From Candidatus Levybacteria bacterium RIFCSPLOWO2_01_FULL_38_21 (lineage in GTDB: Bacteria; Patescibacteriota; Microgenomatia; Levybacterales; UBA12049), in assembly GCA_001782475.1 (NCBI GenBank), contig MFOT01000024.1:42578-106577 (forward strand): 64,000 nucleotides of DNA. Direction: 5' to 3'. Under the pieces are notes generated by a model. That model did not search any database, was not told where the DNA came from, and worked only from the letters and a program-made list of their open reading frames with translations. Shown here in pieces: positions 1-64,000 of the stretch; the first letter of the stretch is position 1, and each line of letters begins with the position of its first letter. A program made the position numbers and the translations under genes.

Positions 1-18
1 GCCACGGAAAGATTTAGT

Positions 19-279
19 ATGGAATCTGGTGAGAGGTTAATAAAGAAGTTTTTTAAGAATGTGCAATTGCAAAAATACGCAAGTATAATTTCCGTAGATT
101 CTATTAACCCTTATCTTATCTACTGTAATACACTCCGCTATTTTTGGAATCAAGATTTTTCTGATTCCCAATGGAACGAAGTTATGGAATTTGTGAAAGA
201 GTACTTGCGGGAAATTTTAGCAAGACGTGGAGTAATAAAAGAAAGAAATATTTTTGGCATTTTTTTCGCTACAAGGTAA
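19..279 (+). CDS. hypothetical protein
   Basis: 86-aa ORF with no recognisable motif; sits directly upstream of the nucleotidyltransferase gene. Confidence 0.3.
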   Translation: MESGERLIKKFFKNVQLQKYASIISVDSINPYLIYCNTLRYFWNQDFSDSQWNEVMEFVKEYLREILARRGVIKERNIFGIFFATR

Positions 280-291
280 AAGATTAAGGAT

Positions 292-1002
292 ATGAAAAAA
301 GAAATTGAGGCTGTAATATTGGCGGGTGGACGAGGAAGAAGAATGGGCGAACTTACTGATTCAACTCAAAAATGTTTATTGCCCTTTAAAGACAAGCCAG
401 TACTCTTACATATTTTAGACACGATAAGCGATGCATTCGGATCAGCCAATGTTATAATAGCAACAGGCTATCATGGAGAAGATGTAAAAAAAATAGTTGG
501 AGATCAATATAGAAATATTCAAATAGAATACACCAATTCCCCTGAACAACTTGAAACTCGCAGAAGGCTTCTACTTGCAAAAAACTTACTGAAAGGACCT
601 TTTCTTCTGACTGCCGGAGATATAATTTATAATCCCGAACTCTTAACACAATTAGCTACTTCTTACGAAGCCAATAAAGTAGAAAGTATAATCGGCGCAA
701 TTTCAGTGAGCAGCCTCCACAAAGTAGCCCCTACTCACGCATTGATAGCTGTATCTGGAGGTTATGTAACGGAAATCACTTATCCTCCAACAACTACCTG
801 GCAAGCTAATCAGCTTAGAGAGATGGGTACTGCTTTTTATGATCATGATTTACTGCGCATCGCGGAACAGGCTTCTGCCAGCATTACACAAATAACAGAA
901 TTGATGATAGATGCTTTAAAAAATGGAGGGAAATTCCGAGCCGAACAGTATTTCTCGCAATGGTATCATTTTGCAACCCCAGAGGATTTAGTAAAATCTT
1001 GA
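292..1002 (+). CDS. sugar-phosphate nucleotidyltransferase (NTP_transferase family)
   Basis: N-terminal ILAGGRGRRMGELTDSTQKCLLPF matches the G-x-G-x-R signature of glucose-1-P nucleotidyltransferases. Confidence 0.7.
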   Translation: MKKEIEAVILAGGRGRRMGELTDSTQKCLLPFKDKPVLLHILDTISDAFGSANVIIATGYHGEDVKKIVGDQYRNIQIEYTNSPEQLETRRRLLLAKNLLKGPFLLTAGDIIYNPELLTQLATSYEANKVESIIGAISVSSLHKVAPTHALIAVSGGYVTEITYPPTTTWQANQLREMGTAFYDHDLLRIAEQASASITQITELMIDALKNGGKFRAEQYFSQWYHFATPEDLVKS

Positions 1003-1013
1003 AGATAGATAAC

Positions 1014-1040
1014 TCAAGCTCGACTTCTTCCCCGGATATA
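1014..1040. repeat. 27-bp direct repeat, left copy (TCAAGCTCGACTTCTTCCCCGGATATA)
   Basis: Exact 27-nt match with 3957..3983; the two copies bracket a 2.9-kb three-gene minus-strand cassette. Confidence 0.85.
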
Positions 1041-1069
1041 AATCGTAAATATTGGCAACAAACTTCCTT

Positions 1070-2071
1070 TCACCAATTTATACCCTTTTCTACTTCTTGA
1101 ATATACTGGTCAAAAGAATTAATTTCAACAATTGTCTTTCTACCAAAATAAAAAATAAATGCCTTTTTACGGAGAGCTTCATCATCTATGGCCCGACTTA
1201 TTTCAAACAACCATTTTCCATCCTGTCTTTGAATGGTTTGAGTACCAGCGTAAAAGAGCATTTTCTGTTCGTTCTCAGGCGAAATTGGTTCAACTTCCGT
1301 ATACGCTTGGATCATTTCACCGATAAATTGAGCCGCTTGCTGCGGAGTAATATATCCGAAGATGGAAAAGACGGGAATTTGACCGAAAAAGTTAGGTAAC
1401 ATATAGTCAGGGTCTCCAAAGTGGCAACAGTCAAAATCAATAGCCCTGACTGGTGAACCGGAATTGCCGAACAGGACGTTTTTTGGATGTCCGTCAGGCC
1501 AAACAAATTTTTGTTGACTTAAATACGTATTTCGCATCCGCTCTCCCCATGCGGGATATGCTAAATCTACCTCCATCCCCCGCGTCCAAATCTGTTCAAA
1601 CGGCTGCTCAATTGTAGAAAATGGCTGCCAATCGGCAGTTTCCTGTTTTAATTCTGCTAAAAATCTGCCTAGTGCGCGTGCGTGGATAGACTCTGCTTTA
1701 CCTTCAAGTAAATACGGGAAACCAAGTTGCGCATCTTGACCCACATCAGTCATAAGCAATACATCCTGCTCAGGATAAAACTGAAGCACATTCGGAACCA
1801 CAGTGGGAAAAAGCGGATGTAGATAAGTCAAAACTTCTGCTTCGGTGCGTATCCTCGTTTCAGACATAACTTGGCGTATGGGATAAAAGGAATCTCGATT
1901 CCTAGCGTGTTTAATAATTGTTGGTTGACCGTCTAATGCAGCCCTGAAGACCGTTGAAGTGTAACCGCCAGAAAGCAACTCAAAGTTGGTAGCTCTGATA
2001 CCTTGTTCAAATAGAAAAACTTGTAAACCGTCAGCTCCGTCAAGACTATAGGGATATTCTTTCATTTTCAT
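1070..2071 (-). CDS. phosphotransferase-family kinase (APH / MtnK / choline-kinase-like fold)
   Basis: DGHPKNVLFG ... VRAIDFDCCHFGDPDYML resembles the HGDxxxxN catalytic loop and IDFE/D motif of APH-family kinases. Start is probably at the MKMKEY Met (2071) rather than the ORF-track start (2107), because the next gene ends at 2046. Confidence 0.55.
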   Translation of the reverse strand: MKMKEYPYSLDGADGLQVFLFEQGIRATNFELLSGGYTSTVFRAALDGQPTIIKHARNRDSFYPIRQVMSETRIRTEAEVLTYLHPLFPTVVPNVLQFYPEQDVLLMTDVGQDAQLGFPYLLEGKAESIHARALGRFLAELKQETADWQPFSTIEQPFEQIWTRGMEVDLAYPAWGERMRNTYLSQQKFVWPDGHPKNVLFGNSGSPVRAIDFDCCHFGDPDYMLPNFFGQIPVFSIFGYITPQQAAQFIGEMIQAYTEVEPISPENEQKMLFYAGTQTIQRQDGKWLFEISRAIDDEALRKKAFIFYFGRKTIVEINSFDQYIQEVEKGINW

Positions 2072-3137
2072 TCGATTTCGCTTTCCAGTCTGGCCCAATA
2101 GATACAAGCGAAATAGCTGTCCTAAATTTATTTATGTCTATAGCTCCGTCGGTTGTTAGTGGTATAACTTCCCGCGTTTGTAGGAAGCAAGGAACCGCTG
2201 CTAATCCTACTGGCGTGGGAACGACCCGCATATGAATTTTGCGGCAGTTACCGCAATCCAAATCAGCGCAATGATCTTGAAAAAACTTGACTGCGGGTTT
2301 GGTTTTATCAGGATTTCCAGGCTCATGAAGATATACCTGGTTGAGTGATGGATAATAGTATGGCTCAAGATCAAATAAGTCGGCAATGTCGTTAAGTAAA
2401 GCCAGATATGCCTGTCTGGTTTCGTATTTAGTGCCCATAACTCCGTTGACTTCCAAGATATGTGTGGTCATAACTGGGCGATGCTTCATAGCCTCTCGTA
2501 GTACACTTAACACTCGTTCTTCATTGCCGGCATATACCACATTAATCTTTATGTCTCGGCCAGGCGTTTTCTCAAACTCCCCAGCTAAGGGAACTACTAC
2601 GTCCTGAAAAAGCTTGCGTCCCTCCGCACCGATAGTAGAATGATAAGGTTTAGACATTTCGCCTTCAATAAGTGAGTCAATGCCCAACGTTACTCTTTGA
2701 AGCGGAGAATCAACCATCATTGCTAGTTTTCGAGGACTTAAAAACGGAATCCCGTTAGTACTGATTCCCCATCTAATTCCTGGAAATTGCTCTTGCCAGT
2801 CATTACTAAGATTTCCAAGCAAAGTTTCTAAATGCCGGTATACTCCTGGATCACCGCCAGTCAACTTAATTGACTTAACTCCGAATTGCTGGGCAGTAGC
2901 GACTAATTGACCAATTGAATCTACGGAAACATCATATTCTGAAAGTTGTTCCCGTTTAGCCCAAGGAGGCGGTTGGCCTTCGTTGTGACAGTGTGGGCAA
3001 CGCAAATTACATCTAGGCGTGACTGACAGACGCAGATTGCGTCTACCTGGCATAACCGTTGGGGATGTTTCGACCTGAATTTGCTCAGGCGGAATGTTTT
3101 GAAAAACTTCGTTAGTAATTCGCTCTTTCATATACAC
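2046..3137 (-). CDS. radical SAM enzyme, MoaA/twitch-like, with a C-terminal auxiliary Cys cluster
   Basis: CNLRCPHCHNEG is a CxxxCxxC motif; KLTGGDPGV and GISTNG are MoaA-like; a second Cys cluster CADLDCGNCRK...C lies near the C-terminus. Confidence 0.7.
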   Translation of the reverse strand: MYMKERITNEVFQNIPPEQIQVETSPTVMPGRRNLRLSVTPRCNLRCPHCHNEGQPPPWAKREQLSEYDVSVDSIGQLVATAQQFGVKSIKLTGGDPGVYRHLETLLGNLSNDWQEQFPGIRWGISTNGIPFLSPRKLAMMVDSPLQRVTLGIDSLIEGEMSKPYHSTIGAEGRKLFQDVVVPLAGEFEKTPGRDIKINVVYAGNEERVLSVLREAMKHRPVMTTHILEVNGVMGTKYETRQAYLALLNDIADLFDLEPYYYPSLNQVYLHEPGNPDKTKPAVKFFQDHCADLDCGNCRKIHMRVVPTPVGLAAVPCFLQTREVIPLTTDGAIDINKFRTAISLVSIGPDWKAKSNENERISL

Positions 3138-3904
3138 GCAAGTATTGCTTTCGTCGATTTTTGATTTGTAACCAAAGTACTTTCTGAGTCTAATGTCCAG
3201 GCCCTACCATCAAGATCTAAAATTTCGCCGCCCGCTTCTTTGATAATGGACCATGCCGGGACAATTGCATAACGATCGGAATAATTATTTACCATTGCCT
3301 CAAGCCTTCCATGAGCCACATAGCAGATTGTTAATGCGACGGAACCGATGGCTCGTACAGTACATCTGCGACCAAGAGATGTAAACAAACGCACACCTTC
3401 CTCAATTTTTGCTTTACCCCTGCGCTTTTGCCAATCGACATTAATAAAAGCATGTTCGCCAAAAGGCCTTCGGGATACTGATATTTTTTTTCCGTTGCAA
3501 AAAGCACCTGTATGTTTTTGACCAATATATAGCTCGTCAAGCATTGGATCATATACGACTCCAAAAATTGGTTTTTTATTACGTATCAACCCCACCGCTA
3601 CCGCAAAGCCTGGTAGTCCATGGATAAAATTTCGTGTATTAGAAAGTGGATCGATATACCATTCGAACTCAGACGAGTTGGGCATTATGCCAGACTCCTC
3701 GCTGTAAACTGTATGGCTTGGATAAACAGCGGTAAGCGTTTTTATAATCAGTTTTTCAATCTGCGTATCAAAAGCGGTAACATAGCTTTGTTTTTCTTTT
3801 AGGGTATATCGTATCTTACTATCACAATTATTTCGAAGAAGAACACCTGCATCCCTAACAGCATCTATAACAGTCTTGTACATATATAAAAAAATCAGTG
3901 TCAA
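3128..3904 (-). CDS. inositol monophosphatase family phosphatase (IMPase / SuhB / CysQ-like)
   Basis: WYIDPLSNTRNF matches the WxIDPLDGT metal-binding motif; FGVVYDPMLDELY follows downstream. Start may instead be the MYKTV Met at 3883. Confidence 0.65.
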   Translation of the reverse strand: MTLIFLYMYKTVIDAVRDAGVLLRNNCDSKIRYTLKEKQSYVTAFDTQIEKLIIKTLTAVYPSHTVYSEESGIMPNSSEFEWYIDPLSNTRNFIHGLPGFAVAVGLIRNKKPIFGVVYDPMLDELYIGQKHTGAFCNGKKISVSRRPFGEHAFINVDWQKRRGKAKIEEGVRLFTSLGRRCTVRAIGSVALTICYVAHGRLEAMVNNYSDRYAIVPAWSIIKEAGGEILDLDGRAWTLDSESTLVTNQKSTKAILACI

Positions 3905-3956
3905 TTATACCAAATAGCACAAGGAAATGCGCGGATTCTAAAGCTGCAAAAGAACA

Positions 3957-3983
3957 TCAAGCTCGACTTCTTCCCCGGATATA
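3957..3983. repeat. 27-bp direct repeat, right copy
   Basis: Identical to 1014..1040. Confidence 0.85.
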
Positions 3984-4038
3984 CCTCCCCATAGCTTCGG
4001 TTCTTGACATTAGTCTTGATCTTGCCTAACATAAAAGA

Positions 4039-4758
4039 ATGGATACTAATCAGCTTCCTCAAGAACCACAAAAAAGGAAATTCAGCGGGCTATTGTTTTT
4101 GGAGGTTGGTTTAATTGAGGTATTCTCTGTTATTCTTGCACTGCTCCTGATTTTTGGAACCCTTAACTATTTTGGCATACTCCCCATCTCCGAATCCCTC
4201 CCCTTTCTTTCCTTTCTTCCGCAGAAACAAAAAACAATTACGAATAAAACTGTAAAAACCAGCACTCAATCAAAATCAAACAAGCAGTTGCCTATAGAGA
4301 TATTAAGAACCATCCCTGTCGTTGGCTGCCCAGTTGAACAAAATTTGTGTACGAATGGCGTAACTATTCCAGAATCTAAAGAAAATACCGCATCGCTTTC
4401 CGCAATCGCCTATAATTTAGAACAAGGGGCCACAGTCTCGGCTGTGATGAATGGTGATATAGAAATAAAAAATGAAAACATAAATGGACAAAAGCTGCTT
4501 ATATTAAGCATTATAAATAAATCAAGAAATATTAAGGTAAATTATGAATTTGAGATCAATTCATTCAGATATACAGCTTCTCAAGCTAATAAGACTGAGC
4601 AAGGAAAGGTCTTGGGGAATATAGTTGGTGAAGACACGATCAATCAATTTGGCAATAAATTTAATCTGATCTTTTCTGTCCAAAACCTAAATGCTCTCCA
4701 GTACCTCAAAATAAAACCTTCCCCAGACGGTAAAGGAATCCTCAACACTGGATTTTAA
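4039..4758 (+). CDS. hypothetical membrane-anchored protein
   Basis: N-terminal hydrophobic helix LLFLEVGLIEVFSVILALLLIFGTL; no catalytic motif. Confidence 0.35.
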   Translation: MDTNQLPQEPQKRKFSGLLFLEVGLIEVFSVILALLLIFGTLNYFGILPISESLPFLSFLPQKQKTITNKTVKTSTQSKSNKQLPIEILRTIPVVGCPVEQNLCTNGVTIPESKENTASLSAIAYNLEQGATVSAVMNGDIEIKNENINGQKLLILSIINKSRNIKVNYEFEINSFRYTASQANKTEQGKVLGNIVGEDTINQFGNKFNLIFSVQNLNALQYLKIKPSPDGKGILNTGF

Positions 4759-4919
4759 TTTTTAGTTCTTGACACAAATTTAGAATCCCATCTCTTGGAT
4801 AGTAGAATCGTACCAAAACACCCCTAGGGTATGCTCAAGAAAACTTCTTTAAAGTCTTACCGATGTGATCAGCCAGAACACTCCCTTGACTCACCCAAGA
4901 AACATGGTAAAATAATAGT

Positions 4920-5162
4920 ATGAATCAGACAATTACCGTATCTCAAGAAACAATCGAGGAAATTCTTACTCGTCTTGACAGACTCACTAGAGAAATAAAA
5001 GCTATTAGGACAAAACTTTTTGAAGAGGAACCGCCCTATGGAAGCGACGAGTGGTGGGAATGGTCTGATAAAAAATCGATCGAAGATTACAAAAAAGGTC
5101 GCTATACAGTGATTCGTTCAAAAAAAGAACTTAATGAATTTTTTAGTTCGTTAGGAAAATAA
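4920..5162 (+). CDS. putative antitoxin, partner of the RelE/ParE-like toxin
   Basis: 80-aa ORF; its stop lies 1 nt before the toxin gene start, the usual antitoxin-toxin gene order. Confidence 0.4.
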   Translation: MNQTITVSQETIEEILTRLDRLTREIKAIRTKLFEEEPPYGSDEWWEWSDKKSIEDYKKGRYTVIRSKKELNEFFSSLGK

Positions 5163-5163
5163 A

Positions 5164-5424
5164 GTGAAACAAATTCTTCTTACAAAAGGGACTGAGAGAT
5201 CTTTTAAACGGCTTCCAAAGAAGAATCAAGAAAAAACCAAGAAACAATTTGAACTTTTATTAGCCAATTATCGTCATCCTTCGCTTCGAGCACGCAAAAT
5301 GCCCGGAGCAAACTATTTCGAGGCAAGAATTGATATACACTACCGTTTTACTTTTAGTTTAGTGAGGAAAGGAATTTTAGTTCTGACTATTGGTCCCCAC
5401 GATGAAGGGTTAGGGAAAAAGTGA
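5164..5424 (+). CDS. RelE/ParE-family type II toxin
   Basis: C-terminal RKMPGANYFEARIDIHYRFTFSLVRKGILVLTIGPHDE follows the RelE/ParE pattern (G..L.e.R...YRiiy...d..v.vl.igHR). Confidence 0.6.
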   Translation: MKQILLTKGTERSFKRLPKKNQEKTKKQFELLLANYRHPSLRARKMPGANYFEARIDIHYRFTFSLVRKGILVLTIGPHDEGLGKK

Positions 5425-5433
5425 TTTAAACCT

Positions 5434-5462
5434 TGACAAAGACTATGAGATAGGATAGAATC
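5434..5462 (+). promoter_or_regulatory. sigma-70-like promoter (TTGACA, 17 nt, TAGAAT)
   Basis: cTTGACAaagactatgagataggaTAGAATcg lies 12 nt upstream of the ATG at 5474. Confidence 0.4.
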
Positions 5463-5473
5463 GCTTTTGTATT

Positions 5474-6262
5474 ATGGGGAATAGAATTGAAAAATCTCCA
5501 AGAAGAATGTCGAGAAGAAGGTTATTGAAGTTAGGAGGCTTGGCGGCTGGTGCTGTCGTCGCTAGCGCTTTGCTTGAAGCCTGCGGAGGCGGAGCTGAAA
5601 CGACAACTCCAAACCCAACTGCAGATGTATTGAAAACGGAAAGCCCGATGCCATCGGCAACCCCTATGGCAACCCAAGCTGCCGAATCCCCCATCCCAAC
5701 TGCTATTAGCACAGCGAAGCCGCCAGAACCAACCCCAACCCCAACAGAAGTATCTAAAGCCCCAGTCAATTGTGAAGTTCTCCCCCAGGAATTCTGCTCC
5801 CAGGGAAAAAGAATAACAATGGAACTTCAAGGGGAAAAACATGAGTACATTGCATTCAATTTACCCCCAGGTACTCCTATTCTTGCTCGATTTGATGGTC
5901 TTTTAGACAAAATCGAAGAGAGCGGTGATCCATTTTCCGGCTTTAGCGCAGTACTGACGCCTGATAACTATAGATCCTTTGATATTGCTAGAGGAGATAT
6001 CCATTTCGACGATATGATACAAAGGCAAGTAAGGCAGGGCGATGTAATTGGCTATGTGGGTGATGCAGGCATCAAGAATTTTGACTACAATGTTCTTTAC
6101 CTAATTAGTACTGCAAGTCCTGACGGACCGATTATTGATGAAGGAAAAATGAAGGAATTGTTTCCCGAGGCATTTGAAAAGGAGAGTGTAGAGATTACGT
6201 ATAATGGCCCTGTTAACCCCCCAGTATCCTACGACTATTCCTCTACCCCTCCAGGCCAATAA
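5474..6262 (+). CDS. Tat-signal lipoprotein with a degenerate (non-catalytic) LytM/M23 peptidase domain
   Basis: SRRRLLKLGGLAAGAVVASALLEAC is a twin-arginine signal with lipobox; a PT-rich linker follows; the C-terminal domain (HEYIAFNLPPGTPILARFDG ... QGDVIGYVGDAGIKNFDYNVLYL) aligns to the M23 HxxxD and G.IGyvGsTG..HLHFE motifs but lacks the catalytic Asp and His residues. Confidence 0.5.
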   Translation: MGNRIEKSPRRMSRRRLLKLGGLAAGAVVASALLEACGGGAETTTPNPTADVLKTESPMPSATPMATQAAESPIPTAISTAKPPEPTPTPTEVSKAPVNCEVLPQEFCSQGKRITMELQGEKHEYIAFNLPPGTPILARFDGLLDKIEESGDPFSGFSAVLTPDNYRSFDIARGDIHFDDMIQRQVRQGDVIGYVGDAGIKNFDYNVLYLISTASPDGPIIDEGKMKELFPEAFEKESVEITYNGPVNPPVSYDYSSTPPGQ

Positions 6263-6337
6263 AGCTAAGTGTAAGTAATTGTAGTAAAATTATTACTCCC
6301 CTTGACATATAATCTTTGCATATAGTAACTTTAGATT

Positions 6338-6910
6338 ATGGGGGTTTTATTTAAAAAACCAATTTTTTGGATTGGAATAATTATTGTATTAATAATTGGG
6401 CTTCTAATCCTTGTTCTCCAATCTACTAGTCCTAAGAATCTCAAAAATATTTCTCCAAAAATATCTGAGAAATCAAAATCAGGGCCAAAGCCCGGAACCT
6501 GCCTTATCTTAGAACAAAAATTCTGCTCCCAGGAAAAAAGAATAACAATAGAAGTTCAAGGGTTAAAACATGAGTACATTGCCTTCAATCTGCCCCCTGG
6601 CACTCCTCTTTTTGCTCGATTTGATGGTCTTTTAGACAAAACTAAAGAGAGTGATGCTCCATTTTCTGATTTTAGCGCGTCACTAACGTTTAATAATTAC
6701 AAATCTTTTGATATTATCAGAGGAGATTTTAGTTTCGACAGCATGCTACAGAAAAACGTAAAACAAGGCGAGATAATTGGCTATGTGGGCGATACAGGCG
6801 TCAAAGACTTTGGTTACAACGTTCTTTATCTAATTACTACTGCCGGCCCTAACGGACCGATTATTGATGAGGGAAAAATGAAAGAGTTATTTCCCAAGGT
6901 TCTAAAGTAA
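6338..6910 (+). CDS. membrane-anchored paralog with a degenerate LytM/M23 domain
   Basis: N-terminal TM helix; its C-terminal ~150 aa are near-colinear with 5474..6262 (HEYIAFNLPPGTPLFARFDG ... QGEIIGYVGDTGVKDFGYNVLYL). Confidence 0.5.
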   Translation: MGVLFKKPIFWIGIIIVLIIGLLILVLQSTSPKNLKNISPKISEKSKSGPKPGTCLILEQKFCSQEKRITIEVQGLKHEYIAFNLPPGTPLFARFDGLLDKTKESDAPFSDFSASLTFNNYKSFDIIRGDFSFDSMLQKNVKQGEIIGYVGDTGVKDFGYNVLYLITTAGPNGPIIDEGKMKELFPKVLK

Positions 6911-6911
6911 T

Positions 6912-9900
6912 ATGAAGTTAAGCAAATTTTTGGCTGTCCCCGCAGTAACTTTTCTATTTTTTGTCTTCTTATCTGGCAGTGCCTATGCTTCTTTCTCTTA
7001 CTCATACGATTCCTCTCCGCCCTCCGCCGACCAGGTAGCTGATTCATTCTGCGCTGGCTCCATCCAGACTTGTTGGAACAGTTCGTCTGTTGGTGTAACA
7101 GATTGTGGAACTGCTTGTACCGGCGGTAACGCCTGGGAAAAGCATGTATATTCAGGCTGTTATTATGTAGCTTTTTTAGGTTATAAGGCATGGCTTCCAT
7201 TTGCATCCGCTACCTGCTCAACCGGGGATAAGTGTACGAGTAGTTGGCCTTATCTAAACGCTGGATATTGCGATTGCTCAGTCGGAGGCATATATAAAAC
7301 CTGCTGTGATACTACGACAGGAAGAGCTGATGGGGCTTGCGTGGCATATGCTGTTGATACCACAAATCCTCCATGGGAAGGTTATTGTCCTGCGGGAACA
7401 GCGACGGAGTTCTGTGGCTTCGGAGGCTATCCTGCCTGCGGAGATGCGGCTTGCGCAAAGTACGCCCCCCCTCCAGATTGTAATACTGGGGTTTCTTGTT
7501 CTGGAGCCTGCAGCGCGCCGGCAAATACCTGCTCTACAAATAATGGAACGCAAACAAGCTGTGTCTATACAGCCTACAGCGGAGGAGGATCCTGCACTCA
7601 AACAACTGCTCCCAACCAACAATGCACAGTTAATAATTGTTCTGCGGGATATACTTGCCAGAGTGGCATTTGTACGGCAGGACCGAATCCTCCTACTGCC
7701 GCAATCAACGGACCCACTTCCATTACACTTGGCCAATCAGGCAGCTTTACTGCAACCGCCAACCAAGACTCAACCAGTTCGCTTGCATCCGGAGAAATTT
7801 ATTGGTCGCCAACCGGTTCTCAATCCTGGACTCTTCTTAATCCCGTAGCTGCGCTTTCGGGCTCAACTGGGTCATTTTCCAGAACGTGGACTCCGACTGC
7901 TACCGGTACTTACTACGTAGTTGTCAACGCTTACAATGTAAATGGCCAACAATGCACAGGTAATCCTTTCGGGATTGATCCCGGCTGGGTTAATTGCGGA
8001 TCAAACGATGCTGTAACTGTCACAGTCACAACTGTAGCAGCAACCCCAACCCCAACTCCCACACCTGCCTCTTCATGCAATGCTGCGTGCATTGCAAGTG
8101 GTTATTATTATGGAATATGCCAAGGTGCATGCGGTGGAAACTATGATGGATCGCCTAGTCAATATGAATGTGCAAGTAATATTGGTGCACCTCTTTGCTG
8201 TTGTTCACGTGTGCCAGCCACTCCAACTCCAACCCCGACTGGCGCTCCAACTCCCACTCCAACTCGAGCTCCCTCAACATACGACATTTCTGGTACTGTT
8301 TGGGTAGATACCAATGGGAATGGGTTTAAGGACATATTAGAAGATGGATTCCAGAGCGCTCGCATAACCATAACCGGCGGTGCTTTTAGGAATACAGACA
8401 ACTCTGGATTTTACCTTTTTTCAAGTCTAGCTTCCGGAACATATACAATTACTCTTACTGTACCTTCTGGCTATATCTTAACCACTTCAAATCCTGTCAC
8501 CAGAACCCTCCCGAACAATGCCACAGCTAATTTTGGGATACAACCCCTATCAACCATCTCTGGAACTGTATTTGTGGACACTAATGGGAGTGGGGCTAAG
8601 GACACAGGAGAACCGGGATACAGCGGGGCTACCCTAACCGGACCCGGCGGTGAGACTGATACTACAGGCGCCAGTGGATCTTACGGTTTTCCAGGTCTAG
8701 CTTCCGGAACCTATACAATTACTCTTACTGTACCTTCTGGCTATATCTTAACCACTTCAAATCCTGTCACCAGAACCCTCCCGCCCGATGCCACAGCTAA
8801 TTTTGGGATAAGATTCAACAAGCCAGACCTGGTTGTCTCAAATCTTAGTGTCCAGTCGGTTGCCGCAGGCCCGATAACACCAAGAGATGGCAGTAGCTTT
8901 GATACCAATGGCGGCTCGGGCGCAAGTTGGTCAAATCCAACCTATGCTCAGACTTCCAATAGCCAGCGCGCCTCTGTTTCACTGGACGGTAATCCCAGTT
9001 CCCGTTATCTTAAGGCTCAAGGCTTTGGTTTTAACATTCTACCCGGTTCTACCATCAATGGTATTCTCGTTGAGGTAGAACGCAGGGCCGAAGAAGAAGG
9101 CTGGGGCGGCAATCCCAGAATAGTAGATGATGTCATCAGACTTGTCAAAGCCGATGGAACAATTGGCGGAAGTAACAGAGCAGGCAGTAGTTACTGGCCA
9201 GAATCGGATGCTTATACAAGCTATGGCTCAGGTACCTACCTGTGGGTCCTAACCTGGACACCGGCCGATATCAATAATTCCAATTTTGGGGTGGCAGTCT
9301 CGGCCAGGAATGAGGGTGATGACGCAATTGCATACATTGACCATATCCGTATCACGGTGTATTTAGCTTCCGAAGCAGGAGAGTCGTTAGAAGCAGTCTT
9401 TACCTTAAAAAATAACAGTTCTATTACCACGCCACCCGGGGTTAATTTTAGGATTGATCTTTGGCCGGACCGCACCAGCTCTCCCAATCTTGGAGAACTA
9501 AGTGATTGTACCCCGACCCCTTGTAAGATAGACCAAACAGAAATGGCCGCCAATGAACAGAGATCCGTGACTATACCTTTCACCGCTCCCTTAACCGCTG
9601 GAACAAAGACGGTCCAAATTTTGGCTGATTCGCCGGACGTCATTGACGAAATGGAGGAGTTAACTAATAATAGGATATCTAAAATCTACTTTGTTACTGC
9701 ACCCCCAACATACACAATTTCTGGAAATGTATTTGTAGACGCCGATAAAAATCGGCTCAAGAATGGAGGGGAGACAAACTACACAGGCGCAATCACTATT
9801 TCCTCAACAGAAGGAACTGTATCTGCTCCCTCTGGTACTGGGGTTTACACTGTAGACGGTTTAATAGAAGGAACATATACAATTTCTTACACAGATCTTC

Positions 9901-10904
9901 CTTCTGGATATCAACTAACATATCCTCTAAACGGTCCCCCGCCCTCTTTTACGGTTACGGTTGGGGCATCTTGTTCTGTTGGCGGTTCAAACAGCGCAAC
10001 TTGCGGTGGAGGAAGCATTTCAAATCTTAACTTTGGCATAACCAATTCAAATCCATGGATCCAGTCAACCTGTACAGATATAAGATTTGATACTGGCTTT
10101 GATGACCCCATACCAATAACCGCTGATCCTGTTCTCTGTGGCGGGCCAAATGCATCTATCAATGCATCTATTTCAGTCGTTTGCACAACTCCGGGAATCA
10201 TTATGTCTGGAGACAGCTCATATTCCTTTGGTCAAGGACAGGCCTCATCTACGAACTGGGTCGTGGGGGGAACTACCTATCCGGAAGTTTTTGCTCCCAC
10301 AAGAGGAGGCGGCTTTGCAACTTCTTACGCATATGTCTTATCTGTTATAAAACAAGCAGGTCTAACACCAACGGATCTTTCAACCGTATGTACCCTTTCA
10401 AACTGCACTTTACCCGCAGGATTTTCTCACGGTCTTTACAAGGCAAATTCTGATCTCTACCTTAACGCTTTTACATTCCTAGCCTCATCAAATTATGTAA
10501 TCTTGGTCAACGGAAATCTCTACATTCGCGGTAAAATCCTCGTACCAAATGGTTCAACCGCAACCTTTATTGTCTCTGGCAACATTTATGTAGACCAAAC
10601 CGTAGGAGAAGCAGTTATTTCATCAACAACCCCTGATATTGAAGGCTTCTATAGTACGGATAAGAGTTTTATAATCCAGGGTACAAACGACTGCATGGTG
10701 GGAGCGGATTTACGACTAAATGTTGCCGGCACAATTGTAGTTAATGCAGGACTTACGGGCGGATCATTCCAAAACTTAAGAGATCTTTGCGGAGGAAATC
10801 TTTCCTGTCCTGTATTTTCGATATCAGAAAGGCCAGATTTTATTCTAAATGCTCCGGAGGTAATAAAAAGACAGAATGCAATTTATCAGGAAGTAGCACC
10901 CTAG
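6912..10904 (+). CDS. giant secreted/cell-surface protein (1330 aa) with Cys-rich N-domain, PT linkers and tandem Cna-B/SdrD-B-like repeats
   Basis: Signal peptide MKLSKFLAVPAVTFLFFVFLSGSAYAS; about 40 Cys in the first 400 aa; linkers ATPTPTPTPASS and PATPTPTPTGAPTPTPT; two near-identical repeats ...SGTYTITLTVPSGYILTTSNPVTRTLP..ATANFGI... (DNA 8404-8530 and 8665-8800). Confidence 0.6.
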   Translation: MKLSKFLAVPAVTFLFFVFLSGSAYASFSYSYDSSPPSADQVADSFCAGSIQTCWNSSSVGVTDCGTACTGGNAWEKHVYSGCYYVAFLGYKAWLPFASATCSTGDKCTSSWPYLNAGYCDCSVGGIYKTCCDTTTGRADGACVAYAVDTTNPPWEGYCPAGTATEFCGFGGYPACGDAACAKYAPPPDCNTGVSCSGACSAPANTCSTNNGTQTSCVYTAYSGGGSCTQTTAPNQQCTVNNCSAGYTCQSGICTAGPNPPTAAINGPTSITLGQSGSFTATANQDSTSSLASGEIYWSPTGSQSWTLLNPVAALSGSTGSFSRTWTPTATGTYYVVVNAYNVNGQQCTGNPFGIDPGWVNCGSNDAVTVTVTTVAATPTPTPTPASSCNAACIASGYYYGICQGACGGNYDGSPSQYECASNIGAPLCCCSRVPATPTPTPTGAPTPTPTRAPSTYDISGTVWVDTNGNGFKDILEDGFQSARITITGGAFRNTDNSGFYLFSSLASGTYTITLTVPSGYILTTSNPVTRTLPNNATANFGIQPLSTISGTVFVDTNGSGAKDTGEPGYSGATLTGPGGETDTTGASGSYGFPGLASGTYTITLTVPSGYILTTSNPVTRTLPPDATANFGIRFNKPDLVVSNLSVQSVAAGPITPRDGSSFDTNGGSGASWSNPTYAQTSNSQRASVSLDGNPSSRYLKAQGFGFNILPGSTINGILVEVERRAEEEGWGGNPRIVDDVIRLVKADGTIGGSNRAGSSYWPESDAYTSYGSGTYLWVLTWTPADINNSNFGVAVSARNEGDDAIAYIDHIRITVYLASEAGESLEAVFTLKNNSSITTPPGVNFRIDLWPDRTSSPNLGELSDCTPTPCKIDQTEMAANEQRSVTIPFTAPLTAGTKTVQILADSPDVIDEMEELTNNRISKIYFVTAPPTYTISGNVFVDADKNRLKNGGETNYTGAITISSTEGTVSAPSGTGVYTVDGLIEGTYTISYTDLPSGYQLTYPLNGPPPSFTVTVGASCSVGGSNSATCGGGSISNLNFGITNSNPWIQSTCTDIRFDTGFDDPIPITADPVLCGGPNASINASISVVCTTPGIIMSGDSSYSFGQGQASSTNWVVGGTTYPEVFAPTRGGGFATSYAYVLSVIKQAGLTPTDLSTVCTLSNCTLPAGFSHGLYKANSDLYLNAFTFLASSNYVILVNGNLYIRGKILVPNGSTATFIVSGNIYVDQTVGEAVISSTTPDIEGFYSTDKSFIIQGTNDCMVGADLRLNVAGTIVVNAGLTGGSFQNLRDLCGGNLSCPVFSISERPDFILNAPEVIKRQNAIYQEVAP

Positions 10905-10916
10905 CGCAAAGCGCTA

Positions 10917-10952
10917 AGGAAATTCTAAACACTAAATCCGAAATCCTAAACA
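10917..10952. repeat. left terminal inverted repeat of a MITE-like element (AAATCCTAAA-type arm)
   Basis: ttctaaacactaaatccgaaatcctaaac is the reverse complement of the arm at 55592-55622 and is inverted relative to 11322-11385. Confidence 0.5.
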
Positions 10953-10959
10953 AATAATA

Positions 10960-11319
10960 ATGGACCAGATCACAAATAATAAACGGTATGACCTAGAAGA
11001 ACGATGCTTAAATTTTGCCAAGAGGGCCAATAAGTATATAAACCATTTACCCAAGACTATTACTAATATCGAAAATGGAAAACAATTAGCAAGATCCGTA
11101 GGATCTGTTGGAGCAAATTATATAGAAGCAAATGAAGCGCTAAGCAAAAAAGATTTCATAATGAGAGCTAAAATTTGCAAGAAGGAAGCTAAAGAAAGCA
11201 GATTTTGGTTTACTCTTTCAGAACCTTTGCAAGGAGAACAAAAAGAAAAAGATCTGCTCATTCAGGAAGCAACAGAACTTATGAAAATCTTTGGATCGAT
11301 TCTTGAAAAATCTAAATAG
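10960..11319 (+). CDS. four helix bundle protein (TIGR02436-like; 23S rRNA intervening-sequence protein family)
   Basis: RSVGSVGANYIEANEALSKKDFIMRAKICKKEAKESRFWFTL is the hallmark of this family. Confidence 0.7.
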   Translation: MDQITNNKRYDLEERCLNFAKRANKYINHLPKTITNIENGKQLARSVGSVGANYIEANEALSKKDFIMRAKICKKEAKESRFWFTLSEPLQGEQKEKDLLIQEATELMKIFGSILEKSK

Positions 11320-11321
11320 TT

Positions 11322-11385
11322 CTGGGATTTGAGGATTTAGAATTTAAATATTGTTTAGTATTTAGATATTAGAATTTAGGATTTA
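11322..11385. repeat. right terminal inverted repeat of the MITE-like element
   Basis: gggatttgaggatttagaatttaaatattgtttagtatttagatattagaatttaggattta matches arms at 55497-55530 and 55590-55622. Confidence 0.5.
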
Positions 11386-12408
11386 ATTAAGATAAGTGAT
11401 TTCTTCCTCTAGTTCCAGCTTGTATTTTTCTTTTATAATCTCTTTTATTTCTCCAATTAAACTTCTTACATCTTCCGATGTCGCGTTGCCAAGATTGACA
11501 ATAAAATTAGGATGCTTTTCGGAGACCATTGCGCCTCCTTGTCTTTTCCCTTTTAAACCTGCTACTGCTAAAAGTTTAGCTGTTGGCAAAATAGGAAAAG
11601 GATCATCTTTTATCGAACTACTTAGTCCTCCTAATAATTTTTGGGGAACTTTTTCGATTGGGATGTTTTTGAAAATACTTCCTATATTTGGGTATTCTAG
11701 AGGATGTCTTTCTTTCCGATAATTGATCTTTTTCTCGATCTGTCTTTTAATTAAATCTTTATTGCCCCCTTGAAGTTTTAATTCCACTGAGATTATAATT
11801 TCACTTTTCCCCTCCCCGTCTTTAAAAATACTTGATCTATACCCAAAATTGCACTCTGAGTTTTTTCTTTTTCTAACCTCGTAGGTTGCGAGATTACCAA
11901 CCTCGTAGGTTGAGAGACTTTCGACTTCGTAAGCACTATCTTTTATTTCCCCTTTAAATGCTCCAGCATTCCCCCTGACAGCGCCGCCGATTGTGCCAGG
12001 AAGACCTCCTGCCCACTCAAGTCCGGATAGACAATTTTGAACACAAAAATTGAGCAAATCCTCCAATAAAACACCGGCGCCGGCTAAAATCTTAATATTG
12101 CCAGCCTCGCCAACCTCGCAGGTTTCGTGCGTGCAACCTGCGAGGTTACAATAACCCAATATCCTGATCTCTTTTATTTTATTGTGAATAACAAGTCCAT
12201 TAAATCCTTTATCGCTTACTAAGACATTCGTCCCCCCACCGAAGATAAACATATCCTGCGAAGGTGATTTTTTTGAGATTTTTTTCCATTGTTTAAGGCC
12301 TTCGATTAACTCCTCAACGCTTGAAACCTTAAGAAGATACTTGGCTCTGCCCCCGATTTTGAAATTGTTGAGGTCTTTTAAAGAGATATCTTTTTGAATC
12401 GAAACCAT
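11383..12408 (-). CDS. murB: UDP-N-acetylenolpyruvoylglucosamine reductase
   Basis: FAD-binding N-terminus (GGRAKYLL...FGGGTNVLV) and MurB C-terminal domain; contains in-frame palindromic insertions (YEVESLSTYEVGNLATYEV; CTHETCEVGEAG). Confidence 0.75.
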   Translation of the reverse strand: MVSIQKDISLKDLNNFKIGGRAKYLLKVSSVEELIEGLKQWKKISKKSPSQDMFIFGGGTNVLVSDKGFNGLVIHNKIKEIRILGYCNLAGCTHETCEVGEAGNIKILAGAGVLLEDLLNFCVQNCLSGLEWAGGLPGTIGGAVRGNAGAFKGEIKDSAYEVESLSTYEVGNLATYEVRKRKNSECNFGYRSSIFKDGEGKSEIIISVELKLQGGNKDLIKRQIEKKINYRKERHPLEYPNIGSIFKNIPIEKVPQKLLGGLSSSIKDDPFPILPTAKLLAVAGLKGKRQGGAMVSEKHPNFIVNLGNATSEDVRSLIGEIKEIIKEKYKLELEEEITYLN

Positions 12409-12411
12409 AAG

Positions 12412-13530
12412 CTACCTACTCGGGGCGGGTTTTAGAGCTGCTTTTGTGTCAATTGTCTTCCCATTTCTCCAAACTGTAATATTTATGCTGTCTTCTACTT
12501 TTTTTCTTGAAATTATGCCTGCAACGTCTGTTTTGCCCTCAATCCTTTTGCCGTCGATTTTTATAATTATATCTCCTTTCTCAATTCCTGCCTTTTCTGC
12601 CGAGGAACCAGCGATAACTTCCTGAACAAAAGCGCCCTCCGGGACATTATTTAAAAGAGCAACATCCCGATCTATAATCTTATAGGCAATTCCCAAATAC
12701 GGCCTGTTAAACTGGCCGCTTTCATTAAAATTTTTAAGCGAATCTTTAACAACGTTTATCGGAAGCGCAAATCCGATATTTTGTCCTCCCCTTGCAATTG
12801 CGGTGTTTATTCCGATAACTTGCGAAGAGGAGTTCAAAAGAGGGCCTCCGCTGTTTCCGGGATTAATTGCCGCAGATGTTTGTATAACATTATCAAGCCG
12901 CTCAACATACCCTTCAAATTCCGATCCTGCTGTAATCCCCCGGCCTAACCCAGATATTACTCCTGTTGTTACAGTATTTCTAAATTCACCAAGCGCTGTT
13001 CCGATTGCAATTGCAAACTGACCTACTACAAGTTTTGATGAATCGCCCATTTCAACAGGCTTTAATTTCTGAGGCGGATTTTGGGAGGGGTCGATTTTAA
13101 GAATTGCAATATCATTTAGCGGGTCTCTGTAGATTTTTTGAACATCGTATTTTTTATCGGCTGCGGTTATTATCTGATAAGAAACTCCGCTGTCTCCCAC
13201 GACATGTTTGTTTGTTACAATAAACCCGTCTTTTGAAACCATAAACCCAGATCCAATATTTTGGGACTGCGGTTGCGCGGGAGATTCAAAGATTGAAAAA
13301 GGTCCAAAAGAAAACTGACGGGAGGACGAGGAAACTTCAACAACTGTTACAACCGAGGGTCCAACTTTTTTAACAGCATCTATTACTATAGATTCTTCTG
13401 TAACAATTTTTACTTTTTCTTGCGAAGGCGCTTCGGGATTTTTAAGAGCCTGAGGCAGATAATTTGCTACAGCGCTTAAAATGAATAAAACAGCAACTAA
13501 AATAGCGGCAAGAATTATTAACCTTCTCAT
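12412..13530 (-). CDS. htrA: periplasmic serine protease HtrA/DegP (trypsin-like plus PDZ)
   Basis: GSGFMVSKDGFIVTNKHVV carries the catalytic His; INPGNSGGPLLN carries the catalytic Ser; a PDZ domain sits at the C-terminus; N-terminal TM anchor. Confidence 0.8.
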   Translation of the reverse strand: MRRLIILAAILVAVLFILSAVANYLPQALKNPEAPSQEKVKIVTEESIVIDAVKKVGPSVVTVVEVSSSSRQFSFGPFSIFESPAQPQSQNIGSGFMVSKDGFIVTNKHVVGDSGVSYQIITAADKKYDVQKIYRDPLNDIAILKIDPSQNPPQKLKPVEMGDSSKLVVGQFAIAIGTALGEFRNTVTTGVISGLGRGITAGSEFEGYVERLDNVIQTSAAINPGNSGGPLLNSSSQVIGINTAIARGGQNIGFALPINVVKDSLKNFNESGQFNRPYLGIAYKIIDRDVALLNNVPEGAFVQEVIAGSSAEKAGIEKGDIIIKIDGKRIEGKTDVAGIISRKKVEDSINITVWRNGKTIDTKAALKPAPSR

Positions 13531-13536
13531 GTGTGA

Positions 13537-14811
13537 TTATTTTACTAATTCTTCTATTGCTTTTTCAAGTTGAGAATCGCGGGGTTGGTCTTTTTGATCA
13601 AGCGAAACAGATATATCCGGGACCAGTCCTTTCCCGTTTATCCAAGTTCCGTTTGGCGTAAGCCATTTTGCAATAGTTATATGAAGCCCGGCTCCATTCC
13701 CCAAATCCCGAGCCTCTTGGATTGTTCCTTTTCCAAAAGATGTCTCTCCGACTAGTTTTGCTCTACCATTATCCCTTAAGGCTCCGGAGACAATCTCGCT
13801 TGCCGAGGCACTCCCTTTATTGATCAAAATCACAATTGGTGTATTTACAAATAACCCTCTTCTTGAAGCTTTAAGAATAGACCGCTCTGCCTGCCCACTT
13901 TCCTGTATCACAACAGGCGTCCCCTCCTTTAGAAATTCCGATGCTATAAAAGCTGCATCTGTTAAGTATCCTCCGGGATTATTTCGTACATCCAGAATTA
14001 TTCCTTTAAAATTTGGGTTGTTCGCAACTTTTAAGTTGAGGTTATTAACAAGAGCGAGCCAGTCTTTATTTGTGTTATCTCCAAACTGGGAGAGCTTAAG
14101 ATAAATAATCTCATCATTCTCATGGGATTTAAGAAGTGAGGATAATTTAATATTTTCTATATCTTTAACTTTTTTTATGAAACCGTCTATGCTTTTCACC
14201 ACAATTACATCTCTTATTATTTTTATATCCTGCGGAGTTTTTGAGTCTTTATGAAGGATAGAGAGCGTAACAACAGTTCCCTTAGCCCCTCTTATTTTCG
14301 AAACAGCCTGAGAGAGCGTCCAGCCTTCTATGGATGCGCCGTCTACCTTAAGAACTGTATCCCCTGCTTTTATGCCCGCCTTTTGCGCCGGGCTTGAGTC
14401 CAAAGGCGCAATAACAATAATCTTCTTATCTTTTATTCCAAGTTCTGCTCCGATTCCCTGAAATTGCCCTGCAAGCCCCTGTTTAAAATCATTATTTGAG
14501 ACAGGAGGAAGATAAATTGTATACGGGTCTCCGATGCTCTGAACTAGCCCCGATATCGCACTGTTTAGCATTTTAGAAGGATCTAATTTGGATTTATCAT
14601 AATAATTACTCTCAAGGCTCTGCCATACTGTCCAAAAGTTGGAAAAATCCAGATTAGATAAGGAAGGCGGAGGTTCTTTACTTGATATTGATAGGGCTGG
14701 TTTATAATTTTTCCAGTCTAAGGAAATTTTATTAAGCCCAAAATAATAGCCGCCAAAAAAAGCTATTAGAATAAGGATTATAATTTGAAAACCTCGCAGC
14801 CTATCCTTCAT
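13537..14811 (-). CDS. ctpA: carboxy-terminal processing peptidase (S41 family, CtpA/Prc-like)
   Basis: PDZ domain followed by GIILDVRNNPGGYL and the KGSASASEI catalytic Ser region. Confidence 0.8.
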   Translation of the reverse strand: MKDRLRGFQIIILILIAFFGGYYFGLNKISLDWKNYKPALSISSKEPPPSLSNLDFSNFWTVWQSLESNYYDKSKLDPSKMLNSAISGLVQSIGDPYTIYLPPVSNNDFKQGLAGQFQGIGAELGIKDKKIIVIAPLDSSPAQKAGIKAGDTVLKVDGASIEGWTLSQAVSKIRGAKGTVVTLSILHKDSKTPQDIKIIRDVIVVKSIDGFIKKVKDIENIKLSSLLKSHENDEIIYLKLSQFGDNTNKDWLALVNNLNLKVANNPNFKGIILDVRNNPGGYLTDAAFIASEFLKEGTPVVIQESGQAERSILKASRRGLFVNTPIVILINKGSASASEIVSGALRDNGRAKLVGETSFGKGTIQEARDLGNGAGLHITIAKWLTPNGTWINGKGLVPDISVSLDQKDQPRDSQLEKAIEELVK

Positions 14812-15565
14812 AAATAATAATTATCTTCTTTTCGCAGTCCATATAAATTTTTTTACCATTGTGCTTTGCAAGTTTTTCAAAATTTTCACCACTTACCACA
14901 AATACTGGTGTTTTTATCATCTTTTTTTCTAAATCATCCAAATCTTCATCTTTAATATTCACAGAAACTAGCCCCGCTATCCCAAGCCCTATTGATTTTG
15001 ATATTGCCTCTCTTGGAAAAGCTTTTCCTAAAATTATTTTTCCTCTAATCTCCCCATCCAAATCCTGCGAATCTACCTCTTTGTTGCCTATTAAAACCAG
15101 TTGAGCTTGTATAATTCCTTTTCCGCAAACCCTATCTGCCAAAATCGCATCTTTGTCAGTCTTTATTACAATTTTTTCATTATCGCACAATTTAACAACT
15201 CCATCAACAGGCGAAAATAAATTTTCTACATTTGCGCTCTTTTTTTCTCCTCTTATGTAGATAAATCCTGTCTTTTCATCAAACTTAAAAATTGTTCCTG
15301 TTATCGGACTTGCGATTTTTTTTCCTCCAATACCTAAGAATCCTTTTTTAACTGCGAGAATCGTGCCTTTTTCTGCTTTGTCTCCGGGTCTTTTGATAAG
15401 ATATTTTAAGACTTGACCGGGAGAAACGCCGAGAAGCTTGCCTAAATCTCCTCTTTCATCATTTTCTATGGTTCTTTCTGCTATAACCTGGCCTAAGGCT
15501 ACATTATCACCTGTTTTAACCTTTGGAACAAAATCTTCTTCAAGAGGTATGGACAACAAAGTCAT
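14801..15565 (-). CDS. hypothetical protein
   Basis: ORF-track start at 15667 overlaps rpsR; the internal MTLLSIPLEEDF Met at 15565 is the more likely start. No recognisable motif. Confidence 0.35.
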   Translation of the reverse strand: MTLLSIPLEEDFVPKVKTGDNVALGQVIAERTIENDERGDLGKLLGVSPGQVLKYLIKRPGDKAEKGTILAVKKGFLGIGGKKIASPITGTIFKFDEKTGFIYIRGEKKSANVENLFSPVDGVVKLCDNEKIVIKTDKDAILADRVCGKGIIQAQLVLIGNKEVDSQDLDGEIRGKIILGKAFPREAISKSIGLGIAGLVSVNIKDEDLDDLEKKMIKTPVFVVSGENFEKLAKHNGKKIYMDCEKKIIIIYEG

Positions 15566-15579
15566 TATCAAAAAAGGGT

Positions 15580-15822
15580 TTAAATTTCTCGAGCCGTAAA
15601 CGGCAATAAAGCCAAATGTCTTGCCTGTTTTATTTTTTTTGAAACAACTCTTTGATGTTTTGCACAAACACCGCTTCGACCTCTTGGAATAATCTTGTTT
15701 CGCTCGCTTAAAAATCTTTTAAGAACCGCTGTATCTTTAAACGACGGTTCTTTTTTGTCTTTACAAAAATAGCAGACTCCTTTTGTTTTAGGTTTACGAA
15801 TTTTTATTCTCTTTTTAGCCAT
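15580..15822 (-). CDS. rpsR: 30S ribosomal protein S18
   Basis: CYFCKDKKEPSFKD ... FLSERNKIIPRGRSGVCAKHQRVVSKKIKQARHLALLP. Confidence 0.85.
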   Translation of the reverse strand: MAKKRIKIRKPKTKGVCYFCKDKKEPSFKDTAVLKRFLSERNKIIPRGRSGVCAKHQRVVSKKIKQARHLALLPFTAREI

Positions 15823-15905
15823 AAACTAATTGCTAGACAGAATACAATTCTAACAATTTCTTCAAGATTTGACAACTGGTTAAAACTAGTTGCTAGGGGC
15901 TAGTG

Positions 15906-16424
15906 TTAAAATGGGATATCGTCCGGAGCAATTTCTTCGTTAGGAGCTTCTTCTGGTACTTCCTGGGATCCAGGCTCTTTTTTGCCCTTTGGCCCCGCCT
16001 TTGGCGGGGTTGATTTTCCTTTCAATTTTTTACCGCTTGTTTCTTCGGCTACTTCCTCTGGTTTTTCCTCCATTTTCTCTTCCTCGGGTCTTCTTGAGTC
16101 AAGTAAAATCATATCGGATATTATTATCTCTGTTGTTGATCTTTGTGTTCCGTCCTGAGCGTTCCAGGATCTTGTAGAAAGTCTCCCCTCGAGATAGACC
16201 TTTCGCCCTTTAACCAGAAACTGGCTGCAGATTTCGGCCAATTTATTCCATGCGACTACTCTGTGAAAATCAGCCTCGTCTCTTTTTTCTCCTGTTTCGG
16301 TAGTCCATCTTCTGTTTGTAGCAACACTAAAAGAGCAGACAGCAGTTCCGTTTGGAGTGTACCTAAGCTCCGGATCCCTCGTTAAATTTCCAATAATTTG
16401 TGCTCTGTTCAAACTCCTAGCCAT
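15906..16424 (-). CDS. ssb: single-stranded DNA-binding protein
   Basis: OB-fold N-terminus (MARSLNRAQIIGNLTRDPELRYTPNG) and acidic C-terminal tail ending DDIPF. Confidence 0.85.
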   Translation of the reverse strand: MARSLNRAQIIGNLTRDPELRYTPNGTAVCSFSVATNRRWTTETGEKRDEADFHRVVAWNKLAEICSQFLVKGRKVYLEGRLSTRSWNAQDGTQRSTTEIIISDMILLDSRRPEEEKMEEKPEEVAEETSGKKLKGKSTPPKAGPKGKKEPGSQEVPEEAPNEEIAPDDIPF

Positions 16425-16509
16425 ATCCTTAAAATTTCTAATTACTAATTTCTAATTGACCTAAGCGCTTAGAATAATTAGAGCGATTAGGTTAATTAGG
16501 TCAATTTTC

Positions 16510-16788
16510 TTACTTCTTTTTAAGAAGTAAGTGTCTTAAAATATTGTCGTTTGTAATAAGTTTTTTTTCAAAATCTTTTGGGAGCTCTCCTTTTAGCTCA
16601 AAAACCCAATTGAGATAGTATCCTGCGATCTCCCTTGTAATAGAATAGGCAAGGGGTTTTTGCCCCCATTCTTCTTCTTTGACAATTTTAAAATCAGGCA
16701 AAAAGCCTTTAATGGTCTCTAAAAGTTTTTTTCTGTTTGTCTCCGAAAGCGAGGTTTTAAGAACTAAAACTAATTCGTAAACGCGCAT
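16510..16788 (-). CDS. rpsF: 30S ribosomal protein S6
   Basis: MRVYELVLVLKTSL...; sits in the conserved rpsF-ssb-rpsR arrangement. Confidence 0.7.
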   Translation of the reverse strand: MRVYELVLVLKTSLSETNRKKLLETIKGFLPDFKIVKEEEWGQKPLAYSITREIAGYYLNWVFELKGELPKDFEKKLITNDNILRHLLLKKK

Positions 16789-16875
16789 TGCCCACTCATC
16801 CTAGCATATTTAAAAATGAAAAAGCAAGCCCCCACTCTTGTCTTTCATCTTCCTTTATGATATAAAAGGAGCATC

Positions 16876-17427
16876 GTGAGGAATTTATTTATTGGTATTG
16901 CTGTTGGCATCATTCTAATTGCATTTGTAGGAGGAGCTTATTATTTTGGCAAAAACCAAAATGAGATACCGCCAAATCCAACTCCCGCCCCGACACAATA
17001 CATAAGCTCAGCACCAACACAAATCCTAACAGAAGGCATGTCTCCTACCTCGGTTCCAAAAAATACAAGAAGTTATGTTTCTGAGAACATTATTGCAGCT
17101 GTATCTTCCAAAAATTATGCGGCTTTAGAAGGATATATGTCCGATACTGTGAGTGTCATTCTATACGCTTCAGAATGTTGTGGACAGATCAGTAAAGCGA
17201 AGGCAACAGGGCAAATGTCATATCTTAACTCAAGTAGCGGAACTTGGGATTTTTCCGAAAACAACTCCACAAGAGCAAAGCTTATACAAAATAACCCTCA
17301 AAATTTTTCCTCCGATATGATAATTGGAATTTCTTCTGATAAGTATGCGGTCGGCTTTAAATTAAATTCGCAGAATGAGATTGAAAAAATAATTCTCGTA
17401 TCGAACTATTCGCTTATAGTTCCCTGA
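16876..17427 (+). CDS. hypothetical membrane-anchored protein
   Basis: N-terminal TM helix FIGIAVGIILIAFVGGAYYFG. Confidence 0.35.
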   Translation: MRNLFIGIAVGIILIAFVGGAYYFGKNQNEIPPNPTPAPTQYISSAPTQILTEGMSPTSVPKNTRSYVSENIIAAVSSKNYAALEGYMSDTVSVILYASECCGQISKAKATGQMSYLNSSSGTWDFSENNSTRAKLIQNNPQNFSSDMIIGISSDKYAVGFKLNSQNEIEKIILVSNYSLIVP

Positions 17428-17443
17428 TCCGGGGGCAAAATTA

Positions 17444-18379
17444 CTATCCGATTTTAAATTCAATCACGTCTCCGTCTTTTACTATATAATCCCTTCCTTC
17501 AAGCCTTATTTTCCCTTCCTCTTTTGCATTTTTCCACCCGCCAACAGATAATAAATCCCCAACTAAAATTACTTCTGCTTTAATAAAGTGTTTGGCAAAA
17601 TCTGTGTGGACTAAATTCGCCGCATCGATAATGTTTGCGCCGTTTTTAATTGGCCATGCTTGAGTCTGTTTCCCGCCAACAATCGTAAAGAAAGTTATTA
17701 AATTTAATAATTTGTAAGATTCTACAATAACTTGATCTAATCCTGAACTTGCTTGCCCTGAGTTTGTCGAATGGGCCGAAGGATCAACACCTAGCTCCCT
17801 AAGATAGCCCTCCTGTTCTGATTCTGAAAGATCTGAAAGTTCTGCTTCTAGTTTTGCGCAGATTTTAATGAATGAAAACGGAAGGCTGAAATCCTGCCTG
17901 CCGGCAGGCATGGCTTTTTTTAAATCTTTTTCGGAAACATTTAATACATAAATCGTTGGCTTTTTTATGCTTGCTAATTCAAGTTCTTGATTAACAGTTT
18001 CAACATCGATTATTGGGTCAATTTTCTGATAAGGATGCAAAACACTCGGGTTTTCAAAGACCCTTACAATATGTAAAATCGCATCTGCTTCTCTTATATG
18101 AGCTAAGAACTGATTTCCTAAACCTTCGCCGGCATGCGCCCCTTTGATCAGACCTGCTATATCTATAAATTTTATTGAAGCAGGTACTTTTTTATTAATA
18201 TTTGCGACTGCGGCAATTTTATCAAGTCTTTCGTCAGGCACCTCAACTACACCCACATTTGGTTCAATTGTCGTATACGGATATTCACCAACTTGTGCGA
18301 TCTGTCTTTTTAAAAGCGCATTAAAAAGTGTGGACTTCCCACTATTTGGCAGGCCAACGATCCCGATTGATAAGGACAT
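17444..18379 (-). CDS. ychF: ribosome-binding ATPase YchF (Obg-like)
   Basis: GIVGLPNSGKSTLFNAL ... YPYTTIEPNVGVV ... FIDIAGLIKGAHAGEGLGNQFLAHIREADAILHIVR; TGS-like C-terminus. Confidence 0.85.
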   Translation of the reverse strand: MSLSIGIVGLPNSGKSTLFNALLKRQIAQVGEYPYTTIEPNVGVVEVPDERLDKIAAVANINKKVPASIKFIDIAGLIKGAHAGEGLGNQFLAHIREADAILHIVRVFENPSVLHPYQKIDPIIDVETVNQELELASIKKPTIYVLNVSEKDLKKAMPAGRQDFSLPFSFIKICAKLEAELSDLSESEQEGYLRELGVDPSAHSTNSGQASSGLDQVIVESYKLLNLITFFTIVGGKQTQAWPIKNGANIIDAANLVHTDFAKHFIKAEVILVGDLLSVGGWKNAKEEGKIRLEGRDYIVKDGDVIEFKIG

Positions 18380-18462
18380 AAGAGGATTATATCCTAATGG
18401 AGGTCAAGATTCGAGCTCTCTACTTTATAACCGACCTATAAGTTGAAAAAAGGCTTTTGTTA

Positions 18463-18954
18463 CTAGGCTGCTTGAGTTAGTACAAATTTACCTCGCTTTG
18501 CATAGCCTTCGAGACGGTTATATTCTTTGTTTTCTGCGTCAGTCAGAACTGATTCAATTTTTTTTCTGCCCAGCAATCTGTATCTTTCTGCTGATGCTTG
18601 TGGATCAATTAATTCTTTAGCTTCTGCTTCGATAAGAGCTTTGTATGCTGCATCTTTTGCCTCTAATTGTTTCTCTGACAAATTTGCTTCGAACAATCCA
18701 AAACTCGCCATCTGATTCAGGTTTTCGCGCTCCCTTCTTTCTTCCTCGCTTAAAACACCGTCAAGCTGTTTTTGCCCCAATTCCCTAAATCTTGCCGCAA
18801 GTCCTGAGTATTTTTCTCCCAAAGGTAAGCTCTCTGGCGTAACAGCCACTCCTGACGGCGGACTAAACTCCGCTTGGGTGGTAACGGGTTCCGTGCTGTC
18901 CAACGTTCCTCGTTGTTGGGGCTCAACTGCCTCTGGTGTTCCATTATCCTGCAT
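18463..18954 (-). CDS. hypothetical protein
   Basis: 163-aa acidic/charged ORF, no motif. Confidence 0.3.
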   Translation of the reverse strand: MQDNGTPEAVEPQQRGTLDSTEPVTTQAEFSPPSGVAVTPESLPLGEKYSGLAARFRELGQKQLDGVLSEEERRERENLNQMASFGLFEANLSEKQLEAKDAAYKALIEAEAKELIDPQASAERYRLLGRKKIESVLTDAENKEYNRLEGYAKRGKFVLTQAA

Positions 18955-19064
18955 TACTTATACCTCCTTAAGAATATCTATATATTATTAATAACAGTTA
19001 TCTATAGCATCGTCAAGTCTACAGTCCCGACTGACAAGTTGATATTGAAAATTATAGCAGATTT

Positions 19065-19093
19065 CAAATGATTGTTGACAAAAGCTACGATAA
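19065..19093 (+). promoter_or_regulatory. strong sigma-70-like promoter (TTGACA, 17 nt, TACAAT)
   Basis: gTTGACAaaagctacgataattctTACAATcaag. Confidence 0.5.
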
Positions 19094-19157
19094 TTCTTAC
19101 AATCAAGTCAAGTTAATATCTTTTATCAATTGAGTTAAATTGCTGACCGCAAACGGA

Positions 19158-19192
19158 GGCAATCCCAGTTCAAACGGGGTTGCCTTTTTTTT
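19158..19192 (+). terminator. intrinsic terminator/attenuator hairpin in the 5' leader of the ugd-like gene
   Basis: ggcaatccc-agttcaaac-ggggttgcc forms a 9-bp stem followed by TTTTTTTT. It lies about 60 nt downstream of the promoter and 14 nt upstream of the ATG at 19206. Confidence 0.5.
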
Positions 19193-19205
19193 GCAGGCTT
19201 TATCG

Positions 19206-20456
19206 ATGAATTACAAAAAGATTTTATCTGAAAAAATTAAAACAAGAAAAGCTGTTGTTGGCATTATTGGAATTGGGTACGTCGGTGGAGCACTTGCTCA
19301 AGGAGCTGCTACTGCAGGATTTCGGGTTTTTGGATTCACCAGAAGTACGACCCGCGCTAATCATGTTAACAAACAAAAAATCCATAATTATACCGCTACT
19401 ACCGACATTACTCTACTCTCAAAATGCAGTATCATTTGTATCTGTGTTCCTACTCCGATACACGAGAACAAGTCACCCGATCTTGAACCTCTTCAGGACG
19501 CGCTTTCGAAGACAGCCGAATATTTAAAACCCGGATCACTTGTTATTATCGAGAGCACCGTAGCACCCGGTACCACCCGAAATATTGCTCTTCCAATGCT
19601 TCAGACGTCAGGGTTAAAAAAAGAAGAAGAAGAGTTTTTTCTATCTTTTTCTCCTGAGCGAGTCGATCCGGGAAATAAAAAATATACTATATGTAATACT
19701 CCAAAAGTAGTAGCCGGTTTAAGCAACACATCCAGTGATCTTGCCTGTAAGTTTTTTCAGAGTTTTGTTGAAAAGGTAGTCCCCGTTTCCTCTATTGAGG
19801 CAGCCGAAATGTCCAAGATTCTTGAGAATACGTTCCGACTTGTCAATATAAGCTTTATTAATGAACTTGTTCCATACGCAAAAAGTCTGGGTGTTGATAT
19901 ACATGAAGTGATAAATGTGGCAGCCACAAAACCATATGGATTTCTGCCGCATTATCCCGGTCCTGGGGTTGGCGGACACTGTATCCCAGTTGATCCATAT
20001 TACCTGCTTTCGGATGCGCGAAAACGGGGAATCTCACTTACCATAGTTGAAGACGCAGGTAGAGTGAATGAAGAACAACCAAAAAAAGTAGTCACCAAAG
20101 CTCTTGAGATTTTGAAAAAAACAAACGGACACAAGGCAACTTACAAGGTTTTGCTTCTCGGGCTTACATATAAAAAAGACATCGGCGATCAACGCGAATC
20201 AGCATCGCTTAAAATTTGGAAACTCTTGGAAGAAAAGAATGTCAATGTTTCTTACCACGACCCATATGTACCTTCATGGAACGACCACGTATCTGTGGAG
20301 CTGACCGATAAAACGCTTTCTGAAAATGACGTTATTATTATCACGACAGACCATGAGAATATCGACTATGCAAAACTTACCTCGCATCAAAAGCCTATCC
20401 TTGATACACGTAATGTACTGCGCAAAAACGGTTTTCCGTTTGTGTATGGAATATGA
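19206..20456 (+). CDS. nucleotide-sugar dehydrogenase (UDP-glucose / UDP-ManNAc dehydrogenase family)
   Basis: VVGIIGIGYVGGALA Rossmann motif; GPGVGGHCIPVDPYYL holds the catalytic Cys. The ORF-track start at 19140 lies inside the leader; 19206 is the more likely start. Confidence 0.75.
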   Translation: MNYKKILSEKIKTRKAVVGIIGIGYVGGALAQGAATAGFRVFGFTRSTTRANHVNKQKIHNYTATTDITLLSKCSIICICVPTPIHENKSPDLEPLQDALSKTAEYLKPGSLVIIESTVAPGTTRNIALPMLQTSGLKKEEEEFFLSFSPERVDPGNKKYTICNTPKVVAGLSNTSSDLACKFFQSFVEKVVPVSSIEAAEMSKILENTFRLVNISFINELVPYAKSLGVDIHEVINVAATKPYGFLPHYPGPGVGGHCIPVDPYYLLSDARKRGISLTIVEDAGRVNEEQPKKVVTKALEILKKTNGHKATYKVLLLGLTYKKDIGDQRESASLKIWKLLEEKNVNVSYHDPYVPSWNDHVSVELTDKTLSENDVIIITTDHENIDYAKLTSHQKPILDTRNVLRKNGFPFVYGI

Positions 20457-21394
20457 AACATGTTTTAGTAACAGGCGGCGCGGGTTTTATAGGCGCAAGT
20501 TTAGTTCGAAAGCTTCTTGAAAATGGCGATAAGGTTGTAGTAATTGATAATCTAATTACTTCAAACGGGGAAAGTATTAAACCGCTACTTAAAAATCCCA
20601 ATTTCAAATTTATCAAACGCGACATAATAAAACCTTTGCCTTCATCAATCATCAATCATCAATCATCAATTGGGCATATCTTCCATCTTGCCTGTCCGAC
20701 CGGCGTTCCGAATCTCACAAAACTTGCCAGAGAAATGCTACTTACCTCCGCGATCGGAACAATGAATGTTTTAGAACTTGCCAGAAAACACAAGGCAAAG
20801 TTTATATTCACAAGTTCTTCTGAAGTTTATGGTGATCCCAAAGTTTTTCCGCAGAACGAAAACTATACAGGCAATGTCAGCTCTGTAGGTATTAGAAGTC
20901 CATATGAAGAAGGAAAAAGATTTGCCGAAAGTCTGATTATGACTTACGTTCGAAAATATAATTTGGATGCAAGAATTGTCCGGGTGTTTAATACCTACGG
21001 ACCCCTGATGTCTATTAACGATACGCGCGTTATTCCAAAATTCTTAAAACAAATTAGTAAAAACCAGCCTCTGACAGTTCAAGGAGATGGCAGGCAAACA
21101 AGAACATTTTGTTACGTTGACGATCTAATAAAAGGTTTAGTTCTTCTTATGGACAAGGGGGGGGAGGGCGAAGTTTATAATCTCGGGAGTAACAAAGAAA
21201 TAAGTATAAATACCCTGGCTGGGCTCATGATAAAAATTACAAAATCTAAAAGTAAAACAATAAATATTAGTCGTCCGTCTCATGACCACAACCGCCGTCT
21301 CCCCGACCTGAGAAAAGCAAACAAACTTAATTGGTACACTAAGGTAGGCCTTGATGAAGGTTTAGAAAGGACCGTACGATGGTTTGGGTTTTAG
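20453..21394 (+). CDS. NAD-dependent epimerase/dehydratase (UDP-glucuronate decarboxylase/UXS-like)
   Basis: VLVTGGAGFIGASLVRKL ... PYEEGKRFAE (YxxxK). Contains an in-frame heptanucleotide tandem repeat encoding SSIINHQSSIG. Confidence 0.65.
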   Translation: MKHVLVTGGAGFIGASLVRKLLENGDKVVVIDNLITSNGESIKPLLKNPNFKFIKRDIIKPLPSSIINHQSSIGHIFHLACPTGVPNLTKLAREMLLTSAIGTMNVLELARKHKAKFIFTSSSEVYGDPKVFPQNENYTGNVSSVGIRSPYEEGKRFAESLIMTYVRKYNLDARIVRVFNTYGPLMSINDTRVIPKFLKQISKNQPLTVQGDGRQTRTFCYVDDLIKGLVLLMDKGGEGEVYNLGSNKEISINTLAGLMIKITKSKSKTINISRPSHDHNRRLPDLRKANKLNWYTKVGLDEGLERTVRWFGF

Positions 21395-22602
21395 CGTTCC
21401 TTACGCTTGCAGGATATAATTTTTCTTTTTGGCTAATTGTAGGAATAGCTAGATTTTTGTTCGAGAGAATCCCGCATTCTGATAAAAGAAAGAGGGGTCG
21501 GCCGTCAAAACCAATTTTGCCAAAAGACGTTGCGGCAGTCATTCCCGCGCATAATGAACAACGAACGATCGCAAAAGCAATAAGATCTCTTAGGAAGATT
21601 TTACCTGTGGGAAATATTTATGTTGCTAGCGACTACTCAACCGATAAGACGGTTAAAATTGCCAGATCTTTTAAAGTCAAGGTTTTAGACATTAGACCAA
21701 ACAGAGGAAAAGCAAGAGCATTGGTTTACATAATGAAACGCTATCATCTATTAAGCCGCTTCAAAGCAATAATTATTCACGACGCGGACGTTGAGGTTAG
21801 TAAAGATTATTTGAAAAATGCATTGCCATTTTTAAAAGACCAAAACGTAGCGGCGGTAGCAACTCACGGAGTAACAAGACTTAAGAACTACAAAGTGCTT
21901 GAGAGATTTTATATTACTTATAGGTTGAGACTTTGGAGAATTCTACAATACGGAATGCGTTTTGGTCAGACATGGAAATACACCAATGTAACTTATATCA
22001 TCCCCGGCAGTTTATCTCTCTATAGAACGAGGGTTCTTAAGAAACTTAAAATTGATGCACCTGATCTTATTATTGAAGATTTTAATATGACTTTTGAGGT
22101 GCGCAGAAAAAAACTTGGAATAATTGCCTATAATCCATCAATTTTTGGAGTTCATCAGGACCCTTACACATTTAGAGATTATACTAAACAATTAAGACGC
22201 TGGAATTTAGGTTTTTGGCAGACAGTTAAGAAAAACGGCATTTGGCCAAGTCTTTTCTGGCTTTCTATGGGGTCTTTTCTCATAGAACTTCTTCTTTATA
22301 CGTTTTTCATATTGTCCGTGCCAATTTTAATATTTATTTTCATTCTTCATTCCTTCAATCCGATAAGCATTCCCCTTGTATCATCTTACTTAACATTCCT
22401 TGATCTTCTCATTGGACTATTCCTTATGGATTATGTCCTTACTATAATTGCAGCGGCTGCGGAGAGAAAACCTGAAATGCTTATTTATGGTCTTGGCTTT
22501 TTCTTTCTTCGCTATGTTGATGCTATCATCTATACATATACTCTGCCTTTGGCATTTCTGGTTAAATCGAAGGGCACGTGGAGCAGTCCGGAGAGAAAGT
22601 AA
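21379..22602 (+). CDS. processive family-2 glycosyltransferase (NodC/HasA/PgaC/CesA-like, QxxRW)
   Basis: D, DAD, IEDFNMT (ED) and QLRRW motifs; one N-terminal and about four C-terminal TM helices. Confidence 0.7.
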   Translation: MVWVLAFLTLAGYNFSFWLIVGIARFLFERIPHSDKRKRGRPSKPILPKDVAAVIPAHNEQRTIAKAIRSLRKILPVGNIYVASDYSTDKTVKIARSFKVKVLDIRPNRGKARALVYIMKRYHLLSRFKAIIIHDADVEVSKDYLKNALPFLKDQNVAAVATHGVTRLKNYKVLERFYITYRLRLWRILQYGMRFGQTWKYTNVTYIIPGSLSLYRTRVLKKLKIDAPDLIIEDFNMTFEVRRKKLGIIAYNPSIFGVHQDPYTFRDYTKQLRRWNLGFWQTVKKNGIWPSLFWLSMGSFLIELLLYTFFILSVPILIFIFILHSFNPISIPLVSSYLTFLDLLIGLFLMDYVLTIIAAAAERKPEMLIYGLGFFFLRYVDAIIYTYTLPLAFLVKSKGTWSSPERK

Positions 22603-23667
22603 TTAGAAAAGCAATTTAAGGGCTTTTGTAATGGTAGAAATCTCATCTTCAGTTAAGCTTGGGTGGATAGGAAGAGCAAGGGTCGTATTTGATATATCCT
22701 CTGCATTTGGAAAATCTTTCTTAGGCAATTTCAGGTAACGATGTAAAAGCTGATAGTTTTCAATGGGAATGACTGTTGAGATTCCTTTTTTTGCAAGATT
22801 TAATTTAAACGAATCTCTGGTTTTTTTATCTTTGAATTTAATTATAAAGCGATAGTGATTTAAATTTTTATCCTCTTTTTTTGGCCAAAACTCAATTTCT
22901 TTTTGTTTTTTAAGCACAGGGGTGTATTTCGAAGCAATATATCTTCTTTTCTTAAATAAATTATCAATCCTTTTAAACTGCACATTGCCAATAGCGGCGG
23001 CAAAATCTGTCAGCTGATAATTATATCTTACTCTGTAATTCTTACGACGATCATAATGGATCAGATCTCTGACGATTTTGTAATATTTTTTATTATTAGT
23101 TACAAGCATTCCTCCATGACCCGTGGTTATTACTTTTGTTGCATAAAATGAGAAGATGGTTATGTCTCCGAATGATCCCAGAGGTTTACCTTTATAGAAA
23201 CCTCCAAGAGAGTGCGCACAGTCTTCGACTATCAGAAGTTTAAATTTCTTGATCTCATCGATTTTTGCCGGAAATCCAAGAACATGAGGAACAATAATTG
23301 CTTTTGTTTTCTTATTAATTTTTTTCTTAATCTCCAGAGGATCAATTGTGAACCAATTTTTTTCAATATCTACGACTACAGGAGCAGCACCCATATAATA
23401 TATTGCGTTAAGAAGTGCAGTACAGACATAAGTTGGAACTATAACCTCATCTCCTTTTTCAACCCCGAGTGCGATTAGACTTAGATGAAGAGCGGCAGAA
23501 CCTGAACTTGTCGCAACGGCATATTTTCCTTTGACATAATTTTTAATATTGTTCTCAAGTTTCCTAGCTTCCTTATTTGGTATAAGCCACTTACTCCTCA
23601 GAGTCCTTGCAACTGCTTTTATTTCTTGCTCATCAAGGTAAGGCGTATTATGTAAAATCTGTTTCAT
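22603..23667 (-). CDS. DegT/DnrJ/EryC1/StrS-family PLP-dependent sugar aminotransferase
   Basis: KYAVATSSGSAALHLSLIALGV...DEVIVPTYVC...; the PLP lysine region is conserved. Confidence 0.8.
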   Translation of the reverse strand: MKQILHNTPYLDEQEIKAVARTLRSKWLIPNKEARKLENNIKNYVKGKYAVATSSGSAALHLSLIALGVEKGDEVIVPTYVCTALLNAIYYMGAAPVVVDIEKNWFTIDPLEIKKKINKKTKAIIVPHVLGFPAKIDEIKKFKLLIVEDCAHSLGGFYKGKPLGSFGDITIFSFYATKVITTGHGGMLVTNNKKYYKIVRDLIHYDRRKNYRVRYNYQLTDFAAAIGNVQFKRIDNLFKKRRYIASKYTPVLKKQKEIEFWPKKEDKNLNHYRFIIKFKDKKTRDSFKLNLAKKGISTVIPIENYQLLHRYLKLPKKDFPNAEDISNTTLALPIHPSLTEDEISTITKALKLLF

Positions 23668-23671
23668 AAAA

Positions 23672-25015
23672 CTAATGCTTCATTCCTCCGCTTAGAAAAA
23701 GAAGTGCATTTAATCGCATGCCTTCATTGGTAGAATAATCAGGGCTTCTTAGTGTAATTGTATTTTCCAAAAGATGTTTTTGATATCCTGGTTTAGTGGA
23801 GATAACCGCCGCCATTGCTGCTGTGGCGACAAAGGCTACCTCGACGTATTCAGTTTCCAGTGGGGTACCGGTTTTAGGATCATAACCTCCTCGGATTTGA
23901 TCTGGATTTTCTGTCTCAAAAAATGCATTAATCTGCTGTAGTTGAGCTATCGCGTCTTTATCTTCATACCATAGCGCTGCCATCCCTTGTCTCCATGGGA
24001 TACGAATTGCTTCATATCCGAATTTATCGTTGTTCCCTCCTCTTTGAGGCACCATACTTCCATCTGCAGTTGTCCAATCTGGCGGCAGAAGAGTTTGGCG
24101 TTTTGCTTTGATTGCAGCAAAAACTTGCCGTCCGGCCTCTGTGACGCGATCCCAATCGGTATTTCCTGTGTACTCTTTAAACAACTGATAATATGCAGGG
24201 GAATAGTATGAAGGGTTTGTTTCATAAAATCCTCCCCAATCATTCCCGCCTTTTAAAACATATGACCCCGGCTCAACGTCATGCTTTAAAATATTTTCAA
24301 TCATTCTCGTTGCGTCATCTCTGTATCCACCCCATATGTTATCAGCAATAATAAGTCCATAAGCTATATCCAGATCAGCGTCTGCTGCGGAACTATCATC
24401 AGCCGGAGTATTATCTGCATTTATTTCATTGCTCATAAGCCCATCCGAATTTAAATGAGACTTGGCATATTTCCATAACGAGTCAAATGTAGGCTTATCT
24501 TCAGCATTAACTGCGTATATCATACTGTATGCAACAACTTCTGAATTTGAATTTCTTTTATCTTTGTCCCATATCGCACGAAGTTCATCAGCGTCTCCTA
24601 ATCCCTCATTTCTAACCCAGGCGCTTTTCCATTCTTCGTATCCTTTTTGAAAAGCTTCTTTTGCAATTTGTCGTATTTCGGGATCAATTGAGATACCTTC
24701 TACTGGCGCTGTAGTAGTGGATTCTGTTACAGTTGGCGTTGTTGGGGGCCCTGCGGTGATAGTTGGTTCTGTTGTGGCTGACTCTGTTGTAATTGAGGTT
24801 GCTGTTGGATCTACTATTGGCTCCGCTGAAGGAATAACAGATACAGTGTCAACATTTCGCGTTGGGGCTGAACTACCTCCATTACTTGAAGAGCAAGCCT
24901 TCAGTGCTAAATCCAAGCCAGCGATCCCTGTTAATTTAAAAGCTCCTCTTCTAGAAATAACTGGACCATTTAACAAATGATCTAATTTTTCTGCTAATCG
25001 TTCAATTCTATCCAT
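23672..25015 (-). CDS. Tat-lipoprotein glycoside hydrolase family 8 (endoglucanase / chitosanase / xylanase family)
   Basis: AADADLDIAYGLIIADNIWGG matches the GH8 signature ATDADxDIAyAL..A...WG; Tat signal plus lipobox (SRRGAFKLTGIAGLDLALKAC); PT-rich linker. Confidence 0.6.
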   Translation of the reverse strand: MDRIERLAEKLDHLLNGPVISRRGAFKLTGIAGLDLALKACSSSNGGSSAPTRNVDTVSVIPSAEPIVDPTATSITTESATTEPTITAGPPTTPTVTESTTTAPVEGISIDPEIRQIAKEAFQKGYEEWKSAWVRNEGLGDADELRAIWDKDKRNSNSEVVAYSMIYAVNAEDKPTFDSLWKYAKSHLNSDGLMSNEINADNTPADDSSAADADLDIAYGLIIADNIWGGYRDDATRMIENILKHDVEPGSYVLKGGNDWGGFYETNPSYYSPAYYQLFKEYTGNTDWDRVTEAGRQVFAAIKAKRQTLLPPDWTTADGSMVPQRGGNNDKFGYEAIRIPWRQGMAALWYEDKDAIAQLQQINAFFETENPDQIRGGYDPKTGTPLETEYVEVAFVATAAMAAVISTKPGYQKHLLENTITLRSPDYSTNEGMRLNALLFLSGGMKH

Positions 25016-25023
25016 AATTAAAA

Positions 25024-26160
25024 CTAATTCTTAAGCTTACCTACTTCTTCCCAGACTCTTGGGTCTTCTCCGCCCAATCTCCAGAAGGCAAGGCCTCCGA
25101 CTCTAAATTCCTTTGCCAAATCAAAACGGGCTGAAGCACTCTCTGAATTTTCGAACCATATTACATACTTTTGTCCACTTTGTAAATACTCAAGGTAAGG
25201 GCTTTTTGAAGGACTGTCCCATTTAGTCTCCGCTCCATTTTCTTGTGCGGTAGATAAAATATCGAAGAACTTAAGGTCGTCACTTATCCCTGCATAAGAT
25301 TTGTCTGATCCGACTCGCCATTTAACCCCATCAAGTCCTATGCCAAGAAAGACCTTCTCAGGCGGCACTCCTACTTCGCCAATTGCGTAACTTAGCACTC
25401 TTCTTATCCACCCAAATTCCCCGATTGAGCCGGGTTCTGAGAATAGTTCGTGCTGGGTATAGGTCATAAAATACATTTGATCTGCCGCTTTAGAAATCCG
25501 TAATAAATCCTGAGCATGTGCACCGTTGTTTTCCTGGGGGTCATTTTCTGAAGTCTTAGGGTGGATAGCAACTCCCAATACTTTCCCCTTTTTATGTAAG
25601 CTTTTCGAAAGTTCCTCAATAAATAGACTAAAGTTTTCCCTTTCTGATACCTTCAATGCTTCATAATCAATATCAATTCCATCTAAATTATTTTCATCTA
25701 CTAGAGTGAGCAAATCATTTATGTGCTTGACTCTTTTCTCTTGAGTTGAGATAACTCTGGCAACCCTGCTATCATCGAAACCCTCTCCTTCTCCATAGTC
25801 TACTAAATTCGCTACAACTGCCAACACTTTTACATTGTGCGCGTGAGCAAAATCTATTATTGATTTGTCGACAATTGTCGATTTATAAGTTCTGAGATTT
25901 CCGCTTGCATCGACTCTGTACCAAAAAAACGAAACAAAATCAAAAGCAGATGTGTTCTTTGAGAAACTCTCAAACGCAGCTTCCTGATCCCAAAAAGGAA
26001 TCCATCCAATAACCTTCGGGTTAAATCTTAAAACTTGCTGGCTTGGCACTTGTTTTTCTTTATAAAATTTATGTCTGTTGTATGACATAGCAATTAATAA
26101 CGCAGTCCAAACTAAAAAAAATACTGCGGAAAATAATAAAAACTTTCTAAATCGCATCAA
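25024..26160 (-). CDS. membrane-anchored glycoside hydrolase family 18 (chitinase-like)
   Basis: LDGIDIDYE matches the GH18 DxxDxDxE catalytic motif; N-terminal TM helix. Confidence 0.6.
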   Translation of the reverse strand: MMRFRKFLLFSAVFFLVWTALLIAMSYNRHKFYKEKQVPSQQVLRFNPKVIGWIPFWDQEAAFESFSKNTSAFDFVSFFWYRVDASGNLRTYKSTIVDKSIIDFAHAHNVKVLAVVANLVDYGEGEGFDDSRVARVISTQEKRVKHINDLLTLVDENNLDGIDIDYEALKVSERENFSLFIEELSKSLHKKGKVLGVAIHPKTSENDPQENNGAHAQDLLRISKAADQMYFMTYTQHELFSEPGSIGEFGWIRRVLSYAIGEVGVPPEKVFLGIGLDGVKWRVGSDKSYAGISDDLKFFDILSTAQENGAETKWDSPSKSPYLEYLQSGQKYVIWFENSESASARFDLAKEFRVGGLAFWRLGGEDPRVWEEVGKLKN

Positions 26161-26797
26161 GTACCCACTTCTTTCCTTTGGTGAATAAATAGTGAATGCT
26201 TGAGTACGGGTACATTGCAGTTAAATTATTATTTACAAACTCATGATTTAAGCCTTGATTTTTTATTTCATTTAATCTTGTCTCATCCAAGTATTCTCTT
26301 GCTCCAACACCGGATAAATATATATCGCCTTTGTATTTCTTACATATGTTTATTAAAAGCTCATGTTTTATTCCCGAAACTTCCTCATCGATCACAACAG
26401 GTGTTTTTATGTTTAAAATGTCTCTGATCGTTAATATCATCTCAGCATTTAAATCTATAAGTCTCTTCCAATTTTTCTTGTAAACCGAAGTGATCTCTGA
26501 AATGTACTCCTTACCTTTGGATTTTCCATAAATCATCTCAAGCGTCTTTATGTGTTTTTTTCTCCAGTCAGCTTGGTTATTTATCAAAACATCCTTAACC
26601 TTTTGATTTTGCGACCCAAAAACCGGCACTGTAAGCCATATATCATTATTGAGTCCTTTTATTTTGTGTCTTTGCTGCCAACCTTCTTGCTTTTCAAATT
26701 GAAGATTACTAATTACGACAAAAAGGTCGGAAAGTCTCATTTTATTAAAGAATGCAAGATTAGGCAGAAAATTTGGCTGGTGAGCTGCTATTTTCAT
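26147..26797 (-). CDS. WbqC-like family protein
   Basis: MKIAAHQPNFLPNLAFFNKM is the characteristic WbqC N-terminus. Confidence 0.65.
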   Translation of the reverse strand: MKIAAHQPNFLPNLAFFNKMRLSDLFVVISNLQFEKQEGWQQRHKIKGLNNDIWLTVPVFGSQNQKVKDVLINNQADWRKKHIKTLEMIYGKSKGKEYISEITSVYKKNWKRLIDLNAEMILTIRDILNIKTPVVIDEEVSGIKHELLINICKKYKGDIYLSGVGAREYLDETRLNEIKNQGLNHEFVNNNLTAMYPYSSIHYLFTKGKKWVLDAI

Positions 26798-27540
26798 AAG
26801 CCGTGCGCGTATCTATGAATAAAAAAACCTTCTGAGAAATCGTTGCCGCTCTGTGTCCCTCGAAGTTTTGCTAAGGTTTTAAGTGCTTCTGGAGAACGTG
26901 GATTTGGGAAGTTTCGAAGCTGAGATCTGTATAACCTTATTGCTTTTGATTTATTCTCAATCTCCTTTTCGTTAAGTGGAATAAAGAAATTCGGTATGAG
27001 CTGTTCTCCGCTATTCCAAAAATCTACCAATTCCTCATATCCCAGAACAATTGACACAAAGTGTTTTACATCTTTTTCCGAAGGACGAAGGCCTGCATGC
27101 GCTGCGTAAGCTGCGACCCGATGATCTTGATTGTACGAGTGGAATGATGGAAAAGCAACGATTGAGGGTCGGACCCTCTCAAGAGAAACAATACCTCCCC
27201 GCTCTATCGTATCCATTATCGGAAGTTGTCCGAGTCTATCGAGCTTTAGATGATATTTATTTCCAGGGAATGCGATGGCGTAATTATCGTATTTTAGAAA
27301 TGCCGCAACTTTTTTTATTTCTTTTTTCCGCTCTGAGGTTTTTGAGACTCCGTTTTTTGAAAAATCTTGGGCATCGCCCAGCGTCAAGAACAAGACATAA
27401 ACTTTCCCGCCTTCTTTTTTAATTTTTTGAATGAGTCCGCCGCACCCAATGACCTCATCATCCGGATGCGGAGCAATTACTAACAATCTCTGCCCTTTAA
27501 AATCCATCATGTAAAAGGGCAGTATCGCATAGGATATCAT
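26794..27540 (-). CDS. PIG-L/LmbE-family N-acetylglucosaminyl deacetylase
   Basis: LVIAPHPDDEVIGCGG (AHPDDE motif). Confidence 0.75.
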   Translation of the reverse strand: MISYAILPFYMMDFKGQRLLVIAPHPDDEVIGCGGLIQKIKKEGGKVYVLFLTLGDAQDFSKNGVSKTSERKKEIKKVAAFLKYDNYAIAFPGNKYHLKLDRLGQLPIMDTIERGGIVSLERVRPSIVAFPSFHSYNQDHRVAAYAAHAGLRPSEKDVKHFVSIVLGYEELVDFWNSGEQLIPNFFIPLNEKEIENKSKAIRLYRSQLRNFPNPRSPEALKTLAKLRGTQSGNDFSEGFFIHRYAHGL

Positions 27541-27582
27541 AGAAGAAAACTTCTTTCAAGAAGAATTTCTAGAATGAGAGGT

Positions 27583-28416
27583 TTATAATTTTTTCGCTAT
27601 CTTGTAGAGTCCGAATAAAACGGCAATAAGAAAAAGAATATTAATGACTATGTTTCCTCCAACTGCCTGATTTACGAAACCTCCGGCATTGGTAATCATT
27701 TTGGTAAATCCCTCAAGATTTTTCATTCCCAGATTGCCGGTTGCATTAAGGTATATAATAATACCTCCCGTTAAAAAGAAGATGATACTTGCTATTAAGT
27801 TACTCATAATTAGCGTTCTTTCCCTGCCAAGAAAGTGAAACTTAAGAACCGGTTTTCTAAGCACCATAAATCTATCCATCTTTCCCGAAAGAAAAACCGA
27901 AATGATAAGAAGAGGTGTTACCATCCCAAGAACATATAATGCGCCGATACCTAATGCGCCGAGAAAATTGGGTGAGAGAAAAGTAAGAGTCAGAATTCCA
28001 ATAAGAACCGGCGCGCAGCAGGCGCTTGTTATTCCGGAAAAAATACCCAAAGTGAAGATCGATAAAACATCTGTTTTCCCCGAAGCTCCTTGAGAAAGAT
28101 GCGGCATGGGAAGTTTAATATCAAGAAATGTTACTAGAGCTGTTGCAAGCATTACTAAACCGCCAATAAAGTAGATCGTATCATGATAGACAAACAAAGC
28201 CTTTGAAAGAAGAGCAACCCCTAGAACTGCAGGCATCATTACTATAAAGATGCCAAAGCCAAATACAAGCGTCATTAAAAGTACTTTTTCTTTTTCCTTA
28301 AATACACCACCAAGATAGGCAGGGAGAAGAAACGTTATGCAGCATGGAGCAAAAAGGGCAACAGTTCCTGCGGCAAATGCCGCGATAAGAGATGTCTGAA
28401 AAAGTGCATTTTCCAT
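27583..28416 (-). CDS. polytopic membrane protein with two vicinal-Cys motifs in TM helices (MerT/DsbD_2-like)
   Basis: FAPCCITFLLPAYLGG and TSACCAPVLIGIL each embed a Cys pair in a hydrophobic helix; about 7 TM segments. Confidence 0.4.
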   Translation of the reverse strand: MENALFQTSLIAAFAAGTVALFAPCCITFLLPAYLGGVFKEKEKVLLMTLVFGFGIFIVMMPAVLGVALLSKALFVYHDTIYFIGGLVMLATALVTFLDIKLPMPHLSQGASGKTDVLSIFTLGIFSGITSACCAPVLIGILTLTFLSPNFLGALGIGALYVLGMVTPLLIISVFLSGKMDRFMVLRKPVLKFHFLGRERTLIMSNLIASIIFFLTGGIIIYLNATGNLGMKNLEGFTKMITNAGGFVNQAVGGNIVINILFLIAVLFGLYKIAKKL

Positions 28417-29364
28417 TTATGCTCCGCACCCTCCCGGAGCAGCGAAACCTGGAATATTCTGTACTTGTTGGTGCACTTTTTGCATACCTTGCAAAGATGA
28501 ATACTCGGCTGCAAGAACTTTTTTTGCGTCAACGGTATTCCATTTTGCCCCTTGCTTATCAAGATATGCTGCAAGCTCAACGTATTGCTGAGGAAACCAG
28601 AATGAATTAAGCGCTAAAACGTCTTTGTATATTTGACGCTCAGACACACCTTGTTTTACCGCAAGCTCAATGTATCCTAAGGCTGCCATGCCGTGATTGC
28701 AGTCCGGAAATGATGTTGGATTACCACAACAAGGTCTATAAATATTCTGCGCTATTTTTTTAACAATTTCCTGTTGCTGTGGCGTTAGCTTAATAATCTC
28801 TTGCGATGAATAGAGTTGGCTGGTGGGTTTTGAGCCCAGATTCCATCCTCCGGTTGAAGCATAAGCCATGGGGTCTTTGTTTCCATACGTTTTCATTGCT
28901 CCCTCCGAAAGAATAGGATTTTTATTCACAAGTCCTAATGCCCATAATGTATTTACCATAAAACGTGAGTTTTTTTCACTAATCATCATGTGGTTACCAG
29001 ATGGATTATTAAGGTATTTCATCTGCTCTTTTGCAAAAGAATCCTGAGCAAACAACTCTGCGTATTTTACCTTATCTATTACGCCTGATGAAATAAGCTG
29101 TTTTCCAATATCGTTCCATTTTACCGAAAGTATATAGCCTTGTTGAGGCACTACCTGCTGCTTTAATATCTGCACAAATTCTTCGGGACTTTTTGTTTTT
29201 TGGTAAAGAGCAGCAATCTGGTTATTGAAGTTTCTTTTCATAAGATAGTATTCAAAAAGACCAACTGCCGCAGATGATTCGATTATCAATATTACTACCA
29301 GGTAAAGAGGGATTGCCTTATTAAGAACTGACTTTAACTTTTTTCTGGTCCTCTTACTTCTCAT
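28417..29364 (-). CDS. membrane-anchored extracytoplasmic protein with a Cys-rich motif
   Basis: N-terminal TM helix; RPCCGNPTSFPDCNHG; C-terminal GGCGA. Confidence 0.35.
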   Translation of the reverse strand: MRSKRTRKKLKSVLNKAIPLYLVVILIIESSAAVGLFEYYLMKRNFNNQIAALYQKTKSPEEFVQILKQQVVPQQGYILSVKWNDIGKQLISSGVIDKVKYAELFAQDSFAKEQMKYLNNPSGNHMMISEKNSRFMVNTLWALGLVNKNPILSEGAMKTYGNKDPMAYASTGGWNLGSKPTSQLYSSQEIIKLTPQQQEIVKKIAQNIYRPCCGNPTSFPDCNHGMAALGYIELAVKQGVSERQIYKDVLALNSFWFPQQYVELAAYLDKQGAKWNTVDAKKVLAAEYSSLQGMQKVHQQVQNIPGFAAPGGCGA

Positions 29365-29365
29365 A

Positions 29366-29866
29366 TTATTTAATAACTGTCCCTGTTAATGTAAAAGTTA
29401 ATTTTGAATTTCTGCTATCATTTGTTTCTATTAGAACAAATCTGTTGATTGGTCCAATTCCCTGCACTCCGTGAAAAGCCGGGTCAAAAATAGCAGTAAG
29501 CTTTGCTTTGTCTCCTGCAGGCACTTCCCCCACCCACGAAGAAATGCTATCCATGCCAAAGTCCGGACTATCCTCTTCGGCAATTGTTACGCGTGCCTTT
29601 GTGCAATGACATGATGTTTTTACATTAAAAACCTTAAGCACCCCGCTTCCTGCGTTTTTGATAGTAAAAGTTTTTGTTACATTTCCGCCGTTTATTGGTA
29701 CGTTGCCCAAGTCAAAGCTTGTTGGTTCTAAGGTATATGCTTTGGCGTCTTTTGAGGCACCTGCTTTCGGCGTATTATTTGTTGTTGAGCCTAGAACGAA
29801 TACACCGCCAAAAATAATAATAACCGTTATAACAATCACTAAGATGATCAACTTTTTTTCATTCAT
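29366..29866 (-). CDS. DUF1573-like membrane-anchored protein (CxC motif)
   Basis: N-terminal TM helix; KTFTIKNAGSGVLKVFNVKTSCHCTKARV resembles the DUF1573 beta-sandwich with a conserved SCgCT. Confidence 0.4.
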   Translation of the reverse strand: MNEKKLIILVIVITVIIIFGGVFVLGSTTNNTPKAGASKDAKAYTLEPTSFDLGNVPINGGNVTKTFTIKNAGSGVLKVFNVKTSCHCTKARVTIAEEDSPDFGMDSISSWVGEVPAGDKAKLTAIFDPAFHGVQGIGPINRFVLIETNDSRNSKLTFTLTGTVIK

Positions 29867-30144
29867 ACACTTTTCCCATTATTTCTAAAGATTCGCATAA
29901 TCTCTTCTACCGATTGCTTGGTCTTTCCGCTTTTTATAAAATCGACAATACATCTTTTTAGGTGGTTTTGCAAAAGAAGATAGTCAACTTCTCTAAGTGC
30001 ACTTTGGACTGCCCGGGATTGGTTGATGATATCGATGCAGTATTGATCTTCCTTGATCATTTTTGTGACTTTCTCAAGATGCCCTCTTGTTATCTTTAAG
30101 CGATGGAGAATTCGTTCTTCTATATTTCTTGGTCTATATGCCAT
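29863..30144 (-). CDS. CsoR/RcnR/FrmR-family metal-sensing transcriptional repressor
   Basis: ILHRLKITRGHLEKVTKMIKEDQYCIDIINQSRAVQSALREVDYLLLQNHLKRC carries the C-H-C metal-ligand pattern; the start is probably the MAYRPRN Met. Confidence 0.65.
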   Translation of the reverse strand: MAYRPRNIEERILHRLKITRGHLEKVTKMIKEDQYCIDIINQSRAVQSALREVDYLLLQNHLKRCIVDFIKSGKTKQSVEEIMRIFRNNGKSV

Positions 30145-30226
30145 ACCTGTGCTGAGTATACCGAAGTATATCCCCCTCCTGGGGATATTATCACAAAAAT
30201 AAAAATACATTGCAAGTAGGAAAAGG

Positions 30227-31558
30227 CTATGTGGGCTGATTGCCGTTGTCACGCTTGTTTCTCCTAATTGCAAGCTCTTGTGCGCCAGTGGTTCTTATTG
30301 CTTTTGGATCTTCATCAAAATATGGACGGAGTTTTTCGGCTCGGGTGGGATCGCGGAGTTTTCCTAAGGCTTGTGCTTCAATTTGACGAATTCTTTCTCG
30401 AACTACATTAAACTCCCGACCAATCTCTTCCAGAGTTCTCCCTCTGCCATCCTCAAGGCCATAACGCAATATAAGAACTTTTTGCTCTTTCGGTGGTAGG
30501 GTTGCTAACGTTTCCATTAATGCTTTTTTACGTTCTGCCTCAAAGCTTTCTTCGTGAACGTCTGGTCCTCTATCTGGTATAAATTCGCCAAACTCGTCTA
30601 CTCCTTCGCCTACTGGTTCATTAAGTGAGACAATTTGTTGTGCTTTAATGGCAGCCAGAAGTACTGCCCCGCCTGCATCAAGCTCATCAGCCATGTCTTC
30701 AAGGCTTGGCTCGTAACCGAGCTCTTGAGCAAGCTGAGCTTTTACCTCCTTATACCGACGGAGCTTCTCTTTGGCGTGGGCAGGTATACGAATTGCTGAT
30801 CCATAATTAGCAATTCCCCTGATAATCGCTTGGCGAATCCACCAGACAGCATAAGTTGAAAATCTATACCTTGGTCGATTATCGTATTTTGCCGCAGCAA
30901 TCATAAGACCAATGTTACCGAAACTAATTAACTCGGGGAGCGATAAGCCCAGTCCTTGATATTTCTTAGCCCAAGAAACAGAAAGTCGCAAATTAGTATT
31001 AACCAAATCATTGTATGATTCAAGACCTTTGTACAGACGGTTAGTCTGCCGATCGATAAATTCCTGGAGAGTCCGTTCTCTTAGCTGGGTAGTCTCAATT
31101 TGCTCAATAGTCTCAAGCCTCTCTCTTACCTGGTCAACGTAACTTTCCGCAATTTTCACTAACTTGTTGTTAAAGTGGTCGAGAAGAAATCGGGCTTGTC
31201 GTGCTTGTAGTGATTGTTTATCTTCAAATAGGAAACTGATCTTTTCTTTCTGGGGTGGTGTTAGCAAGCTCGACTGGACTGTTTCCCTAAGAGCCAGAAG
31301 GGCCAGTTGACCAGCAAAAATTCGGCGAGCGCACCGCCATTGTTCCTCAGTTTCAAGTATCTTGAATTGACCAATCTCTTCTAGATAAAGACTGACCGGA
31401 TTGATATCTTCCCCATCATCCTCCGCATCTGGATGGTAATCAATCGCTCCAACTGCTTCTCCGAGTCGTCCAATTAGTGATTTTGGGCCGCTTAAAGTCT
31501 CGGGGACAATGTCCTTTGTAGGCAAAATATTTCCTCGCTCAACCCCAGCGCTCATCAT
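30227..31558 (-). CDS. rpoD: RNA polymerase sigma-70 factor
   Basis: Region 2 (YAVWWIRQAIIRGI) and region 4 (TLEEIGREFNVVRERIRQIEAQALGKLR). Confidence 0.85.
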   Translation of the reverse strand: MMSAGVERGNILPTKDIVPETLSGPKSLIGRLGEAVGAIDYHPDAEDDGEDINPVSLYLEEIGQFKILETEEQWRCARRIFAGQLALLALRETVQSSLLTPPQKEKISFLFEDKQSLQARQARFLLDHFNNKLVKIAESYVDQVRERLETIEQIETTQLRERTLQEFIDRQTNRLYKGLESYNDLVNTNLRLSVSWAKKYQGLGLSLPELISFGNIGLMIAAAKYDNRPRYRFSTYAVWWIRQAIIRGIANYGSAIRIPAHAKEKLRRYKEVKAQLAQELGYEPSLEDMADELDAGGAVLLAAIKAQQIVSLNEPVGEGVDEFGEFIPDRGPDVHEESFEAERKKALMETLATLPPKEQKVLILRYGLEDGRGRTLEEIGREFNVVRERIRQIEAQALGKLRDPTRAEKLRPYFDEDPKAIRTTGAQELAIRRNKRDNGNQPT

Positions 31559-31645
31559 CTGAATTCTAGATAGCTTTTTAACATTTGTAAAGAGACAAAA
31601 CTAAGTTTTCTGCCGACGGGCTAGAATTTTTCCAAGAGGGCTTCT

Positions 31646-32110
31646 TTACTGAGAGAATTGGGATGCATCAGCAGTATTTTTGTCAAGATCCGCGCCGACT
31701 GCATCGGGATTTGAATTTTCCACTTGCTGCAAGGCATTTAGAACATCCTGTTGGCTTGTGATTGGTTGTTTTGATACTATTTCTTGATTCTGATCGCTCG
31801 GCGTTGGCGTTATAATTTGCTGAGCCTGTGGTGTTGGAACAGCAGGCTTATTGGACTTACCCAGCGTTCTCGAAAATATTATTACGATAAGTATTATAGC
31901 TAGTACTAAAACTGCACCAATGATTAAAAACATTAATTTATTATCGCTCTTGGGCGATTTGCTCTCTTTAGGATCATCTGCTGAAGCTGAATTGTCAGCT
32001 TGTGGTTGGTCAAGCGGTTGAGAAGCCACTTGTTGATTTTCAACTGGTTGAGTGTTTTGTTGCGTACTATCCATTGTATTGTTTACTTGCGTATTATCTT
32101 GATTATCCAT
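31646..32110 (-). CDS. hypothetical Q/N-rich membrane protein
   Basis: Single TM helix LMFLIIGAVLVLAIILIVIIF; low-complexity regions. Confidence 0.3.
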   Translation of the reverse strand: MDNQDNTQVNNTMDSTQQNTQPVENQQVASQPLDQPQADNSASADDPKESKSPKSDNKLMFLIIGAVLVLAIILIVIIFSRTLGKSNKPAVPTPQAQQIITPTPSDQNQEIVSKQPITSQQDVLNALQQVENSNPDAVGADLDKNTADASQFSQ

Positions 32111-32116
32111 ATTATT

Positions 32117-32824
32117 TTATTGTGATAAAGTTGGCAAAGCTGTCGGCTCTATGCTTGGCTGAGTGGCCGACCCAGTAGCATTCCCTTCTCCAGTTCCTCT
32201 TATTGAAGCAACTGCAACAATTAAGTTTCTCACAGACTTTTTATAAGCCTTAAGTCCTGCAATAACTGCGTGCATGTCTTCTTTGAATTGATCCAATTGC
32301 CCTTTAGGATCATTTCCATCGCATTTGAAATTCGCAATATCTGTCTGTATTGCCTGTAAAAGTGGTGCTATTGCGTTTTTATTTGTTTGAATATCCAAAA
32401 CTAAAGCATTATAGTTTGACAAAGTCTTTCCTTGCGGAACCAATCTTGTCAAATAATAGTTTTGAATTCTTGTTGCTATTGAATCAAATACTTCTACCAT
32501 ACGGTTTGCATGGCGGATCATTTGATTTGAGCGATTAACTATATTTTTTTCGCGCAGCCGGCATACACGCAGTTTGGCTTCTTCAAGACGGCCTTTACCA
32601 AATGGAGGCGTACCCGATGGCCTATTGAATGGCAAAGCTCCTCCCGGTGAAGCAGGTTTTCCCCAAACTGTCGTATACGTCTGCTTTTTCAACAAACCCG
32701 GTGGAACATTCTGACCTGATGCTGAATTATCAACCGCAGAGACTTGAGAAGCAAAAACAAGTAATGAAACTGCAAGAATTATCAAAGATATTATAAAAAA
32801 ATGTGAATTTAAAACTTTCCTCAT
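32117..32824 (-). CDS. hypothetical secreted protein
   Basis: N-terminal signal/TM helix FFIISLIILAVSLLVFASQVSA. Confidence 0.3.
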   Translation of the reverse strand: MRKVLNSHFFIISLIILAVSLLVFASQVSAVDNSASGQNVPPGLLKKQTYTTVWGKPASPGGALPFNRPSGTPPFGKGRLEEAKLRVCRLREKNIVNRSNQMIRHANRMVEVFDSIATRIQNYYLTRLVPQGKTLSNYNALVLDIQTNKNAIAPLLQAIQTDIANFKCDGNDPKGQLDQFKEDMHAVIAGLKAYKKSVRNLIVAVASIRGTGEGNATGSATQPSIEPTALPTLSQ

Positions 32825-32880
32825 CTTCTTAAAGAATACGAGATATTAAAGCATTTTGTCAAGTAACCTTTTTAAAAAAA

Positions 32881-34308
32881 CTACTTAATTCTTTCTACGC
32901 TCGTTGTTCCGTCTTCATTGTCCTGAATCTCATACCCTAATTTTTTAATCTTGTGCCTTACTTGATCTGCGAGATGATATCTTTTTTTCTTTCGCAATTC
33001 ATTTCTCTCCTCAACTAATTTTTGAATATTTTCCGGAATTTTTTCTTCCTCTTTTTTTATGTAATTTTTTGCATTTTCCAAATCAAGTCCCAAAACTTTA
33101 TCAAATTTAAAAAGGCTTTCTGCCTTAGCCCTCATTGGATAGTCTGATTTAACAAGGTCCCAAACTATGCTTAATGCCTGCGGGATATTTAAATCATCGT
33201 TAATCGCATTAAGAAATTTTTCTTCATATTCTGCGCATCCGATTTTTGGTGTGTCATAAGTTGAAACAATTTCTCTTAAATGATTTAAAGCAGTTTGAGC
33301 TCCCTTAAGTGCTTTAAATGTAAAATTCATTTTAGAACGATAGTGAATTGTTAGTGTGAGGTAGCGAAAGGAGAGGGGGTCGAATCCTTTTTTTTCAAGA
33401 TCAGAAATTGTGTAGATATTTCTCTTGGAACGAGACATTTTCTCTTCATTCACCAATAAATGCCCAGCGTGAACCCAGTAGTTTACAAATTTACTGCCGG
33501 TTGCAGCCTCGCTTTGTGCAATTTCATCCTCATGATGAGGAAAAATTAAATCCTCTCCGCCTGTATGGATATCGAAAGTATCACCTAGGTATTTGATGCT
33601 CATCGCAGAGCACTCAATATGCCAACCCGGAAAGCCAAGCCCCCAAGGGCTGTCCCATTTCATGAGCCTCTCTTTTTCTGCTTTTTTCCAGAGCGCAAAA
33701 TCAGCACTGTCTTTTTTATCAGTCTCAAGCGATACTCTAACTGCCTTTAAAAGATTGTCCATCTTCGAAAGAGTATTTCCCGAAAGCTTTCCATAGTTTT
33801 TAAACTTTTTAACATCAAAATAGACTGTTCCGTCAACCTCATATGCGAAGCCTTTTTTAAGAAGGACTTTGATAATTTCGATCATCTCCTTAATATTTTC
33901 GCTGGCCTTAGGATAGACAGTTGCAGGCAGAATATTTAATTTCTTTTCGTCCTCAAGATAAATTTTTGTAAAATGATCAGCAATCTCTTCGGGTGTTTTT
34001 TCCATCTTTATTGCTTCCTCTATTATCGGATCTATCTGTTCGACTTGTGGTGAGCCTGTCGAACCATGATGTCCTGTACCGATATTCCGCATATGTCCTA
34101 CATCGGTTATGTTCTTGATATATAAAACTCTATAACCGTTGTACATTAAAACCCGCCGCAAAAGATCCGAAGTGATATATGTTCTAAAGTTTCCTATATG
34201 AACTTCTCTATAAACCGTAGGTCCGCAGGTGTAAATACTAACCTTATCTTTATCAATTGGCTTAAACTCTTCAATTTTCCGGGAAAGTGTGTTATAAATT
34301 CTTAACAT
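32881..34308 (-). CDS. cysS: cysteine--tRNA ligase
   Basis: [17 protein letters not shown] (HIGH) and KMSRSKRN (KMSKS). Confidence 0.9.
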
Positions 34309-34315
34309 AAGAGGC

Positions 34316-34807
34316 TTATCCGCTTGTGCCGGGAAATTTCTCTACTCTCTCTCGAATTTTTTGAACAAGGGGCGGCGGTTCCTTTTTCTTTTTTTCCGCA
34401 AGCTCAACCATCTCCTCTCTTTCCTCCCGCTCAACTTTCTCAGTAGGCCTTTCTTCCTTCTGAGATTTAGGTGGATTTACTAAAGGTTCGTAATAAACTG
34501 CTTTATGAAGCTCTCGTCTTAACTCTTCAAGCTTTTTTTTCTTTTCTATTGCCTGCGGAGTATTATCCTCGGGCTGTTGAAGGTTTTGATTCGTTGATTT
34601 ATTTGGCAACTGACCTACCTTCTCATCGCTTTCTTTATATAATGACTTAACAATATCTTGCGTATCTTGACTTCGCCCACTTATTTGTGATCCGGCCGCT
34701 TTTGCCGTATCGGAAACTGCAGCAGCAGCAACTTTTCCTGATTTTTTTATCAGGGAGATTCCCGACTCCAGTGCCTCCTCCCCGCTTAAAACTCCCCCCT
34801 TACTCAT
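34316..34807 (-). CDS. hypothetical charged protein
   Basis: K/E-rich low-complexity sequence. Confidence 0.3.
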   Translation of the reverse strand: MSKGGVLSGEEALESGISLIKKSGKVAAAAVSDTAKAAGSQISGRSQDTQDIVKSLYKESDEKVGQLPNKSTNQNLQQPEDNTPQAIEKKKKLEELRRELHKAVYYEPLVNPPKSQKEERPTEKVEREEREEMVELAEKKKKEPPPLVQKIRERVEKFPGTSG

Positions 34808-35438
34808 AAACTTGTCTTCCCTCCATAGCCCTTTGAAGTGTTATTTCATCTGCATATTCAATATCTGCTCCAACCGGAAGTCCTCTTCCAATCCTAGTAA
34901 TTGTTAATTGTTGATTGTTAATTGTTGATTGTTCGCGAAATTTTTTCGCGATATACATCGCAGTTGCCTCCCCCTCCATTGTAGGATTTGTTGCTAAAAT
35001 TATCTCTTTAATTCCTTCTTTCTTAAATCCATTTGATGATTCCTTGACTCTTTCCAAGAGTTCTTTTACGTAAATCTCATCCGGCCCGATATTGTTTAAC
35101 GGATCAATTCTTCCATGAAGAACATGATAGACCCCGTTGTATTTTCCGCTTTTTTCAAAAGACAAAACATCCAAAGGGCTTTCAACAACACAAATTGTTG
35201 AGCTGTCTCTTTTTTCATCAGAACAGATATGGCACGGATCGCTTTCCGCAACCAAAAAACAGATTGAACACAAAACTGTATCTCTTTTTAGATTTTGGAC
35301 TGATAAAGAAAACTTGTCCAATTCACCTTGAGGTACATGCAAGAGATAAAAAGTTAAACGCTGGGCAGTCTTAGGACCAATCCCTGGTAATCTCTCGAAA
35401 GATTCAACCAGATTTTGTATTGCTTTTGGAATTTTCAT
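34800..35438 (-). CDS. recR: recombination protein RecR
   Basis: HhH motif (LPGIGPKTAQRL), C4 zinc finger (CSICFLVAESDPCHICSD) and Toprim domain; carries an in-frame heptad-repeat insert TINNQQLTITR. Confidence 0.85.
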   Translation of the reverse strand: MKIPKAIQNLVESFERLPGIGPKTAQRLTFYLLHVPQGELDKFSLSVQNLKRDTVLCSICFLVAESDPCHICSDEKRDSSTICVVESPLDVLSFEKSGKYNGVYHVLHGRIDPLNNIGPDEIYVKELLERVKESSNGFKKEGIKEIILATNPTMEGEATAMYIAKKFREQSTINNQQLTITRIGRGLPVGADIEYADEITLQRAMEGRQVYE

Positions 35439-35509
35439 AAAAATTATTGCTCAATTACTTTATTGTTCGATCGCTTCAACAATTTAGCAATGAAACAATT
35501 TAACAATTT

Positions 35510-36433
35510 TTATTCTAGCTCTTTGGCTATCATCTCTGATATCGACAGAATTTCTAGCTTACCAAAACGCTTCTCTTCCGGAACATCAATCGTATCTGTT
35601 ACGAAAATTTTTGATGCTCTTAAATTTTGCAAAATATTCTTTGCATCGTTTGAAAAAACAGGATGGGTTGCAAAGACAATATTTTCTTCTATTCCGTTTT
35701 TAACTAAAAGGTCAACAGCTGAGGCAATTGTTCTTCCAGTTGAAATCATATCATCAACAATAATAGCTCTTTTTACTCGTTTTTTCCAGCCTGAAGAAGC
35801 GCTATCTATTCTATTTGACTTGATATCTCCGCTTACCAAGTCTCTATCTTTAACTATTGATATAAAAGGCATATTTGAAAGCAGTTCTGATAAAATTTTT
35901 ATTCTTCTTATTCCTCCCATATCCGGAGAAACTAGAATAGTATCTTTTAAAAAATGGGGGGTGGCGATCTCCTTTATTTTCTCTGCAATAATAGGAAGAG
36001 CGGAAAGATGGACAATGGGAATTGAAAAAAGCTCGGGTATTTTTATTGAATGAAGATCAAAGGTAATAAGCTTATCCATTCCAACTGCCTCAAGAGTTTC
36101 TATAATCACTTCCAAAGAAACTGCTTCGCCGTCTCGAAAAACATGATCTTGTCTCTGATACCCAAGATACGGAACAACTGCTGTTATTGATTTTGCTCCG
36201 CTTCGTTTTAGCGCATCTACAATAAAAAACAGCTCCATATAGTGAGTATCGGGATTTGGGGAGGTAGACTCAATAATAACAGTATCCTCATCTACTACTC
36301 TATCGGTAACCCGGACTCTTCTTTCTCCGTCTGGAAAAATAACAATTTCAAGAGGCGAGATTAGGGTATTTAAACTTTTTGTAATTTTTTCTGCCAACGG
36401 CTTATTGGAGGATCCGGAAAAAACCTTCATCAA
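35510..36433 (-). CDS. prs: ribose-phosphate pyrophosphokinase
   Basis: IIVDDMISTGRT PRPP-binding motif; overall Prs architecture. Confidence 0.85.
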   Translation of the reverse strand: MMKVFSGSSNKPLAEKITKSLNTLISPLEIVIFPDGERRVRVTDRVVDEDTVIIESTSPNPDTHYMELFFIVDALKRSGAKSITAVVPYLGYQRQDHVFRDGEAVSLEVIIETLEAVGMDKLITFDLHSIKIPELFSIPIVHLSALPIIAEKIKEIATPHFLKDTILVSPDMGGIRRIKILSELLSNMPFISIVKDRDLVSGDIKSNRIDSASSGWKKRVKRAIIVDDMISTGRTIASAVDLLVKNGIEENIVFATHPVFSNDAKNILQNLRASKIFVTDTIDVPEEKRFGKLEILSISEMIAKELE

Positions 36434-36454
36434 CTTTTATTGTACTATGAAGTT

Positions 36455-37249
36455 CTACTTTTTCCTAGGACCTCCTCGTCTTAAACTGACCCCGATAGAT
36501 TTTAATCTATTCGAAATTGTTTGACCGCTAACATGCATAATTTCTTCAATTTCTTCTAATGACTTATTATCATCGACATACAATTGCCTCATTAAGGATA
36601 AGTCTAAATCTAATTTTCTTCGACCTCCAGGTCTTGTTTTAACTCCGGCTTCGCTTAATCTTTGCAAAACAGTTTTAGCTGATATATCTAATGGCTTTGC
36701 TATTTCATCTGCAGACATTTCTTCAGCTATATATTGCCGAGCTAATAAATTAATATTGATTTTAATTTTTCTTCTTCCCCTTCTAGTTGGTGTACCAGCT
36801 GCTCTCAGTCGACCAGAGATAACGTCCTTACTGCAAGTCATCAGATCCGCTATTTCTCTCATTGTCTTTTCTTCTACGGTGTATAATCTGACTACCTCAT
36901 TTACATCTATATCGTCGCGTGGTCTGCCCGCATTCGTCTGTCTTTTTCCTTCCAACAATCTTCTAATTTTTCTTAACGCTCGGGCTTCTTTTTGTCTTAC
37001 TGCTTCTCTTGTTATATTCGTATCAGAACCTATATCAGAAAGGCTACGAGGCTTTCCCTCTCCTGGATAACGTTGTAGCAGAACTTCTTGCAAACCAGAA
37101 GGTAGTTCATCAATAAGCCCCTTTTCCTCTCCCGCTCTTACCAACTCTACATTCGCAGGTTTTAAAACTGGAACTCCTTTTATATATCCTCTTCTTTTTT
37201 GCATTGATTCACTTATTTCCCCCACAGGAGGACCTTCAATTCTTCCCAT
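36455..37249 (-). CDS. atypical DNA-binding protein: sigma-70 region-4-like N-domain plus three tandem HTH repeats
   Basis: N-terminus RSLSDIGSDTNITREAVRQKEARALRKIRRLL resembles sigma region 4. It is followed by three ~40-aa repeats of the form E(E/M)..(E/D)IA..(L/M)..S..T(V/I)..RL...G(V/T)..R.GG.RK. Confidence 0.4.
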   Translation of the reverse strand: MGRIEGPPVGEISESMQKRRGYIKGVPVLKPANVELVRAGEEKGLIDELPSGLQEVLLQRYPGEGKPRSLSDIGSDTNITREAVRQKEARALRKIRRLLEGKRQTNAGRPRDDIDVNEVVRLYTVEEKTMREIADLMTCSKDVISGRLRAAGTPTRRGRRKIKININLLARQYIAEEMSADEIAKPLDISAKTVLQRLSEAGVKTRPGGRRKLDLDLSLMRQLYVDDNKSLEEIEEIMHVSGQTISNRLKSIGVSLRRGGPRKK

Positions 37250-37300
37250 AAATTTATCTTATAGTATAACTTAGATGAGTTCTGAAGTCAACGATGGAAA

Positions 37301-37582
37301 TTATTGGCCGCCGCCCAAAAGGCCAGCAAGTCCTCCGCCCATTTGCGAAAGTTTTTTAGCCGCAACCTCTTGAGATTTTTTAATTGCTTCATTTATTGCC
37401 TCTTTTATGTCGTTGTCGGACATGCCGTTAGTATTTAGTTCTTTAATTTTCTGATCACCGGTAATTAGAATATCGACTCCGTTTTTTGATACACTTACCT
37501 CCTCTGACTGCAATTCCCTTTGAATTTGCATAGCCTGATCTCTCATTTTCTTTAAATCCTGCAACTTTTGAAATGGATTCAT
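37301..37582 (-). CDS. ybaB: nucleoid-associated protein YbaB/EbfC
   Basis: 93 aa, MNPFQKLQDLKKMRDQAMQIQRELQ; conserved dnaX-ybaB-recR context. Confidence 0.8.
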   Translation of the reverse strand: MNPFQKLQDLKKMRDQAMQIQRELQSEEVSVSKNGVDILITGDQKIKELNTNGMSDNDIKEAINEAIKKSQEVAAKKLSQMGGGLAGLLGGGQ

Positions 37583-37595
37583 AAAATCACCTCCC

Positions 37596-39065
37596 CTAAG
37601 ATTTTAACATAACCGAAACCGGAATTCTTTTTCCGCCGATCTGAAATAGAGCCTTTTCTATTATTTCCTTTGATTTTTTTTCATCCAGTTTTTCTTTGTG
37701 AAATTTAAATCTTGCTTCAATAACGAACTTTTTTTCATTATAACTTTTAAGACTGCAGCCTCTAAGAACTCCGGCAATAGAATGGTTTTGCGATTTAACT
37801 TTATTGATCAGCTCATGCCATAGAGTATTGTTACTTTGCCCATCTGAAGGAGAACTGAACGCCGACTTAGATTTATTTTCGAAATTCTTTTTTTCTGATT
37901 GTCGGCGTTCACTTAGCGAGCGGGGATTTTGTCGAGATTGTAATAAATCATTGCGAGCGTCTCCTGCAGTATGCGGCAAAGTAACAGAAGACTGATCCTG
38001 CGTAGACCACTCTATAATCGCAATCTCCAAAGGCAGCTGGGGTAAAACAGAATATTTAAGTTTTGAATAAGCATTTGTCAATAAATCCATAAGCATTCTG
38101 ATATCCTCAATACTTAGAATATCCATACCTGATTGCTCCCCTGAAACACCAACTTTTACAAGCAGAAGCTCGTGAAGTTTAAGCATAAGCTTCTCTAGGA
38201 AATACTTCATATCAACGCCTGTTGTTGTAATTTTGTCAACAAGAAGCATTGCTTTTTTTACATTTTTTTCGGAAAGAAACTTAATCATTTCCCCTATTTT
38301 ATAATCTAAATTTACCGCCTGATGCATCTTTTCAACCGTCTCTTTTGTAATTTTTTTATTTCCAACCTCCGAATAAATTTCCTCTAAAATTTTTACTCCG
38401 TCTCTAAAACTGCCATCTGAAAATTCCGAAATCTTAAAGAGCGCCTCTTTGTCTACGGAAATCTTTTCTTTTTTGGCAATCCGCAAAAACGCGCGAACAA
38501 GTTCGTTCGCTGTTGCCTTTTTAAAGGCCATATGAAAACAGCGCGACGCAATGGTTTGGGGAACTTTATGAGGCTCAGTCGTGCAAAGTATAAAAATAAC
38601 ATGATTTGGAGGCTCCTCTAGGGTTTTTAACAAGGCGTTAAAGGCCTCTGTTGTAAGCATATGAACTTCATCTATTATGTAAACTTTTTTTAGTGCCTGG
38701 AAAGGAGACAATCTAATCTTTTCCCGAAGGTCTCTTATTTCATCTATTCCCCTGTTTGAAGCTCCGTCTATTTCCAAAACATCTATATTTGTTCCGTTTG
38801 TTATGGAGACACACTGATCGCATTTATTGCATGGCTCAACTGATAACTTACGGCTTTTAGCTGTCTGCTTTTGGTTAAGTTTTTCGCAATTGACCACTTT
38901 TGCAACTATTCGCGCAGCAGAGGTTTTACCAAGACCCTTGGGGCCTGTAAAAAGGAGAGCGTGAAAAGAAGAAGGTCTTGACAAAATATTAGTCAGTTTA
39001 TCTCTGACAACTTCACTATCCAGTTCTTCTATTGTTTGGGGTCTGTACTTGCGGTAAAAAACCAT
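37596..39065 (-). CDS. dnaX: DNA polymerase III subunit gamma/tau
   Basis: YRPQTIEEL ... LFTGPKGLGKTSAARIVAK (Walker A) ... zinc module CNKCDQC. Confidence 0.85.
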   Translation of the reverse strand: MVFYRKYRPQTIEELDSEVVRDKLTNILSRPSSFHALLFTGPKGLGKTSAARIVAKVVNCEKLNQKQTAKSRKLSVEPCNKCDQCVSITNGTNIDVLEIDGASNRGIDEIRDLREKIRLSPFQALKKVYIIDEVHMLTTEAFNALLKTLEEPPNHVIFILCTTEPHKVPQTIASRCFHMAFKKATANELVRAFLRIAKKEKISVDKEALFKISEFSDGSFRDGVKILEEIYSEVGNKKITKETVEKMHQAVNLDYKIGEMIKFLSEKNVKKAMLLVDKITTTGVDMKYFLEKLMLKLHELLLVKVGVSGEQSGMDILSIEDIRMLMDLLTNAYSKLKYSVLPQLPLEIAIIEWSTQDQSSVTLPHTAGDARNDLLQSRQNPRSLSERRQSEKKNFENKSKSAFSSPSDGQSNNTLWHELINKVKSQNHSIAGVLRGCSLKSYNEKKFVIEARFKFHKEKLDEKKSKEIIEKALFQIGGKRIPVSVMLKS

Positions 39066-39146
39066 AAGCTAAGATTTATGATTTATGAATTATGATTTAT
39101 GAATTTTAAAATGGTCAATGGTAAATGATAAATTGTCAATCGTTTG

Positions 39147-39533
39147 CTATTCATGGTTTATTCCAAGTAAGTGCATTATTCCGTGTTCTACAAGTTCTCC
39201 GATCTTTTCATCCACCAGAACTTCTTCAGCCGCTGCCTCTCTTATTACCTCAGGGTAGGATATAACAACATCACCCAAGAAAAGGACGTCGGAGGAAGTC
39301 CCAACTCTCTCTCCCTCGGCCTGGGAAAACGAAAGCACATTTCTTGTTTTATCTTCGCCTTTATATTTTTTACTAAGGGAGCGCATTTTTCTATCTCCGA
39401 CAATTGCAATAGAAACTTCAACTTTTCCTACAACTCCCTTTTTTTTTAATAAATTATTAACCAAGGATCTAATACGTTTTCTATTTATTTTATATCTGCT
39501 TTCTACAAAAATTGGGACTAAAACTTCTTCCAT
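39147..39533 (-). CDS. ybeY: rRNA maturation endoribonuclease YbeY
   Basis: HGIMHLLGINHE (HxxxHxxxxxH zinc motif). Confidence 0.8.
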   Translation of the reverse strand: MEEVLVPIFVESRYKINRKRIRSLVNNLLKKKGVVGKVEVSIAIVGDRKMRSLSKKYKGEDKTRNVLSFSQAEGERVGTSSDVLFLGDVVISYPEVIREAAAEEVLVDEKIGELVEHGIMHLLGINHE

Positions 39534-39534
39534 A

Positions 39535-39717
39535 TTAAATCCAGGTTTTCTTTATTCGTCTTGCTTCCTCTTGCTTTTGCTTGCGAGCCAAGGACGGTTT
39601 AAGATAAAATTCTCTTCTTTTTGCCTCTTGGATTATTCCTCCGGCAATTACTTTCCTTGAAAATTTTCGAATCAAAGACTCATCACTTTCTCCCGGCATT
39701 TTTTTAACAAATACCAT
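39535..39717 (-). CDS. rpsU: 30S ribosomal protein S21
   Basis: MVFVKKMPGESDESLIRKFSRKV...KRREFYLKPSLARKQKQEEARR. Confidence 0.8.
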   Translation of the reverse strand: MVFVKKMPGESDESLIRKFSRKVIAGGIIQEAKRREFYLKPSLARKQKQEEARRIKKTWI

Positions 39718-39779
39718 AAAAACACCCCCTTTTACCCGCCAAAGCCTTGGCGAAGGCGGGCTTACATTCTTTACCTATT

Positions 39780-40127
39780 TTACTCTATTGAAACCTTTTT
39801 TCCAAGAGGACCGATCAGGTGAAAATGGAGATGATTTATAATCTGCGCACCGCCCCCATTTACAATAATTTTGTATCCTCTGTCTTCCAGTTTTTGATTT
39901 TTGATTAATTTTTGGATAACAGTTTTTAATTTACCAAAAAGCAGATTGTCTTCGAGATCCAAAAAATCTACGATGTGTTTCTTGGGCATAATAAGAAGGT
40001 GGACAGGCGCGATCGGATTAATGTCCGGAAAAACCATCATTTCTTGATCTTTGTATATAAATTCTTTTAGAATTTCTTTCTTTGCGATTTTGCAAAAAAT
40101 ACAATCCATAAGCCAGTTACTAGCCAC
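39780..40127 (-). CDS. HIT-family (histidine triad) hydrolase
   Basis: CIFCKI... and HLHFHLIG histidine triad. Confidence 0.8.
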   Translation of the reverse strand: MASNWLMDCIFCKIAKKEILKEFIYKDQEMMVFPDINPIAPVHLLIMPKKHIVDFLDLEDNLLFGKLKTVIQKLIKNQKLEDRGYKIIVNGGGAQIINHLHFHLIGPLGKKVSIE

Positions 40128-40141
40128 TAGTTGCTAGTTGC

Positions 40142-41089
40142 TTAAATCTTTTCCAATACTTTAATTATTTCTGTCAAAGATAGCTTCGTTGGCTTCATTT
40201 TTGGATTTTTGACAGAGCCGTTTAAAAGCATTTTCCGACCGATATGAAGAAACCAAGTTGCTTGAGGGTCCATTTTTTTTAATCTTTCATAAACTAACGT
40301 CAAATCTATATTCTTGTTGATTGTTGATTGTTGATTGTTGATTGTTGATAAAGGCTTTGCCTTTATCCTAACATACCCTTTTCGCGGGTCTTTGCGAACA
40401 ACAATTACATATCCCATTTTTTGAGACAATTTTATAACGGTGTCATTAATCGTTTCAAAACCTATTCCACGGCCGTACCGCGTTTTAAATTTTTTTCCTT
40501 TTTCTTTAATCTCCCGCTCTGCCCAAATTCTGTTTTCAAATTCGTGCAAAACCGCATCAAGGCATTGCATTACGAAACCTACATAATATTCATCCTGATC
40601 GGGCCTTTGAACCTTAAGTCCATCTAAAATGCCTACTAGAGAAAATTCATGGTAATCCGCCGTTGGGTCTTTCCAAAAAACTTCTTTAAAATGATCAACA
40701 TCCACAACTACCTTAACCATTCTTCCTACAGCTTCCATCCGGTCTTTTACTCCTTCTGAACTCTGAATTCTGAACTCTGAATTCTGAACTCGTTTGACGA
40801 AGTCAAACGTAAGGCTTGCCGCACACACATTTGTATCGGCTACTTGATGATGATCCAAAGGACCAAGGCCCGTATCTACATGAATAACCTCATCATCTCC
40901 TATTTTCTCTATCGCATTGCGCGGGGAGCCCCGCCCGGGCGGGGCGACCTCAGCGCTTTTTCCAATTCGTTCTCCGGCTGGAACGAATCGGACGACCGCA
41001 TCTTCCCATCCCGGTAAAAATCTTTTTATAAGCCAAACAGAAGTTATCGCATCCAAATCCGGCGAACTATGCCCAATTATAATTTTCAT
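40142..41089 (-). CDS. DHH-family phosphoesterase (NrnA-like)
   Basis: MKIIIGHSSPDLDAITS and HVDTGLGPLDHH motifs; contains three in-frame repeat insertions (heptad STINNQQSTINK, ctgaact repeats, GC-rich palindrome). Confidence 0.65.
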   Translation of the reverse strand: MKIIIGHSSPDLDAITSVWLIKRFLPGWEDAVVRFVPAGERIGKSAEVAPPGRGSPRNAIEKIGDDEVIHVDTGLGPLDHHQVADTNVCAASLTFDFVKRVQNSEFRIQSSEGVKDRMEAVGRMVKVVVDVDHFKEVFWKDPTADYHEFSLVGILDGLKVQRPDQDEYYVGFVMQCLDAVLHEFENRIWAEREIKEKGKKFKTRYGRGIGFETINDTVIKLSQKMGYVIVVRKDPRKGYVRIKAKPLSTINNQQSTINKNIDLTLVYERLKKMDPQATWFLHIGRKMLLNGSVKNPKMKPTKLSLTEIIKVLEKI

Positions 41090-41194
41090 AAATTAAACTC
41101 AATAGTAAATGGTCGATTGTAAATTGTCAATTGTTAATTGTCGATGGCGGGGTTGACAAAAATAAAAAAATGAACCAATATATAATTACAGAGT

Positions 41195-41452
41195 ATGAAT
41201 CCTAAAACTGCGGATTTAGATCCAAAACTTAAAGAGACCTATGAGCGGGTAATGGGGACAGTAACTCCTACAGCATCAAATATGCCTCAAGCATCAACTG
41301 ATACTCCAAAACCTCAAACTCAAGTGGTTACGGCTAAGAACAGGGGAAGACTTTCTCCCATTCTTCTTGCGATTGTAATTGTTTTGTTTTTTATAATCTA
41401 TACTTTTGTCTGGACAATAGTTTTTAAACTAAAACTCCCCTTCTTACCCTAA
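41195..41452 (+). CDS. hypothetical small membrane protein
   Basis: C-terminal TM helix ILLAIVIVLFFIIYTFVWTIVF. Confidence 0.3.
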   Translation: MNPKTADLDPKLKETYERVMGTVTPTASNMPQASTDTPKPQTQVVTAKNRGRLSPILLAIVIVLFFIIYTFVWTIVFKLKLPFLP

Positions 41453-42742
41453 TCGTTTAATCGCTTGATCCACAGAAATAATCTCTGTCTTATCTTCATC
41501 TCTTTTTTTCCATTCCACTTGTCCTCCAGAGACTTTATCTGAGATTACAAGCCGAACGGGAATTCCGATTAAATCCGCATCCGCAAATTTCTCTCCAGCA
41601 CTCACATCTTCTCTATCATCATAAAGAACCTCAACTCCTGTTTTCACAAGCTTATCGTACACCTCGGAGGTGGCCGACTCGCCCGGCGAAGCCTTGGCGA
41701 AGCGAGGATGGACTCCTCCGAGGTGGATTAAATGGACCTGATAGGGCGCAACAGATTTTGGCCAAACAATCCCTTTTTTATCGTTGTGAACTTCAGCAAT
41801 TGCTCCCATTGTTCTTGATATTCCTATCCCATAACAACCCATAACAACATATTTTTCTTTTCCGCTTTTATCTTTAAAAGTAAGTCCGAATGCTTTGGAA
41901 AATTTGTCTTTAAGAGGAAAAATATTTCCTACCTCGATTGTCTTTACTTTTTTCAAAGGTCCATGGCCAAGATCACATTCCTTGCCTTCCTTAACTTTGG
42001 TGATTTCTGAATTTTGCGAAAAATCTCCGCTGGGACAATAAATAATCTCATCTTCTCCGTTCCCACAGATAACCTGAAACTCATGGGAAAATTTGGAAAA
42101 TGTCCCGCCTGAAGCAAGTGTTTCTATAGCATTAAGCCCCAATCTTGAAAAAGTTTTTTTATAGACCTTTTTCATCAGCTCATAATAATCCACTAGATCT
42201 TTTTCGCTTTGGTGGAATGAATAAAGATCTTTCATAAGAAATTCTCTTCCTCTTAAAAGTCCTGCCTTCGATCTTGCCTCATCCCGAAATTTATTCTGAA
42301 TTTGATAAAGTTTTAACGGAAGATCTCTGTATGAATTCGCAAAGTTTTTTACCAGAGGCACTAAGACCTCTTCATGAGTAGGACCTAAGGCATACTCAAA
42401 ATCATATCTGCTTTTAACTTTAAAAAGCGCGTCAAAAGAATCCCACCTTCCGGTTTTTTCCCAATTTGCTTTATTTTGAAAGGAAACTAATAGAAGTTCC
42501 TGCGCTCCTGTATTATCCATCTCATCCCGTATAATATTTGAGATTTTATTTAATACCCTAAGTCCTAAAGGCAGAAAATTATAAACTCCGGCAACTTCTT
42601 TTCTTATAAATCCTGCCTGAATTAACAATCGTGCATTTACCGAAGATTCATCTTTGGGGGATTCTTTTATTGTTTTACCAAAAAGCTTTGAATATAGCAT
42701 AGAATATCCTGAGTTTACCGAAGGATAAAACGAGTATAGCAT
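41444..42742 (-). CDS. proS: proline--tRNA ligase
   Basis: Class II aaRS motifs (GPTHEEVLVPL..., FRDE, GCYGIGISR); contains an in-frame GC-rich repeat insertion (GGVHPRFAKASPGESATSEV). Confidence 0.85.
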   Translation of the reverse strand: MLYSFYPSVNSGYSMLYSKLFGKTIKESPKDESSVNARLLIQAGFIRKEVAGVYNFLPLGLRVLNKISNIIRDEMDNTGAQELLLVSFQNKANWEKTGRWDSFDALFKVKSRYDFEYALGPTHEEVLVPLVKNFANSYRDLPLKLYQIQNKFRDEARSKAGLLRGREFLMKDLYSFHQSEKDLVDYYELMKKVYKKTFSRLGLNAIETLASGGTFSKFSHEFQVICGNGEDEIIYCPSGDFSQNSEITKVKEGKECDLGHGPLKKVKTIEVGNIFPLKDKFSKAFGLTFKDKSGKEKYVVMGCYGIGISRTMGAIAEVHNDKKGIVWPKSVAPYQVHLIHLGGVHPRFAKASPGESATSEVYDKLVKTGVEVLYDDREDVSAGEKFADADLIGIPVRLVISDKVSGGQVEWKKRDEDKTEIISVDQAIKRLG

Positions 42743-42743
42743 A

Positions 42744-43724
42744 TTATTTCTTCTTAACTTCCCTGCCCTGAGCTTTTATCCTGAGCGGAGTCGAAGGATG
42801 CCGAATGGGGTGGCCGCCGAAAGCGTTTCGAAGAGCAGAAATCATTTTTGCGGTAAAGGAATTTTGAATTTTTGGATTCTCTTGAGATCTTTTTCTAAAA
42901 TCAAGCGATCTTTCAATAATCTCAACCGGGACGTTTTCTTCTTTCGCCTGATCAATCGTCCAATCTGCTTCTCCCGAGCTTTCGATAAAACCTGAAGATT
43001 TTGATAAATTCGGATCTTTTTTTAAAACATCGACTACCCTATCAAGCATAAAGCCTGAAACCAGTGTCCCTTTTTGCCAAAGCTTTGCAACTTTAAGAAG
43101 ATCAAATTCGTACGGAGCTTTTTCTAAAACCTCAAACCCTTCCGAAAGACTTTGCATAATTCCATATTCTATTCCGTTATGAACCATTTTTATAAAGTGT
43201 CCTGCTCCTCCCTCTCCAAAATATTCATATCCTCCATTGGGTTTTGAGAGAGTATCCAAAATTGTAGTGATGTATTGATACGCTGAGACATCGCCGCCGA
43301 CCATTAGAGGGTATCCAGTTTTTTCGGCAATAATTCCCCCCGAAACTCCAATTCCCAAAAATCTTATCCCTTTTATCTTTAACTGCCTATATCTTCTTGC
43401 AGTATCTTTAAAATAAGAATTTCCTCCATCTATAATAATATCTTCTGTTTCTATAAATTTGACAACTTCATTTAAAGTACTCTCTGTTACGGAACCTGCC
43501 GGAAGCATTAACCAAATAACTCTTGGTTTTTCAAGACTTTTAACCATCCACTCTATAGTTTTAAATAGTCTGTATTTTGCGCCTTTAAAAGAAGCCAGTT
43601 TCGCTTCTAATTTTTTAAAAGGCTCCTCTGATCTATTCCATATTGAAACTTCGTGTCCGTCCAAGATAAGTTTTGCCACTATCCGACTTCCCATTTTTCC
43701 AAGTCCAATAAACCCGACTTTCAT
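42744..43724 (-). CDS. gnd: 6-phosphogluconate dehydrogenase, decarboxylating (short YqeC/GntZ-like form)
   Basis: MKVGFIGLGKMGSRIV NAD-binding N-terminus; 6PGDH C-domain; adjacent to zwf and pgl. Confidence 0.7.
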   Translation of the reverse strand: MKVGFIGLGKMGSRIVAKLILDGHEVSIWNRSEEPFKKLEAKLASFKGAKYRLFKTIEWMVKSLEKPRVIWLMLPAGSVTESTLNEVVKFIETEDIIIDGGNSYFKDTARRYRQLKIKGIRFLGIGVSGGIIAEKTGYPLMVGGDVSAYQYITTILDTLSKPNGGYEYFGEGGAGHFIKMVHNGIEYGIMQSLSEGFEVLEKAPYEFDLLKVAKLWQKGTLVSGFMLDRVVDVLKKDPNLSKSSGFIESSGEADWTIDQAKEENVPVEIIERSLDFRKRSQENPKIQNSFTAKMISALRNAFGGHPIRHPSTPLRIKAQGREVKKK

Positions 43725-43804
43725 AATTTCTAATTACTCCAATTCCTAATCAAATCTCAAATTTTATCAGTATTTATTCACTATTCTTAAATCTCAAATC
43801 TTAT

Positions 43805-45232
43805 TTAGAGCCATTTTCGCCCGTCTCTGTCGATAAGCTCTTGTGCTTCTTTTGGACCCCAAGTCCCAGGCGTATAAATTTTCAATTTAGAACCGTCTTC
43901 CTCCCATCCCTTTAAAATTTTTGTTATAAACTCCCAAGAACTTGCCAGCTCATCTGATCTATTAAAAAGCATCTGATCGCCTGAGAAAATGTCGATGAGC
44001 ACTTTCTCGTAAGCTTCCGTCCCTTTTGTCATGAACGATTCTTCATAAGTAAAATGCATATCTGCAGTTTCTAAAGCAAGTTTTGACCCGGGCTTTTTTG
44101 CAATAACTCGAAGATAAATCCCCTCATCGGGCTGAATTTTTATTGTCAACACATTTCCCATCTCAGGGCATCCGTATTCTTTAAACAATATGTGGCAGGT
44201 TTGAAGAAAGACAATTGAAATTGTTACCTCATCTTTTGGCATTTTTTTACCAGCTCTTACATAAAACGGGACTCCTGAGAGTCTTTCTGATTCGATATTG
44301 AACTTAAAAGCAACAAAAGTTTCGGTATTTGAGCCAGGCAATACATCTTTCTCTTTTATATAATCTTGATACTGACCCCTAACTACTTCTTTTGCTACTT
44401 CCTTGGGCTCAATGCATTTTATCGATCTTATTACTCTTGCTCTTTCGTCTCTTAAGTCTTCTTTTGTAAAACTTTTTGGCATTTCCATGCCAACTGCTGC
44501 AATAAGCTGCATCAAATGATTTTGCCCCACATCCCGAAGTATTCCCACTCCGTCAAAAAACTTCCCTCTTGCCTCAACCCCTTTTTTCTCGGCAAATGTT
44601 ATCTGCACATGGTCTATAAAGTTTTTATTCCAAACAGGTTCAAAAATTCCGTTCGCAAAGCGGAAGGCAAGCATATTCTGTAAAGTCTCTTTCCCCAGAT
44701 AATGATCTACTCTAAAGATTTGTTTTTCCTCAAAAATTTTTGAGAGTTTTTTATCTAAAGTTATTGCGGTTTCCAGATCTTTTCCAAAAGGTTTTTCGAT
44801 GATTACACGCGTCCATTTGTTTGATCCCTGACCGCAACCTTCGGCAAGTTCTGTGGATGAGAGAAAATTTAAAATCATTTCATAATTCTCTGGAGGCGTT
44901 GCGAGATAAAAAAATCGAGTGATACAAGCTCCCATTTTCTTATCGAATGAGTTTAATTTTTTAATAAGCCCTAGATATCCTTGCTCTTTTGTAAAATCTC
45001 CTTTTTGATAATAGAGATGCTTTGAAAAATCTGACCATTCCGGCTTTTGAGAAAGTTCCCCAAAATGCTCTCTGAATTCATCATCTGAAAGCTCTCGTCT
45101 TGAAAAACCAACAATATAAAAATCTTTTGGCAAAAAGTTTTGATTAAAAAGAGTAAGAAGAGCCGGCATAAGGCGGTTTTGAGACAAATCTCCGGTTGCG
45201 CCAAAAATAACCATTACAAAAGCTGATTGCAT
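43805..45232 (-). CDS. zwf: glucose-6-phosphate 1-dehydrogenase
   Basis: IFGATGDLS and RVDHYLGKE signatures. Confidence 0.9.
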   Translation of the reverse strand: MQSAFVMVIFGATGDLSQNRLMPALLTLFNQNFLPKDFYIVGFSRRELSDDEFREHFGELSQKPEWSDFSKHLYYQKGDFTKEQGYLGLIKKLNSFDKKMGACITRFFYLATPPENYEMILNFLSSTELAEGCGQGSNKWTRVIIEKPFGKDLETAITLDKKLSKIFEEKQIFRVDHYLGKETLQNMLAFRFANGIFEPVWNKNFIDHVQITFAEKKGVEARGKFFDGVGILRDVGQNHLMQLIAAVGMEMPKSFTKEDLRDERARVIRSIKCIEPKEVAKEVVRGQYQDYIKEKDVLPGSNTETFVAFKFNIESERLSGVPFYVRAGKKMPKDEVTISIVFLQTCHILFKEYGCPEMGNVLTIKIQPDEGIYLRVIAKKPGSKLALETADMHFTYEESFMTKGTEAYEKVLIDIFSGDQMLFNRSDELASSWEFITKILKGWEEDGSKLKIYTPGTWGPKEAQELIDRDGRKWL

Positions 45233-45304
45233 ATTTATAATTTACTATTGACTATATACCATTTTAAATCATAAATGGTCAATGATAAATGGTCAATTAT
45301 ATTT

Positions 45305-46135
45305 CTATAACTTTTGATCTGTAATTAAAAGAGTTTTTTTGGAAACTTGGGGAGTTTTTAGAAATCTAGCCGGAATTTCTTCTATTGGTCCTTTCGAAAA
45401 CAAAAGCTCTAAGGCCTTCTTCTTTTCCTTTCCAAAAACAAGAAGAATTAAAAGATCCATTTTTGAAAGGGCATGAATTGTCAAAGTGATTCTTTCCCCA
45501 AAGCCAAAAGGCGGAGCCGGAGAACCTTCTTTTGACATTGACTTAGGATCTCTAAATTCCGAAACAAATAAATTTTTTCTTTCTCTTTTGAAAAGTGGAT
45601 TTTTAAAGTCAGGCCGATTTGGAGCGATACTTGCAGTATGACCATCGACTCCTAGGCCTAAAATCGAAATGCATTTTGGAAATTGTGTAAATAATTGACT
45701 CACAATGCTATTATATCTCTCCGCCACCTTCCTTCTTTTCCTCATATTTGTATCTCCACCCTTGGGGTGGAATCGTAGGTCTTGGTGAAGGATTGGGAAA
45801 AACGGAATGTGCTCAGATGCAAAATAACCAAGAAGTCCTGTTTTCTTAATTGATAGTTCATTGCTTATCCTATGAAGCGCTGGCCCAAATCGCTCATCTA
45901 CCATCGCAACTGTCCCGGGTTTTAAAATTTTCTCTTTTGCTAAGATTTGGTATAGAGGTTTTGGGGTGGACCCGCCTGACAAAAACAAAACAGTTCTTTC
46001 ATCAACAATTTTATATATCTCCCTTTTTGCAAGCTCAACCCCTGGGGTTGAGCCGTAAACTTTAAGTATTGAAATCCCATCTTTATTGTTGACCCCGATT
46101 GAATCGAGGTTGACTTTTGAACTTAAATTTTTCAC
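45305..46135 (-). CDS. pgl: 6-phosphogluconolactonase
   Basis: VLFLSGGSTPKPLY motif; GlcN6P-isomerase/6PGL fold. Confidence 0.75.
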   Translation of the reverse strand: MKNLSSKVNLDSIGVNNKDGISILKVYGSTPGVELAKREIYKIVDERTVLFLSGGSTPKPLYQILAKEKILKPGTVAMVDERFGPALHRISNELSIKKTGLLGYFASEHIPFFPILHQDLRFHPKGGDTNMRKRRKVAERYNSIVSQLFTQFPKCISILGLGVDGHTASIAPNRPDFKNPLFKRERKNLFVSEFRDPKSMSKEGSPAPPFGFGERITLTIHALSKMDLLILLVFGKEKKKALELLFSKGPIEEIPARFLKTPQVSKKTLLITDQKL

Positions 46136-46161
46136 TTTTAATTTTTAATTTTTAATTTATT

Positions 46162-47298
46162 TTATGGTTTTGGAAGAATTGGCTGGCCAGAGATAAAACG
46201 AATAATATCGCTTAGGGTAATAGCTGCGATTAAGGCAAGAAGAATTGCCATTCCAATTGCGTGCGCATAACTTTCAAATTTTGTAGAAACTTTTCTGCCT
46301 GTTACGGCTTCTATTAGAATAAAAAAAAGTCTTCCCCCATCAAGCGCCGGAATCGGCAAGATATTCAAAATCGCAAGATTCAAAGACAGGAGCGATACAA
46401 AAGATAAAACCGCCAAAGGACCTATTGCTACAAACTGTCCGGTTAATTGAGCAATTCCAACAGGTCCTGCAACTCCTTTTGGCGCTTGTGCATGGACAAG
46501 TAACTGATAAACAATTCCTGCAAGACCCGACAAAATAAGCCAAGAGTATTTAAGAGCTTCTAAGAGCCCTACAAACGGTGCTTGATATAGTGAATATTTT
46601 TTAGTAATAACATTGGAAGTTATTCCTACTCCCATTGGTCCTTGATCGGATGGATAATTTTTTCGCGGAATTACCTCTACATTTCTTTCTTTTTTAGATT
46701 TGTCTAAAACTCTGAGAGCTAATTTCTGCCCTAAATGCTGTTTTGTGACTGATACTAATTGAGAAGGGCTTGTAATTTTTTCACTATTGATAGTAACAAT
46801 CTGATCTCCTGTTTTAAGTCCCGCTTTTTGAGCAGGAGAATCCTTTACTATCTCTGTTATAAAAACCTTATCGCCGGGAGTCTGGACGCCTGATATTCCA
46901 TAAAAATAAGTGAGTATAAAAACTGCTAAAAGAAAATTCATTACAACCCCAGCTATTACAACCAATGCTCTTTGCCAAACAGGTCTTGAGAAGAATGCTC
47001 TTTGAGCATCTTCAACTTTCAACTTTCCACTTTCAACTTTCAACTTTCCGCCGCCAGCGCTGTCTTCTCCGTAAAGTTTTACAAATCCTCCGATAGGCAA
47101 AAAGTTTATTGAATATATTGTTTCTCCTCTTTTTATTCCGAACGCTCGGGGCGGAAGACCAAATCCAAATTCCTCAACTCTTATCCCTAACTTTTTCGCC
47201 ACAAAAAAATGCCCCGCCTCATGTATTAGAACGAGAACCGTCAATATTATCAAAAAAACTAAAATTGTTATTAGCATAAAATTTAAGTCAAAAGGCAA
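46162..47298 (-). CDS. rseP: RIP metalloprotease RseP (site-2 protease, M50)
   Basis: LIHEAGHFFVAKK (HExxH), PDZ domain, LDGG motif; contains an in-frame caacttt heptad repeat encoding GGGKLKVESGKLKVED. Confidence 0.8.
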   Translation of the reverse strand: MPFDLNFMLITILVFLIILTVLVLIHEAGHFFVAKKLGIRVEEFGFGLPPRAFGIKRGETIYSINFLPIGGFVKLYGEDSAGGGKLKVESGKLKVEDAQRAFFSRPVWQRALVVIAGVVMNFLLAVFILTYFYGISGVQTPGDKVFITEIVKDSPAQKAGLKTGDQIVTINSEKITSPSQLVSVTKQHLGQKLALRVLDKSKKERNVEVIPRKNYPSDQGPMGVGITSNVITKKYSLYQAPFVGLLEALKYSWLILSGLAGIVYQLLVHAQAPKGVAGPVGIAQLTGQFVAIGPLAVLSFVSLLSLNLAILNILPIPALDGGRLFFILIEAVTGRKVSTKFESYAHAIGMAILLALIAAITLSDIIRFISGQPILPKP

Positions 47299-47409
47299 AA
47301 GTCAAAGGTCAAAAGTTAAAGTAAAAAGTTAAAAGTTTTTGAATTTTGAATTGCTCTTCGGTCTTGAGCTCAGGGTCGAAAGATAATTTTGAATTTTGCA
47401 TTTTGAATT

Positions 47410-47970
47410 TTAAATTTGGAGGAGTTCTTCTTCTTTTTTCTTCCCCATTCCCTCAATATCTTCCATGAGTTCATCTGTCAGTTTTTGAACTTCTTTTTCC
47501 ATTCTTCCCGCCTCATCTTCTGAGATTGACTTATTGTTTTGCTGTTTTTTAATATCGGCCATTGCCTCATGTCTTACTTGGCGAACCATAATCCTCCCGT
47601 TCTCAAGTTTTTGTTTCATTAAATGGATTAGCTCCTGACGCCTCTCCTCAGATAATCTTGGGATAGAAATTCTTATTATCTGTCCATCAATTACGGGATT
47701 TAAGCCAAGATTTGCTTCAAGAATTCCTTTTTGAATTTCTCCGATTATTGAATGGTCAAAAGGAGTAACAGCGAGGGTCTGCGGATCAGATGTTGTAATA
47801 GTTGTAAGCTCCATTACTTTAAGTCTTTGAGTTGCGCCATATGCATTTATAACTATATTTTCTACAAGAGAAGGGGCTGCCCGCCCGGTTCGAACTGTTG
47901 AAAGATCATTTCTTACAACCTCAAGTATCTTGTTCATTTTTGACCGGGCATCCGCAATTAGCTGATCCAT
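47410..47970 (-). CDS. frr: ribosome recycling factor
   Basis: VRTGRAAPSLVENIVINAYG... characteristic RRF sequence. Confidence 0.9.
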   Translation of the reverse strand: MDQLIADARSKMNKILEVVRNDLSTVRTGRAAPSLVENIVINAYGATQRLKVMELTTITTSDPQTLAVTPFDHSIIGEIQKGILEANLGLNPVIDGQIIRISIPRLSEERRQELIHLMKQKLENGRIMVRQVRHEAMADIKKQQNNKSISEDEAGRMEKEVQKLTDELMEDIEGMGKKKEEELLQI

Positions 47971-48009
47971 TTGAGAAAAAGTATACGACAGATCCTGTGA
48001 TTTAGCAAA

Positions 48010-48462
48010 TTAAATTTCGAATCTCTCAAACCTTTTGAGAACAATATTTTCCCCAAGCCTTGAGATTGCTTGTTTTATAAAATCTTGAATCGTTAAGGAT
48101 GGGTCTCTTATGTATTCTTGCTTAAGGAGTGAGTTAACATCCCTAGGTTTCATTGCGGCAATCTGCATTGCAATTTCGTGCGCTAAGTTTTTAAATTCAC
48201 TTGTTCTTGCAACAAAATCAGTCTCGCACAAAAGCTCAACTATTGCTCCAACTTTTCCGTTTTGATGGATGTAGCTTTCGATAATTCCCTGAGCAGTTTT
48301 TCTATCTCTTTTCTTCTCTGCCTTTTTAATACCATGTTTTTTAATCCACGCAAGAGCTTTTTTATAATCGTTATTCGTCTCTTCCAAAGCTTTTCTTAAA
48401 TCCACAATTGATACAGATGTTTCATTTCTTAACTGCTTTAATAACTTAATGTCTGTCTTCAT
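48010..48462 (-). CDS. tsf: elongation factor Ts (short form)
   Basis: LVKQLRNETSVSIVDLRKALEETNNDYKKALAWIKKHG UBA-like N-terminus; rpsB-tsf synteny. Confidence 0.8.
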   Translation of the reverse strand: MKTDIKLLKQLRNETSVSIVDLRKALEETNNDYKKALAWIKKHGIKKAEKKRDRKTAQGIIESYIHQNGKVGAIVELLCETDFVARTSEFKNLAHEIAMQIAAMKPRDVNSLLKQEYIRDPSLTIQDFIKQAISRLGENIVLKRFERFEI

Positions 48463-48465
48463 ATT

Positions 48466-49350
48466 TTACTTTTTACTTCTCGCCCTGAGCGAAGCCGAAG
48501 GGTTGACTTTTGTTTTTGGCCTTCGGTCTTTAACTTTTGACACCGCTGAACTTTTACTCTTTATCTCTTTCTTTTCTTCTTTATTTTTTAATTTCTCGCC
48601 CTGAGCTTGTCGAATGGGTTCTTTTTCATTTTTTATTTTATTCCGCCCCTCAATCCATGCATCTATTATATAACTTGTTATAAGTTTTATCGATCCTGTC
48701 GCATCATCGTTTGCCGGAATTGGATAATCAATAATTTCGGGGTTTGCGTTTGTATCAACGATTGCGACTGTTGTAACGCCCATTTTTCTTGCCTCATCAA
48801 TTACCAAGTCTTCAAGATGAGAGTCTATTACAAATACTGCATCCGGAATTTTTTTAAGATCTGCGATTCCTCCGTATAATAATGCGAGTTTTTGCCTTTC
48901 CTTTTCCCAGAGCCCTATCTCTTTCTTAGTATATTTTGATCTTTCTTCCTCACTTCTAAGTTTTTCGGCAAGATCTTTCAATTTTTTAAAGTTCTTTGCA
49001 ACCTCGGAAAAATTAGTAAGCGTTCCGCCTACCCATCTTTCTGTTACATAAAAAATTTGATTTTCTATTTTACCTGAAGATTGCTGTTTTGCCTTTTTAA
49101 CTTCTTCCTCCACAACCGACCGGGCTTGTCTTTTTGTTCCAACAACAATTAAGCTTCCGTTTTTTTGCGAAAGATTGAAAATAAATTTTCCAGCTTCTTC
49201 AAGACCTGCTTTGGTTTTGGTAAGATCAACTATATGAATATTATCGCGGGCTTCAAAGATGTAGTCTCGGGCTTTTGGATTTCCGCGCGTTACCTGATGT
49301 CCAAAATGGCATCCTGCCTCAAGAAGTTCTTCAAGCGTAATTTCCCTCAT
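48466..49350 (-). CDS. rpsB: 30S ribosomal protein S2
   Basis: MREITLEELLEAGCHFGHQVTRGNPKARDYIF. The ORF-track start at 49488 adds a 46-aa hydrophobic extension that is probably not translated. The C-terminal tail carries two GC-rich repeat insertions. Confidence 0.85.
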   Translation of the reverse strand: MREITLEELLEAGCHFGHQVTRGNPKARDYIFEARDNIHIVDLTKTKAGLEEAGKFIFNLSQKNGSLIVVGTKRQARSVVEEEVKKAKQQSSGKIENQIFYVTERWVGGTLTNFSEVAKNFKKLKDLAEKLRSEEERSKYTKKEIGLWEKERQKLALLYGGIADLKKIPDAVFVIDSHLEDLVIDEARKMGVTTVAIVDTNANPEIIDYPIPANDDATGSIKLITSYIIDAWIEGRNKIKNEKEPIRQAQGEKLKNKEEKKEIKSKSSAVSKVKDRRPKTKVNPSASLRARSKK

Positions 49351-49524
49351 AATCCTTAACCTCCGTCCTAAAAGTTTTAAATCAGGATTATTCTGAATAG
49401 GACGTGTATAATAGTAGCAATAATACAAAAAATTAGCAGAAAAAACAACAAGTAAAATTATACAAATATTGACAACCAAAAAAAACATAACTACGATAGA
49501 TATTGCTGGTTAACGAAGTCTAAA

Positions 49525-50394
49525 TTGAATATGAAACTATCAAGAGGCGGAATTGGAATAATGGCTATGATTATGATAATACTCCTTGCCAGTATTTTTA
49601 TAGTCGGCGGAATATTCCCAAAACCCTCAACAACAGATCCAAATGCAGAAAAATTTACTGTCATAACAGGAATACCGCTTGACAGCCACAATACTCTTCA
49701 GCTTAAAACTATAAAATTTAATTCTTGCGCTTCAACCGCCGCCGTTGATTTTTTGGTGGACAGATCTGGCTCCATGCGGTTTGGATCCAAACTTGATAAC
49801 GTAAAGGGGGCGCTTAAAGTTTTTGCCGATAACTTTCCGAATGAAGGTATAATAGCAATGCAAACTTTTAGTGATTTTCCAAGCGCGGATGTGCCCTTTG
49901 ATTATTTTAGAAATGTTAAATCTCAATTTATAAATGCAGTTTATTCAATTTACGCCGATGGAGGCACATCTACAAAAGACGCTTTTACTTTTACAAAATC
50001 TAAATTAGATAACGCAATGCCCAAATTCCCAAATCAAAAATTCTCTCTAATTTTTATATCAGATGGAGTCCCGGAAACTTTGGCAACCAACATAGCGCTT
50101 TGTCCTGGTGGAAACCCAGATCCAACTTATTGCACATACAGCCCGACTACTCCTGGCGCATGCAGATGTTTTGATACAAACCAAGATCCGACTCAGGTCG
50201 CAGATGAGATTAAAAAATCCGGAGTTCGTATTTTTACCATCGGCTTTATACATGATGAGGATTTAAAATTCCAAAACGATTTAACAGAGCTTATGAAACG
50301 CGTTGCGTCTTCTCCAAATGACTTTTACCAGGCACCTATCAATAATCAGCTCACAGACATCCTCCAGCAAATATCGGTAAAAATCTGCAATTGA
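49525..50394 (+). CDS. membrane-anchored von Willebrand factor A (vWA) domain protein
   Basis: N-terminal TM helix; DFLVDRSGSMRF MIDAS motif (DxSxS). Confidence 0.6.
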   Translation: MNMKLSRGGIGIMAMIMIILLASIFIVGGIFPKPSTTDPNAEKFTVITGIPLDSHNTLQLKTIKFNSCASTAAVDFLVDRSGSMRFGSKLDNVKGALKVFADNFPNEGIIAMQTFSDFPSADVPFDYFRNVKSQFINAVYSIYADGGTSTKDAFTFTKSKLDNAMPKFPNQKFSLIFISDGVPETLATNIALCPGGNPDPTYCTYSPTTPGACRCFDTNQDPTQVADEIKKSGVRIFTIGFIHDEDLKFQNDLTELMKRVASSPNDFYQAPINNQLTDILQQISVKICN

Positions 50395-50402
50395 TACTAG
50401 CT

Positions 50403-50768
50403 TTATCCCGCTGACGTTCTTGTGAAGTCAACAATTGTTATTTCATATCCGTCAATTCCGTCAACCCCGATTGATCTTTCATATTCGCCGACATGTTTTA
50501 AGAAATAAGAAGTTTCCTCCAGAGTAGGATTTCCATTAATCAAATGGCTAAGGCATCTGTCAAATTGTTGCCTAGACAATGTTCCATCATTAAACTGTCT
50601 TGCTTGTTCCTTTCTTCTTTCTGCTTTTACCCCCTTACTGTTAGGTCTCCCTAACACCTTATTTGCTGTATCCAAACCTCCTCTGATTCTTCTTTGGTTT
50701 AACGAATGTCCAGCCAAGGGACTTCCGCTTACTCTTATTTCCCATCTTACTTCTTTTGCTCTTGACAT
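50403..50768 (-). CDS. hypothetical protein
   Basis: 121-aa ORF, no motif. Confidence 0.3.
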   Translation of the reverse strand: MSRAKEVRWEIRVSGSPLAGHSLNQRRIRGGLDTANKVLGRPNSKGVKAERRKEQARQFNDGTLSRQQFDRCLSHLINGNPTLEETSYFLKHVGEYERSIGVDGIDGYEITIVDFTRTSAG

Positions 50769-50849
50769 ATGATTTTTTTAATTTGCGTAGCGCAATCTGA
50801 TTTTACCATAACTTGCTAGAATTATTAGAAGGGTTAACATATTGAACGT

Positions 50850-52217
50850 TTATGGAACTGGAAAATTACTACAAAACTCCTTTACTTGCCTATTAATTTC
50901 CAAAAGTTTTTTGTTCCTTACAATCTTTCTTTTAAACTCCTTCCAAAACTCGCTTCTTTTTTCTCTTGTGGTGAGCTTGCCGAATCCATTTTGTAATCGA
51001 CCCCCCTTTATTTCTTCAATTACCTGATTGATCCATTCAGCAATTTTTACCATCTCTTTTTCCTTCATGCCTCTTGTTGTCAGAACTGGAGTTCCTAAAC
51101 GAATTCCCGATGGGTAAAACGGCGGCATTGGATCATTTGGTACGGCATTTTTGTTAACAACTATTCCCGCAACCTCCAGAGCAAAAGCTGCCAAAGCGCC
51201 GTTTACCTTCCTATTCGAAAGATCAATCAACAAAAGATGATTATCCGTTCCTCCGCTTACAAGATTAAATTTAAATTTCCTGAGCTCTTCAGCGAGGACT
51301 TTTGCATTTTTGACCACCTGCTGACTATATTTTTTAAATGACGGGAAACCTGCTTCTAAAAGACTAACTGCAATTGCCGCGGTTTGATTATCATGCGGCC
51401 CTCCCTGTAATCCCGGAAAGACTGCTTTATCAATTTTTTCTCCCAACTGTGAATCTTTTTTTAGCCCCTCACCAGTCACCATGATGATAGCTCCCCTTGG
51501 ACCCCTAAGAGTCTTATGTGTCGTCGTCATAACAATATGGGCATAAGGAACTGGTGAAGGGTGAGCGCCAGCGACTATTAATCCTGCAATATGGGAAATA
51601 TCGGCTAAAAGATATGCTCCTACTCTGTCTGAAATCTTTCCAAATCTTTTAAAATCTATAATTCTAGGATATGCGGTTGCTCCACAGACAATTATTTTTG
51701 GTTTTTCTTTTAAGGCAAGTTTTTCAACTTCATCATAATCGATTAATCCGTTTTTATCCAAATGATATGGCACCACTTTATAGTATTTTCCCGAAATTGA
51801 AACAGGCGATCCGTGGGTTAAATGACCTCCAAAGGCAAGCGAGAGTCCCATTATTTTATCTTTAAAAGGTTTAAGAAGCGCAAGATAAACTGCAGTATTT
51901 GCAGGAGATCCGGAATAAGGCTGGACATTAACATAAGAAACTCCAAACAATTTTTTCGCCCGCTCCTCTGCCAAGATTTCTACACTATCTATAATGGTAT
52001 TCCCCTGATAATATCTTTTCTTAGGATACCCTTCCGAATATTTATTTGTTAGAACACTTCCCAATGCCTCCATTACAGCCTTTGAAGTATAATTTTCAGA
52101 GGGAATCATCTCCAAAACCTCTTCCTGCCTTTTTTCTTCCTCTTTTATTAAATTGTAAATCTCAGGATCTGTCTGTTTTAATTTTCTCATAATATTATTT
52201 CCGAGCGTTTTGAACAT
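50850..52217 (-). CDS. glyA: serine hydroxymethyltransferase
   Basis: LTNKYSEGYPKKRYYQGN and the TTHKTLRGPRG PLP-lysine region. Confidence 0.9.
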   Translation of the reverse strand: MFKTLGNNIMRKLKQTDPEIYNLIKEEEKRQEEVLEMIPSENYTSKAVMEALGSVLTNKYSEGYPKKRYYQGNTIIDSVEILAEERAKKLFGVSYVNVQPYSGSPANTAVYLALLKPFKDKIMGLSLAFGGHLTHGSPVSISGKYYKVVPYHLDKNGLIDYDEVEKLALKEKPKIIVCGATAYPRIIDFKRFGKISDRVGAYLLADISHIAGLIVAGAHPSPVPYAHIVMTTTHKTLRGPRGAIIMVTGEGLKKDSQLGEKIDKAVFPGLQGGPHDNQTAAIAVSLLEAGFPSFKKYSQQVVKNAKVLAEELRKFKFNLVSGGTDNHLLLIDLSNRKVNGALAAFALEVAGIVVNKNAVPNDPMPPFYPSGIRLGTPVLTTRGMKEKEMVKIAEWINQVIEEIKGGRLQNGFGKLTTREKRSEFWKEFKRKIVRNKKLLEINRQVKEFCSNFPVP

Positions 52218-52721
52218 TTACCTCTCTAAATTAATGAATCTGAATTTAATTCCGTTTGATTCTCCGGTTTCTTCGCTTACTACTTTTTTAAACTGCGAAT
52301 AATCCGGGAAAAATGTATCGCAACTAAAGTCCCCCTCAACTTTTGTTAAGTATATTCTATTTACAATACCTTTTTCCAGTACTTCGCGAAAAACATGTGC
52401 TCCCCCAATTATAAAAATCTCGCGATTTTCAGACTTTTTTGCTTTATTAATAGCATCTTCCAACGAATTCGAAATTACTATTCCCTCTTTTTTAAAATCT
52501 GGATTTTGTGTCACAACTATATTTACTCTGTTCGGAAGTGGCTTTCCAATATACTCCAGAATTGATTCAAAAGTTTTTCTCCCCATTATAACAGGGTGTC
52601 CGGTCGTAAGTTTTTTAAATCTCTTAAGATCCTCAGAAATATGCCATGGAATTGTATTATCTTTACCGATTCCGCCTCTGCTGTCTATTGCTACGATTAA
52701 ACTAATTCTTGGTTTGCTCAT
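52218..52721 (-). CDS. folA: dihydrofolate reductase
   Basis: ISLIVAIDSRGGIGKDNTIPWH ... GRKTFESI. Confidence 0.85.
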   Translation of the reverse strand: MSKPRISLIVAIDSRGGIGKDNTIPWHISEDLKRFKKLTTGHPVIMGRKTFESILEYIGKPLPNRVNIVVTQNPDFKKEGIVISNSLEDAINKAKKSENREIFIIGGAHVFREVLEKGIVNRIYLTKVEGDFSCDTFFPDYSQFKKVVSEETGESNGIKFRFINLER

Positions 52722-53274
52722 TGCATTTTTTTCTCAAAACAAGTATATTATACCAATTGCGAGGTGGCAAGCATTCATAAACAAAACAGAAATTTCTATC
52801 CCATATAGAATAGATCGAAACCCTGACACGACTGACGTTGAGAGGGTTTTCATAAATCCAGAGGCAGGCACCAATTGCGAACTTTTAGTTCATTCAATCG
52901 TTTCTGCAAGGGGTTTTGAACTCCCCCGACTTAGATCTTCTGATCTATACGAAGATACTAATTATACTAGTCTCGTTGAAGACATATCACAAGCTCAAAC
53001 TGGAGATATAATAGGTCTTAGCCCAATAAATAAAAATGGTTTTAGAGGAATTCACGTCGCAATGATATGGATTGACGATAGCAAAAAAATACACATAGTT
53101 CATAATGCAAGACACACAGGAGGAGTACGATTGCAGACACTCGAGGATGCAATGCAACATCCTGAGCATGCAAGAATTGCATGGATTAAAAGACCAATTA
53201 GAGAAAATCCTACTCTCTTACAATCAGAGAAACTCAGAGAGCTTGATTTTGGCTATTTAGCAAGAGATCTTTGA
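52714..53274 (+). CDS. hypothetical protein
   Basis: 186-aa ORF; no confident motif. Confidence 0.3.
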   Translation: MLIAFFSQNKYIIPIARWQAFINKTEISIPYRIDRNPDTTDVERVFINPEAGTNCELLVHSIVSARGFELPRLRSSDLYEDTNYTSLVEDISQAQTGDIIGLSPINKNGFRGIHVAMIWIDDSKKIHIVHNARHTGGVRLQTLEDAMQHPEHARIAWIKRPIRENPTLLQSEKLRELDFGYLARDL

Positions 53275-53441
53275 GCAACCCTAACAGCGTCTTCCTCCCG
53301 GAAGTCCGTATATTCCTGTCAGATACCCTGCTTTCTCGGTGTGTTTTACTAAAAGAACCTCATCGTCTTTAATAATTAAAACAGCGACAGTCGGGATTAT
53401 TTCTATCATTTATTAAAAATATTAACCGTTGGATTGTAGTG

Positions 53442-53455
53442 ATGTATCAATACAT
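53442..53455. promoter_or_regulatory. candidate operator palindrome ATGTATCAATACAT (downstream of the TrpR-like gene)
   Basis: Part of a 20-nt exact match GTGATGTATCAATACATCAA shared with 61058-61077. Confidence 0.4.
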
Positions 53456-53464
53456 CAATATGAG

Positions 53465-53851
53465 TTAGCTAAACCATCTTTTTACGAATTTTGAACCACC
53501 GTACGGTCCCTTTTTTAGAAAGTCTTTCTTTTCTCTATCCATTTGTTTTTCTATTCTTTCTAAAGCTAGAATAATTCCGCCCTCTCCCTCTTCAATTATT
53601 CTTTTCATCCTCGAAACGGTTTGAGTACTTGTTTTTGCTTTCAATGCAACAGTTCTTAAGTCCAGACCTTTTATCAAAAGGCTTGCTATGTGCCATCTTC
53701 TTTTTAGCATTCGAAGCTCAGATTTTGTCAGGATATCTTTTAAAAATTTTTTAATTTCCTCCGTATCTTTTAAAGAATTTATAATCTCATAGAGAAAATG
53801 AATCTCTCTAAAATAATCTTCATTTTGAATTTCCTCCCTTGGTTTTGACAT
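53465..53851 (-). CDS. TrpR-like (YerC/YecD family) DNA-binding protein
   Basis: LTKSELRMLKRRWHIASLLIKGLDLRTVALKAKTSTQTVSRMKR fits the Trp-repressor-family HTH. Confidence 0.55.
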   Translation of the reverse strand: MSKPREEIQNEDYFREIHFLYEIINSLKDTEEIKKFLKDILTKSELRMLKRRWHIASLLIKGLDLRTVALKAKTSTQTVSRMKRIIEEGEGGIILALERIEKQMDREKKDFLKKGPYGGSKFVKRWFS

Positions 53852-53895
53852 AAAATAATTATACCAATAACTTATAGCCTATCAATTTTGTTTCC

Positions 53896-53909
53896 ATGTA
53901 TCAATACAT
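53896..53909. promoter_or_regulatory. candidate operator palindrome ATGTAT-CA-ATACAT (upstream of the TrpR-like gene)
   Basis: Inverted repeat with 2-nt spacer; identical copies at 53442-53455 and 61064-61077. Confidence 0.45.
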
Positions 53910-53985
53910 CATTATAGTATCACAACAAAACAAACGATAATAGTTCTAAAAAATACAAGGAGTATTCGAACTAAATCGCAAAATT

Positions 53986-54954
53986 TCAGAAGCCTCCGAC
54001 AACTGTGACTTCTCCTTTGATTGGAGGGTGGGAATCATATCCTTCCAAAGTGAAATCTTCAAATTTTATATCGTCTATGTCTTTTAATTTTGGATTGATT
54101 TTCATTTTGGGAAACGGCCGTGGTTTTCTTTTAATTTGCTCTTTGACCTGATCAAAATGATTGCTGTAGATATGCGCATCTCCAAAGGTGTGAACGAAAT
54201 CCCCGGGAGGATAACCCGTCAGATGGGCAAAAATCATCGTAAAAAGCGCATAGCTTGCTATATTAAACGGAACGCCCAAAAAAAGATCAGCGCTTCTTTG
54301 ATATAGCTGGCAGGAAAGCCGGCCATTTATTACATTAAACTGGAAAAGCGTATGGCAGGGCGGAAGAGCAACCGATTGTCCCGGCTTTGCCATTTCATAT
54401 ACAAACTCCGGATTCCAGGCAGAAATTACAATATGCCGCCTCTCCGGTGTTTTTTTTATCTTTTGAATCGCCCATTTTACCTGATCGATTTTCCGCCCAT
54501 CTGATGCCGGCCATCTTCTCCACTGGACTCCATAAACAGGCCCCAATTCTCCATATTTTTTAACAAACGGATGATCGGATGATGAGCTTTTTATTTTTAC
54601 AACATACTCTTCCTGCGTCAATATTTTTGAGTTTTGAGTTTTGAGTTTTGAGTTTTGGGCTACTTTGTAGCCCTTGTATCCCCATTCATCCCAAATATGA
54701 ACATCGTTATCAACTAGATATTTTATATTTGAATCGCCTCTTAAAAACCAGATCAACTCATGCAAAATTCCCCTAAGAAAAACTTTTTTCGTAGTCAAAA
54801 GAGGAAAACCGGTTGATAAATCAAAGCGAATTTGCCTTCCAAAAACACTCCTAAACGTTATTCCGGAATTAAACTCATGCTTCTCAAACCCATTTTCCAT
54901 GACATCTGTAAGTAAATCTAGATATTGATATTCCGGATGAAGATTTTTTTTCAT
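53986..54954 (-). CDS. thyA: thymidylate synthase
   Basis: [25 protein letters not shown] (catalytic Cys); in-frame ttttgag heptad-repeat insertion ([11 protein letters not shown]). Confidence 0.9.
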
Positions 54955-55490
54955 ACTTGTTTCTCTCTTTTTAGCACGCTAACGCGTCCTCCCTGCCACT
55001 GACCACGATATAAACTTCCTCCACCCAAAACCTGCTCAAATTGGGCGTGAACAAACCGTGCTCCCATCTCAATTGCAACCGGAATAGGCCCTTCATTTTT
55101 AAGCCCGAACGTTAATTTTCCTTTATATCCGGGTGCGACATTTCCCGTCCTTAGGAAAAGACCCGATCGAAAAGTCGTTGTCCTTGGCTTAAAATTAATT
55201 GTGATATCAAACGGCGTATTCACGCTTTCTATTGTCGTGACAAGATAAAAATCCCCAGGCTTGATTAAAATACTCCTGTTCTCTCCCTCTACATATTTTT
55301 CAACAAGCTTGATATCTGCGGTTTTACGGTGGGTTTCTCCAAGGAAAGCATCGCCCGAAATTTTATAGACTTCTCCAAGTCTCAAATCAAATCCGGCACC
55401 TTCAGGATTCTCAAGCTCTCTTTTGGATAAACCCTCGACGAGTTTTTTCGTCTTTACTAATTGCAATAATTTTCTCGGCCCAAGTACCAT
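54951..55490 (-). CDS. dCTP deaminase/dUTPase-fold protein (divergent Dcd paralog)
   Basis: [42 protein letters not shown] matches the dUTPase-superfamily beta-barrel motifs. Confidence 0.6.
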
Positions 55491-55496
55491 AAATGC

Positions 55497-55622
55497 TAAA
55501 TTCTAATATCTAAATCCTAAATAAATTCCAATTTTCAAGATAGCAAATTCGAAACAGTTTTGTATTTATAAATTGTGATTTTGATATTATTTAGGATTTC
55601 GGATTTAGTGTTTCGAATTTAC
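55497..55622. mobile_element. empty MITE-like element (paired inverted repeats, no cargo)
   Basis: Arms ctaaattctaatatctaaatcctaaata (left) and tttaggatttcggatttagtgtttcgaattt (right) match the arms flanking the four-helix-bundle gene at 10917-11385. The right arm supplies the last 9 codons and the stop of tmk. Confidence 0.5.
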
Positions 55623-56283
55623 CGATAATATCGGCTGTTACTTTCTCCTGCGACCTTTCTCCATCTATCGCAGTTATTTCTTTAGAAAATTTCTTTGCGA
55701 TCCAGTCATATCCTGCTTTTATATTTTTAAGTTTTTCCGCTGTTTCGTAATATTCCTGTTTCTTTCTCATTTTAGAAAGTCTTGATATTGCAGTAGTCTC
55801 TGAGACATTAATATAAAAAGTTACATCCGGAACTATAAACTGGTGGTACATAGAAATAATGCTTTCCGAAACTAGAAGAATTTCTTCATTTTTTAATTTA
55901 TGCAGGTCTTCTTTTTTGTCTGAAATCCCATATGCAACTGACGACCAAAAACATCTATCCGAAATTACGATTCTACCTTTTTGAAGTGGTGGCTCAACAA
56001 CAGTTTTCATATGAATCGCTCGGTCTGCAGCAAAAAGGTATTGAACAGAGACCGGTGGCAGATCTATCTTTTCTTGTATAAAATCGTGAATTAGAGTCCC
56101 TATTGGAGGGATGTTTGTAGGTTCTTTTGTATAAACTACCTTCTTTTTTTTATCTTCGAAGTATTTTTTTAAAATAGAAGCTTGAGTTGTTTTACCAACC
56201 CCATCTATTCCTTCAAAAGCAACATAAACCCCTTTATATGGATTTTTTCTAAGCTCGATATCAAAAGAAACATGATGCTTCAT
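55591..56283 (-). CDS. tmk: thymidylate kinase
   Basis: VAFEGIDGVGKTTQ P-loop, DR(C/Y) motif. Confidence 0.85.
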   Translation of the reverse strand: MKHHVSFDIELRKNPYKGVYVAFEGIDGVGKTTQASILKKYFEDKKKKVVYTKEPTNIPPIGTLIHDFIQEKIDLPPVSVQYLFAADRAIHMKTVVEPPLQKGRIVISDRCFWSSVAYGISDKKEDLHKLKNEEILLVSESIISMYHQFIVPDVTFYINVSETTAISRLSKMRKKQEYYETAEKLKNIKAGYDWIAKKFSKEITAIDGERSQEKVTADIIGKFETLNPKS

Positions 56284-56849
56284 TTTTCTTCGTGAATTTT
56301 GCTCTCATCCGGCTCTCTTTGCGTCCTGTATTTTGCGGTTTTCTTTTGCGAATATGGAGTTTCTGCCTCGCTTGACAACTGCTCAAAACTCATTGCGCAA
56401 ATTCTCATGCCGGGGGTAAGCTTTACTGCCATTCGTCCCAAATTGCCAAGCTCCAAAACACACTTCCCGTCCCACCCCGCATCAAAAATTGACGCTGTTG
56501 AATGTACAACTATCCCAAGCCTACCCAAGGAGGACCTACCCTCAAGCCTTCCCATCATATTATTCGGAATTTTAACTCTCTCAAGCGTCACTGCCAAAGC
56601 AAAATCCCCGGGCTGCATAACAAATCCCTCGCCGTTTCTAACAACCACTTTTTTGGTTATTTCACTTGAGAAATTTTTTTTGGAAGGATCGATATACGGA
56701 TATTTGCTATGTTCAAAAACGCGAAAAACATTTCCCAACCGAAGATCAATAGAACAAGTTCCCAGCTGTTTGGAAAAATCAGGAAGAGGTTTTATCACTA
56801 TTTTTTTTGTTTTAATAGCTTTTTTAAGATCTCTATCCGACAAAACCAT
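56280..56849 (-). CDS. dcd: dCTP deaminase
   Basis: MVLSDRDLKKAIKTKKIVIKP ... GRLEGRSSLGRLGI ... canonical Dcd. Confidence 0.8.
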   Translation of the reverse strand: MVLSDRDLKKAIKTKKIVIKPLPDFSKQLGTCSIDLRLGNVFRVFEHSKYPYIDPSKKNFSSEITKKVVVRNGEGFVMQPGDFALAVTLERVKIPNNMMGRLEGRSSLGRLGIVVHSTASIFDAGWDGKCVLELGNLGRMAVKLTPGMRICAMSFEQLSSEAETPYSQKKTAKYRTQREPDESKIHEEK

Positions 56850-56953
56850 AGCAAAAGTTTAACACCAAAACTAAGAATTTAAAAGTAGTAAATTTGATAC
56901 CGCTTGACAAGTTAATAAAAATACCCTACTGTGTTTATAGAACTTATCTAAAA

Positions 56954-57628
56954 ATGGCAAAACAAGCAAAAACAAATCGATCAAGAACATTAGGTCTCTT
57001 TATACTATTTTTAATCGTCGCCGCAATCCCCCTGACCGTTATAATTTCCCAACAGCAACAGGAAACCCGCCAGCGTGCCGCCGGAATAATTGCAACTCCT
57101 GCTCCGGGATCTCGTCCTCCCCCCTGCTATATACCGCAAATAATTATTGACAAAATCAGATCCTCTACCAATAATCAAAATTTAAATACTCAATGGAGAC
57201 GACTCTTTGGCTATGGAGATGTAGATCTGGATGGATCTGTCACCGCTAGGGATGCTGAGCTTGTTTTGAAATTCGTTGTAAATTCTTATAAACTTACTCC
57301 CTTGCAAATAGAAGCAGCAGATGTAAATGGAACGCCAAATGTTCTTTCGGGAAAGTCAGATGTTGATTCAGTTGATGCGCTGAAGATACTCAGATATACT
57401 ACCGGTCGTTTTGAAAAAACTTTCCCCGTCTGCGGCAATTGGCAAGTAACTCCCACCTGTCGGCCTAGACCCCCATGTCTGGACGCAACACCAAAGTGTC
57501 TTATTGCAGAAACAGCTGACATGTGTCCACGCCCGACGCCTACCTGCCGTCCGAGGCCAGCCTGTTTGGATGCAACTCCAAGATGCTTGATTGCGGAAAC
57601 TTCAGATATGTGTCCCCGAACTAAGTAA
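56954..57628 (+). CDS. membrane-anchored dockerin-domain protein with tandem Cys/Pro-rich C-terminal repeats
   Basis: TM helix then ETRQRAAG; YGDVDLDGSVTARDAELVLKFVV ... ADVNGTPNVLSGKSDVDSVDALKILRY are two dockerin-like Ca-binding repeats; duplicated TPTCRPRP(P/A)CLDATP(K/R)CLIAET(A/S)DMCPR. Confidence 0.5.
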   Translation: MAKQAKTNRSRTLGLFILFLIVAAIPLTVIISQQQQETRQRAAGIIATPAPGSRPPPCYIPQIIIDKIRSSTNNQNLNTQWRRLFGYGDVDLDGSVTARDAELVLKFVVNSYKLTPLQIEAADVNGTPNVLSGKSDVDSVDALKILRYTTGRFEKTFPVCGNWQVTPTCRPRPPCLDATPKCLIAETADMCPRPTPTCRPRPACLDATPRCLIAETSDMCPRTK

Positions 57629-57707
57629 AAAAGCTCTCCGATTTTAGTACATATTCATAATTCTATTGGATATGTAACAACAATTTTAGAGAACCCAAGA
57701 TCAGGTA

Positions 57708-59618
57708 TTGACAAAGAGCGCAGTTTTGCGTACCTTTAAAGATATAGGGTTTCTTATGGATAAGGACACAAAAGAGAATTCACCCGCCAAGCCTGCCTCA
57801 GAACCTGTTTCCTATGCGAGAAGCAATAATTTCTTACCGAAATTCTTCGATAAGTTTTTCTCCTTTTTCACCAAAAAAACTGTTGCCGGTCTTGCTATTT
57901 TAGTTTTAGTAATAGGGATCGGAGCAACAATAATTGCAGTCCAGCGCTCAACAGAAATAAGACAACGAGCCGCTACCTCAACCTATTCTCTTTCTGGAGG
58001 GCAGGGAGATCTTTCGGGAAATGACAAACAGCACAAGATTCTTTATGCTTGGCAGCCCCCCAGCAGTCCTGGAGGGCAATATCATATTCTACTTGTCCGT
58101 AAAAACTATAATCCAGAGTGGAATAAGTTTGATTACAGAGTTGGCGAAATAGGAGGTTTGTCATTCATAACATTTACCTATGGCCAACCTTCCAGTACCT
58201 ATAAAGCGGCAATTTTCAACGGTCTCACAGGTGCAATACTTTCCAATGTAGTCTCTGTTACCACCGCTGCTACCTCAACACAAGGAGCACCTGATCTAAT
58301 TATTCAAAGTCTTACTCTTTCTACCTATAATCCTACTCCTGGTCAAACAGTCACTACCACTGTTGTTATCAAGAACCAAGGATCTGTCGCTGTAAACTCC
58401 CTGTTTGCCACTGCTTTGTGGGCGGATCGAGGTTCTGCTCCACCCTGTAATGATAAAACTTATAACCAGAGGAAATCAACTTATAATTCGCTGGCAGCAG
58501 GCGCAACTCAGACATTAGATATGCCTTTTTTTGCGCCCTCAACTAATGGATCAAAAACCGCCTGGGTTTTCGTTGATGACAGCTGTATAATCTCAGAAAG
58601 TAATGAGGGAAATAATACAGCCAGTGTAAACTATACTGTCGGGGCTTCAGCCATAAATTATACCGTCAGTGTCTATGTTTTTGTGGATAAAGATGGAGAT
58701 GGGATAAAAGATGGATCCACCGACCCTTATTATCTTAACGCAACAGCAACTCTAACAGGTGGAGGGTTAAATATTACACGTTCTATGCCTAATGGAAGTT
58801 ATGCTTTTAAAGTACCCGCTGGAACTTATACAATAACTGTCCCCACTCCTGCCGGATACAGGGCGACTACTCCCAATCCTACCTCAAGGACAGTACCGCT
58901 AGATGCCTACGTTGGTTTTGGTATACAGCGCGCACCAACTCCAACCCCAACTCGAGCCCCAACCAGAACACCCACCCCAACTCGTACACCTACTCCAACC
59001 GTGCCTCCTAATCAGACCCCAACTCCAACTGGAGTTGTAACCCCAACCCCAGGCGGAGGAACTCAATTTGCCCTATCTATAGGCCTTGACGGAATAGGAA
59101 GTGTAGGAGATAATGCCACTCCAAATGATAGCAGCGGCTCAAACAAGAATCCCACACGAACAACAAGAAACGCTGTGGTACAAATTTATAATGCGACAAA
59201 CAATCTAGTTGCATCAACAAGCGGAACTGTTGCTTATAATTCCACTCAAGGAATATTTATCGGCAATGTAAGCCTAGGTACAAACACAGATATACAAAGT
59301 GGAAGTTTCATTGTAAAAGTGAAATCAGACGGGTATCTTAGAAGGCGAACTCCAGGAATTCAAAATGTAGTATTGGGGCAAGTCAATACTATACCACAGA
59401 TTAATCTTGTTACCGGAGATATAAATGGGGATAATGCAATAAATATCCTCGATTACAACATTCTCATAAGCTGCTCCATCTTCTCAACCGATAATCATGC
59501 AACCTGCAATAGTAACAGCCAATACGCTACGCTTTCTGACCTTGATGATAACGGAGCAATTAATCAATTTGATTACAACTTGTTCCTAAGAGAACTCTCT
59601 GTCCAAAACGGAGACTAA
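57708..59618 (+). CDS. membrane-anchored surface protein with Cna-B-like domain, PT linker and a C-terminal type-I dockerin
   Basis: TM helix then EIRQRAAT; VFVDKDGDGIKDG...GSYAFKVPAGTYTITVPTPAGY (Cna-B/SdrD-like); APTPTPTRAPTRTPTPTRTPTPT linker; C-terminal GDINGDNAINILDYNILIS ... SDLDDNGAINQFDYNLFLREL dockerin repeats. Confidence 0.55.
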   Translation: MTKSAVLRTFKDIGFLMDKDTKENSPAKPASEPVSYARSNNFLPKFFDKFFSFFTKKTVAGLAILVLVIGIGATIIAVQRSTEIRQRAATSTYSLSGGQGDLSGNDKQHKILYAWQPPSSPGGQYHILLVRKNYNPEWNKFDYRVGEIGGLSFITFTYGQPSSTYKAAIFNGLTGAILSNVVSVTTAATSTQGAPDLIIQSLTLSTYNPTPGQTVTTTVVIKNQGSVAVNSLFATALWADRGSAPPCNDKTYNQRKSTYNSLAAGATQTLDMPFFAPSTNGSKTAWVFVDDSCIISESNEGNNTASVNYTVGASAINYTVSVYVFVDKDGDGIKDGSTDPYYLNATATLTGGGLNITRSMPNGSYAFKVPAGTYTITVPTPAGYRATTPNPTSRTVPLDAYVGFGIQRAPTPTPTRAPTRTPTPTRTPTPTVPPNQTPTPTGVVTPTPGGGTQFALSIGLDGIGSVGDNATPNDSSGSNKNPTRTTRNAVVQIYNATNNLVASTSGTVAYNSTQGIFIGNVSLGTNTDIQSGSFIVKVKSDGYLRRRTPGIQNVVLGQVNTIPQINLVTGDINGDNAINILDYNILISCSIFSTDNHATCNSNSQYATLSDLDDNGAINQFDYNLFLRELSVQNGD

Positions 59619-59688
59619 AATGAATACTACCAATACTACCAATAAACCAATATTGGAATATTTGTAGTATTTGTAGTATTCTTATCTT

Positions 59689-60294
59689 ATGTCCAGACGA
59701 ACTATTATATTAATAATAATACTTATAGGAATAACTGCGATTCTTTTGGCAATTGCATTAACGCCAAAGCAGGCTCCAGTCCCGGTAAAACAACGGCCAA
59801 CTCCCAGCATTTCTTATGCGCAAACCACGCTTAGGATAAGTAACAATCCTGCTTTGGTGAATTCTACCTCCTCAGCAGTTCCTCTTTACTCAGCAGACGT
59901 AACAATAATAACCGGAGACAATAAAGTAAATGCCGTTCAACTTGAGTTAGCTTTTGACGTAGCTCGTCTTTATAATGTCGATATAAAACCAGGTTCTCTG
60001 TTCCAAAATTCGGTGGAGTTGCTTAAAAAAGTAGATAATCAAAAAGGGACTATTTCTTATGCTCTTGCAGGAGGACTTGGTCAAAAGGGAGTGACGGGAG
60101 GAGGAACCGTAGCTGTAATAACTTTTCAGGAAAAAGGAAAGGCTGGAGAAATTGCGAGTATAAATTTCCTGCCAAAAACTTTGGTAACAGCTCAGGGCAC
60201 AGATAAATCGGTTCTTAAAACCGCAGTCGGCGCTACATTCCCAATTCAGGAATCGCCATCTCGGTTAAATACCGGCACTCCATCCGCTCAGTAA
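59689..60294 (+). CDS. membrane-anchored cohesin-domain protein (mini-scaffoldin)
   Basis: N-terminal TM helix; beta-sandwich sequence VNAVQLELAFDVARLYNVDIKPGSLF...GTISYALAGGLGQKGVTGGGTVAVITFQEKGKAGEIASINF follows the cohesin pattern (v.a.q..l.yD...l..v...g.l....g.g..g.G.la.itF). Confidence 0.5.
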   Translation: MSRRTIILIIILIGITAILLAIALTPKQAPVPVKQRPTPSISYAQTTLRISNNPALVNSTSSAVPLYSADVTIITGDNKVNAVQLELAFDVARLYNVDIKPGSLFQNSVELLKKVDNQKGTISYALAGGLGQKGVTGGGTVAVITFQEKGKAGEIASINFLPKTLVTAQGTDKSVLKTAVGATFPIQESPSRLNTGTPSAQ

Positions 60295-61031
60295 CCGCCT
60301 TTTTTAAAGCGCGCGTTTTTAAGAAAAGGGGCGTATAGATCTTCCTTAAGTATAATTTTAATTTTTCCCAAATCTTTTTTTGTTGGGCTTTTTTTTTGAA
60401 AAACAATACCGGGTATTCTTTCTATTACTACAATCGGAGTCTGCTCGTTCCCCTCTCCCATAACCATTACTGCCGCCGCTGCCAAATTGTCTACAACACT
60501 TAACTTTGTAAACTCAAGTTTTCTTCCAAAAATATCCTTCGTCCCAATATAATTTTTAAGCGGCTCAAACCCGCTGTAGGCGACTGAAAATCCTGTTACT
60601 CCCCATCTTAAAGGTGTAGTCCTGCTGTCGGTTATAATCACTCCCACATTTTCAAGGTTGAATCTTGATTTGAGCCATTTTCTAATCCGATTTGCAGATT
60701 TTTGCGGATTTTTTGGCCAAAGAATATAATAACCATTACCGTTTGATTCATCAATCCCTGCACTTGCAACAAGCGCTCCCCCTGTTATGGTAAGACTTAC
60801 GTTGTACGGATTTTGCGATCTTGGAAGATAATATTGCGATTCTCTTTTTATCAACTCGTCCTTATCAATTGTTCCTATTTTGATAATTCGTCCCTCTGTT
60901 ATGGCAACAATTTTTGATGCAATCGCAACAACTGATTTCTCAGAAAGCTTTTTCACATAGCGATCTAAAATCCTGAAGATGTCCTTATCTTTTTGGGTAA
61001 TTTTATGAGTCTTAATCCCCGTAACTTTCAT
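60288..61031 (-). CDS. CofE-like gamma-glutamyl ligase family protein (F420-0:gamma-glutamyl ligase homolog)
   Basis: IITDSRTTPLRWGVTGFSVAYSGF ... DNLAAAAVMVMGEGNEQTPIVVI matches CofE-family motifs. Confidence 0.6.
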   Translation of the reverse strand: MKVTGIKTHKITQKDKDIFRILDRYVKKLSEKSVVAIASKIVAITEGRIIKIGTIDKDELIKRESQYYLPRSQNPYNVSLTITGGALVASAGIDESNGNGYYILWPKNPQKSANRIRKWLKSRFNLENVGVIITDSRTTPLRWGVTGFSVAYSGFEPLKNYIGTKDIFGRKLEFTKLSVVDNLAAAAVMVMGEGNEQTPIVVIERIPGIVFQKKSPTKKDLGKIKIILKEDLYAPFLKNARFKKGGY

Positions 61032-61063
61032 ATTTTACTTTAATGTACCGGATATCTGTTGTG

Positions 61064-61077
61064 ATGTATCAATACAT
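61064..61077. promoter_or_regulatory. candidate operator palindrome ATGTATCAATACAT upstream of the cofE-like gene
   Basis: 20-nt exact match to the site next to the TrpR-like gene; lies about 33 nt upstream of the start at 61031. Confidence 0.45.
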
Positions 61078-61094
61078 CAAATCACAAACGCAGA

Positions 61095-61493
61095 TTATAA
61101 TTCTTCTACTATCCATTCTCCGTTTATTTTTTTTATATAAACAGGGAAAACTGAAACTTTTGGAAATATTAATGACATAAGATCTGAAGTTTTTCTTATG
61201 TCCTTCTTGTGTATTTCTTCTGAAACCGGATTCCCTGCGCAATCTTCATGTCCTGAAACAACTATATTTTTTGATTTATGTTTTTCCAAAGAAATTTTTA
61301 TTTTATTCGCAAGGGAATCAATCAAGTACTTGTCTGGGTGATCTTTTGAGAAAAGCCCAACAAGTCCTGCTTCTGTAATTGTGTCCGGGTATTTCGCGCC
61401 GAATTTTTTCCAGCCGAAATCAGCAATGGGTTTTTGAACCCGGCCATCTATACACCCAACGCTTGTAAAAAATGTATCGCTTGATGAGGACAT
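61095..61493 (-). CDS. hypothetical protein with beta-carbonic-anhydrase-like Cys/His motifs
   Basis: CIDGR and GHEDCAG resemble the CxDxR / HxxCG zinc ligands of beta-CAs; the start is probably MSSSSD, since the longer ORF-track start overlaps a tRNA fragment. Confidence 0.3.
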   Translation of the reverse strand: MSSSSDTFFTSVGCIDGRVQKPIADFGWKKFGAKYPDTITEAGLVGLFSKDHPDKYLIDSLANKIKISLEKHKSKNIVVSGHEDCAGNPVSEEIHKKDIRKTSDLMSLIFPKVSVFPVYIKKINGEWIVEEL

Positions 61494-61520
61494 AATTGTG
61501 ATACTATAACAAAAAGTTGG

Positions 61521-61585
61521 TGGGTCGGGATGGAATCGAACCATCTACCTGTCGCCTCAGGCGACCGTTCTGCCCATTGAAACAG
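61521..61585 (-). tRNA. tRNA-like gene, 3' portion (positions ~8-73, encoded CCA follows at 61518-61520); lacks the 5' acceptor strand; aberrant anticodon arm
   Basis: Minus-strand reading: CTGTTTCAATGGGCAGAACGGTCGCCTGAGGCGACAGGTAGATGGTTCGATTCCATCCCGACCCA + CCA. The T-arm GATGG-TTCGATT-CCATC is canonical. The anticodon arm is a perfect GTCGCC-TGA-GGCGAC hairpin, giving a 3- or 5-nt loop. Confidence 0.5.
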
Positions 61586-61657
61586 TGGGCACGGATAGAA
61601 TCGAACTATCCACCTCTTCTTTATCAGAGAAGCGTTCTACCAATGAACTACGTGCCC
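61586..61657 (-). tRNA. tRNA-Ile (anticodon GAU)
   Basis: GGGCACG-TA-GTTC-ATTGGTA-GAAC-G-CTTCT-CTGATAA-AGAAG-AGGTG-GATAG-TTCGATT-CTATC-CGTGCCC-A forms a canonical cloverleaf; CCA is not encoded. Confidence 0.8.
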
Positions 61658-61890
61658 AAAATTTGCTTTAAAAGCTCTCTTCCTTTTCCGCTTTTCAAAA
61701 ATCTTTCCCTACGACTTGCCCCTAATTTTGTATTATATGTCTCCTTATAAATTAACTCAAACGGTCCAGCCTGGCTCGTATATTTAGTTTGACCGTTATT
61801 ATGTTCAGCAATTCTCCTGTTTAGATTATTTGTCGAACCGGTATAATGCCTACCGTTCTTCAAGCTTTTCAAAACATAAACGTACCACAT
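61648..61890 (-). CDS. GIY-YIG nuclease domain protein (stand-alone URI-domain endonuclease)
   Basis: MWYVYVLKSLKNGRHYTGSTNNLNRRIAEHNNG covers the GIY..YIG, Arg and Glu/Asn catalytic motifs. The ATG lies 6 nt after the breakpoint of the tRNA-like 5' fragment. Confidence 0.65.
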   Translation of the reverse strand: MWYVYVLKSLKNGRHYTGSTNNLNRRIAEHNNGQTKYTSQAGPFELIYKETYNTKLGASRRERFLKSGKGRELLKQILGT

Positions 61891-61892
61891 TT

Positions 61893-61947
61893 TGAACCAT
61901 CTAGCTGTCGCCTCAGGCGACCGTTCTAGCCGGTGAACTACCGACCC
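61893..61947 (-). tRNA. tRNA-like gene, 5' portion (positions 1-56), truncated within the T-loop
   Basis: GGGTCGG-TA-GTTC-ACCGGCTA-GAAC-GGTCGCCTGAGGCGACAG-CTA-GATGGTTC, then diverges (AAAATG...). Positions 21-56 are duplicated at 61533-61568 with one mismatch. Confidence 0.5.
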
Positions 61948-62064
61948 ATTTCAAACCATTATATTACAATTAGGATCAATTTAAAAGGCGAGGGTACAAA
62001 ATTTTCTTAGCACGACAAGCGAACTGCGTGTGCAAGAAAATTTTCGTGCCCGAGCCGAGGTCCT

Positions 62065-62445
62065 CTACTTTATCAAATCCCAAACCTCTTTTGGAATTCT
62101 TTCGTTCCCAAGCTGTTCTTTTGGCTCCCAAACCAAGCAGTTCATCAAAATTTCCTGAATGAGACGTAGCTTCCGAAGCTCATCAAGCATTTTCTTAGCT
62201 TCCTTAGGATTACCGCTTACAAATTTATAATATAGTACAATCAATTGATTGAGCCTATTAGAAACTGCCTGATAAGTTGCGATTATTTTCCCCTGCCTTG
62301 ATCTTTTTTGATAAGTTTTAATTTTTTTAAGATTCTGCCACTCTCCTGCCCTTATTTCAATATCCAAATCCAATTCTTTTTCGGAAAATCCGCCTTCTCC
62401 TTTTTCTTCCGAATTGTCTCTCTCTTTATCCATTTTATTTTGCAA
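62065..62445 (-). CDS. hypothetical protein
   Basis: 126-aa charged ORF followed by a long terminator-like hairpin (61990-62055). Confidence 0.3.
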   Translation of the reverse strand: MQNKMDKERDNSEEKGEGGFSEKELDLDIEIRAGEWQNLKKIKTYQKRSRQGKIIATYQAVSNRLNQLIVLYYKFVSGNPKEAKKMLDELRKLRLIQEILMNCLVWEPKEQLGNERIPKEVWDLIK

Positions 62446-62578
62446 AAATCTTAATAAGACCTATGATCCCAGCAATTATTCCGCCAAAAATAGCTATATT
62501 TTTGAGTTTTTCAGTAAAACTTGGCTGTCCCTCTTTCATAATTTTTAATTCTAAGCTTTGAATTCTAAATTCTATTAG

Positions 62579-62651
62579 AGGCGCGAAGGGGACTTGCACC
62601 CCTGAATGGCTGTTCTGCAGACAGCTGTGTTAGCTACTTCACCACCGCGCC
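62579..62651 (-). tRNA. tRNA-Cys (anticodon GCA)
   Basis: GGCGCGG-TG-GTGAAGTAGCTAACAC-A-GCTGT-CTGCAGA-ACAGC-CATTC-AGGGG-TGCAAGT-CCCCT-TCGCGCC-T. U73 discriminator and G7-U66 are typical of tRNA-Cys; CCA is not encoded. Confidence 0.7.
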
Positions 62652-62764
62652 ACGTTACAATTTGCTTTGCAAATTTACGTGGCTGGAACGTTTTCGCCAA
62701 CAGCGAATTACGTTCCGCCAATATAGAACCAAGTATACCAAAAAGCTTTGATTCTTGCCAACAA

Positions 62765-62795
62765 AAAATCCCTCACCAATTTGGTGAGGGATTTT
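62765..62795 (-). terminator. rho-independent terminator downstream of the 16S rRNA gene
   Basis: Minus strand reads AAAATCCCTCACC-AAATT-GGTGAGGGATTTT followed by TTGTTGG. Confidence 0.5.
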
Positions 62796-63283
62796 AATCT
62801 TAACGACCAAGAAGTGGTAGGAAAACTATTGAATAGAATTCGTCTCGCCCTAAGTATTAACGGGCTAACCAAGCGCTATTCACTCCCGCTTTTGAGCGGA
62901 ATTCGCTTGTGGCCATTACACTTTGTTCCAACTATTAACATTTCACTTTTAACAATTAACAAAAGTTAACTGTAAATTGTTACTGGTTAATTGTTAGTTA
63001 GGTGTCTTCTCTCAATCTAAACTCTATTCCCTCATAAATCTGAAGTTTTGAATTTAGAAAGGAGGTGATCCATCCCCAGCTTCGGCTAGGGATACCTTGT
63101 TACGACTTAAGCCTCATCGCCGATTTTAGACTCCCCCTCACCTTTGTCAACGATAAGCTTTGAAACTCCCATCGTAGAGAGCCGAAGGCTCCTTGCCAGG
63201 CTTTCCCTTCGGTAAATTCAAATGTCTTTCTAAACAAAGGTGAGGGGTTCGTCTACCACCGACTTTGCTGCCTTGACGGGCGG

Positions 63284-64000
63284 ATTTCGATAACTTGGGT
63301 TGTTTCGAGTTCCCACTAGACAAGCGGTTTTCCCGCATCTAGCGAGCCCCTGTTCATCTGTGATTTTAACTGTCGAATCTTCTTATATCCTTCATTACTT
63401 TTATGTTCTCCATTCTTTACCATTAAAGCGATTCGCCGAAAGAGTAAATAATTTTTAAGCTTTTTGCTATGAAGCTGGTTCTTATCAAAAAAAGGTATTA
63501 TTTTTTCATGTAAATCTTTTTGAGCAGTTACGCCAAATCTGTAACAATTTTTTTGATTTGCACGATATTCCTTTTGATAATATACTCCACCGCAATCAAA
63601 AAACTTCTGAACTTTCTTGAGTAATGGAAGTTCGTCTTCCCGAAGTTTTATGAAAAAGTGCATTTCTACTCGAGATTTATGAGTTCTGTTTGGAACTCTA
63701 GTCGCTACATAAAAACACCCTTCTCCATCAGTTAATCCTACGATATAATCATCAGATAAACGATTAGGTTTTTCCCTTCCCCCGCTAAGCGGGGTACTAT
63801 GGATCTGCTGACTTCTCTTCTTCAAGTTCATCTACCTTGAGAATAGATAAACAATTACCCAATTGTCAAGAAGAGATCTCCTAAGGTCACTTACCAAACA
63901 ATTCCTGGCATCCTAATTAGACTTTTTATATGTTCTTCCCTTAGACACACCTGATTAAGGTCGAACGTCTATTTTTTATTAGGCTGTCATTTGCTTCAGG
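63284..64000 (-). mobile_element. 16S rRNA intron (probably group I) inserted near E. coli position ~1400, continuing beyond the window
   Basis: The expected TGTGTACA following CCGCCCGTCA is replaced by more than 700 nt of non-rRNA sequence that contains a LAGLIDADG ORF. Confidence 0.6.
63316..63831 (-). CDS. LAGLIDADG homing endonuclease encoded within the 16S intron
   Basis: DYIVGLTDGEGCFYV is a single LAGLIDADG motif in a 171-aa protein (homodimer type). Confidence 0.75.
   Translation of the reverse strand: MNLKKRSQQIHSTPLSGGREKPNRLSDDYIVGLTDGEGCFYVATRVPNRTHKSRVEMHFFIKLREDELPLLKKVQKFFDCGGVYYQKEYRANQKNCYRFGVTAQKDLHEKIIPFFDKNQLHSKKLKNYLLFRRIALMVKNGEHKSNEGYKKIRQLKSQMNRGSLDAGKPLV

Follow-up and report, generated by a model that had tools for sequence, protein, structure and literature searches.

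The 16S rRNA gene at the end of the window analysed in this study (the whole stretch of DNA, 64,000 nucleotides long) is interrupted close to position 1400, and the question that this locus raises is what kind of element separates the two parts of the gene, and whether that element is likely to splice and to move. The gene and all the features located below are on the minus strand. The 3' exon (63058..63283), which reads CCGCCCGTCA...GGATCACCTCCTTT from 63283 to 63058, extends from E. coli position C1399 to the 3' end of the 16S and includes the anti-Shine-Dalgarno sequence CCTCC. A search with the 226-nt exon in the window alone gave no SSU rRNA match in Rfam, even at E<=10, and the exon was validated by splicing in silico and then aligning to E. 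coli rrsH. The spliced exons are colinear with rrsH across the junction, the 3' exon corresponds to positions 1399-1542, and the insertion falls between A1398 and C1399 with a 1-nt ambiguity at a C, such that the 5' exon ends ...GUACACA and the 3' exon begins CCGCCC. The preliminary description, made from the letters alone, had proposed a 16S gene split near 1400 with a 3' exon colinear with 16S to its anti-Shine-Dalgarno tail, and this alignment agrees with both points.

The insert was said to exceed 700 nt and to run past the window edge, and this holds: 717 nt lie in the window (63284..64000), of a total of 822 nt. The remaining 105 nt, at the 5' end of the intron, are beyond the edge together with all of the 5' exon, and both were read from L001, a public contig that belongs to the same population and has the full copy at 526-1347, equivalent to window positions 64105..63284. 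Over 10,685 nt this contig and the window share 99.95% identity, with no difference in the first 5,181 nt, the intron stretch included. Its upstream exon matches positions 861-1390 of the Rfam SSU model with 486 bits. As a separate observation, the thymidylate synthase gene is split in L001 and intact in the window, a variant of the L001 assembly only.

Two other peculiarities of the 3' exon had been pointed out from the sequence, and both are present. The loop of helix 45 is CGAA (63081..63084, read at 63084-63081) in place of the GGAA of E. coli (1516-1519), and the same loop is present in all close relatives, which makes it a lineage trait. Helix 44 is expanded by an extra hairpin of 95 nt at its tip (63144..63238) that neither the closest intron-less relatives nor the Levyibacteriota locus L012 have; it is lineage-specific. 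Its computed fold is a long helix that branches at the tip (-53.1 kcal/mol, z -5.6). BLAST found no second copy in the window or in any of the fetched loci, so there is no sign that this insertion is a repeated or mobile element. It is separate from the intron and may be an expansion segment kept in the mature rRNA.

Downstream, the 16S transcription unit ends in an intrinsic-terminator-like hairpin followed by a U run (62763..62793). The scan with a consensus terminator missed this hairpin, but folding confirmed it (62793-62763, dG -22.8 kcal/mol, z -5.6), and several Rfam sRNA models align there with their terminator segments. Next comes a match to a sigma-70-like promoter (TTGGCA-18-TATACT with TG, 62732..62761; a consensus match only) and then tRNA-Cys (GCA) at 62578..62651 (62651-62578 on the strand of the gene), found by ARAGORN and by the Rfam tRNA model with 53.8 bits. 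Neither LSU nor 5S rRNA was found at the Rfam gathering score in the 64-kb window, and no 23S gene follows the 16S within 63 kb, as is also the case in relatives. The earlier reading of a 16S gene with its own terminator, followed by tRNA-Cys and not by 23S, is therefore borne out, and unlinked rRNA genes are already known in Patescibacteria. The nearest loci carry the names Levyibacteriota or Levybacteria and their exons are about 93% identical. The host is a Microgenomates-group CPR bacterium with about 93% 16S identity to Ca. Levybacteria.

The structure of the insert is that of a group II ribozyme. A consensus fold of 48 related introns (RNAalifold) gave 64 consensus pairs in domains I-III, 54 of them with compensatory changes. 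Domain I spans window-equivalent positions 64092-63881, with its 3' part at 63881..64000 in the window, and compensatory changes were observed in its basal stem and internal helices. It contains the EBS1, UGUGU (63945..63949), the partner of the IBS1 ACACA formed by the last five nucleotides of the 5' exon (16S 1394-1398). Across the 48 introns, 98.3% of EBS1-IBS1 cells were paired, compared with 15-56% in slid controls, and an A/U change at exon position 1396 covaries with U/A in EBS1 in 48/48 introns (U-A 24, A-U 20, U-G 4, mismatches 0). Domain II (63814..63876) is a helix with compensatory changes in alignment columns 381-389/437-445 and has the start codon of the open reading frame (63831-63829) in its distal part. 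The J2/3 linker and domain III (63774..63812), of the form AGUCAGCAGAUCCAUAGUA-hairpin-GAAGG, were recognised by the Rfam model RF01998 (group-II-D1D4-1), which matched 63851-63773 with 38.2 bits (gathering score 35) and also matched related loci. This motif is present in every member of the family, and the domain III stem covaries.

The domains at the 3' end were read from an alignment of 53 introns. Domain V (63312..63346) is a 35-nt hairpin with a 10-bp lower helix that contains a G.U wobble, a 2-nt bulge, and a 4-bp upper helix closed by a GAAAA loop, whereas an upper helix of 5 bp with a GNRA tetraloop would be expected. The helix is 99.3% paired, and 7 of its pairs have changed in a compensatory way. 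The CGC catalytic triad (63344-63342) is present in 53/53 introns and the G.U wobble in 52/53, and all 53 have the 2-nt bulge in the form of UC, UU, AC or AU. Domain VI (63287..63308) has compensatory changes in 7/7 pairs and an invariant bulged adenosine (63291; 53/53), which is the eighth nucleotide counted back from the 3' splice site. The last letters of the intron are AAU, up to 63284, and 51 of the 53 share this end. Taken together, 98.6% of 1113 cells in domains V and VI are paired, compared with 31-41% in slid controls, and 14/21 pairs are compensatory. The Rfam model of these domains (RF00029, Intron_gpII) gave no match at E<=10 in a 1.5-kb search, nor did it match any of seven copies of the locus at E<=0.1.

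The 5' end departs from the usual pattern. The intron begins CAAUAAAU, then GCGCG, and the canonical GUGYG is absent from the splice site, which precedes a degenerate GUGYG-like pentamer (NNGYG) by about 8 nt. In 47/48 relatives the single strand before the domain I stem is 11-15 nt and not 5 nt long, with a linker of 6-10 nt, and the first intron nucleotide is variable among relatives. Because the NNGYG is displaced and the first nucleotide varies, canonical lariat chemistry is uncertain. A variant with a 5'-terminal linker has been described, and the 5' end found here fits that variant (PMC13190283).

The only protein encoded in the intron is a LAGLIDADG homing endonuclease of 171 aa with a single motif (63316..63831, ATG start, read from 63831 to 63316), as the preliminary description had recognised, and no reverse transcriptase was found in the intron. 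The reading frame is intact and matches Pfam LAGLIDADG_1 (PF00961, E=2.5e-20) in one domain at residues 30-134, with the motif IVGLTDGEGCF and E37 as the predicted catalytic residue. It starts in domain II, passes through domains III and IV, and stops inside the 3' strand of domain V. There were 917 homologues at E<=1e-5. The best relatives with solved structures belong to the I-OnuI/I-LtrI/I-SmaMI family (E ~1e-33); the protein aligns to each half of these two-domain enzymes, and its motif aligns with their GFT.GEG motifs with the acidic residue of GEG kept. I-ShaI, the one CPR LAGLIDADG homing endonuclease (LHE) with a biochemical test behind it, was considered as the tested enzyme of this 16S site and rejected, since its source is a 23S group I intron.

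The data presented here thus make it highly probable that the insert is a mobile IIC-like group II intron, located at 16S A1398/C1399 of a Microgenomates-group CPR bacterium, in which a LAGLIDADG gene in domain IV has replaced the reverse transcriptase. The pre-16S transcript would extend to its own terminator and the intron would fold as domains I-VI, with the pairing of EBS1 UGUGU to exon ACACA defining the 5' splice site. Domain V, with its CGC triad and 2-nt bulge, would then catalyse 5' cleavage by way of either the bulged adenosine of domain VI or water, and ligation of the exons would recreate the universally conserved decoding-centre sequence ...GUACACA-CCGCCCGU... Splicing of the 16S intron is inferred on two grounds: the ribozyme is conserved, and the 16S needs its 1390-1410 sequence made whole again. 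The endonuclease, which presumably works as a homodimer, is predicted to cleave intron-less 16S alleles around ...CTTGTACACACCGCCCGTCAAG..., a site with a Parcubacteria variant (ACTCA), after which double-strand-break repair would copy the intron into the cut allele (DNA homing).

The alternative that survives best is that the intron splices but is immobile, and that the reading frame is an inactive or maturase-only remnant under vertical inheritance. Compared with the Levybacteria loci L011 and L012, the intron is 86% identical and the exons 93%, and an intron more diverged than its exons is what vertical descent predicts; the reading frame is also missing from 14/53 such CPR insertions in a published survey (PMC11270868). 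However, the frame is intact here with the acidic residue of its LAGLIDADG motif kept, and its 917 homologues are intact as well. In addition, a nearly identical intron (99.76%, 2 differences) was found in contig L008 within clearly different 16S exons, with 45 mismatches in 205 nt of the 5' flank and another form of helix 44 in the 3' flank, although L008 is a 1-kb metagenome contig and could be a chimeric assembly. Intron-less alleles are common among close relatives, and the uninterrupted junction was observed in 116 metagenome contigs, the best of which is 93% identical to the spliced exons. An immobile intron is therefore improbable.

Less likely again is that the insert is never spliced, and is either an intervening sequence excised by an RNase III-type activity that leaves a fragmented 16S or an expansion segment retained in the rRNA. 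Fragmenting intervening sequences do occur in bacterial rRNAs. Many CPR rRNA insertions also lack a recognisable ribozyme (PMC11270868). Against this, the A1398/C1399 site is inside a universally conserved strand of the decoding centre, and about 400 nt of ribozyme structure, including the pairing with the exon, have been kept by compensatory changes in divergent hosts, which would have no purpose without splicing. An unspliced insert can thus be given only a slight chance. The site, the conserved ribozyme fold and the existence of precise intron-less alleles make it very unlikely, in particular, that the 822-nt insert is a retained segment, the outcome that the preliminary description had set against an intron.

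That the insert could be a group I intron with a LAGLIDADG reading frame was a reasonable expectation, as group I introns are the usual carriers of LAGLIDADG genes, many such introns are found at other CPR 16S sites (PMC11270868), and the 16S of one relative (L147) is interrupted at another place by a group I intron. However, the group I model RF00028 did not match the window or L001 at permissive thresholds, the group II D2-D3 match exceeds its gathering score, and covariation is seen in domains V and VI and between EBS1 and IBS1, as described above. The group I reading is in practice refuted, and the earlier suggestion to look for P1-P9 elements falls with it, the ribozyme being IIC-like. 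An assembly artefact joining a 16S fragment to unrelated DNA is equally negligible: contigs of this locus do tend to break inside the 16S gene, but the exon-intron-exon arrangement was recovered in separate assemblies of at least 9 ENA and JGI samples, and both exon motifs, with a reading frame about 60-80 nt before CCGCCCGTC, were located in 72/90 fetched loci from many CPR genomes.

With regard to known elements, the intron shares with canonical IIC introns such as O.i.I1 of Oceanobacillus iheyensis a small ribozyme, with about 400 nt when domain IV is set aside, and the CGC triad of domain V. The J2/3-domain III segment, AGAAGUCAGCAGA..CAUAGUA..GAAGG, is probably closely similar to that of O.i.I1. 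Canonical IIC introns differ in that they code for a reverse transcriptase/maturase, are inserted downstream of terminator hairpins or attC sites and have GUGYG at the splice site, whereas this intron has a LAGLIDADG reading frame only and its target is a conserved rRNA sequence. The fungal mitochondrial IIB1 introns with LAGLIDADG genes and 5'-terminal insertions (Toor and Zimmerly 2002; Li et al. 2011; Mullineux et al. 2010; reviewed in PMC4424553) also combine a group II ribozyme with an LHE in an rRNA gene. Those introns mostly have two-motif LHEs, and where they carry the 5' insertion the branch-point A has usually been lost, in contrast to the IIC-like backbone, one-motif LHE and invariant bulged A of the intron described here.

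The IIC-LHE introns at rns-1396 (S1396) of Thiomargarita and other Thiotrichaceae resemble this intron in their IIC backbone, their single-motif LHE in domain IV and their 5' linker, and they too lack EBS2 and occupy the same conserved 16S stretch (PMC13190283; Salman et al. 2012, as cited in PMC13190283 and PMC4424553). Compared by description, their site is 2 nt upstream, ...GUACA|CACCGC with EBS1 ...UGUAC (PMC13190283, Table S4), whereas the site here is ...GUACACA|CCGCCC with EBS1 UGUGU; the insertion after 1396 and the IBS1 ...GUACA that mark S1396 introns are thus not those of this intron. The hosts of S1396 introns are Gammaproteobacteria, with one Saccharimonadota entry (PMC13190283). 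The closest match is CPR 16S site 16IS9, at about position 1400, where group-II-intron-like insertions encode LAGLIDADG_1 proteins (Tsurumaki et al. 2024, J Bacteriol, PMC11270868). The CPR/Patescibacteria host, the 16S site, the Rfam group II signal, the single LAGLIDADG_1 domain and the lack of a reverse transcriptase are all shared, and there is no essential difference. This intron is therefore a member of the published 16IS9 class; the locus is real, well formed and ordinary for its clade, and its element class is already known.

A broader reading is possible but doubtful, namely that the CPR introns at S1398 form a lineage separate from the Thiomargarita S1396 introns, far more numerous and reaching genomes labelled Omnitrophota, in which the 6-10-nt linker, variable first nucleotide and invariant branch A imply an uncharacterised geometry of the first step, and in which homing between CPR species is ongoing. 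If this is true, splicing would yield a lariat with a 5' tail, or would proceed by hydrolysis with the adenosine kept for another role, and near-identical copies in divergent 16S backgrounds would reflect ongoing homing between CPR species.

In practical terms, such introns make 16S genes longer and cause assemblies to break at the rRNA locus; each of the 13 contigs with the reading frame is short or ends in the 16S. Primers that span 1392-1406 fail on such genes as well, with the result that such organisms are missed in amplicon surveys. These practical points, like the biological ones, are already in the literature for the clade, and the locus adds no new kind of element. What it adds is detail: where exactly the junction lies, how EBS1 pairs, the occurrence of a 5' linker alongside a retained branch A, and a reading frame that overlaps domains II-III and V. 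It represents a clean and well-conserved case of a group II ribozyme in which a DNA homing endonuclease has been swapped in for the reverse transcriptase, in the decoding centre of a bacterium with a reduced genome.

The exact product of the LAGLIDADG ORF near the window's right-hand edge was found on 13 public contigs. Independent assemblies of its locus came from at least nine samples, the Rifle aquifer among them, which speaks against an artefact. The preliminary description reported a 16S rRNA gene split near position 1400 by an insert of more than 700 nt that ran past the window edge. The remainder was recovered from a public contig (L001, ENA ERZ4903055) that reaches 630 nt beyond the edge and shares 99.95% identity with the window across 10,685 nt, the first 5,181 nt without a difference. 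Bases 1-525 of L001 are the 5' exon; they score 486 bits against positions 861 to about 1390 of the bacterial SSU model in Rfam and terminate in ...CGGGTCTTGTACACA. The insert is 822 nt long (L001 526-1347, equivalent to window 64105-63284), and the 3' exon starts at window 63283 (L001 1348). This exon (63283-63058, minus strand) reads CCGCCCGTCA...AAGTCGTAACAAGGTATCCCTAGCCGAAGCTGGGGATGGATCACCTCCTTT, the 3' end of bacterial 16S. Alignment to E. coli rrsH showed that the exons spliced in silico are colinear with it through the junction and that the insertion lies between A1398 and C1399, with a C ambiguity of one nucleotide; the coordinates and description first given are thereby confirmed. Eighty related loci were gathered using the ORF product, and both exon motifs could be located in 72 of 90 fetched loci. 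In those 72, the 5' exon ends GTAC[A/T]CA and the ORF ends 60-80 nt 5' of CCGCCCGTC.

A group I fold had been proposed for checking, but no group I model matched the window or L001, even at permissive thresholds, and domains of a group II intron supported by covariation were found instead. The 822-nt insert is an intron of group II rather than group I, so that the earlier interpretation is correct in substance and the intron class is refined. Rfam model RF01998 (group-II-D1D4-1) matches 63851-63773 on the minus strand at 38.2 bits (gathering cut-off 35). When the last 70 or so nucleotides of 53 distinct introns were aligned, 98.6% of cells in domains V and VI were paired versus 31-41% in slid controls, with compensatory changes in 14 of 21 pairs; both domains are of canonical form. 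Domain V (63346-63312, minus) contains a 2-nt bulge, the conserved G.U wobble and a CGC triad, the last in all 53 introns. A J5/6 linker of 3 nt, AAC here and in 42 of the 53, joins it to domain VI (63308-63287, minus). The bulged A of domain VI, at 63291, is the eighth nucleotide from the intron 3' end and is invariant (53/53); the intron ends in AAU. For domains I-III, an RNAalifold consensus built from 48 introns (their 5' 330-400 nt) contained 64 pairs, 54 of them with compensatory changes. The pairs lie in domain II, in domain III and, within domain I, in its basal and internal helices, and the J2/3-DIII motif AGUCAGC..CAUAGUA..GAAGG is kept in all related introns. EBS1 (63949-63945, minus), within the domain I loop sequence GGUGUGU, pairs with the last five exon nucleotides, which fixes the 5' splice site after A1398. 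This pairing covaries with the exon: EBS1 is UGUGU where the host's exon has ACACA and UGAGU or UGGGU where it has ACUCA, and at the varying position none of 48 introns shows a mismatch. A IIC-like backbone is indicated by the CGC triad, the DIII sequence and the small size of the ribozyme, about 400 nt when domain IV is left out.

The intron departs from canonical group II introns in several respects. GUGYG does not stand at the 5' splice site itself, and the first intron nucleotide is variable. The splice site is instead followed by a variable A/U-rich linker (CAAUAAAU here), a degenerate pentamer (GCGCG here, NNGYG across the family) and then the domain I stem, giving a single-stranded 5' segment of 11-15 nt in 47 of 48 introns versus 5 nt in canonical ones. 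RF00029, the Rfam model for domains V/VI, does not match the intron, and the intron encodes no reverse transcriptase. It encodes the LAGLIDADG protein of 171 aa (63831-63316, minus, ATG start), described beforehand as single-motif, and Pfam LAGLIDADG_1 indeed matches once, at residues 30-134 (E=2.5e-20). The ORF begins in distal domain II, crosses domains III and IV, and reaches its TAG stop codon (63318-63316) within the 3' strand of domain V; therefore its N- and C-terminal tails are encoded by the ribozyme core, and because of this overlap 63316-63346 and 63774-63831 are constrained by RNA structure and by coding alike. In the protein, the conserved core covers only about residues 25-163. 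A search at E<=1e-5 gave 917 homologues of the endonuclease; among solved structures, the fungal mitochondrial enzymes I-OnuI/I-LtrI/I-SmaMI are closest (E about 1e-33). The LAGLIDADG protein aligns to each half of these two-domain proteins, with the acidic residue of GEG (E37) retained.

The host is a Microgenomates-group CPR bacterium, and the closest loci are labelled Candidatus Levyibacteriota/Levybacteria, with ORF identity of 74-86% (85% for L012, 74% for L013) and exon identity of about 93%. The expanded helix 44 noticed earlier is due to an insertion of 95 nt at its tip (63238-63144, minus), which has no counterpart in the closest relatives, whose helix 44 is shorter than that of E. 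coli and whose 3' exon is about 126 nt; neither the window nor the fetched loci contain a second copy. Folding of the insertion (-53.1 kcal/mol, z -5.6) gives a long, perfect helical extension that branches at its end. Another genome, that of L017, carries an insertion unrelated to it at this tip, a position that corresponds to eukaryotic expansion segment ES12. The helix 45 loop, read before as CGAA replacing GGAA, does have this sequence (63081-63084), a change of G1516 to C in the near-universal GGAA. It is common to all close Microgenomates relatives and is thus a lineage trait.

Downstream, the terminator and tRNA-Cys of the preliminary description are both present. After the 16S 3' end comes a spacer of 245 nt; a hairpin of 12-13 bp with a U run (62793-62763, minus; -22.8 kcal/mol, z -5.6) is separated by a promoter-like site (62761-62732, minus) from tRNA-Cys (62651-62578, minus), which ARAGORN called along with tRNA-Ile(GAU) (61657-61586, minus). 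The conserved spacer motif GATTGAGAGAAGACACCTAA and its variants (window 62960-63010) also occur in L147, L110, L113, L109 and L188, lie 60-150 nt 3' of the 16S end in several relatives, and may form the 3' strand of a processing stem. An ORF for a stand-alone GIY-YIG domain (80 aa, 61648-61890, minus; annotated as a GIY-YIG gene on contig L004) lies just 5' of tRNA-Ile(GAU) with a 10-nt overlap. The rRNA genes had been described as unlinked, and Rfam at gathering thresholds found no LSU or 5S rRNA in the whole 64 kb. Seven relatives with a complete 16S and 3-9 kb of downstream sequence likewise have tRNAs and not 23S after 16S, so that the arrangement is a lineage trait, as already documented in Patescibacteria (bioRxiv 10.1101/705046).

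In a survey of CPR rRNA insertions, Tsurumaki et al. 2024 (PMC11270868) found group-II-intron-like insertions confined to 16S position about 1400 (site 16IS9), with LAGLIDADG proteins in 39 of 53 and reverse transcriptase in none of 53. The locus described here is a member of this class. Because the element, site, protein, host clade and unlinked rRNA genes are all already published, novelty is low. The bacterial rns-1396 family of Liu et al. 2026 (PMC13190283), whose account credits its first finding to Salman et al. 2012 in Thiomargarita, has a IIC backbone, a single-motif LHE in domain IV and a 5'-terminal linker, and is without EBS2. However, its insertion (...GUACA|CACCGC, EBS1 ...UGUAC; Table S4) is two nucleotides upstream, so the present locus falls outside the rns-1396 site. 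The two kinds of intron are closely analogous and may be related. Among fungal mitochondrial introns, those of class IIB1 that have LHEs and 5' insertions work similarly, but the branch-point A, invariant in the present family, is usually lost there (PMC4424553).

The uninterrupted junction GTACACACCGCCCGTCAAGGCAGCAAAGTCGG was found in 116 metagenome contigs, the best of which are 93% identical to the spliced exons, so alleles without the intron are common in close relatives. L147, the closest of the relatives that lack an intron at site 1398, has a group I intron elsewhere in its 16S (8951-9215; RF00028, 51 bits). A second insertion of about 200-790 nt after AAGTCGT (E. coli about 1498) is present in many relatives, namely L011 (about 2185-2915), L014, L020, L022, L023, L145 and L124, and in L011, L014 and L020 it contains another ORF; it is absent from the window, and that of L011 has no Rfam match at the gathering threshold. 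Introns of the 1398 type, with the same site, the same domains V/VI and an LHE 55% identical, also occur outside CPR in 16S genes of Omnitrophota-labelled genomes (L022, a MAG contig of 40 kb, and the loci of proteins P0099 and P0101). The 2026 survey of group II-LHE introns reported bacterial members almost only in Thiotrichaceae (PMC13190283). The intron of one contig, L008 (1-1085, ENA ERZ27254846), is 99.76% identical to that of the window; the two differences lie in the domain VI loop. The exons on either side are clearly different: 45 of 205 positions differ in the 5' exon, and the 3' exon, which has a short helix 44, departs from that of the window after 37 nt. Either L008, a metagenome contig of 1 kb, is chimeric, or this near-identical intron has entered a different 16S gene, a pattern that fits recent lateral transfer by homing.
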